This document shows, in pieces, positions 1 to 64,000 of a DNA stretch of 64,000 nucleotides. The DNA lies in contig OZ024747.1 in the NCBI GenBank assembly GCA_964016885.1, positions 1,426,001 through 1,490,000 of the forward strand, given 5' to 3'. A program made the translations under genes and the position numbers. The notes below the pieces were generated by a model that worked only from the letters and a program-made list of their open reading frames with translations, was not told the DNA's origin and searched no databases. Position 1 is the first letter of the stretch, and every line of letters starts with the position of its first letter. This DNA comes from Eledone cirrhosa. Its lineage: Eukaryota.

Positions 1-86
1 GTTTAATATAAGGAATTGTTTATTCATTATTTGTTTAATATTTTATATATATATATATATGTATACATAAATATATATATACACAC

Positions 87-118
<32 letters not shown>

Positions 119-240
119 GTATACATAAATATATATATATATATACATATATATATGTATATGTATACATAAATATATATATATATATGTATACATATAT
201 ATATATATATATATATATGTATACATAAATATATATATAT

Positions 241-280
<40 letters not shown>

Positions 281-541
281 GTATACATAAATATATATAT
301 ACACACATATATATATATATGTATATGTATATATATATACATACATATATACATATATACATACATACATGCTATGCATACATACATACATAGATATATA
401 CATATATACATACATATATTCATATATACATACATACATATATATATACATACATACATATATACATACATACATATATACATATATACATACATATATT
501 CATATATACATACATGGTATGCATACCCAGACACACACACA

Positions 542-637
<96 letters not shown>

Positions 638-1063
638 ATACATAATCGGAGAAAGCTAATAGCGCTACTCCGGTCAACTAGCAAGCCATGACAAACTAGG
701 GTATGTATGGAGTACTCCTTACAAAAGAGTTAGTGAGGCAAATAATAATAAAAAAAAATAATTAAATTAAAAATGTCCAATATTGAAGGAGATCAACGGG
801 AGGCAGATTATAGGAAAACGACAAAGAAAAGGAAAACAAAAAGAAGGGAAACAACTCGACATTTCTCTTGAACCTTTTAGTAGCTTCCATGTAGTCTTGT
901 TTATATTTGATAGATCTGTAGTGATATAACACTAGAATTAGGACATGTAGAGACAGAGGAGATAAAGAAATGTAATTGATCTTTATTCTAAACTTCTATT
1001 GAATATATTTTCGACTCTCCTCTTTCTTTCTGTCTTTTTTTCTTCATTTATCTTACCCCCCCC

Positions 1064-1153
<90 letters not shown>

Positions 1154-1935
1154 ATATGCACATAGAGAGAGATAATCAAAAAATTACATTAACATATTCA
1201 ATACAATTTTCGCGTAAAATATAGATATTGATATAATCAATGTATCGATTAAAATATCGTTAATTTCATATCGTAAGTTGTAAGTCAGACATTCGTCAGA
1301 CGATATAAAATCTAGAACTTTCCAGAAGAGGCTCTAGATTCTTATATGAAACTGAAGTTATCTCTACTAAACCACATCACGTTATATCGGTATAACAGGA
1401 CGTACATTTAAACAACGTTGCTTCAACCACACACCTTCCTTCAGAGAGGAAAACATCATTCTTAAATTACATTTGACATTTAAAGGATATGAAACTGATT
1501 TTGACATCAAATGAAATGTTCTAGAGCGATAAAAAGATGCACTTTATGTTGAGCCGAGAAGAGATTGATACTGAATAAGATCAACAATTTCTTGTATTTA
1601 TCTAAACACAAGATAAGTACTTGAGACCCACGCACATACACAAACATTCACACGGACCTGACATCCCTACATAGTTGTTTTCTGTCAAATCTGTGCTGCA
1701 GATGATAATATGTTCATATTATTTCACCTGGAAAATGCTGATAGAATAAATAAATGTAGTAAGACCAATGTGCAACAAAAATCGGAAAATTACTTTTTAC
1801 TCTCACTTTTAAAAACATCGAAATACTCCGCACCATCGTTGCGGTCTTATTTCTTTTCACATAATTTGACATGCATGCAATTGTCAACATAAATACCCAT
1901 ATACACACACACACACGTACACGCACACGCACACG

Positions 1936-2028
<93 letters not shown>

Positions 2029-2485
2029 GCATGTATGTATACAAATACACAGATGCACATAAATGTAGGCGTGGGAATATTTGCTTACACCACACACACA
2101 TGCGCATATATATAGTTGCGGATTCCATGTGCACATATCATCTGTCACAACCATTGTGTATGTATATATATATATATATATATATATAATCAAAGTTTAT
2201 ATGGTTCGTTGATTATTCAACGAATACAATTTTACAATAGATTAGAAGCACTTGACAGTAATTTTTCTGGAGTATTTAATATTATTCAAAATATTAATAA
2301 ATGAAAAATATTCTCATAACCAAAATATATATTTTATTATACATATTTCAAAGGTACAATGGTGTTTAAGTACGTTTTCATCAAATAAAATATATGCGAG
2401 ATTGGATATGCGACATACCACTACGGTTTTGATTATTCAATTCCAGTACTACCACTCTTGGAATTGAATAATAAAAACCGCAGCG

Positions 2486-2548
2486 TATTTTATCTGATGA
2501 AAACGTACTTAAACACCATTGTACCTTCGAAATATGTATAATAGAATA
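2486..2548 (+). ncRNA. Minimal type I hammerhead ribozyme motif (right arm of palindrome ~2280-2598)
   Basis: UAUUUUAU CUGAUGA [AAACGUAC..GUACCUUC] GAA A-UAUGUA-U A AUAGAAUA. Confidence 0.75.
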
Positions 2549-2591
2549 TATATTTTGGTTATGAGAATATTTTTCATTTATTAATATTTTG

Positions 2592-2695
<104 letters not shown>

Positions 2696-2721
2696 GTATG
2701 TATATATATATGTATGTATGC

Positions 2722-2754
<33 letters not shown>

Positions 2755-3423
2755 TGTGTATATATATACACATATATATACATACATATATATATACACA
2801 CACATATATATATACATGTGTATATGTATATATTGTGTACAAACGCCTTTTAATCCGATGTATAAACTAAGGTTCATACAATTTGAATGGTACCGTCTAT
2901 ACCCCCTCCCCTAATCACTCTATTACCACCAATACAATCACCCCCCCCCCCACCTCTTTCTTATACTTTCTGTCTGTCAGTCGGATCCTATCTAATAATC
3001 TATCATTTCCTAATTCTCTCGCTAACATACAACATATTCGCTTTCGACAGTTCTCAAAATGGCGGCGTCAAGCTATTTGTGTATACGGACGAAATGTAAA
3101 AGATATATAGAAAGCTTTCCTATAAAAGACATTACAACAACAGTTATGCATTTATATAAATGGTGATGGTGGAGGTGGTTAAACTGAAACCGTTAAGTGT
3201 ATAATCGTTTGTGTTTATTTAAGAGAACGCTATCGGGTATTTTAATCGCTCACCCTGTTCGGTCTATGAAACCTACTTAGTATAGCCATCTTCACACACC
3301 CAACACATTACACTTTCTATAACTCTTTCTCATCTTGTGTCATCGCATATCAGTCGATCGGTGGTGGCGCTGGGAGAAAGGATGTTCAGTGACACACACA
3401 CACACATGCTCACACTCACACAC

Positions 3424-3455
<32 letters not shown>

Positions 3456-3468
3456 GCTCACACACATG

Positions 3469-3505
<37 letters not shown>

Positions 3506-3796
3506 TCACACACACACACACACACACACATGCACAAACACAAAGGTACGCACGCACGTACGCTCACATATATTTGTGTGTAATATATAAATGTATGTAA
3601 ATGTATATATATATATACAAATAAAATATATACAAATATATACAAATAAAATACATATGTGTGGGTGGGTGGGTGGGTGTAAAAGTATAACAAAAATAAC
3701 AAAAACAAACGGCACAGTACATGGAAGAAATATATACGTATATATATAATTTTAATTTCAAAGATAAAGAACTCAATACATTTTAAATGTGATGTT

Positions 3797-3858
<62 letters not shown>

Positions 3859-4889
3859 TGACATTTAAAATGTATTGAGTTCTTTATCTTTGAAATTATA
3901 TATATATATATATATATGTATATAAAACATGAGAAGAAAGAATACTGCATGGTTGCACATGGGTTACATATGATAAAAATAGTCCTTCGTCAGTGATTTG
4001 CCAACCAGCATTGATATTTCATCGCATTAAAAATCATATACCTCAGGTTGGTGCGAGCAATAACTAAAAAAAGCTATTGGGACAAGTAAATCGCGTAAAG
4101 CGAGTGAGACAAGTAAACAACATAGAAGGATGAAAGCAACGCAAAGATGGGAATAAACAAGCAACATGGTTATCCGGTCAGCATAAGCTGGGTGGATTTC
4201 ATGAGCGATCAAGATACAGACCGTCGGACGTGAGTGAGATGTGAGCAAGAAGAGAACCCACTACTAGCCAAACGGGAGGAAGTGAGAAGGGGAGAATATA
4301 TATACATATATATAAATTTAGAGGCGGCCAACTCTTCCCTGTGTCAGCACAACGTTATAAGAAGTCAAAATAATACATATACTGGGTGGTTGAAAAGAAC
4401 CTCCCTATTGAAAAATACTGATAACTGTTGGCCCACTTTGATTGGCACAACATCAATGGCCCCATATTCATGCCAGATGAGGTCTTCTGTCTCAATTGGA
4501 GGAACTATTCCTCATGGACTGACCAACGTACAACGAGTTTACTGATGAAGTCAGTCTAGGATAAACCCAGACTATTACAAAAACTGATGAACAATGCTGG
4601 GGCCCATGTAGAATGTTAATACATTTACATTTCCCGACCCCTTTAACATGAGAGGCAAAGCTAACCTCGGCGAGATTTGAACCTGGAACGTAAGGAACGT
4701 AACTATATGCCACAAAGCATGTTGTCCGAAACTCTACCAATACTAGCAATCCACCTCCCTCACATCACCTATAATCAGTTGGTATAACCCTCAGTCCACA
4801 GGACGAATTTGGTACAAAGTAGTTCCACAACAAATTAACAAACCATAGTTGAGGACACGTGTTTCACCCGAAGGATACTTCAACCGGTC

Positions 4890-5075
4890 TCTCTCTCTCT
4901 ATATATTTGTATATATATATAACACTACTAACCTCTCTCTATATATATTTGTATATATATATAACACTACTAACCTCTCTCTCTATATATTTGTATATAT
5001 AACACTACTAACCTCTCTCTCTATATATTTGTATATATATATATATAACACTACTAACCTCTCTCTATATATATT

Positions 5076-5138
<63 letters not shown>

Positions 5139-5209
5139 CACTACTAACCTGTCTCTCTATATATTTGTATATATATATAAAACACTACTAACCTCTCTCT
5201 CTATATATT

Positions 5210-5286
<77 letters not shown>

Positions 5287-5451
5287 CACTACTAACCTGT
5301 CTCTCTATATATTTGTATATATATATATATATAACACTACTAACCTCTCTCTATATATATTTGTATATATATATATATAACACTACTAACCTCTCTCTCT
5401 ATATATTTGTATATATATATAAAACACTACTAACCTCTCTCTCTATATATT

Positions 5452-5486
<35 letters not shown>

Positions 5487-5557
5487 CACTACTAACCTGT
5501 CTCTCTATATATTTGTATATATATATAAAACACTACTAACCTGTCTCTCTATATATT

Positions 5558-5594
<37 letters not shown>

Positions 5595-5711
5595 CACTAC
5601 TAACCTGTCTCTCTATATATTTGTATATATATATATATAACACTACTAACCTGTCTCTCTATATATTTGTATATATATATAAAACACTACTAACCTGTCT
5701 CTCTATATATT

Positions 5712-5772
<61 letters not shown>

Positions 5773-5823
5773 TACTAACCTGTCTCTCTATATATTTGTA
5801 TATATATATAAAACACTACTAAC
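4890..5823 (-). repeat. Tandem array of the exon 2 3' end plus 5' splice site, interleaved with (TA)n
   Basis: 16 extra copies of aacactactaacct(g/c)tctct(ct)atatatttg(ta)n, i.e. AGAGA(C/G)AG|GTTAGTAGTGT on the minus strand. Confidence 0.92.
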
Positions 5824-6011
5824 CTGTCTCTCTGTCAGTTGAAGTAACTTAGCAAGACGTTTCCTCTCAGGCGGAGAAAGATATTTCTGGGTTTCGAACT
5901 TCTTCTCCAGTTCAACGGTTTGGTCGTTTGAAAACCTCACCTGTCCGCCCTTCCGTTTGTGGAGTGGTCTCTGCATGAAATGGTTCCATAGTAGCGGTGT
6001 CTTTGATGCAA
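5824..6011 (-). CDS. Hhex: Hhex coding exon 2 (homeodomain helices 1-2)
   Basis: Acceptor ttacag|TT; (V)[62 protein letters not shown]; donor CAG|GTTAGT. Near-identical to the HHEX homeodomain, with the same ERQ|VKTWF intron position. The VKTWFQNRR exon was not found in the window. Confidence 0.96.
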
Positions 6012-6025
6012 CTGTAACACACAGA

Positions 6026-6082
<57 letters not shown>

Positions 6083-6087
<5 letters not shown>

Positions 6088-6220
6088 GAGGAGGTGTGCT
6101 GAAATGTTCCTAGATTTAGGTAAAAAAAACCAAAAAAAAAACCGGAGGATCAGTTAATTATAATTTTATTCAACATATTCCCCTCTCAGATTCACACTTA
6201 TTTCAGCGGTTCTTCAGTAG
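6083..6220 (+). mobile_element. Tc1/mariner-like transposon end remnant
   Basis: TA followed by ..GAGGTGTGCTGAAATGTTCCT resembles a mariner TIR; no partner end seen. Confidence 0.4.
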
Positions 6221-6407
6221 AGAGACTATTCAGCCTTAATAATAATAATTGTTTCTACTTTTGACACAAGGCCAGCAATAGCCCAGTGTATCACTGGTAC
6301 ATTATTTTATCGACCCCGTAAGGATGAAAGGCAAAGTTAACCTCGGCGGGATTAATAATGATAATAATATATAAATATATAAGATGTAAGAATAAAACCG
6401 TCTCTTT

Positions 6408-6462
<55 letters not shown>

Positions 6463-6553
6463 TATATATATATACGAAACAGAAAATTTGAGGAGACGGG
6501 CTGGGCGGAAAATACATTTTTTTAGAGAAAAATAACAGGTCCATTCATGTTGC

Positions 6554-6628
<75 letters not shown>

Positions 6629-6824
6629 AGAGATATATATATAGAAAGAGAGGGGAAAGGGAGTGTGTGTGTGCGCGCGACCAAAATCCGAAGAGGGCTC
6701 GATAAGTATTGTATATATATATATATATATATAAACCCGTAAAGCAAATATTTATTATTAATAAAGAATTTCTGCTTTCACTCTATACGGGATCTTCTGA
6801 AACTGAGAAAAGATAACACACACT

Positions 6825-6867
<43 letters not shown>

Positions 6868-7138
6868 GTATGAATGGAATCTCCAGAAGATCCCATATTG
6901 GGTGAAAGCAGAAATTATTTGCTTAAATTTTAATCTGTACTAATAATTTATGATCTACCTGGTCCCTGTATCACAGACTATCAATGTACATACATACATA
7001 TACATATATATATATATATGTGTGTATGTGTGTGTGTGTATATATGTGTATATACATATCACTGAATATTGTAATTAACAAGTGACGGTATGGGTCATCT
7101 AAAGAAATAGCTTCAAATTATATGTGTGTGTGTGTGTG

Positions 7139-7169
<31 letters not shown>

Positions 7170-7316
7170 TTTTGTGTGTGTGCCTCTCTGTTTGTGTGTG
7201 TGCCTGTGCGTGTGTGTGTCTCTCTCTCTCTATGTGCCTGTGTGCGTGTCTCTCTGTGTGTGTGTCTCTGTGTGTGTGTGTCTGTGTGTGTGTGTGTCTC
7301 TGTGTGTGTGTGTCTC

Positions 7317-7435
<119 letters not shown>

Positions 7436-7646
7436 CTGCTTCTTTAAACTCTTCCAGTAGTGTTTCCGCCATGATAAGAAACTTGTCACCGAATGTTCAA
7501 TAAGCCAGGACTTGTGTCAGATCTTGCTGAGCTTACACAGGAAACTTTCCCGGGACCACATTGGCAATTTCCTAAATACTTTTGTAGAGGTCAACTTCCG
7601 CTTAGACCCACAAAAAACAAACTGTATCTCTACATAGTATTCTATT

Positions 7647-7701
<55 letters not shown>

Positions 7702-8320
7702 CACACAACACACACACACACACCCGCAACACACACACACACCCACAACACACACACACGTATGTAATGTATATGTCAGTGGCGGTGGAACTGGGGGCGG
7801 GGCATGTCCCCCTCCAATAATATTTTCTCCCCAAACTACCAAAACCAGGATATGTGCTACCATTTATGTAGATGTTATGTTTATCTCATATCGAGGTTTT
7901 CTCACCATTTTAGAATGCAATGAGCTAAACTAATCACTACAACTAAATTGCCCCCACCTACAATTCAGAAAACCCTCCTGTATGTATATTCATTTATGTT
8001 TTGTGGTTCACTAATAGCTAGAACAGGTCATTCCATTCAGTTAACCACAATGTATTTGTAGTAAAGCACTCTACGTTACGCAACTCATCCATCGTTGATG
8101 TTGAATCCCGTGGTGCAAGAACGGAGTTCAGGAGGCCGGAATGGTAATATTCCTTCAAACGTTTATTGTTGCAAATAGAACTTTTAAGGAATGTTACCAT
8201 TCCGGCCTCCTCTTATTTTAATCAAACTATATATATATGCCCCCCCCCCCACTCTCAAAAGCCTGAACTTAATAAACTCTTATTTGTACTGCCTCTCTGT
8301 TTTTGTTCCCGTTCAAGTTT

Positions 8321-8375
<55 letters not shown>

Positions 8376-9654
8376 TACCATTAAAGCCCGGCGTTGCTCG
8401 GGGTCAGTAAGTTACCAAAGTTAGGTTGCACCACCCATTTTATGGCAGCACTTTTTTGTCTGCCAGGCACTGGGTGAATGAATTGCAGACCTGGACTGCC
8501 GAAGCAGGAGCTGCGCCAGCAGTGACAATTGTAGTTTCACCTATGGATATTATCTCTGTGCAAAGAAGTGTTGAAATTTATTGTTTCACAGTACTTGCGC
8601 AACACGCACGTAGACGATGCCAGCCGAACAACAAAGCTGCGATGGAGTTGTTCTGCATGGTTGTCTAATGTGTGTTTTCTAAATTTAAGACAGTAGGGAG
8701 GGGTGTGATATGGGGGAGAGTTAGCTGCTGTTTCTAGCAGGTTTAGTGACTTCATAGAGGATATGTTTTCTAAATTTAAGACAGTAGGGAGTGGTGTGAT
8801 ATGGGGGAGAGTTAGCTGCTGTTTCTAGCAGGTTTAGTGACATCATAGAGGATATTATTGTGTATAGTAAATGAACTGATACTTCTTTCTTCCACGTTCG
8901 TTGATAGATGTTTTAAAAAAGATTTATCGCTATTTTTGTTGTTGTTGAATAAATTTATCTGTTGCTTTTGAATAATTGTTGTTTCGTAAGAAATGTAATA
9001 ATTTCTCTTTGTCATTGAAGTAAATAAATGTTTGACCGTTCCACACTCAAAAACAAACGTTCACTCTCTCCCTCTCACTCTCTCTCTTAAAGTTTGTAAG
9101 TTTAATCATCATCATCATCATCATTATCTATAAAAGGCAGATTGTTGTTGTTGTGTGTGTGTGCATGTTCCATGTTTATATTCGATAAAACTACATACAT
9201 GCTGCAACTTTCTCTGATGAAGGGGAGTAGAGAGAGGTAATCTGATTGTATTAGAGGGGTAAAGCGTCATGTATTTATTTTTATCGATTATTTCCGTAAG
9301 TTAGACCATTTACAACATTCTTACAGACTTTGAGTCGAATCGGTTTGAAATTGTGCAAATGTATAAACATGGAACATGCACACACACACACACATACACA
9401 CACAACAACAACAACAATCTGCCTTTTATAGATGATGATACGTACATACATACATACAACCTTGCCACCAGGAAGGTGGCTGGTCAAAAAATATACTCGA
9501 AATTAAGAGAAAGAGATAACATACATACATACATTTACATCAATCCATCCATATATGTGTGTAAGCCGGTGTGTATATATATATACATACATATATACAT
9601 ACATTTACATCAATCCATCCATATCTGTGTGTAAGCCGGTGTGTATATATATAC

Positions 9655-10250
9655 ATGGTGGCTGCCAACTAGTTTTCGAGTACGGCCACTACTTTATATC
9701 CATGTAGGAGAACCCCTACCGATGCGCTGAACGAGTGTGACTTTTTAGTCCAACCAGCGACTTGAAAACTCTGGTACAAACACTACACCTGTGACAATTA
9801 TTGACACATAGTGCTGGGCCCATAGTACCATGTGACGACAAATGCAGAGAGATCTCCAGATATAAAGCAATGCCTGTGCCGTGAAGCTTTTATAGTGAGC
9901 AAAAGCACTGCACAAAGCCAGTCCCACTCTCTTAACCAAGATGATATTTACCAAAAGGAAGAACAAGTCAACATCATTGGATACCATCAGGGTTGCAGGT
10001 GTTATATCAGAGTTTTCCTTCTCCTAGAATTCTGCCTTGACAAAGGCTAAGGGATCATCTCTCCCGGTGATTTTGGATGGCCATTGACTCTTAAGAGCTC
10101 CTTTGCCCTTTGACAGGTTTTGTTTTTAGTCCTGCAGGATGTCCAAAGTCACCCTCCTCACCAAGAAACCTTGGTGGGGTTGCCAGTTCAGTCGCCAACG
10201 AGACAGGTTGTACTGGGATACATGTTACCAGTAGCACCAACTGGTGACCT
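9655..10250 (-). repeat. ~590-bp dispersed repeat, inverted partner at 38611-39210
   Basis: Direct comparison shows high identity between the two copies in opposite orientation; both are embedded in microsatellites. Confidence 0.88.
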
Positions 10251-10471
10251 GACATACACACATACATATGTATATACATACATTTACATCAATCCATCCA
10301 TATCTGTGTGTAAGCCGGTGTGTATATATATATACATATATATATATACATACATACATCCATATCTGTGTGTAAGCCGGTGTGTATATTATCCTGATAG
10401 AGAAAGAGACTGAGAATAAGGAGGGAGTCGAGTAAAAGATACACTGCTTAATATGGCAGTTAAAGACGTCA

Positions 10472-11492
10472 AGACCAGCTCATATCTACCCAGCCATCTA
10501 CCCAACACCAGTTCATATCTACTCAGCTGTCTACCCAACACCAGCTCATATCTACCCAGCCGTCTACCCAACACCAGCTCATACCTACCCAGCCATCTAC
10601 CCAACACCAGCTCATATCTACCCAACCATCTACCCAACACCAGCTCATATCTACCCATCCATCTACCCAACACCAGCTCATATCTACCCAGCCATCTACC
10701 CAAAACCAGCTCATACCTACCCAGCCATCTACCCAACACCAGCTCACATCTACCCAACCATCTACCCAACACCAGCTCATATCTACCCAACACCAGCTCA
10801 TATCTACCCAGCCATCTACCCAACACCAGCTCACATCTACCCAGCCATCTACCCAACACCAGCTCATATCTACCCAGCCGTCTACCCAACACCAGCTCAT
10901 ACCTACCCAGCCATCTACCCAACACCAGCTCATATCTACCCAGCCATCTACCCAACACCAGCTCATATCTACCCAGCCATCTACCCAACACCAGCTCATA
11001 TCTACCCATCCATCTACCCAACACCAGCTCATATCTACCCAGCCATCTACCCAACACCAGCTCATATCTACCCAGCCATCTACCCAACACCAGCTCATAT
11101 CTACCCAGCCGTCTACCCAACACCAGCTCATATCTACCCAGCCGTCTACCCAACACCAGCTCATATCTACCCAGCCGTCTACCCAACACCAGCTCATATC
11201 TACCCAGCCATCTACCCAACACCAGCTCATATCTACCCAGCCGTCTACCCAACACCAGCTCATATATACCCAGCCGTCTACCCAACACCAGCTCATATCT
11301 ACCCAGCCATCTACCCAACACCAGCTCATATCTACCCATCCATCTACCCAACACCAGCTCATATCTACCCAGCCATCTACCCAACACCAGCTCATATCTA
11401 CCCATCCATCTACCCAAAACCAGCTCATATCTACCCAGCATCTACCCAACACCAGCTCATATCTACCCATCCATCTACCCAACACCAGCCCC
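10472..11492. repeat. 33-bp minisatellite (~31 copies)
   Basis: Unit CCAGCTCATATCTACCCAGCCATCTACCCAACA. Confidence 0.95.
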
Positions 11493-11517
11493 AACCTTTA
11501 TGAAACATATAATTATA

Positions 11518-12474
11518 ACTAGACATGAAAAATGCGCAAGCTCAAAAGTGCCACAGAATGTTATTATAAACCTTCAAAAGTGTGGGACTAGAGTTGTTGC
11601 TAAAAAATATTGTAATCATTATATATCGTACATTCTGTGGCATCCTTTATAAAAATAGCTTAAACCAACGAAGCCTTTATTTTTACGCTATTTCACTTAG
11701 TTAATTCTTAGAGTGTAACATATAAAAATATGATTTACAACTATAAAATAAATTAATTAATATAATAACAGAGCTGCGGAGCTGAAATTTAGGAAATAAT
11801 GGAGTATCGGATCCTGAGTTGGAGCCAGTCAATTTTTAGCCGACTCCGCAGCCCTGTATAATACATTTCATATTAAAGTTATTAATAAACCTATTTTACA
11901 CTGCATGCAAATTACCATGAGATATTGATATTAGATATAAGATACAGCGCAATATCTACAGCTGTAAAAGTACGAAAGCGAAGTAATAATAAGTGGCTTA
12001 AGGTAATTCCAATATGAAAGTTTGTAGTGATAAAAATTTGATAATGCAATACGATTGTTAATATTATAGTTCTATGAAAATGTAACAATAGATAACTAAA
12101 TTATTTTACTATTAGTATATTTAAGAAATTATCATTATAGATTTGATCGTTCATATAAGCATCATATTAATTTTCAACACAATTATTTTGTTACTATGAG
12201 TATATGATAATAATATTACGTAATTATTTATAGCTGTTATTACATTAAACATAGATGTATTTATTTTTATATGTTACACTCTAAGAATTAACTAAGTGAA
12301 ATAGCGTAAAAATAAAGGCTTCGTTGGTTTAAGCTATTTTTATAAAGGATGCCACAGAATGTACGATATATAATGATTACAATATTTTTTAGCAACAACT
12401 CTAGTCCCACACTTTTGAAGGTTTATTATAACATTCTGTGGCACTTTTGAGCTTGCGCATTTTTCATGTCTAGT
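11518..12474. mobile_element. Foldback/MITE-like element with ~210-bp near-perfect terminal inverted repeats
   Basis: 11518-11730 is the reverse complement of 12262-12474; AT-rich interior with a small nested inverted repeat at ~11770-11856. Confidence 0.8.
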
Positions 12475-13695
12475 TTAATATTTTTTTAAGGCAACGCTTG
12501 TAATAACTCTAGTTAAACAGGATATATATTAATAATAAATTATCGTTGTAATGTAATTAGATTACATTTGTTATTATAAATTATCTTATAAATATTAGTG
12601 TAAGATGTATAAAAATATTTTCAGACTTTTAATATAAACAACTACAAAAAACAATCAATATTAAATCAATATATTATACATAATAGAAGACATAAAATAA
12701 ACAATACAAATACAAAATATTTACATACAATTGCAATTATCAGTGTATATACATTTTCTTTATATTCCCTGAGCAAATTAATAAGATTTGTTTTTATTGT
12801 ACATAATTTGATGACTTGTTGGTGTGTATTAAAAGATAGCAACAATTTGTGATTAAATTGTTATCTTAAGCAACTCACTTTTTAATAGTTGTTGGCTGAG
12901 CGAAATTGTAAAAGCCTATGAGCAAATATAAAAACAAATACACAAACAACATTTCCTTGTGTTATTACAACATTAGATAAAATAATTGAGCAATGTCGTT
13001 ATATTTTGCTCTTATTGCACATTAATAGTGTTTCTATTTTTCGGCACAAATCCATTACGGCAGTCCATTACTGGTACTTTATTTTATCGAATTAGTAAGT
13101 ATGAAAGTCGAAGTTAACCTCGGCAGGATTTGAACTTAGAATGCAAAGGACCATAACAATACTGCAAAGCATGGTGTCTGACGCTCTACCAATACTTGTG
13201 TTGAGCTGGTCATTAATTTATGGTGGTCGTGCGTGGAGTAGAGCAATCGCTAGTTGAAATATTATGAACAAAACATTTTTATTTGCCGAAGAACATATTT
13301 TCAATACTGTTTGTGAATGTGACGAAGGAAATACATTCTGATATGGAACAGTGTACAAAGTGTGTCTGTGAATAACATAATGTTACCTCATGTTGTTGTC
13401 AAGACATAATGGATTTCGTTTATCCAGTTAGAAGATGAAACCTAGCCATCTCGGATTAGTTATATTTCATGCCATGTGTAAACGTGTTTGAGGATAGCAA
13501 AATATGCGTGTTTCTTGTCTGGAAACTTTCTGCTAAACAAATTTGTTTCAGTATATATTTAATATAATATTAATATATTTTGTAATATTATTAACTAATT
13601 ATTATAATTAGCGCTTCAGGCTTTGTCTATATACTGAAACAAATTTGTAAGTCATTACCTAATTAAACTCTTTGCTTGAAATTTTATCATTCTTC

Positions 13696-13742
<47 letters not shown>

Positions 13743-15352
13743 TTTATCTAGTCCTTCGCTCAAGATTAATCTATAAGTTTAGATGTCTGCCTTCGTTTAA
13801 GTAAATATTACAGTAAGATTTTTAATATAAACAACTACAAAAAACAATTAATATTAAAACGAAAAAATTATCAATGATAAAAGAAGCGGATGCAACTTTT
13901 TTTTTTATAAAGTTATATTCCTGTTTCTTTAAAGAACATTTCATTTTTGTTCTATTGTAGGCGAAATAATGCAATGGTTTAATAGGGAAGATATAACTTA
14001 CCAATTATGTCTCTAACCGTGTAACGCTTTTTAAGTAGATAACTACAATTGAAAATACTAAAGAAATGGAACCAACAATTCAATTTGAAAGTCGTCTACT
14101 TATAGTGACAGTGTATTACTGGTACTTTATTTTATCGACCCCGTAACGATGAAATGCAAATGCTTAAAATTTAAATTGCCTTAATTCTATCGTCTGCTGT
14201 TTCATTAAAGGGAGATTCTCGTCTGTATTTAATTCTATCGTCTACTGTTCCACTAAACAGATATACCTCCACTATCGTCTCGATTTATACATTTTAACTT
14301 ATAACTTATACACATTTGATTTGAAATATTTTATCTAGTCCCCCCTCTCAATATTATGATGATTTCTTTCGAATGAAACAGTTCTAGTCCTGTAGAAGCC
14401 ATTTATATATATAATTGAACTGAGTTAAAAATTCACAATATTTATAATTAAATAAGCTCATATATATATGTGTGTATTTATCTGTTTATTGTATTATATA
14501 TAATGTGTGTATATACAGGATGTCCCCCAAATATATATACACACTTCAACAGCATTCTAATAACTATTGCCTGTACAGGTAATCAAAGTGTCAATCGAAT
14601 GTTAGTTTCGTGTTTTAACAGTACAAATTTACAATACACACATAACACACATAAAACCAGTGTATATACATACATGAGTGTGTATAAACATACATGAATG
14701 TGTATATACAATATATATGTATATATATATATAGACACATATATTCACGGTGCAACGGAACATTAAAATATAGATGCGGGAGGGGGGTGTATATATAGGG
14801 GCGCTGGGGATAAAGGAGTGTAAAGCGTGTGTAATTGATATATTGAAGGAGGGGAGCGTGCAGCGATAGAGTAACAAATATATAGAGAGGGGGAGAGATG
14901 GTATTGAAGGGGAGGAGTGCAAAGCGAAAGAGTAAGAGATATATATATATAGAGACGGAACAGATAGAGAGAAACAGGCGTAAGTAACAGTGGAAGAGAT
15001 ATATAGAGAGGGGGAAATGTGTTATTGAAGGGGAGGAGTGTAAAGCGTAAGATATATATAGAGAGAGGGGGAATGGGATATATATATATATATATATATA
15101 TCAACACTTACTCTGATTGGTTGAAAATTAGCCAATGACATACGATCACCACCACCACGGCTATCCCGGGAAAATTTATGAAGATGTTAGGCATATATGT
15201 TAGAACACGAAAAGTGAACATTCTGTTGTTTCACACTTTTCGTGTTCTAACAGATATAACATAGCGTCTCACACCAAAGTTACAACTTGGTGGCAGTGTG
15301 AGCTGAGAGAGACGGAGGAGAAGGTGGTAAAATATAGAAAGGTCAGCGGACT

Positions 15353-15670
<318 letters not shown>

Positions 15671-15692
15671 ATATATATATACATATATATAT

Positions 15693-17140
15693 TTCCCCCT
15701 CCAATAGACTGGTTTTTGTGCTGAAATAATACCTGTCTCCCCGCGAGTGTTGAGGGTGACCTTCAATGGAAACCCAAGGCTGACAGTCATCTCAGCCTAT
15801 AGTCTAACCGAGGGAGCCAGTGATGTGAGTGCGGAAGAGTTCCATGAGGGGGTGTGTAGAGCTGTCAACACCACACAAGCACACAACATCCTGCTTGTTT
15901 TGGGGGTCTTCAATGCACATCTGAGTAAGGAGGGCAGTGAAGATCCTTGCTGGTACTTCCATAACAACACCAACCGAAATGGAAGACTACTGAGAGAGAG
16001 ACACCCTGCTGGAAGCGAACTTGATAGCGACCAACCTAAGGTTTAGGAAGAATCCGGGGAAGATGTGGACCTATATCTCAGATATGCACCTGTCCAAGTC
16101 CCAGATTGATTTCATTCTGGTGAGGAAAAAGTGGCGGAATAGTGTTCTGAACACAGAACCATACAACTATTTCGGTACACTGGGTAGTGACCACCGGCTT
16201 GTTATGAGTGAGGTCCGGGTGAGCTCAAGAAAGAGCATGGCTCAGCCCCGGAGAGTAATCTATGACTGGGGAGCTTTCAAGGAAGATGATAAGCTACAGG
16301 AGAGGTTCACAGTGGAAGTGAGGAACAGGTTCAGTGCTCTGTGTGGAGAGACAGAGGAGAGAGAGAGATTGGATGGACTGAGGAGAGTGTGACGAGGAGG
16401 TACGGGCACTTCACCAATGCAGTGGCGGAAGCAAGTGAGATCATGGTGCCGAGGAGAAAGAACAAAAGGAAGCACGTCAGCTCTGCAGACCCAAAAGTGT
16501 GTGCAGCCAGAGAACACCTGAAAGCTGCCAAGGACCAATTCTATGCTGATCCTACGGAGGAGAGGATGGAGACTGTGGAGGTGATGAGGGAAGAACTCTG
16601 TACCGCTTACACTGAGGTCAGAGAGGAGGCACTGATAGAGAAAATCAGAAGTGTGAAGAGAGCGGTTGACAGGTCTGAATGTAAGGAGAGCTGGATGATC
16701 ATCAACGAGATCACAGGGAGGAAGAGAAGGTGTTCGAGTCAGATCCGAAGATAGGAAGAGGAAATGGCTAGACCATTTTAGGACCCTACTAGGAGAGCCG
16801 CCCTCCACAGCCCAGAGCACTGGGGAGATCAGGCGGCTATTTGAAGAACTGGATATTGAGACAGAGCCCTTCACCAGAGAGGAGCTTCAGAGAGCCATCA
16901 AGGAGGGCAAGGCTCATGGAGAAGATGGAGTGGCATCAGAGGTGATAAAGAGGTGTGATTTTGATAATATCATCCTGGGGTTCTGTAACCAGGCGCTGGA
17001 GAAAGGAGTTGCCCCGAATCAGTGGAGGATCAGTAACATCGTCCCAGTGCCAAAGAAGGGAGATCTCTCTAACACCAACAAATACAGAGGGATCTCACTG
17101 CGTCACTTGTGGCAAAGATCCTCAACAGGATGATTCTCAT
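15693..17140 (+). mobile_element. RTE-type LINE fragment (AP endonuclease C-terminus through start of RT), pseudogenised
   Basis: [71 protein letters not shown]; several frameshifts and a stop. Confidence 0.92.
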
Positions 17141-17633
17141 CTCTATTTATACATTTGAACTGAAAAATCAATACATTACAAATTAGATTTTTGCACTTGG
17201 CGTGGGTCGATTTGAACATTTTTTGACCGATGTCTCCGCCGGACCTTCATCTATAAGTGTAGCAATTTCACCGAAATTTGAACGTACGGTTTAGGAGATG
17301 TGTGCCAACCGTTTTAGAAGACAGACAGACAGACAACCTCAGTTTTATATATATAGATGTTCATTTAGTAGTTCAATGCTGTAATACGTTGGACACGATA
17401 CCGTTTCAACAACGTCATCGTCTCATACTTTGTTTCAATATTTTCTCTTGTTCTAAAGATTTCTCCCCCGATGACAGAATAAGTTTATTGGTTGTTTCAT
17501 TGTTTTGAAATATTGTTTTCTTTATTCTAGGAACCACGGAGGGGAGGCGCTTATATGAGTTTGACTGACATATTTTAGTCTGTCTGACTTAAGTTTCCTC
17601 AGATTAACATTTTGGTGTAAGTTTAATATGTTA

Positions 17634-18351
17634 TCTATATATATATAAAACTGAGGATGTCTGTCTGTGTGTATGAATTGTGAGTTTGAATCCCTAAAAC
17701 TAGAGAAGTACTCAACCGACTTTTTCCAATTTTTCCGACTTTTTCCAATTTTCTGGCTGTCTGCTGCTTCCGGTTATTCTGCCACTCTTGCTCAAGACAA
17801 ATCTCACACTCATTCCCCAAACAGTTTGTAAGTGCACACAACTTCTTCCTCACGTTTTAAGCCACAGTATTGTTTACTTACATACCACCAGACCCTTACT
17901 TCTTTGCCAGCCGTGATTGTGGCAATATTAACCTTAGCTAAGGCGGTTATATATTTCACGCAACACTAAAAATAAAAGCCGGCAACTATGTATTAGTCAG
18001 TCTCTTCTTCATACCGTAAGCAAAGAAAATCCAACTTTTAGTGGAGCCCGCGTTAGGTGAAAAACTTCATTTTTTCAGCTTTTTAGGGCTTTTTTACGTC
18101 GAGCCGATTTTCTCGAAATTTCAAGGCATATTATGCACATAAAAAAAATTAATTTTCTTGATCCCCTAGGGGCCCGCATTAGGTGACAACCTGCATTTTT
18201 CCTGCTTTATCGAGGAAAATCTTAAAGATTATCCAGCCATCAGAGAATTCGGTTTATTTTCTTTACATATTGTCGAGGCATGCAGTTTTCCACGATTAGG
18301 TCTGTTGGTGGCCCGCGTTCCAAAATACCTTATCCCGTGCAACGCCGGGTA

Positions 18352-18352
<1 letters not shown>
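17634..18352 (+). mobile_element. Non-autonomous Helitron-like element
   Basis: 5' TCTATATATATATAAAACTGAGG..(CTGT)n and a 3' hairpin CCCGTGCAACGCCGGG. An opposite-strand 5' end lies at ~17140-17358 and a similar hairpin at ~8386-8403. Confidence 0.6.
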
Positions 18353-18422
<70 letters not shown>

Positions 18423-18542
18423 GAACGATCGACTTTCGTCAAATCGGACCCCGAGAAAACAATGTTTCCATTGGTCTTTCCAGTTTCTAATACTATCTAT
18501 CGGTCCTCACGATTGCGAATCCAATTCTCCAACCACTCAGCC

Positions 18543-18642
<100 letters not shown>

Positions 18643-18738
18643 TAAACACACACACACACATATATATGTGTGTGTGCATGACGACACGTTTTATAACAGG
18701 GTTGACATCGTCAATCACTGCGGCCAGGAGAGCAACTT

Positions 18739-18811
<73 letters not shown>

Positions 18812-19008
18812 AGACCTCACTGAGTCATTAAGGTTGTTCTGACAACAATTACAATAACAACAATAGCGATATTAGAACAACATTTTGATTATGTAAATAA
18901 ACGCCCTGATAGTTCCTCGTCGGAAACCAATACATGGCCACCAGCGTCAATTGACAATCCCAGCTTCCTCTCTCTCATATGAATACTTTCCTTCCGTTCA
19001 AATCACTA

Positions 19009-19062
<54 letters not shown>

Positions 19063-19267
19063 TATGTATACGTACATACATATATGTATACAGACGTACA
19101 GTAGTATGTATATATATATATACATACATGCACACATATATATATGTACGTATGGATTCACCGAACATTTATTATAATGCTCAGTGTGTTTGTAAACAAA
19201 CATCCCGTATTAAGCCGGACACTGTCTAGCAACCATCGTTGCTCATTTGTTCAACACTGACAAAGGA

Positions 19268-19310
19268 ACGCTGTACTAGTTTCAAGCTTATTAGCTATCG
19301 TCAGCAACGT
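19268..19310 (-). ncRNA. Minimal type I hammerhead motif (left arm of inverted repeat ~19200-19600)
   Basis: ACGUUG CUGACGA UAGCU-AAUA-AGCUU GAA A-CUAG-U A CAGCGU; mirror copy on + strand at ~19492-19533. Confidence 0.82.
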
Positions 19311-19599
19311 ATACCTTCCTGCCAGATGATTGAACGTCTGAAAGTATATACTTTCCTTATGCATATTAACGGATGAGCAGCCTAATTTGCATATCGAGTG
19401 AGTTAATCGGCCGGGGTACCGAAAACGATAAACGGAAAAAATGAAACGAAATTTCATTTCTCACTCTTAGTACAGCTGTTACTTAAATAAAATTGCTGAC
19501 GATAGCTAATAAGCTTGAAACTAGTACAGCGTTCCTTTGTCAGTGTTGAACAAATGAGCGACGATGGTTGCTAGACACTGTACGGCTTAATACGGGATG

Positions 19600-19928
19600 T
19601 AATGGTGGTATGACAGAATGGTGGTACGGTGGTATGACGGTGTGACGGAATGGTGGTGTGACGATGTGACGGAATGGTGGTATGACGGTGTGACGGAATG
19701 GTGGTATGGTGGTGTGACGGGATGGTGGTGTGGCGGAATGGTGGTGTGACGGGATGGTGGTGTGACGGTGTGACGGGATGGTGGTATGGTGGTGTGACGG
19801 GATGGTGGTGTGACAGTGTGACGGGGTGGTGGTATGACGGTGTGACGGGATGGTGGTGTGACGGGGTGGTGGTGTGACGGTGTGACGGGATGGTGGTGTG
19901 ACGGTGTGACGGGATGGTGGTATGACGA
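19600..19928. repeat. Degenerate GGTGTGACGG(GATGGT) compound minisatellite
   Basis: Repeated ggtgtgacgg and gatggtgg units. Confidence 0.85.
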
Positions 19929-20069
19929 AGGCGAGGTTACCAAAATGATCTCCAATTGAAAGATTTCCGTTAGAAAGTCATCCATTACATCGTTCGTCTC
20001 AACAAGTTCCGGAAAACTGGTCAACCTATCACAATATCTCTGTCTATATATGTCTGAGTATATATACTA

Positions 20070-20114
<45 letters not shown>

Positions 20115-20500
20115 TGTGTATATACATTTGTGAGTATATATTGGCGTGTATATATATGCGTGTGTATATATATTGGTGTGTATATATATATGCGTGGGTA
20201 TATATATTTATGAGTATATATTGGTGTGTATATATATGCGTGTGTATATATATTGGTGTGTATATATTAGTGTGTGTATATATATATATGTGAGTATATA
20301 TATGTGTGTATATATATATGTATATTTATGTTGGAGGTCTGAAATAGCGATGTATATATGAACGTATTTAATAACATACTGTATGTTTATTTAAAAAGAT
20401 GTTCTAGGCCTTTCGTTATGAATTTAAGGTAGTGGCTGTTGTCACATATTTAGCTTCAGCAAAAACCTATATATTTATATATATATATTGGCACACACAC

Positions 20501-20552
<52 letters not shown>

Positions 20553-20586
20553 ACGTATAAATATATATATATATATATATGTATAA

Positions 20587-20666
<80 letters not shown>

Positions 20667-20691
20667 ATGTATATATATATGTATATATATG

Positions 20692-20740
<49 letters not shown>

Positions 20741-20743
20741 ATG

Positions 20744-20774
<31 letters not shown>

Positions 20775-20829
20775 ATGTATATATATATATATATATATGT
20801 ATGTATATATATATATATATATATGTATG

Positions 20830-20874
<45 letters not shown>

Positions 20875-20953
20875 GTATGTATATGTATGTATATGTATAT
20901 ATATATGTATATATATGTATGTATATGTATATATATATATATGTATGTATATG

Positions 20954-20986
<33 letters not shown>

Positions 20987-20987
20987 G

Positions 20988-21036
<49 letters not shown>

Positions 21037-21238
21037 GTATATATATGTATATATATGTATGTATAAATATATATATATGTATAAATATATATATATATAT
21101 AAGTTATTCCGGGTTGAATCGGAGGTAACCACAGTAATTAGGGTACTCAATACATAGCAGAGTATAAAAGTTTTAATATAGAAGAGCTTTTACAGGACTA
21201 GAACTGTTTCTGAAACAGTTCTTGTCCTATAGAAGCTC

Positions 21239-21309
<71 letters not shown>

Positions 21310-21664
21310 CAAAAGTTCTATTTAAATTGTTGGGATACAACAAGCAAATATTTTTATAACTGATATAAAGCACTCGACAAGTATTTGGAGTAGATATACG
21401 ATATTAATAAATGGAAACTATATTTATAAAACCATATTTATTTCATTATACATATTTCAAGGATACCATGTTAAATTATGGTATGCCTTCATCAGACAAA
21501 ATACAATATATACCAGTTTTATAAATAAACATTGACGTACCCTTTCAAAATGCGACCGTTACTTTTGGAAGACATCCTGATAGACTATCCTGATGTCTTC
21601 CAAAAGTAACGGTCGCATTTTGAAAGGGTACGTCAATGTTTATTTATAAAACTGGTATATATTG

Positions 21665-21729
21665 TATTTTGTCTGATGAAGGCATACCATAATTTAACAT
21701 GGTATCCTTGAAATATGTATAATGAAATA
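21665..21729 (+). ncRNA. Minimal type I hammerhead motif (palindrome ~21306-21770; mirror copy on - strand ~21439-21503)
   Basis: UAUUUUGU CUGAUGA AGG-C-AUACCAU..AUGGUAU-CCU-U GAA A-UAUGUA-U A AUGAAAUA. Confidence 0.82.
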
Positions 21730-21768
21730 AATATGGTTTTATAAATATAGTTTCCATTTATTAATATC

Positions 21769-21818
<50 letters not shown>

Positions 21819-22464
21819 AACAGAAATAACAACACAATCGGTACAGTATATGGAAATTATATATTAGGTTAACGCTTCATATAGCAGGAAGAGGGTCATA
21901 ATGTTTCGGACGCTAGTCCTTCATCAGAAGAAAGACTCAGAAATAAAATAGATTAAGGGGACGGGCGGGATGGAATTGGAAAAAATGTCTTTAGATATAG
22001 GGGGAGAGGTTGGAGGAAGCGCTTGAGAGTAGAATGGAGCTGACGGAGAAAAGATTTGAGATTGGGTATATTGAAGGTACTAGGGTGTGAGTGAAAAATA
22101 GACGGCTGAGAAGAATGTTATATACTTGGGGAGGGTCATATTGTTGTAATATTGCCAGAAATATATATATACACACATACATATATATATATAAACATAT
22201 ATATATATATATATGCATACATATATATATAAATATATATATACACATACATATATATCTATAAACATATATATATATATACATAATAATAATACTATTT
22301 GTAGTTATGTATATAGTATAAACAACCACAAACAGGAAGGTCAGTAATTTCTTAATAACCTTATTACCAGTAAGGGAAATAGCTCAATGTATGAACATCA
22401 GTTGTTTTACAGAGCAGTTAAATCGATAAATTATACAATTATCAAAGTTGTGTTCAAATCATTT

Positions 22465-22516
22465 AATAGCTGACAATCGTTTCTTCCAAACTCTCGTTTG
22501 GAATCATCGGAGCATT
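22465..22516 (-). ncRNA. Hammerhead motif with U4C core variant (palindrome ~22422-23005)
   Basis: AAUGCU CCGAUGA UUCCAAAC-GAGA-GUUUGGAA GAA A-CGAUUG-U C AGCUAUU; mirror copy on + strand ~22912-22963. Confidence 0.75.
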
Positions 22517-23005
22517 ATCAATGTTTGCACATATAATTCACCTCCTATTCAACTGAACAATAATATAGATACATATAAATTGATGTTGTGAGCAACAGTT
22601 TCGTATTTACAGGGTGGGATGGACGCGACATATATTTTATGAGAATTGTACCATAATTGTACAAGCATTCAAGTTCAAATGTTGCATGTATTCCACCCCG
22701 TGCTTTTGATTTTGATTTTGATTTTGATTTAATTTTGATTTTAATTTGAACTTGAATGCTTGTACAATTATGGTACAATTCTCGTAAAATATATGTCGCA
22801 TCCATCCCCCCCCCCCTGTAAATACGAAACTGTTGCTCAATACATCAATTTATATGTATCTATATTATTGTTCAGCTGAATAGGAGGTGAATTATATGTG
22901 CAAACATTGATAATACTCCGATGATTCCAAACGAGAGTATGGAAGAAACGATTGTCAGCTATTAAATGATTTGAACACAACTTTGATAATTGTATAATTT
23001 ATTGA

Positions 23006-23039
<34 letters not shown>

Positions 23040-23050
23040 AATAAATATCT

Positions 23051-23180
<130 letters not shown>

Positions 23181-23188
23181 ATATATAT

Positions 23189-23394
<206 letters not shown>

Positions 23395-23409
23395 AATAGA
23401 TACACACAG

Positions 23410-23471
<62 letters not shown>

Positions 23472-23516
23472 AACCTGTGTTTGTACTGCCTCTCTGTTTT
23501 GTTCCCGTTCCATTTT

Positions 23517-23582
<66 letters not shown>

Positions 23583-23604
23583 CATAAATATTTATATATA
23601 TATG

Positions 23605-23637
<33 letters not shown>

Positions 23638-23659
23638 CATAAATATTTATATATATATG

Positions 23660-23703
<44 letters not shown>

Positions 23704-23794
23704 GTGAGGTTTTTTTTATAAAATGAAAAATAACCGAGGTGTCCTACACGAGTGAAAGATGTGAGAAAAACCACAGACCCTCCATCTCAACTCA

Positions 23795-23832
23795 CCTTTT
23801 GAAAAGCAGAAGAACTGCGAAACCGGTAAAGG
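23795..23832 (+). ncRNA. Hammerhead-like motif with U3-A8 covariant core
   Basis: CCUU UUGAAAA GCAG-AAGAA-CUGC GAA A-CCGG-U A AAGG; family copies at ~26680-26720(-), ~34920-34957(+), ~48178-48214(+). Confidence 0.65.
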
Positions 23833-23901
23833 AACCAAATAAATATATATATTTAAAAAAAAAATAAGACTCCAGTTGCATTTTCGATTTCATCTCTTTT
23901 T

Positions 23902-23969
<68 letters not shown>

Positions 23970-24186
23970 AATATTTATATATATATGTATATTTATAATA
24001 TTTATATATATACATATATATATCTATATATATATATATATTTATGTAAATATATATATATACAGTATATATATACACACATAAAGACATATATATATAT
24101 TTACGTTCATATATATATACAGTATATATATATATACACACATAAATATATACATATATATATACATAAATATTTATATATATATG

Positions 24187-24223
<37 letters not shown>

Positions 24224-24759
24224 GACTGACACATACACTTTAGGCTGACATAGTGTAAAAGTTAGTGGTGACATATTTTGGTTGGGGTCAGCGAGTCAGG
24301 AGGTCAAGTGTCATGAACTAGGTAATACTTGCCACGTGCCGTACATGTGTTCATACTAATTGTACAATATAGTGTACTGGATATGGTTGGTGGGGTGGGG
24401 GGTATAGGCGGTGGTGTGGTGGTGGTGGTGGTGGTAGTGGTAGTGGTAGTGGTGGTGATGTGGAGGTATGATGGAGTGGTATATAGAGTGATGTGGAATT
24501 AAAGTGCTGTATAGTAGTATCTTGTTGTCGTTTAGCCCCAGGTCAGCTATGATAGAGCAGACAAACCTATGATCAAAGGCGTTCCAGCCATGACATTATA
24601 CCCCGACATACTCTGATCAGTCGTATGTGATGCAGTGTGCTAAGGCCTTCCAGCCATGACCTTATACCCCGACAGTAAAAATCAGTACCGAAAAAACAAA
24701 TACGAAAACCAAAAAGCCCACTCCTAACAAACCCTGGAAACCCACAACTCTGTAGATAT

Positions 24760-25250
24760 AACCTAGATACAATGCAGCAGTTTAAATATTAGGGGACCTT
24801 AGTTAGTGATGAAGGGTCAAAACTAGAATTCCTTAAAACAACCTCGCAGATAATGACTGCATTAACCAGAATGAAGCCAATGGGGAAAGAGAGGAACATC
24901 ACAATAAATAATTGTTTCTACTTTTGGCACAAGGCCAGCAATTACCTCCAGTGTATTACTGGTACTTTATTTTATCGACCTCGTAAGGATGAAAGGCAAA
25001 GTTAATCTCGGCGGGATTTGAACTCAGAATGGCAAGGGCCGTAACTCTATGCGTCAAAGCATGGCGTCCGACCCTCTGCCAATACTGCCAATCCGAGATT
25101 AGACTCCATTGGTTAATAGTACTCTCTTGTTTCCTGTACGCATGCGTGGTATGAAACCTCGTCTCTGTAGAGATGCAGTGGAAGGTTCGAGAAATTAAAC
25201 GTTACCGCAATATCTTAGACATCTCTTACATAGATTCATATCATAAACAA
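24760..25250 (+). mobile_element. Highly decayed RTE-like RT fragment interrupted by a SINE
   Basis: Remnants FKY*G/LVSDEGSKLEFL and LFLYAC..FE..RYRNILDISYID flank the SINE at 24910-25092. Confidence 0.45.
24910..25092 (-). mobile_element. tRNA-derived SINE (abundant family)
   Basis: A-box-like GGCAGTATTGG, B-box GAGTTCAAATCC, central GCCTTTCATCCTTACG(A/G)GGTCGATAAAATAAAGTACCAG, tail GGCCTTGTGCCAAAAGTAGAAACAA. Other full or partial copies at ~4645-4750, 6245-6352, 13010-13195, 14113-14160, 62195-62280, 62838-62915, 63155-63280, 63720-63817. Confidence 0.88.
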
Positions 25251-25564
25251 GAAGTGTGTGTGTGTGTGTATGTGTGTGTATGGGGGGGGGGAGAGCTAAA
25301 TCGATACTTAAACTAATAGATAGGTAGATAATTAGATATATAGATGGATAATCTGAGTGACAAAAATGCGGTCAGTGTGTGACGCCTGAAGAAGTGTGAG
25401 TTTCAAAGGAAGAGAAGAGAGAGAGGGGGGGGGAGAAGAGATAAATGAGGACGGAAAGATAGAGTGAAAACGTGAGAGAGGGGGGAAACGACAATGCGAA
25501 CAGAGAAGAGAGACGAAATACGGTCAATATGTGGCCCCGAAAGGTCAGAGTGTGACGGAGAACG

Positions 25565-25595
<31 letters not shown>

Positions 25596-26212
25596 AGAAG
25601 GGGGAGTTGAGAGAGAAGGGGGAGTTGAGAGACAGCTGAAATAGGGTCATGAAGTAAGACCTAGAGGTCAAGGGACTTTTGAGAAATGAATGTTAGTTCT
25701 AATTTAGTAATTTCCTCCGGTCAAACAAGGTCAATAAGGTTAAGGTCAATTTGAAGTTTTCAATGAAGGGCGATGTGACCTTATTCACATACACACACAC
25801 ACGTTAACGCACACACACACACACACACATGCATGTGTGTGTGTGTATTTATATGTATGTATATATATATACATGTGTGTGTGTGTATTTATATATATCG
25901 TTCAGTCCACACCTGTTTATTTGCCTCAACCTTTTTCTCTTTCCTCCTTCATCTTCCCGTTCTGTTCTCCATTCGTTTCTTATTTTCCGAAGAAAGACGT
26001 GGTCCGAAACGTCATCATTAGCTCTTTTCTCTTGACCCTCAAATTAATAACTTTAGTTGTATTATTTCCCGTCACACATCTATATATTTCCAATGTCAGT
26101 GAAGCAAGGACTTTTACCATTTTTATTTCTCTCTTATTCCTGCTCATTCTTGTAAAAACATTTGTGAATAGAATAAAATGTCTTAACTTTATTGATCTTG
26201 GCTATTCGTCCA

Positions 26213-26335
<123 letters not shown>

Positions 26336-26461
26336 TATAGCTGTCGAAACGGCTGGAGCGCAGCCGTCGGATTCCTGACTCTTTTCCTATTACCCACTCT
26401 ACTATCCTAAGTATCGAGTACTCTGGTTCGTTATGGTCCACCTGGAATCTTACCAAACTTT

Positions 26462-26613
<152 letters not shown>

Positions 26614-26754
26614 AAAAAAAGATAAAATCGAAAATGCAACTGGAATCTTATTTAAAAAAATATATATATATTTATTTGGTTCCTTTACCGGTTTCGCAGT
26701 TCTTCTGCTTTTCAAAAGTAGAGTTGAGATGGAGGGTCTGTAGTTTTTCTCACA

Positions 26755-26796
<42 letters not shown>

Positions 26797-26831
26797 CACA
26801 CACATATATATATATATATATACATATATAT

Positions 26832-27049
26832 ATAGGAACGAGTAGGACCCCGACGGCTGAGCTCAAGCCGTTTCGACGGCTAATTCTGGACTAAATCAAG
26901 TCCAGATTTAGTCCAGAATTAGCCGTCGAAACGGCTTGAGCTCAGCCGTCGGGGTCCTACTCGTTCCTATTACCCACTCTACTACCCTAAGTATTGAGTA
27001 CTTTTGTGCGTTATGGTCCACCTGGTTCCTTACCACATTTCCTTCGTTA
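26832..27049. mobile_element. Palindromic (TA)n-flanked element carrying the 3' half of a hammerhead
   Basis: GAA ACGGCU-UGAGCUC-AGCCGU C GGGGUCC; the inversion centre lies in the presumed stem II. Copies at 46000-46193, 48371-48558, 26335-26465, 62510-62560, 38385-38465. Confidence 0.75.
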
Positions 27050-27058
27050 CATATATAT

Positions 27059-27105
<47 letters not shown>

Positions 27106-27112
27106 TATATAT

Positions 27113-27159
<47 letters not shown>

Positions 27160-27362
27160 TATATACATACACACATATATATATATATATATCTACGTAG
27201 GTCCCGGGTTGAGTCGGGGATAACCACAGTAAGTAAGGTACTCAATACATGGCAGAGTAAAATTTTTTTATATTTTATAGAAGGAGCTTCTACAAGACTA
27301 GTATTGTTTCATTCAGATTATACTGTACTATACTAGTACTGTTTCATTCATATATCTATATA

Positions 27363-27411
<49 letters not shown>

Positions 27412-27440
27412 ACATATATATATATATATATGTATATATG

Positions 27441-27485
<45 letters not shown>

Positions 27486-27486
27486 G

Positions 27487-27519
<33 letters not shown>

Positions 27520-27520
27520 G

Positions 27521-27553
<33 letters not shown>

Positions 27554-27554
27554 G

Positions 27555-27689
<135 letters not shown>

Positions 27690-27815
27690 GTTATTCCGGG
27701 TTGAATCGGAGGTAACCACAGTAAGTAAGGTACTCAATACATAGCAGAGTATAACAGTTTTAATATAGATGAGATTCTACAGGACTAGAACTGTTTCATT
27801 CATTAGAAATCATCA

Positions 27816-27868
27816 GAGATTCCTGATGATTTCTAATGAATGAAACAGTTCTAGTCCTGTAGAATCTC
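27816..27868 (+). ncRNA. Type I hammerhead ribozyme motif (palindrome ~27688-27882)
   Basis: GAGAUUC CUGAUGA UUUC-UAAU-GAAU GAA ACAG-UUCUAGUC-CUGU A GAAUCUC; perfect 7-bp stem I, GUA triplet. Confidence 0.85.
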
Positions 27869-27892
27869 ATCTATATTAAAACTATATATATA

Positions 27893-27955
<63 letters not shown>

Positions 27956-28017
27956 GTATATATACGTATATACATATATATATATATATGTATATATGCA
28001 TATATACATATATATAT

Positions 28018-28065
<48 letters not shown>

Positions 28066-28099
28066 TACATATATATATTATATATATATATATATATAT

Positions 28100-28157
<58 letters not shown>

Positions 28158-28166
28158 TATATATAC

Positions 28167-28315
<149 letters not shown>

Positions 28316-28398
28316 ATATTATATTTTGAGAATAAACTCTCAGTCGTTTACAATAATTAAGCTCCAGGAAGGGGCTCTTCCGAGCAGTTTCATTTAAA

Positions 28399-28434
<36 letters not shown>

Positions 28435-28441
28435 TTATATA

Positions 28442-28542
<101 letters not shown>

Positions 28543-29003
28543 ACTCTTTTACTCTTTTACCTGTTTCAGCCATCCGGCTGAGGCCATGCTGGGGCACCGC
28601 CCTTGTTGCTACACATTTCATCTCCAGCCTGTATAAGTTGGCCACTGGTGTAGGAGGGAGTTTGTTGCTGCTGCGCTTCGGTTTCCCTCGTGTCTTGCTG
28701 TGGGCTCATCCGGGATCCTGGATAACAAGGTGTCGAGATGTTTCTTAAAGACATCCACCTCCACGTCATGCAAGTCTCGCAGATGCCTCGGCAGCCTGTT
28801 GAAGAGTTGAGGGCCCTTGAATCCCAGGCTATTGCAATACCTGCTCCTTATTCTAGATGTGGAAGACGGGACCTTTGGCACCACACAGTGACGTCCTGTT
28901 CGACGGTTGGTCCAGCTCCCAATGCCAAAGTTTGGTGCTAGTCCCTCCAGGATTTTCCACATGTAGATCAATGCGTATCTCTCCCGTCTTCGCTCCAAGG
29001 AGT
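28543..29003 (-). mobile_element. CR1-group LINE 3' end (ORF2 C-terminus plus 3' tail)
   Basis: [51 protein letters not shown]; tail GGTGCCCCAGCATGGCC..GCTGAAACAGGTAAAAGAGTAAAAGAG. Tail-only copy at 33571-33628. Confidence 0.85.
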
Positions 29004-29407
29004 ATATATATATATATATACACATATATATATATATATACACACACATATATATATATATATATATATGTAGATAAATCTACCAAGAGTTTACGGTAGT
29101 GTCCAATCCGTATGAAGAACTCAATGTATTCCGGATATCATGGAAAGAAGAGATGTAATGAAAATCCACTTTCGGTGAAAGATAAACGGTATACAGAGTC
29201 AAGATAAAATATTAAAGAAATAATGAATAAACAATTCCTTATATTAAACAAAAAAAGTTCATTATTTAACGATCGTTTCTAGGGTATATATGTGTTATAA
29301 TTGGTATGCATATTCAACAGATCTATGTACAAAATTATACAAAATTATACAAATTATCAAGATTAAATATACATACCTAACACATATATACGCCGTCTTC
29401 AGAAATA

Positions 29408-29556
29408 ATTATTTCTGAAGACGGCGTATATATGTGTTAGGTATGTATATTTAATCTTGATAATTTGTATAATTTTGTATAATTTTGTACATAGATCTGT
29501 TGAATATGCATACCAATTATAACACATATATACCCTAGAAACGATCGTTAAATAAT
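29408..29556 (+). ncRNA. Hammerhead motif with greatly extended stem II (perfect palindrome ~29205-29612)
   Basis: AUUAUUU CUGAAGA CGGC-GUAUAUAUGUGUUA..(~80 nt)..UAACACAUAUAUAC-CCUA GAA A-CGAUCG-U U AAAUAAU. The 3' tail of the same family is at 1-45. Confidence 0.72.
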
Positions 29557-29604
29557 GAACTTTTTTTGTTTAATATAAGGAATTGTTTATTCATTATTTC
29601 TTTA

Positions 29605-29731
<127 letters not shown>

Positions 29732-29768
29732 ATATATATATCTATATATCTATATATATATATATATA

Positions 29769-29827
<59 letters not shown>

Positions 29828-46789: not shown

Positions 46790-46906
46790 AGAAAGAGAAT
46801 AACAATTTCACCGGTGTTTGGTGTTATTTAATAATTTAAATCTTTACTTTACTCTAAAAATTTAAATTATTAAAGAACACCACCAATAAAGTTAATCTTC
46901 TTTCTT

Positions 46907-46950
<44 letters not shown>

Positions 46951-47224
46951 CTCGTTTATGTATATTAATATATTTATATATATATATATACATCACACAC
47001 TGACACATACACATATATATACATATACACTCACACACAGACACACACACACACTCCACACACACACTTATATATATATATTATATATATATATTATATA
47101 TATATGTATGTGTGTGTGAGTGTATACACACACACACACACATCCTGTCGTTCACTACACGGACACCTAACCAAGAGATAAGCAAGAGACCCCAACAGCC
47201 GATGCACGTGATCAACTGCCCTCT

Positions 47225-47470
47225 CCGTGACACAAAACCAACAGGCATACATGGTATACGGCAGTGAATGTAATGTAGGTACTTGGTACACTGGTAGCAA
47301 TATCAGACGACTACATTAAGGAAGAGTTAGATACACGCTTCATACTTCATATAGACAACTGTAGAAATAGCAACCAGTTACGATCAAGGCTAGAGATCGA
47401 AACTTAGGAAATCTGGGAATTAAGGAAGCGATTATCATTAAGAAACTCACATCAATAACAGATCAGAACT
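47225..47470 (+). pseudogene. Degenerate GIY-YIG endonuclease fragment, Penelope-like retroelement type
   Basis: From 47251: MVYGSECNVGTWYTGSNIRRLH*, then VTIKARDRNLGNLGIKEAIIIKKLTSI. Resembles the VY..C..Y.G...R.L and I..R......I.EAI.I motifs of PLE endonucleases; stops and frameshifts present. Confidence 0.55.
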
Positions 47471-47850
47471 TAACATACAATTCCTAATTTAACCAACACC
47501 ACACCACACCAATTAATTAGACCCCAGTACTCAACATATAAACATACAACACATTTAACACGAAAACACACAAGACACTACAGTCTGGCAGAATATAGCC
47601 ATTAGATAACAATAGCCATTGTAGAATAATAACACATTAATGTATGTTTGGCACACTGCCTGTTAGAGCTTATATCAACACACAACACAAACAATACACT
47701 AAACACGCAACAAACCGCACAAGACACCCGGAACTTAACACACAACACCGCCTCTGACTTGTAACAGTGTATGATATACATATATGCCTGCATGCGTGTA
47801 GGTGTGAGCTTGCACCGTTCTTTGACTTATCGCAGTCTTCGAATTACATA

Positions 47851-47907
<57 letters not shown>

Positions 47908-48006
47908 ATATGTATATTGTTATACTTGGGGAGGGTCATATTTGTGTAATATTGCCAGAATTAATAACAGAACACACTCACTGTTTGGTTGGTTTTCGCT
48001 TCTCGC

Positions 48007-48118
<112 letters not shown>

Positions 48119-48556
48119 GTTTTTCTCACACATATATATATATGTGAGAAAAACCACAGACCCTCCATCTCAACTCTACTTTTGAAAAGCAGAAGAATTG
48201 CGAAACCGGTAAAGGAACCAAATAAATATATATATCTTTTAGCAATAAGACTCCAGTTGCATTTTCGATTTCATCTTTTTTTCTTTATACTTTCACTCGT
48301 GTAGGACACCTCGGTTATTTTTCATTTTGTAAAAAAAACCTGACTTTCTAATATATTATATATATATATATAACGAAGGAAATGTGGTAAGGAACCAGGT
48401 GGACCATAACGCACCAAAGTACTCAATACTTAGGGTAGTAGAGTGGGTAATAGGAACGAGTAGGACCCCGACGGCTGAGCTCAAGCCGTTTCAACGGCTA
48501 ATTCTAATTAGCCGTCGAAACGGCTTGAGCTCAGCCGTCGGGGTCCTACTCGTTCC

Positions 48557-48588
<32 letters not shown>

Positions 48589-49562
48589 GAGAGAGATACA
48601 CGTCAAAAGCAAAAGTGAAAAAGAACAGGGGTATATTATTTTATTCTTTAATCAGAATATTTTCATAATTGTTACATTAAATAGAAGTAAGTTTTATGAA
48701 ATATTTTATTTCTGGTTTCCATTATGTCAATCTTATGAAATATTAAAACAGTTTCTACTCATATTCTGTAGACAGTTAAAACTTTCCTTTACTTGCTATT
48801 GCCTGAAACCTTATAAACTAGGTGAAAACCTGTTGGGTTAGGGTTAGTTAAACATGCTACCTAGAAAGACATAGATCCACACATGGCTAAGATCCTATAG
48901 GTCGGGTTAACGGACATCCACACCTCTAGCCTTCATTGTTTATAGCTCTCTAAAGCCGAACGTTCTGGTAAACATTGTTTAGATGAGACAAAACATTGTA
49001 TGTCACCAGGATATTCCTATTGGATTCTGATGACATCTTCGTCAAGTGTTTATCTGGAGTTTCCTATATTCTCACCCTATTTCTCCTCCATCAATTAATA
49101 AAGTGTTCTCTTTTAGGAACCCCTATTTACTTGGTTTAGAAGGGAGTTGTTTATATATCGGACAAATACAATTCCTATCGTACTTCTGCCTTTAAGTCGG
49201 ACTCACCCATCCTTCTCTGCTATGTTCTCTTCCTCGTCCCCGGCCCCGATAGTTCTTCACTCGCTACCTGCTTCCATTGCGTCCCCATTACTATAAGTTA
49301 GGGTAAAAGTGGACTCCTACTCGTCAGCCCCAGGAACCAAAGGCGAAACAGACACTCAGGTCACTCATGGAGTTGGTGCTGCTGTTGTTGTCGCTGGTTG
49401 TAGTAGGGAATTGGTGGGCTTCATCCATGGTTCCACTACGACCAATGCTGCTCTAAAGACTGGGGTTTGTTGCTGATGTGTCTGCCGCTGTAGTTCTTCT
49501 CTGCCAAGAGTCAACGTCCTTCTCAGTGCCTCCTTACCGCCACCCTAGTATTTCTCTGCCGC

Positions 49563-49803
49563 AAATACCGTGGCACACATATATGGATGGACATGTGGCT
49601 CATAATACCGTGGCACACATATATGGATGGACATGTGCCTCATAATACCGTGGCACACATATATGGATGGACATGTGCCTCATAATACTGGGGCACACAT
49701 ATATGGATGGACATGTGCCTCATAATACTGGGGGCACACATATATGGATGGACATGTGCCTCATAATACTGGGGCACAAGCATTTGGGTGGACGAGTGCC
49801 TCA
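49563..49803. repeat. ~39-bp minisatellite (~6 copies)
   Basis: Unit AATACCGTGGCACACATATATGGATGGACATGTGCCTCAT with internal self-complementarity (GGCACA..TGTGCC). Confidence 0.9.
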
Positions 49804-50212
49804 CTATTACTGACTATTTCGGGGTTGTGTTTTCGCTTTCAAAAATAACACAGACGGTACCTTATGTTTTGTCCAGCTGAAAGGAGAGGATTTCTTCACA
49901 CACATCTGTGAGGGTTTCTTCTATTTGTTCATATAAGGGAGATATGGAAACTTTGCTCCTGTAGTTTTGTGATAAGCTAATGCTGCATTCCAAAACATGT
50001 TTGTCTCTCAGTAAAAACTTCACCGGAAAAAACAAACACATTCACAACTATATATTCCTTGTTATTCCCAACACGAGCAAAAGTACCAGTTATACGCGAC
50101 GGGAAGATAACAGAATGTTTAAGTTTGGAATGAATCATATGGATGTGACAGCATAGTAGTTGTTGTTAACAATTTCACTCGTGGTATTTTATTGTTATTT
50201 GGAGGGGGTGGC

Positions 50213-50498
50213 CAGGGCTGGATTTAGACCTTGGGGGTCCCGGGAACTTCAGTTCTGGGGCCCCTTATTTACAAAAAATAGAATACACAGCAAACCCCCC
50301 TCACTCAATTTTACATATCAAAGTTAGTTTGGTGCAAGTAATTGGAATTAAAAAGTTATACATACAGGTATTACATTCAAAAATTCTAACCATCCTAAAA
50401 CTAAAAAGCCCAGCTGGGGACACATACATTGCTACGACCATCGGGTCGCTCCCATTGATGGGGGCCCGGGGCAATTGTCTCCCTTAAATCCGGCCCTG
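50213..50498. mobile_element. hAT-like MITE
   Basis: TIRs CAGGGCTGGATTTA/TAAATCCGGCCCTG; 8-bp TSD ggggtggc/ggggtggg (7/8 match). Decayed inverted relative at ~44328-44490. Confidence 0.8.
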
Positions 50499-51014
50499 GG
50501 GGTGGGGAGGACTGTTTAAATATATTGTCGTTCTTATGTTGAAATTAATATTTTGTTCTGCAATTAAATTGTTATAAATTTTGTTTTTGTTTTTGTTGTT
50601 GCTTGTAGACTCTATTGTTTTGTTCACAGTTAATTTGTTTAAGACAGGCACAGCTTGGGGTTTTCATAGTCATTTTCTGTGTATAGATGGCACCAAGAAG
50701 ACATGTAATTTATTTGAAGCAATAATAGAGACCTTCCTCAGTGTGAATATTTGATCGGATACGTCCGGAGGGAATACCACACTGTCCGGAGGGAATACCA
50801 CACTGTCCGGAGTAGATTTTCCAACATAGAATAGAATAAATCTCTGTTCTATGTTGGTAAATATTCTTCGTTTTGGGAACAACTACAACAACAACAACAA
50901 CTACTACAACTACTACTACTACTACTACTACAATAACAACAACAACAACAGTAATAATGCTGATTTCTAATTTAGGTTCAAGGCGTACAATTTGCGGGGA
51001 GGGAAAAGTCATTA

Positions 51015-51166
51015 CATCGACCCCAGTGCGTGACTGGTACTTTATTTTATCGGCCTCGTAAGGATGAAAGGCTAAATAGACCTTGGTGGGATTTGAACTC
51101 AGAACGTAAAGGGCCGTAACCCTATGCCGATAAGCATGTTGTTCGACGCTCTACCGATTACTGGCA
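51015..51166 (-). mobile_element. tRNA-derived SINE ~20 nt inside Hhex intron 1
   Basis: Same A/B box and central domain; explains the ORF-track read-through tail after the donor. Confidence 0.8.
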
Positions 51167-51184
51167 ATAAAAATAATGTCTTAC

Positions 51185-52255
51185 CTTTGGAGAAAGAGTT
51201 ATGTCTGTCAACAAAATGATATTCAATAGCAGCACGGCTTGGGTAAGGTGATGGGTAGATATGTGCTAATGGATGTCCTGTATGGTAACTATGGAGGTTA
51301 GTTGGACTATGTAGGTAGGTGCTGCTTGCTGCCATCAACCCGTGGCTGTCGTAAACGGCAACGGGCTTGCAGACGGCTGCTGTGCTGGCTGTTTGCAAAA
51401 GTGCTGGGTTCAACGGTGTAGGTCTCTGAGGTTGATGTTGTTGTTGATGATGATGATCAAGATGATGATTATGATGATTGTGTTGTTGTTGGTGTTGATG
51501 TTGGTATTGGTGTGACTGTTGTTGTTGTTCTTGTTGGTGTTCATTTTGTTGTTGTTGTTCTTGTAGTAGTAATTGGTGTTGGTGAGAGTGATTATGGTGT
51601 TCATTATTGTTGTTGTTAGTCTTACCACTGGTGTTGTTATTGTTGTTGTTGTTATGGTACTGATGATGGAAGAGCAGGTGGTGATGGTGGTGGTGGAGAA
51701 GCAGGTGGTTGTGATTGTTATTGTTGCTGTTGTTATTGTTATGTAACAGATGATACGGGTAGAATAAGGGTGGTGGTGGCATTGGTTGTGGTGGGGGAGA
51801 TTGAGGACTGGGGCAGCCCCCACCGACGTCGCTACCCGCGTTACTTCCAACCGTACTACGTCCTGTACTACAACTCATAGGGGTACATACCCGTCCATGT
51901 GGGGTGTTGTCTGGTGAGGGTACTGTTGTAGCTGCAAGTGGTGATGGTGTTGATGATGATGATGATAATGAAGATGAAGATGATAATGATGGTGATGATG
52001 ATGATGGTAGTGATGATATAATAGCTGTAGTCGCTAGAACTGTAGAGGTGGTTGTAATATTGTTGTTGTTGTTGGTGGTGGCTGTTGTGTTATTACCCAA
52101 TATATCATCGATTAAAAAAGAAGTATGGCCACTACCACCTCCTCCACCACCTCCTCCACCACCACCGTCGCCACCACCGTCGCCACCGCCACCGCCACCT
52201 CCACCACCACCTCCACTACAATGTTTTGAGTGGCAATCATTATTACTATTATTAC

Positions 52256-52334
<79 letters not shown>

Positions 52335-52583
52335 TGGAGTATTGTTGATGTTCATGTTGATGTCGTCGCGAGCGTTGTTGTTGTTGTTGTTGTTAATCCC
52401 GCCGCCGGAGCCGAACACACCAAAACCTGCTGACCTGAGGGACGATAGTAATGGTGGCGGCGGTGGCGGCGGTGGGGGTGAAGTGAAGTGGGACTGGTTA
52501 CGGGCGGCGGCGTGTAGGTCGGTAGTCCAGTGGTCTGAACCAATGTGGCAGTGGTGGGCAGCTGTTGGTAATGAGTGTAACAT
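51185..52583 (-). CDS. Hhex: Hhex/Prh homeobox gene, coding exon 1 (N-terminal region with eh1/Groucho-binding motif)
   Basis: ORF from ATG 52583 contains TSFLIDDILG (eh1, cf. vertebrate HHEX TPFYIEDILG) and PQRPTP. It ends at donor AAAG|GTAAG (GT at 51184-51183). 1399 nt = phase 1, matching exon 2. Confidence 0.9.
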
Positions 52584-52595
52584 TACTGGTATTAT

Positions 52596-52635
<40 letters not shown>

Positions 52636-52675
52636 TGTCAGTGAGAGAGAGAGAGAGAGAGAGAGATGGTGTCAG

Positions 52676-52710
<35 letters not shown>

Positions 52711-54950
52711 TGGTGTCAGTGAGAGAGAGAGAGAGATGGTATCAGTGAGAGAGAGGGTTAAACAATATATGTGACGTACATTGAACAGATTAAAATAATG
52801 TCTTAGCAAAACAACATCAATGACGCATGTCTATTGGAGTGCATTGTGTGTATATGTAGATATGTGTGTGTGTATAATGTGTATAGTGTGTGTGTATGGT
52901 TGTGTGTGTGTATGTGTGTGTGTGTATGGTGTGTATGTGTGTGTGTATGGTTGTGTGTGTGTGTGTGTGTATGTATGTGTATGTTTGTATGTTCTATAAA
53001 GTTGAGCTCACGACATTCTTCGCCCCACGGTGAGGGGTTTTAATAAAAATACATCCAGGTTAAATTAGAATTCCAGATCATATAGTTGTTGTGGTTGTTG
53101 TTGTTTAGCCCTAGGTAAGCCATAAACCGTAATCCAGTGGATCATTTCAGTAAACGATCTTCAAGCAATCATCTACTTTAGATTTCACTGCACAATATAT
53201 CTTGGACAACAGCAACTGTCTTCTACCTTATTCTTAGATGTTAACGTATGATGTTGTTGTCGGTGGCAGTAGTGGCAGCAGCAGCAGCAGCAGCAGCAGT
53301 GGAGGAGGAGGAGGAGGAGGAGGAGGAGGAGGAGGGACGCCCAATCAAACTGAACCGCCTCGCTAGAAAGTCGCCGCTAAACTGATTGGTTGTCTCCTTT
53401 CCTATATATCATATATAACACTTATAGTAATACGGCGGTGGTGGTGGTGGTGGTGGTGGATGTAGTGGAGGTGGTGGTGGTGATGGTGGTGGATGTAGTG
53501 GAGGTGGTGGTGATGGTGGTGGTGGTCTGAAAATGTGTTGTTGTTGTTAGCAATATTAGTGTGTATAGTTGTTTAACCCTAGGTCATCTCTGATCAAGTA
53601 AACCTATGACCAAAGACATTCCAGCCGTGACTATCCCCTCTTCTTTCCATTTTCCCTTTTAAATGCAATTTGAAGGAGATTTAGCTTCCTCTTCTATTAC
53701 ATCAATCACGTTAATGTTGTTTCGGACAGATCGATAACGAATCGATAACCAAATGTAGTTCCGACATTGATCAGTTCATCTTTTTATATATCCAGGATTG
53801 TTCAATACATCGTTACATTGGTGTAATTGGAGGGTCATTTGACTGCTATTTCTAGCAGGTGACATAGAGGAACCTCCTCCTTGTTGCTGTTGTTGTTGGG
53901 GGGGGGGGGGTTATTGATAAAGTTATCTGACAGAAGAATACAGCAGATCAAACTGTCCTGTTATGGTCAGTAGTAATAGTAGTGGTGGTGGTAGTGGTGG
54001 TGGTGGTAGTAGTGGTGGTGGTGGTAGTAGTGGTGGTAGTGGTGCTAGTGGTGGTAGTGGTTGTGGTGGTAGTAGTGGTAGTATTAGTGGTGGTGGTGGT
54101 AGTGGTGGTGGTAGTAGTAGTGGTAGCATTGGTGATGGTGGTGGTGGTAGTAGTGGTGGTAGTGGTGTGGTGGTAGTAGTGGTAGCATTGGTGGTGGTGG
54201 TGGTAGTAGTAGTGGTAGTGGTGGTAGTAGTGGTGGTGGTAGTAGTGGTGGTAGTAGTGGTAGTAGTGGTGGTGGTGGTAGTAGTGGTGGTAGTTGTGGT
54301 AGTAGTGATAGTGGTGGTGGTAGTAGTGGTGGTAGTAGTAGTGGTGGTGGTAGTAGTAGTGGTGGTGGTAGTAGTGGTAGTAATGGTAGTGGTGGTGGTG
54401 CTAGTAGTAGTGGTAGTAGTAGTGTAGGTAGTAGTAATAGTAGTAGTAGTAGTAGTGTAGGTAGTAGTAGTAGTAGTAGTAGCAGTAGTAACAATAGTAG
54501 TAGTAGTAGTAGTAGCAGTAGTAGTAGCGGTAGTAGCAGTAGTGGTAGTAGTGGTAGTAGCAGTAGTAGTGGTGTAGTAGTGTAGGTAGTAGTTTTCGGT
54601 GACAGTTTCCCTACACCTATCAGACTCTTTTTTCTACTTTCTCCCTCATAAATACACACTTACACTCTCTCTCTCTTTCTCCCCCTCTCTCTCCACCTCT
54701 CCCTCTCTCACTCTCCCTCTTGCTCTCTCCCCCCTCTTGCTCTCTCCCACACCCTCTCTCTCCCTCTTTCCCTCTCCCACCCCCTCTCTCACTCTCATAC
54801 ACACTCAGAAACACACACAACTGCTTCAAAAACCTTCACTGTGATTGGTTAATTCTTCTGTGTGTGTGGATATGTGTGTTTACGTGTATAGTATATATAT
54901 ATATATATATATATGTAGACATACACACACACACTTGTATCTGTAGACAT

Positions 54951-55044
<94 letters not shown>

Positions 55045-55621
55045 ATGTCTACAGATACAAGAACAACAATATCATCAACAATAATGAGTCAACCAAATAT
55101 TCTCTATGTTCGACTAGCTAGAAATAGCAGCCAAATCTTCTCATCATATCAATGGTGCCAGATTGGACTCAGATGTAGTGAATTACATTAATTTTCAGGG
55201 TATAAACTACTTTTTGGGGTTACATGGAGAACGTTTTAGATTTGGGGCTACTTAAAACAATATTTGGTGCTACAATCTTTTCGAATTTATTTCAAAATTT
55301 GTATTTATGTTATTTTGGGCTAATCAGTAAAATCTACAGAGATTAGAGGATATTTAGCTGCTATTTTAGCCCATCGATCGACCACGTAGAAGCAATCTCT
55401 CTGGTGTAGTAAAGTGAACTGCAGCCTGGCACCATTTACCAGTTATGTAGTGGGGGTTACTGAAGTCTGATCAGGTTAAGTATTTTATGAATAAATTATT
55501 ATTATTCTAAGACTATACTCATTTATCGATCTATTGATCAACAAGATCTGAGCTCATTCGATTACTGAGTGATATGGTCGTAACTCTAACATGAAATAAG
55601 GTGTCTTGCTTAAAAATCATA

Positions 55622-55685
55622 ACTCACCGCCCGGGAATCGAACTCGGAACCTCACGATTGCGAATCCAATTCTCTAACCACTAAA
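55622..55685 (-). mobile_element. tRNA-like SINE head (second family)
   Basis: AGTGGTTAGAGAATTGGATTCGCAATCGTGAGGTTCCGAGTTCGATTCCCGGG; partial copy at ~18503-18545. Confidence 0.6.
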
Positions 55686-55920
55686 CATATAGTCAAATTA
55701 TGATAAAAAAAACATGTCTATTTGATGAAAAAACTAAAATGCATTTGATGACAGTAAAAAACACAAAAGCTTTTAGCCTTGTAAGTACTGAGGGAGTCGT
55801 AGGGGCGCCGTAGTGGCATACATCGTTTCTTGGGTATTTTAAGCCTTGTGGAGCCCATCCCCTGTCCAGGGATGGCAGTAAATTGTACAATGTTAACATA
55901 CGAGCTCACAAAAGTGATGC

Positions 55921-58265
55921 AACCCTTTAGTTACCAACCCAGCCAACCCAGCTCTGGTTCTATGAAATAAAACCATCCATTTTAACCCTTTAGTTACCAA
56001 CCCAGCCAAAGCCAGCTCTGGTTCTATGAAATAAAACCACCCATTTTAACCCTTTAGTTACCAACCCAGCCAACCCAGCTCTGGTTCTATGAAATAAAAC
56101 CACCCATTTTAACCCTTTAGTTACCAACCCAGACAACCCAGCTCTGGTTCTATGAAATAAAACCACCCATTTTAACCCTTTACTTACCAACCCAGCCAAC
56201 CCAGCTCTGGTTCTATGAAATAAAACCACCCATTTTAACCCTTTAGTTACCAACCCAGCCAACCCAGCTCTGGTTCTATGAAATAAAACCACCCATTTTA
56301 ACCCTTTAGTTACCAACCCAGCCAACCCAGCTCTGGTTCTATGAAATAAAACCACCCATTTTAACCCTTTACTTACCAACCCAGCCAACCCAGCTCTGGT
56401 TCTATGAAATAAAACCACCCATTTTAACCCTTTACTTACCAACCCAGCCAAAGCCAGCTCTGGTTCTATGAAATAAAACCACCCATTTTAACCCTTTACT
56501 TACCAACCCAGCCAACCCAGCTCTAGTTCTATGAAATAAAACCACCCATTTTAACCCTTTAGTTACCAACCCAGCCAACCCAGCTCTGGTTCTATGAAAT
56601 AAAACCACCCATTTTAACCCTTTAGTTACCAACCCAGCCAACCCAGCTCTGGTTCTATGAAATAAAACCACCCATTTTAACCCTTTACTTACCAACCCAG
56701 CCAACCCAGCTCTGGTTCTATGAAATAAAACCACCCATTTTAACCCTTTACTTACCAACCCAGCCAACCCAGCTCTGGTTCTATGAAATAAAACCACCCA
56801 TTTTAACCCTTTAGTTACCAACCCAGCCAAAGCCAGCTCTGGTTCTATGAAATAAAACCACCCATTTTAACCCTTTACTTACCAACCCAGCCAACCCAGC
56901 TCTAGTTCTATGAAATAAAACCACCCATTTTAACCCTTTAGTTACCAACCCAGCCAACCCAGCTCTGGTTCTATGAAATAAAACCACCCATTTTAACCCT
57001 TTAGTTACCAACCCAGCCAAAGCCAGCTCTGGTTCTATGAAATAAAACCACCCATTTTAACCCTTTACTTACCAACCCAGCCAACCCAGCTCTGGTTCTA
57101 TGAAATAAAACCACCCATTTTAACCCTTTACTTACCAACCCAGCCAACCCAGCTCTGGTTCTATGAAATAAAACCACCCATTTTAACCCTTTAGTTACCA
57201 ACCCAGCCAAAACCAGCTCTGGTTCTATGAAATAAAACCACCCATTTTAACCCTTTAGTTACCAACCCAGCCAACCCAGCTCTGGTTCTATGAAATAAAA
57301 CCACCCATTTTAACCCTTTACTTACCAACCCAGCCAACCCAGCTCTGGTTCTATGAAATAAAACCACCCATTTTAACCCTTTAGTTACCAACCCAGCCAA
57401 AACCAGCTCTGGTTCTATGAAATAAAACCACCCATTTTAACCCTTTAGTTACCAACCCAGCCAAAGCCAGCTCTGGTTCTATGAAATAAAACCACCCATT
57501 TTAACCCTTTACTTACCAACCCAGCCAACCCAGCTCTGGTTCTATGAAATAAAACCACCCATTTTAACCCTTTAGTTACCAACCCAGCCAAAACCAGCTC
57601 TGGTTCTATGAAATAAAACCACCCATTTTAACCCTTTAGTTACCAACCCAGCCAACCCAGCTCTGGTTCTATGAAATAAAACCACCCATTTTAACCCTTT
57701 AGTTACCAACCCAGCCAAAACCAGCTCTGGTTCTATGAAATAAAACCACCCATTTTAACCCTTTAGTTACCAACCCAGCCAAAGCCAGCTCTGGTTCTAT
57801 GAAATAAAACCACCCATTTTAACCCTTTACTTACCAACCCAGCCAACCCAGCTCTGGTTCTATGAAATAAAACCACCCATTTTAACCCTTTACTTACCAA
57901 CCCAGCCAACCCAGCTCTGGTTCTATGAAATAAAACCACCCATTTTAACCCTTTAGTTACCAACCCAGCCAAAACCAGCTCTGGTTCTATGAAATAAAAC
58001 CACCCATTTTAACCCTTTAGTTACCAACCCAGCCAAAGCCAGCTCTGGTTCTATGAAATGAAACCATCCATTTTAACCCTTTAGTTACCAACCCAGCCAA
58101 CCCAGCTCTGGTTCTATGAACTAAAACCACCCATTTTAACCCTTTAGTTACCAACCCAGCCAACCCAGCTCTGGTTCTATGATATAAAACCACCCATTTT
58201 AACCCTTTAGTTACCAACCCAGCCAACCCAGCTCTGGTTCTATGATATAAAACCACCCATTTTAA
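55921..58265. repeat. 63/64-bp minisatellite (~37 copies)
   Basis: Unit AACCCTTTAGTTACCAACCCAGCCAACCCAGCTCTGGTTCTATGAAATAAAACCACCCATTTT. Confidence 0.96.
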
Positions 58266-59389
58266 AGGTTTCCAATTTAAATTAAAATCTTCCAACATAA
58301 TTTTATATAAGAACCTTACATTGAGTTACTATCTTAGTAATGAAATAATTAATAATTTTAGTAAATCCCTCAAAAATTTTCTTTAAATAATTAAAATAGG
58401 GTACATTTCATTAGAAATGTCATGAAAGAACAAAAAGGTTGAACATAAAAATAGTGATACAATAGAAAGTGAAATTTGTGATAGAATAAACAAGTTAAAC
58501 TTATAGTTTTAGTGTTTCTGATCTGAAACTATTGCTGAAGTGTTATATTAAGTAGTAAAAACCTCTTGAATGATGGGGAAATATTGAAAACTGTTTCGCT
58601 ATTGCAACAGACGGAGCTTCAAAACTGTGTTTTTAATAATCTTTTATCACGTTAATGAAAATATATTATAGAAACTGAATCACAAAATGTATTTATTTCT
58701 CTTGTATTTCGATGTATTTCTACACTCTTGAAGAATTACCTTCTAATATTGACTAGGAATCTTGTACCTGCTTCCACAGATCTCCACAGAGAATCTTACA
58801 TAGAAATATAGACTAATCGAAGATGATGAGGAATGATTTTCAATAATTGCCAAGTAACTGAACAAAATAAAGTGGTAGCCATGAGATATATTTTTATATG
58901 ACATCTAGTTGCAATAAATATCATACAAAGGAATTTACATATAATCATATTGAATTTTATTTAACATTTATGAATCCTGTATTAAGTGAATTTGAAAGAA
59001 AGATTATTTGCTGTTCTATAAAGAAACGATGTCCTGGGGCGGGGGAAGAGAGAGTTATTGGAAGAGAGTTCCGAGTAGTAGATATAGAGAGGGGGAGAGT
59101 TCCGTGTAGTAGATATAGAGAGGGGGAGAGTTCCGTGTAGTAGATATAGAGATGTATCATTATAGTTTCTTACATTAATTAAAATACCTCAGAAAAAGCT
59201 CACTAATAGTTTTCTAACGTTTTGTCTTGTAGAATTTCATGAAAAAAGAAGGAAACTGTCCAAAAAACAGGCAACTTACCAGACATATAATCCACAATAA
59301 TACACATACCTTCCAAAATCGTTACCAAGACTACACCACGGTTACCAACACTACCTAACGGTTTGTCTTGTCTACTCTCATTATTTTAG

Positions 59390-60058
59390 ATCTGAGTTCA
59401 AATCCTGCCGAGGTTGACTTTGCCTTTCATCCTTACGGGGTCGATAAAATAAAGTACCAGTAATGCACTGAGTAATTGCTGGCCTTGTGCCTAAAGTAGA
59501 AACAATTATTTTAGGGCAGTATCGTTAGAGAGTCGGACGCCATGCTTTCCAGCATAGTTACGTCCCTTTACGGTCTGAGTTCAAATCCCGCCGAGGTTTC
59601 TTTGCCTTTCATCCTTACAGGGTCGATAAAATAAAGTACCAGTAATGCACTGGGTAATTGCTGGCCTTGTGCCTAAAGTAGAAACAATTATTTTAGGGCA
59701 GTATCGTTAGAGAGTCGGACGCCATGCTTTCCAGCATAGTTACGTCCCTTTACGGTCTGAGTTCAAATCCCGCCGAGGTTTCTTTGCCTTTCATCCTTAC
59801 AGGGTCGATAAAATAAAGTACCAGTAATGCACTGGGTAATTGCTGGCCTTGTGCCTAAAGTAGAAACAATTATTTTAGGGCAGTATCGTTAGAGAGTCGG
59901 ACGCCATGCTTTCCAGCATAGTTACGTCCCTTTACGGTCTGAGTTCAAATCCCGCCGAGGTTTCTTTGCCTTTCATCCTTACAGGGTCGATAAAATAAAG
60001 TACCAGTAATGCACTGAGTAATTGCTGGCCTTGTGCCTAAAGTAGAAACAATTATTTT
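59390..60058 (+). repeat. Head-to-tail tandem SINE array (182-bp period, 3 full copies plus 1 partial)
   Basis: Units start GGGCAGTATCG at 59514, 59696 and 59878 and are nearly identical. Confidence 0.9.
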
Positions 60059-60337
60059 AGTTTTATAACTGACTACCTTTTATTTTCTCTAACCTTGGTG
60101 TTCCTGTCTCTATTTCTACTCCCGAAGAAGGGCCAAACCCCTAAATATATATATATATAACAACAACCTTATATACATATACACATACATAAAATCATTA
60201 TTTAAGTTAGAAACCACCACGTTGAATTCAAAGGAATGAGTTGGTTGTTTTGATTTGAGATGGAGGAGGGGGAGGGGGGGCTGTTTTTTAAAAGGTGAGA
60301 TTCATTTGTGATTTTTCAGCTTAGAGTAAATTTAGCG

Positions 60338-60371
<34 letters not shown>

Positions 60372-60391
60372 TGTATGTATGTATGTATGTA

Positions 60392-60438
<47 letters not shown>

Positions 60439-60517
60439 GTATGTATGTATGTATGTGTGTGTGTGTATGTGTGTATGTATGTATGTGTATGTGTATGTAT
60501 GTAGGTGTGTGTATGTA

Positions 60518-60550
<33 letters not shown>

Positions 60551-60619
60551 ATGTATGTATGTATGTGTGTGTGTGTATGTATGTATGTGTATGTGTATGT
60601 ATGTATGTGTGTGTATGTA

Positions 60620-60650
<31 letters not shown>

Positions 60651-60829
60651 GTGTGTATGTATGTATGTATGTATGTGTGTGTGTATGTATGTATGTGTAT
60701 GTATGTATGTGTGTGTGTATGTATGTGTATGTGTATGTATGTGTGTGTGTATGTATGTATGTGTGTATGTATGTATGTGTGTGTGTGTATGTATGTATGT
60801 GTGTGTATGTATGTATGTGCGTGTATGTA

Positions 60830-60860
<31 letters not shown>

Positions 60861-61406
60861 GTGTGTATGTATGTGTGTGTGTGTGTGTGTATGTATGTGT
60901 GTGTGTGTATATGTATGTATGTGTGTGTGTATGCATGTATGTGTGTGTGTATGTATGTGTGTGTGTGTGTATGTATGTATGTGTGTGTGTATGCATGTAT
61001 GTGTGTGTGTATGTATGTATGTGTGTGTGTATGCATGTATATGTGTGTGTGTATGTATGTATGCATGTGTGTGTATGTATGTATGTGTGTGTGTAGTGTG
61101 AGTAACTTATCAGAGGTGTACAAAGGCCAAAATTAAACATATAATTCTACGAATTATTTTTCTTCCGGGAAGAAAAATAATTTTTCTTTCTGAGACAAAG
61201 TGTCAGTCGACACACCACATAACTACACACCTACACACATACACTCACACACATATATACACACACATTCACACTCACACCCACTCATATACACACACAT
61301 ACACTCATATACACTCACATACACGCATATGCACGCATATACACATACACACATTCACACACATCTCTCTGTCTGTCTCTCTCTCTCTCCCTCTCTCTCT
61401 CTCCCT

Positions 61407-61494
<88 letters not shown>

Positions 61495-61724
61495 TTATTC
61501 CTGAGAGGGTGGTGGAGGCAGAGTCCTGAAACACACCTTCCAGCAGGTCCAGTCAGAAGCTGGATCCCCAAGTGAGACCAGCCAAGCTCATAGATGTTAT
61601 CCAAGTGTCAGCTAACTGGCTGAGGCAATGCTGGAGCACCTACATTGTTGCAGCATTCTCTCTCTCTCTCTAGTCGTCCTTCCTTGGTTGACCTTTAATG
61701 CAGGGGGAAGATTGACGCTTTTGG

Positions 61725-61812
61725 CGTGCTGTGTGCTCACCTGGGATCTTAGCAGAATGTTGAGATGCTTCTTGAAAAGATCCACATCCAATTCCTGTAG
61801 ATCTTTGAGGAT
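61725..61812 (-). mobile_element. Decayed CR1-group LINE fragment
   Basis: Translates LKDLQELDVDLFKKHLNILL, homologous to [20 protein letters not shown] in the 28.7 kb copy. Confidence 0.6.
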
Positions 61813-62657
61813 TATTAACGTCTAATCCAAGAGAAGTTATTATTTGTCTGGGAGAGAACAGTAGCTTATAACTGTTTACAGTATACACAAACCGTGGTAG
61901 AACTAAATTGGTAATTTGTGTAACAGTGTAAAACCAGCTCTAGTTCTATGAAATAAAACCATCAATTTATATTACAAATACCATCTATGTAATGAAATAG
62001 CTAATAATTTTAGTAAATCAGTCCATATTTTTCATTAATTAATTCAGGTACATATCATATCATTAAAAATATGGTAATGAAAAGATTAATTAGAAGGGGT
62101 AAAAGTTGAAACTGTGCCGAGCCCTGAACTTAAAAGCATTTGTGGGACCTTTTAACCTTTCTATCATTCATATACATTATAATAGAAATATTGGATTGGC
62201 AGAATTGGTGGAGCGTCGAATAACATGTTTTATGGCATAAGGTTACGGCCCTTTACGATCTGAGTTCAAATTCTGCCGAAGACACACACACACGTTCTGT
62301 TATATACATCACATTTATTTTCTAAACACGCCTCTCAAAAGTAGGCGTGGTCTTAACTGACGATCGAAAAGTGTCTTGCAATTCTATTGGTCGAAACTTA
62401 CAATACGTCAGTTAATAGAGATTTTCAAAAGAAAACATACGGCTTTCATATATTTTATATATATATATACATACGTGTGTGTATGTGTGTGTGTGTAATT
62501 ATATATATATAGCTGTCGAAACGGCCCGTGCTCAGCCGTCGGGGTCCTGACTCTTTTCCTATATATATATATATATATATATAGTCATATATATATATAT
62601 GTGTGTATATATGTGTATATGCATATATATATATATATATAGTCATATATATATGTG

Positions 62658-62741
<84 letters not shown>

Positions 62742-62742
62742 T

Positions 62743-62797
<55 letters not shown>

Positions 62798-62977
62798 TAA
62801 TATATATATATATAATGTAGAAACATTGTATATAATAAAATTGTTTCTACTTTTGGCACAAGGCCAGCAATTACCCAGTGCATTACTGGTACTTTATTTT
62901 ATCGACCCCGTAAGAATGGCTAAACAGTGCAAAATGGACGGTAAAATGGAGGCCATGAAAGTTATATCACTTTCCAC

Positions 62978-63056
<79 letters not shown>

Positions 63057-63090
63057 ATATATATATAATAATATATGTATATATGTATAT

Positions 63091-63135
<45 letters not shown>

Positions 63136-63518
63136 AGTATATATATATATGAAAGATAGTTAGAGTCGTTAGAATGTTCAATTTGACTCGGCTTTCTGAT
63201 CTCGCTGTTCAAATCCCGCTGAAGTTAACTTTGCCTTTCATCCATTCAGGGTTGATAACAAAAAGCTACCAGTCGAATACTGAGGGCCAGTGTTCCTCTT
63301 TCTCTCACTCTGTCTCATTCTCTCTCTCCTTCTCTAGAAGAAATCTGCTGATAACCAGATCTGGAGAGATGGGCTCCACCAGGTTCTAATACGCCATAGT
63401 AATGCCATATATGATTTGCAAAGATTTTCAATTTATAGGAAAATATGGAAATTTCACATGTTTAACTGTCTATATACTCAATGTGAATATATACACAATG
63501 TATATATTTATATACTCA

Positions 63519-63611
<93 letters not shown>

Positions 63612-63630
63612 TTTAATTAAATATATATAA

Positions 63631-63678
<48 letters not shown>

Positions 63679-63817
63679 TTACATATATAAGAGGTAGATT
63701 CATACTCCATTAAATGGAGCGAGGTTAACTTTGCCTTTCATCCTTACGGGGTCGATAAAATAAAGTACCAGTAATACACTGAATAATTGGTGGCCTTGTG
63801 CCAAAAGTAGAAACAAT

Positions 63818-63908
<91 letters not shown>

Positions 63909-63940
63909 ATATATATATTATATATATATATATATATATA

Positions 63941-63985
<45 letters not shown>

Positions 63986-64000
63986 ATAATATATATATAT

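Follow-up and report, generated by a model that had tools for sequence, protein, structure and literature searches.

A 5' splice site that is followed, in its own intron, by many further copies of itself raises the question of whether those copies take part in splicing or are carried along as a repeat. Such a locus lies in a stretch of 64,000 nucleotides from the cephalopod Eledone cirrhosa (contig OZ024747.1, positions 1,426,001 to 1,490,000; hereafter the window). A sequence-only reading of the window had described the splice donor of Hhex exon 2 as tandemly amplified and had offered either a U1-loading array or a source of unproductive isoforms and length polymorphism as its meaning.

The host gene

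The host gene is a complete, single-copy, four-exon Hhex on the minus strand (Table 1). Exon 2 was placed by translation and by tblastn with the cephalopod Hhex proteins P0004 and P0005, and its protein is 88-95% identical to proteins named HHEX, the closest named one being that of the octopod Argonauta hians (93%). The earlier identification of the exon upstream of the array as the Hhex homeodomain exon is therefore upheld by the translation and by the best named protein matches. The orthologue is recognised by an Hhex-type homeodomain with the intron at ERQ/VKTWF and a 51-nt exon 3, together with an N-terminal motif and an acidic tail, all of which are present. The N-terminal motif, FLIDDILG at 52127-52095, which we take to be an eh1-like repressor motif, aligns to P0005. 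Both exon 3 and exon 4 are intact, their splice sites are normal, and the assembly holds only one Hhex, the next homeobox matches being 45-46% identical.

The place of the real donor of exon 2 within the homeodomain, ERQ|VKTWF, is a conserved one for an intron and is shared with the spliced relatives P0004, P0005 and P0006. The metazoan 5' splice site consensus is MAG|GTRAGT, and the fit of the real donor to it is given in Table 1. The TERQ at the end of the exon, which is followed by VKTWF after splicing, is common to mollusc Hhex proteins, and this exon end is therefore older than the array described below.

Table 1. Positions of the Hhex exons and introns, the donor array and the adjoining repeat (window coordinates unless another locus is named)
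Feature	Position or length	Strand	Description
Hhex exon 1, 3' part	51185..52127	-	Ends at 51185; donor AAG|GTAAGA; placed by tblastn and junction
Hhex intron 1	~45 kb	-	From tblastn and junction sequences
Hhex exon 2, 188 nt	5824..6011	-	Homeodomain helices 1-2; acceptor TTACAG|TT; donor CAG|GTTAGT; ends ACA GAG AGA CAG (TERQ)
Real 5' splice site CAG|GTTAGT	5818..5826	-	8/9 positions fit the consensus; T at +3
Hhex intron 2	~11.6 kb	-	From tblastn and the position of exon 3
Hhex exon 3, 51 nt	L007:4256-4206, outside the window		VKTWFQNRRAKWRRLKQ; donor CAG|GTATGT
Hhex exon 4	L008, from ~6888 downward		Open, with a D/E-rich acidic tail; ends in a stop
Boundary-spanning minisatellite, exon 2/intron 2 of Hhex	4890..5833	-	17 units of 38-104 nt each
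Proximal decoy-donor block	5496..5782	-	Six decoys, all CAG|GTTAGT: 5779, 5694, 5650, 5604, 5540, 5496
Distal decoy-donor block	4927..5437	-	Ten decoys: eight GAG|GTTAGT and two CAG|GTTAGT (5296, 5148)
Terminal (GA)6 tract closing the array	4888..4899	-	From the sequence; putative role in seeding
Dispersed-repeat copy adjoining the distal array end	4777..4884	+	Copies on C17 and C4 at 82-87% identity; alignment ends at 4884

Structure, specificity and age of the array

The 13-base core AGGTTAGTAGTGT has 17 exact matches, every one on the minus strand, in the range 4922-5825. No match was obtained across 100 dinucleotide-preserving shuffles, and the chance expectation is 0. The 17 donors are the real exon 2 donor and 16 extra copies (hereafter decoys), a copy number taken from one genome assembly (Eledone cirrhosa, 3.0 Gb). 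Tandem Repeats Finder (TRF) calls the array at 4891-5833 with a period of 44-46 and ~20-21 copies by its own count. The CAG|GTTAGT context occurs nine times including the real donor (first intron bases 5823 for the real donor, 5779, 5694, 5650, 5604, 5540, 5496, 5296 and 5148), and GAG|GTTAGT eight times (5434, 5390, 5344, 5192, 5058, 5012, 4974 and 4932). The tandem amplification of the donor proposed by the sequence-only reading is thus borne out by the array structure, and its count of 16 applies to the extra copies. Its division into eight CAG and eight GAG copies is correct when the real donor is excluded, the total with the real donor being 17, and its placing of the CAG copies as mostly proximal agrees with units 1-7, all of which have CAG.

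According to the table of the 17 units, each follows the formula AGAGAGA(C/G)AG|GTTAGTAGTGT-T(0,1,3)-(AT)3-36-ACAAAT-(AT)2. Unit 1 is made up of 10 bases from the end of the exon (5833-5824; A GAG AGA CAG) and the first 34 of the intron; 5' of its start, the exon (...CAACTGAC) and the repeats (...AAATATAT) differ. Eight decoys match the real donor from position -10 to at least +11 and over at least 24 bases, including the purine-rich AGAGAGA just upstream of the junction. Variation between the 17 units is confined to C or G at -3, the length of the T run, the length of (AT)n and one AT/AG slip, with no other substitutions, and the non-donor parts of the unit (ACAAATATAT and AGAGAGA) are as invariant as the donor core. 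Since the units differ only by microsatellite slippage and at one C/G position, the array looks young or homogenised. Minisatellites of the type known from intron 7 of human F7 (F7 IVS7) and from the amphioxus 'mirages' are recognised by a head-to-tail array of units of ~10-160 bp and by a first unit that holds the real exon-intron junction. The Hhex array has both features, the former from the TRF period and the units of 38-104 nt and the latter from unit 1; by these sequence criteria it is a boundary-spanning minisatellite.

The same 44-nt unit, T3-(AT)5, recurs at units 1, 3, 6, 8 and 12, and units with long (AT)n lie between these; this looks like the pattern expected of multi-unit unequal exchange. 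Such an ordered mosaic of distinct variants, unlike a collapsed or stuttered copy, also bears on the concern that repetitive, AT-rich reads were mis-assembled and so gave rise to the array or to its copy number and unit order. Tracts of (AT)27-36 are error-prone, which would favour an artefact. The array, however, sits within a contig of 94 Mb, and short-read contigs X1, X2 and X3, from three runs of one Eledone cirrhosa sample, break 14-35 nt below 5818, as expected at the start of a repeat, a weak hint against an artefact. We therefore regard an artefact as highly improbable.

The array is confined to this locus. A 27-mer from the unit has six matches in the 3.0 Gb genome, all of them inside the array, and an 18-mer has 17, of which 16 are inside it, so that a dispersed repeat or a transposon-borne satellite is rejected as the source of the unit. 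The seventeenth 18-mer match lies on C19 (L009:500-517; G000:C19:6064366-6064383, + strand), at the donor AAG|GTTAGTAGTGTTTTAT that ends an EF-hand exon (Pfam EF-hand_6, E 3e-8); no array accompanies that donor, and the match is probably a coincidence.

The dispersed-repeat copy that adjoins the distal end of the array (4777-4884) sets a limit to the short ancestral stretch within which the array expanded. It was rejected as the source of the array itself; it is unlike the unit, and elsewhere its copies are found beside unrelated (TC)n(TA)n tracts in another orientation. This repeat is rarer in the genome than a second, different dispersed repeat at 4624-4775, distal to the array, which gave 3974 first-look candidates genome-wide at 81-88% identity; on C4 the rarer repeat forms an inverted pair ~50 nt apart.

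Other repeats are frequent around exon 2 and in intron 1. Long pure microsatellites, (AC)75 and (TG)137 among them, crowd both sides of the exon (3000-9000), and an (AT)26 tract at 6030-6082 lies 19 nt upstream of its acceptor, the pyrimidine tract of which directly follows the (AT)n run. Intron 1 contains a minisatellite at 10470-11489 (33-bp unit, ~31 copies, 93-96% matches), in which several frames are open only through periodicity, and two tandem copies of a 91-bp unit at 8673-8855 (97% matches). It also contains, at 15708-17133 on the + strand, three overlapping open frames of 112-144 residues, in which no Pfam family was found at E 0.01.

As to how the array arose, AGAGAGA, with which the exon closes, and the terminal (GA)6 tract form a pair of short direct repeats, which would be the usual substrate for a first slippage duplication. 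The first duplication may accordingly have been a slipped mispairing or unequal exchange between AGAGAGA and a (GA)n tract that lay ~40 nt inside intron 2. The array would then have been enlarged by additional unequal exchanges, each involving one to several units, and the internal (AT)n tracts would have slipped independently during this growth.

Relatives offer some view of the age of the array. In a public protein collection, P0002 and P0122 are genomic read-throughs of the Hhex exon 2 donor from cephalopod-like animals. P0002, the DNA of a relative translated through the donor, is 95% identical over exon 2 and continues with ~69 non-repetitive codons after ERQ, so that this relative would have no such array at its donor; P0122, a translation of the same kind, continues with 20 non-repetitive residues after ERQ. 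The read-through tail of Eledone cirrhosa exon 2 was absent from all 117 related proteins compared. A contig from a close relative (X4, organism B), which differs from exon 2 at 4 of 198 nt, continues for a further 140 nt and hints, though weakly, at a less repetitive array site in organism B. Since P0002 and P0122 are non-repetitive at this position and the units of the array are near-identical, the comparison points to a young, lineage-specific array.

Possible splicing from the copies

An in-frame TAG lies at 5790-5788 (minus strand), 34-36 nt past the real donor, where it ends the open reading frame 5788..6153; the sequence-only reading had placed the stop of the read-through frame at ~5788, in agreement with this result. 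It had also supposed that use of a distal donor would insert microsatellite sequence between helix 2 and helix 3, which has to be abandoned. Because every decoy transcript would carry this TAG, decoy-spliced products would end before helix 3, and the expectation that any decoy use is unproductive holds at the level of sequence. A premature stop with exon junctions downstream of it leads to nonsense-mediated decay, a rule that is not established for cephalopods. With two exon junctions still downstream, decoy transcripts are predicted targets of this decay and would be degraded.

A recursive splice site has a polypyrimidine tract and an AG directly before a GT donor, the 3' and 5' sites being juxtaposed. 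The 20 bases before each AG|GT in the array are ATATATAGAGAGA(C/G)AG, purine- and AT-rich without a pyrimidine tract, and recursive splice sites were thus ruled out. In a prediction of local RNA folding, the unpaired probability was 0.017 at the real donor and 0.05-0.38 at the decoys, so that the real donor is not favoured by its structure. A small run from Eledone cirrhosa (X5), possibly RNA-derived, gave one contig of 151 nt at depth 2 over 5916-6013, which stops before the donor.

Given the shared stop, the decoys could act as leaky poison donors: an appreciable part of the Hhex pre-mRNA would be spliced from them into products with the TAG at 5790-5788, which would be degraded or lack helix 3, and the output of the gene would fall with the copy number or the allele. 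The sequence context of eight decoys is exactly that of the real donor, and one premature stop is common to all decoy isoforms, as this explanation would have it. In model substrates, two strong 5' splice sites at least 45 nt apart are reported to be spliced almost wholly from the intron-proximal (downstream) site (PMC3413131); applied to the Hhex array, this rule predicts decoy use. One or two proximal pseudo-sites are likewise described as being used in 6-16 and CBS (PMC1557585). Against it, Hhex is intact and single-copy, so heavy unproductive loss should be selected against, decoy use would extend the 188-nt exon with AT-rich sequence, and the copies in F7, LMNB2 and PDGF are described as silent (PMC1557585). 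The published precedents thus point both ways on decoy use, and for Hhex we consider appreciable leakage unlikely.

A bolder form of the same idea is a polymorphic dosage dial, in which 16 poison donors, each with its own purine-rich element, would compete with the real donor, and the loss of Hhex pre-mRNA to the premature-stop isoform would be set by how many units there are and of which type (CAG or GAG). We hold this to be a long shot. If it were true, the locus would be a natural lophotrochozoan test of the rule that the first 5' splice site wins against the rule that the intron-proximal one does. Polymorphism in array length across individuals is in itself plausible, because the units differ by slippage-type changes and the known arrays of the F7 type are described as VNTRs (PMC1557585).

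The 17 cores are identical while the spacers vary, and this contrast could speak for selection on the donors as U1-binding sites, the 16 copies recruiting U1 snRNP 3' of a short exon and thereby promoting exon definition or reducing premature cleavage and polyadenylation in a long AT-rich intron. Exon 2 is indeed flanked by very long introns (45 kb and 11.6 kb). It is also reported that several alternative 5' splice sites can hold U1 simultaneously (PMC3413131) and that intronic polyadenylation is suppressed by U1 (PMC3826338, PMC6946686). However, ACAAATATAT and AGAGAGA are equally invariant, so that there is no conservation specific to the donor, and CAG has drifted to GAG in half of them. 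The closest read-through relative (P0002) has no array at its donor, and the array bears no sign of age or conservation. The identity of all 17 cores would fit selection on the donors and would be equally expected from youth or homogenisation. In the available text of the reports on the arrays compared (PMC1557585, PMC3087553), such a role is assigned to none of them, and the published cases are treated as tolerated repeats. The suggestion of a U1-loading array, made in the sequence-only reading, consequently finds no support, and we judge it very unlikely.

The array is a locus-specific minisatellite that spans the exon-intron boundary, and we infer that its 16 copies are probably silent passengers removed with the 11.6 kb intron and not a functional device. 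An intact, single-copy Hhex implies that a large share of the transcripts is spliced from the real donor. The spliceosome would pick the most upstream site, as it does in intron 7 of human F7. A point against silence is that nothing in the local sequence marks the real donor among the decoys.

Significance and known donor-reiterating arrays

Human and amphioxus genes already provide examples of such arrays, and the Hhex array is a further case; judged from its sequence, it is not evidence for a new mechanism. We found no paper on the Hhex array in the literature on Hhex and cephalopods (titles and the beginnings of abstracts) or in that on minisatellites and splice donors. The locus adds a clean invertebrate example to the short list of genes with a minisatellite-reiterated splice donor, its 16 decoys placing it among the largest of such arrays, and its host is a single-copy homeobox gene that looks essential. 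In practice, the locus is of value as a natural substrate for the study of how the spliceosome selects one of many identical 5' splice sites. It also carries a warning for the annotation of repeat-rich cephalopod genomes, as a gene predictor could take any of the nine identical CAG|GTTAGT sites.

Among the systems compared, intron 7 of human F7 is described as having a first 37-bp unit that spans the exon-intron boundary and 5-9 identical donors, of which the most upstream is the only one in use (Borensztajn et al. 2006; PMC1557585). As in Hhex, the first unit spans the boundary (with 4 exon bases in F7 and 10 in Hhex) and identical pseudo-donors lie in the intron. The two differ in that a unit with a fixed length of 37 bp is present in 5-9 copies in F7, whereas the 17 units of Hhex range over 38-104 nt and enclose an (AT)n microsatellite; in that the F7 donor is weak (UGG/gugggu), whereas the Hhex donor agrees with the consensus at 8 of 9 positions; and in that the host is a human gene in the one case and a homeobox gene of a cephalopod in the other. 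The silence of the pseudo-sites and the copy-number polymorphism of F7 were shown by experiment, whereas for Hhex the former is predicted and the latter plausible.

The human genes 6-16 (interferon-inducible), CBS (intron 13), LMNB2 and PDGF are reported to have their donor reiterated 10-25 times in the following intron, which is comparable to the 16 extra copies in Hhex. One or two proximal pseudo-sites are used besides the real donor in 6-16 and CBS, and none in LMNB2 and PDGF according to the available text (PMC1557585). In contrast to these genes, every decoy isoform of Hhex would carry one shared premature stop.

An invertebrate parallel is with the 'mirage' minisatellites of amphioxus (Adh3 and the globins BflGb6 and BflGb9), which are likewise tandem duplications of exon-intron boundaries. 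They are described as length-unstable and concerted within a cluster, with normal splicing undisturbed (PMC3087553). The units of the globin mirages are 150-160 bp long and contain more exon sequence, whereas those of Hhex are short and mostly microsatellite, and mirages occur at acceptor and donor sides, whereas the Hhex array is at a donor.

Follow-up and report, generated by a model that had tools for sequence, protein, structure and literature searches.

How does the 3' tail of a repeat come to lie reverse-complemented in front of its own body, with a (TA)n tract on either side? This arrangement had been proposed for positions 23697..23905 of the 64-kb stretch of DNA analysed here (the window), with the suggestion that both strands of a cut (TA)n target had acted as primers for reverse transcription, with one start at the RNA 3' end and the other at an internal UA microhomology, and that the two cDNAs had then joined head-to-head. 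Re-reading of the sequence and self-alignment of the window bear out the order (TA)n, inverted tail, body, (TA)n. The tail-side (TA)n flank (23670..23697) lies inside a longer degenerate TA array (23005-24223) and is followed by the inverted tail on the minus strand (23698..23758; element positions ~151-211, where position 1 is window position 34884), which is the reverse complement of 35033-35094 (95%) and 48290-48350 (97%). The body, on the plus strand (23757..23903; positions -1 to ~146), aligns directly with 34882-35027 and 48144-48284 and stops at an internal TATA site (147-150), ending at 23903 with cttata where an intact copy has ctttata ahead of its tail; the second (TA)n flank follows (23904..23965). 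Between body and tail only the TATA at 147-150 is absent, and the two arms have in common a 2-nt AG (23757..23758), at which they meet head-to-head; sister inverted-tail junctions likewise fall at AG. Within the body are a predicted hammerhead-like motif of minimal type I (23795..23832, plus strand), with a U3-A8 core and palindromic helix III, and an internal (TA)5 run (23843..23852, plus strand), which is almost never an arm end and serves as a control.

Three further copies of the same family lie in the window: a solo body without tail between TA runs (26611..26756, minus strand), a body plus tail that starts ~30 nt further upstream (34851..35094, plus strand), and a short inverted stub (~48115-48130) followed by body plus tail (48115..48350, plus strand). 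The latter two, at 34884 and 48142, had been regarded as intact family members with a ~65-nt tail; they do read body then tail, but the tail is 61 nt plus TA, both are just the last ~214-245 nt of a 4.7-kb element, and the 48142 copy has the inverted stub. With four copies in the 64-kb window and only two more in the adjoining 400 kb (C7:1226001-1690000), we sampled position-ordered pattern matches instead. Elements are frequently nested within one another's TA flanks, and tail-only insertions from an internal TA site occur between TA runs (38385-38464 and L013 in a second family, B; L159 in family A).

By its sequence, the source family is the pseudo-LTR (pLTR) of this 4.7-kb element, a Penelope-like element (PLE), which the earlier reader had not recognised. 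Extending family copies upstream leads into a GIY-YIG frame, and full copies are ~4.7-kb units in partial tandem with the order pLTR, tail, ATATATA, short UTR, 400-aa ORF1, and an overlapping RT plus GIY-YIG frame, with a second pLTR 4.4-4.9 kb further on in 9/10 full copies examined. PLE RT motifs (GLKF, DKG, FDVVNLY, YLDD) are found in ORF2 of L303. The match to PF00078 (RT) has an E of 1.3e-6 and, at 28.7 bits, is slightly below the cut-off of 29.6, while that to PF01541 (GIY-YIG) is above its cut-off, with CxxC ahead of the YIG and downstream histidines recognised by eye. A CX2-5CxxC linker precedes the endonuclease (EN) in L031 and L300 and is absent from the L303 copy; it is common to Neptune and Nematis, and hence not diagnostic alone. 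Among named proteins, the closest (73% identity over 55% of the query) is one from Octopus bimaculoides; the protein matches carry no clade names, and the element probably belongs to the Neptune clade. The reverse-transcribed origin assumed by the original prediction thus holds, this being a retroelement with RT and GIY-YIG. The pLTR anatomy of an EN+ PLE is present (partial tandems, an inverted copy, a one-sided tail), and both the element class and this outline of inverted pLTR and one-sided tail are already known rather than new. 'Kiri' (L2 elements) was dropped as an identity, since a search gave nothing relevant and the ORF is RT plus GIY-YIG.

A hammerhead descriptor scan of the window gave six matches, four of them in the PLE family, compared with 0-2 in 10 shuffles, and a U3-A8 hammerhead variant has been reported in PLEs (PMC4209133, from the portion available). 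In an Rfam scan of the window, simple repeats matched by miRNA models accounted for nearly all of the best 150 of 410 rows; these 150 were all below gathering score, with no hammerhead among them. Canonical CUGANGA-core hammerhead-like motifs are present in other TA-flanked repeats (36556-36661, 38227-38330, and ~1299 on the minus strand). In L298-L307, ~1,130 nt past the ATG, ORF1 and the RT frame, which is offset by -1, have 88 nt in common; ORF1 is 400 aa in 5/10 copies, and a T-TTT-TTA heptamer at the overlap is kept in 8/10, which likely represents a programmed -1 frameshift. An optional ORF1 frameshift is drawn for PLEs in Fig. 1 of PMC8557442. Two further frames with endonuclease-like ends by eye are found at L031:2075-2491 and 4040-5008, one inside an inverted duplication; they are probably other PLE clades, and a Pfam search with the longer of the two gave no match.

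The genome, of 3.0 Gb, contains 6,210 exact matches to the tail core, and so at least 6,210 tails. Using the first 100 body matches along C1 to one subfamily pattern (7,527 matches genome-wide), we found 57/100 outer ends at position 214 plus TA, 38/100 at 149 plus TA, and 5 otherwise. Mapping of arm ends, as suggested with the original prediction, in this sample puts 95/100 arms at one of two sites, both TA-like. These 100 matches form 75 loci, 42 of them two-armed (5 being long pairs without junction placement), and all 40 two-armed loci that could be classed combine one 149 end with one 214 end, with none having two alike; the other two of the 42 have an unclassed short end. Under independent site choice at most 50% would be mixed (p 9e-13). 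Likewise, among 60 loci selected by their junctions, 3 of which overlap the first sample, 57 were mixed, one was 149/149, one 214/214 (the same-end loci L208 and L212) and one unclassed.

The two sites have TA homology of 4 nt (TATA, 149) and 7 nt (ATATATA, 214), and both are internal in the full element and upstream of the ATG; site 214 is internal because in full copies the tail continues through ATATATA into the 5' UTR and ORF1. Priming at the RNA 3' end, as first formulated, is not supported by this position, though the transcript of a solo copy could end there, after the tail. Nor is a choice of site by TA microhomology supported: across the genome, 15 copies end at the longer (TA)5-6 run (~84-95), compared with at least 1,447 at site 149 (one variant). 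Of 119 sampled arms, a sample biased by its choice through downstream motifs, none ends at that run. TA homology alone hence does not select the site; it helps at most, and position decides.

Of the inner ends, 46/100 lie at -5 to +14; this natural boundary, at about -2 to +14, may be a transcription start. A pattern search for the inverted-tail form gave 27 matches, and in 26 of them the partner arm has no tail (L168 and L189 possibly being one locus assembled twice, and L175 terminating in a TC repeat). Most breakpoints of this form are at AG overlaps between 126 and 153. The head-to-head joins, with their short overlaps, and the recurrence of the form at 26 loci support the earlier interpretation. 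In classic twin priming, the first cDNA is expected to end where the second primer sits. The window locus looks like the clean reciprocal product of such an event on one RNA, primed first at the 3' end and then at any internal UA, with body to ~146, tail from 151 and only TATA lost, and in the pairs listed both arms of a locus carry the same subfamily letters. Position 151 is joined directly to the body start in only 2/27 junctions, though (the window locus and L187), and tail-arm breakpoints number 26 at 126-155, ~44 at 85-115 and ~78 at 45-75, the latter two scaled from 30 loci read in each control window (19/30 of 69 and 14/30 of 168). Across these three windows we found no peak of breakpoints at the second site (145-155), with similar anchor conservation in each (13/22, 17/26 and 20/25), so the blocking expected of LINE-1-style priming is not seen and the inverted-tail form is the thin end of a continuum. 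The original reading as a twin-priming product therefore stands for two opposed segments joined head-to-head and fails for a first cDNA halted near the second primer. With site 214 internal in full copies and the best UA run almost unused, we consider LINE-1-type twin priming improbable here. The hammerhead cut was also rejected as the 5' end: 5/100 inner ends lie at 71-73, but breakpoints over 45-75 were evenly spread in 30 loci.

Either arm may be the more truncated. Among 35 short two-armed loci, with three that break inside the T/A run set aside, 16 are near-symmetric, 5 have the tail arm clearly more truncated and 6 the tail-less arm; two junction windows gave 19 vs 9 and 14 vs 15 for tail arm vs tail-less arm. 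What is new here is that 95/100 ends lie at two TA-like sites, that each locus has one of each, and that either arm may be more truncated. The one-of-each ends and the near-symmetric loci are directly accounted for if a single cDNA primed at 214 folds back and copies itself, with the hairpin resolved at TATA 147-150 by an endonuclease cut or by annealing to the other target end, and tail-short forms arising when the tail arm loses sequence as the element inserts or later. Self-priming is already proposed for head-to-head PLE palindromes in PMC3846280, as is EN-mediated resolution for the tail in PMC8557442. Part of the palindrome centre is also retained at some junctions (e.g. L168, L178, L190, L209), which fits loss of sequence inside one arm after the palindrome was complete equally as well as snap-back during joining. 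Yet a hairpin from a single tail-primed cDNA cannot shorten the tail arm below its copy, and roughly every second asymmetric locus would require a further deletion, since the tail arm is the more truncated about as often as the reverse.

Fold-back also fits poorly with the internal sequence of the arms. After the internal TA repeat, at 23853-23866 in the window and in all family copies, there is a T-run followed by an A-run, whose total length is equal in both arms at 19/26 loci, while the T/A boundary is identical between arms in only 4/26 and uncorrelated. So rarely common a boundary favours two separate copying passes, although it may also shift after insertion; transient misalignment or template switching could possibly account for the shifts. 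Divergence between arms is not higher at asymmetric loci (mismatches 9/722 and 14/656) than at symmetric ones (15/776; Fisher p 0.73, with little power), so the asymmetric loci do not appear older, which likewise, if weakly, favours separate passes. Taken with these points, fold-back from a single priming event seems to us rather unlikely, though the 16/35 near-symmetric loci, which it also predicts, count against priming from two ends, as do the two same-end loci. At the junctions of L080, L090 and L209 there are signs of templated end-joining: the 5' end of the body copied again in tandem, a small palindrome that was captured, or 70 nt of foreign sequence caught between two tail ends.

The inversions and palindromes might instead be amplification or assembly chimeras, and the window junction itself is spanned without a skip by only 1/75 reads in X18, with no listed contig piece covering it. 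Ends fixed at two sites with one-of-each asymmetry argue against chimeras, as do 26 loci with many different junctions, and a sister inverted-tail junction with a 6-nt skip was recovered from unassembled Illumina data for three further samples, produced in a separate study (61, 74 and 90 reads; RAD-seq, with one start in X17). The window junction is not clearly bridged; overall, we regard chimeras as highly improbable. Searches for empty target sites (105 insertions, 124 insertions and 18 candidates) showed no intermediate or empty allele, which counts against the two-ended model: the first gave 0/105, and the 7/124 and the 18 candidates were simple-repeat or nested artefacts. Any target-site duplication would be hidden in the (TA)n. 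Flanks that abut repeats (39/129) mostly have no TA at that place in other copies of the repeat, but truncated neighbouring elements explain those inspected, so they carry no weight here. For 105 two-armed insertions, the (TA)n flanks had a median length of 33 nt per side.

We think it reasonably probable that the locus is a short two-armed pLTR copy for which both cut (TA)n ends primed reverse transcription, one at each of the fixed TA-like sites. Family identity, arm ends at 149 or 214 with both kinds at each locus, inner ends that vary independently and short overlaps at the joins are observed, and from them we infer the priming steps. The GIY-YIG endonuclease would cut both strands within the (TA)n target, after which one target 3' end would pair with AUAUAUA after the tail and the other with UAUA at 147-150, the sites being chosen by position (set by protein or by RNA fold) and the TA match playing an auxiliary part. 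Each cDNA would then extend toward the RNA 5' end, often to the boundary at ~-2 to +14 but stopping independently, and the two cDNA 3' ends would be united by microhomology end-joining. Two long cDNAs would yield an asymmetric palindrome, and a tail-primed cDNA halting after ~61 nt would yield the 23698-23903 locus. The earlier proposal that both cut strands prime is to this extent supported, by the one-of-each ends and by truncation of either arm. More tentatively, and with somewhat less than even confidence, we suggest that PLEs integrate by programmed two-ended priming, in which each cut end is assigned a different internal RNA site, tail and inverted pLTR are two cDNAs, and in (TA)n families both sites pair with the target in the manner of a telomerase template. 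Bolder still, and speculative, is the idea that the RT copies the UA template repeatedly and in this way extends or writes the (TA)n flanks.

Other repeat families in the window form similar asymmetric palindromes: family B (26835..27050; also 46002-46191 and 48373-48556) with two fixed ends, family D (21307..21769; also 37432-37891 and 45380-45729) with two end zones, and family C (21102..21241; also 27689-27882 and 31084-31300) with more scattered ends. Two end zones are found in families B, D, E and F, while G and H have few matches. The short-arm ends at 46193, 48558, 26832, 21770, 45731 and 21243 read as had been claimed. In families B-H we read 14 such ends in the window, 13 of them resolvable (31084 was left out, and two were anchored by eye), and at least 2 alternating TA letters are common with the long-arm continuation in 11/13 and at least 3 in 8/13, compared with null values of 0.26 and 0.14 per end, same-family copies not being independent. 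No RT/EN ORF linked to families B-H was found within the 1.3-1.4 Mb examined. The window also contains perfect 214-nt inverted repeats at 11517-11730 and 12262-12475, 531 nt apart, MITE-like and without (TA)n flanks; a dispersed ~180-nt SINE-like repeat (6244-6353, 24906-25090, 41436-41613, 59391-60060 and 63720-63819), which occurs as a 182-nt tandem array too; and minisatellites at 10470-11489 and 55921-58265, with periods of 33 nt and ~63 nt.

The origin of PLE inverted repeats and the one-sided tail is called open in PMC8557442, and PMC11167929 leaves the later integration steps unvalidated. In this genome there are thousands of young copies, with arms ~1-2% apart, whose ends can be counted, and it is counts of one-of-each ends, of independent truncation and of the missing stop at the second site that separate the models; the tail-inverted form is a class that a pure fold-back model cannot make. 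A two-ended priming model for PLEs was not found in the literature searched, which covers few subscription papers.

For PLEs, PMC8557442 and PMC3846280 describe copies that are inverted and 5'-truncated, a tail on one side and targets made of (TA)n. As in the Neptune and Nematis EN+ PLEs covered there, the element described here combines RT with a C-terminal GIY-YIG, a Zn-finger-like linker, partial tandems and a hammerhead in the pLTR, and shares with them the inverted 5'-truncated copy, the tail on one end only, (TA)n among preferred targets and an optional ORF1 frameshift. It differs in its tail of ~61-65 nt, compared with 30-40 nt in those elements, and in having loci where one arm consists of the tail alone, a form not described in the passages of those papers drawn on here; they propose self-priming or EN resolution rather than two-ended priming. 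In vitro work on an anole PLE (PAc, Poseidon of Anolis carolinensis; PMC11167929, in part) showed both strands cut and extended, with RT starting at two internal sites that define the tail, which speaks for the two-ended model; as here, the two starts bracket the tail, the target is AT-rich and the hammerhead lies upstream of the sites. The PAc start sites are inside the ORF, without target homology or strand preference, whereas those found here are upstream of the ATG, have TA homology of 4 and 7 nt and occur one of each per locus; the lack of a strand difference or start-target homology in PAc counts against the two-ended model here. As in LINE-1 twin priming (bioRxiv 10.1101/2024.12.14.628481, consulted in excerpt), both target ends would prime, and an inverted 5' part is joined head-to-head to a 3' part. 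Unlike LINE-1, priming does not take place at a poly(A) 3' end, the position of the second site is fixed with no breakpoint cluster there, and in most cases an overlap between the arms of as much as 150 nt or more gives palindromes. Finally, non-LTR retrozymes are likewise short, non-coding, hammerhead-bearing copies from PLE pLTRs, but the available portion of bioRxiv 10.64898/2026.07.22.740005 describes them as head-to-tail tandem arrays, whereas the copies described here are head-to-head pairs or solos in (TA)n.
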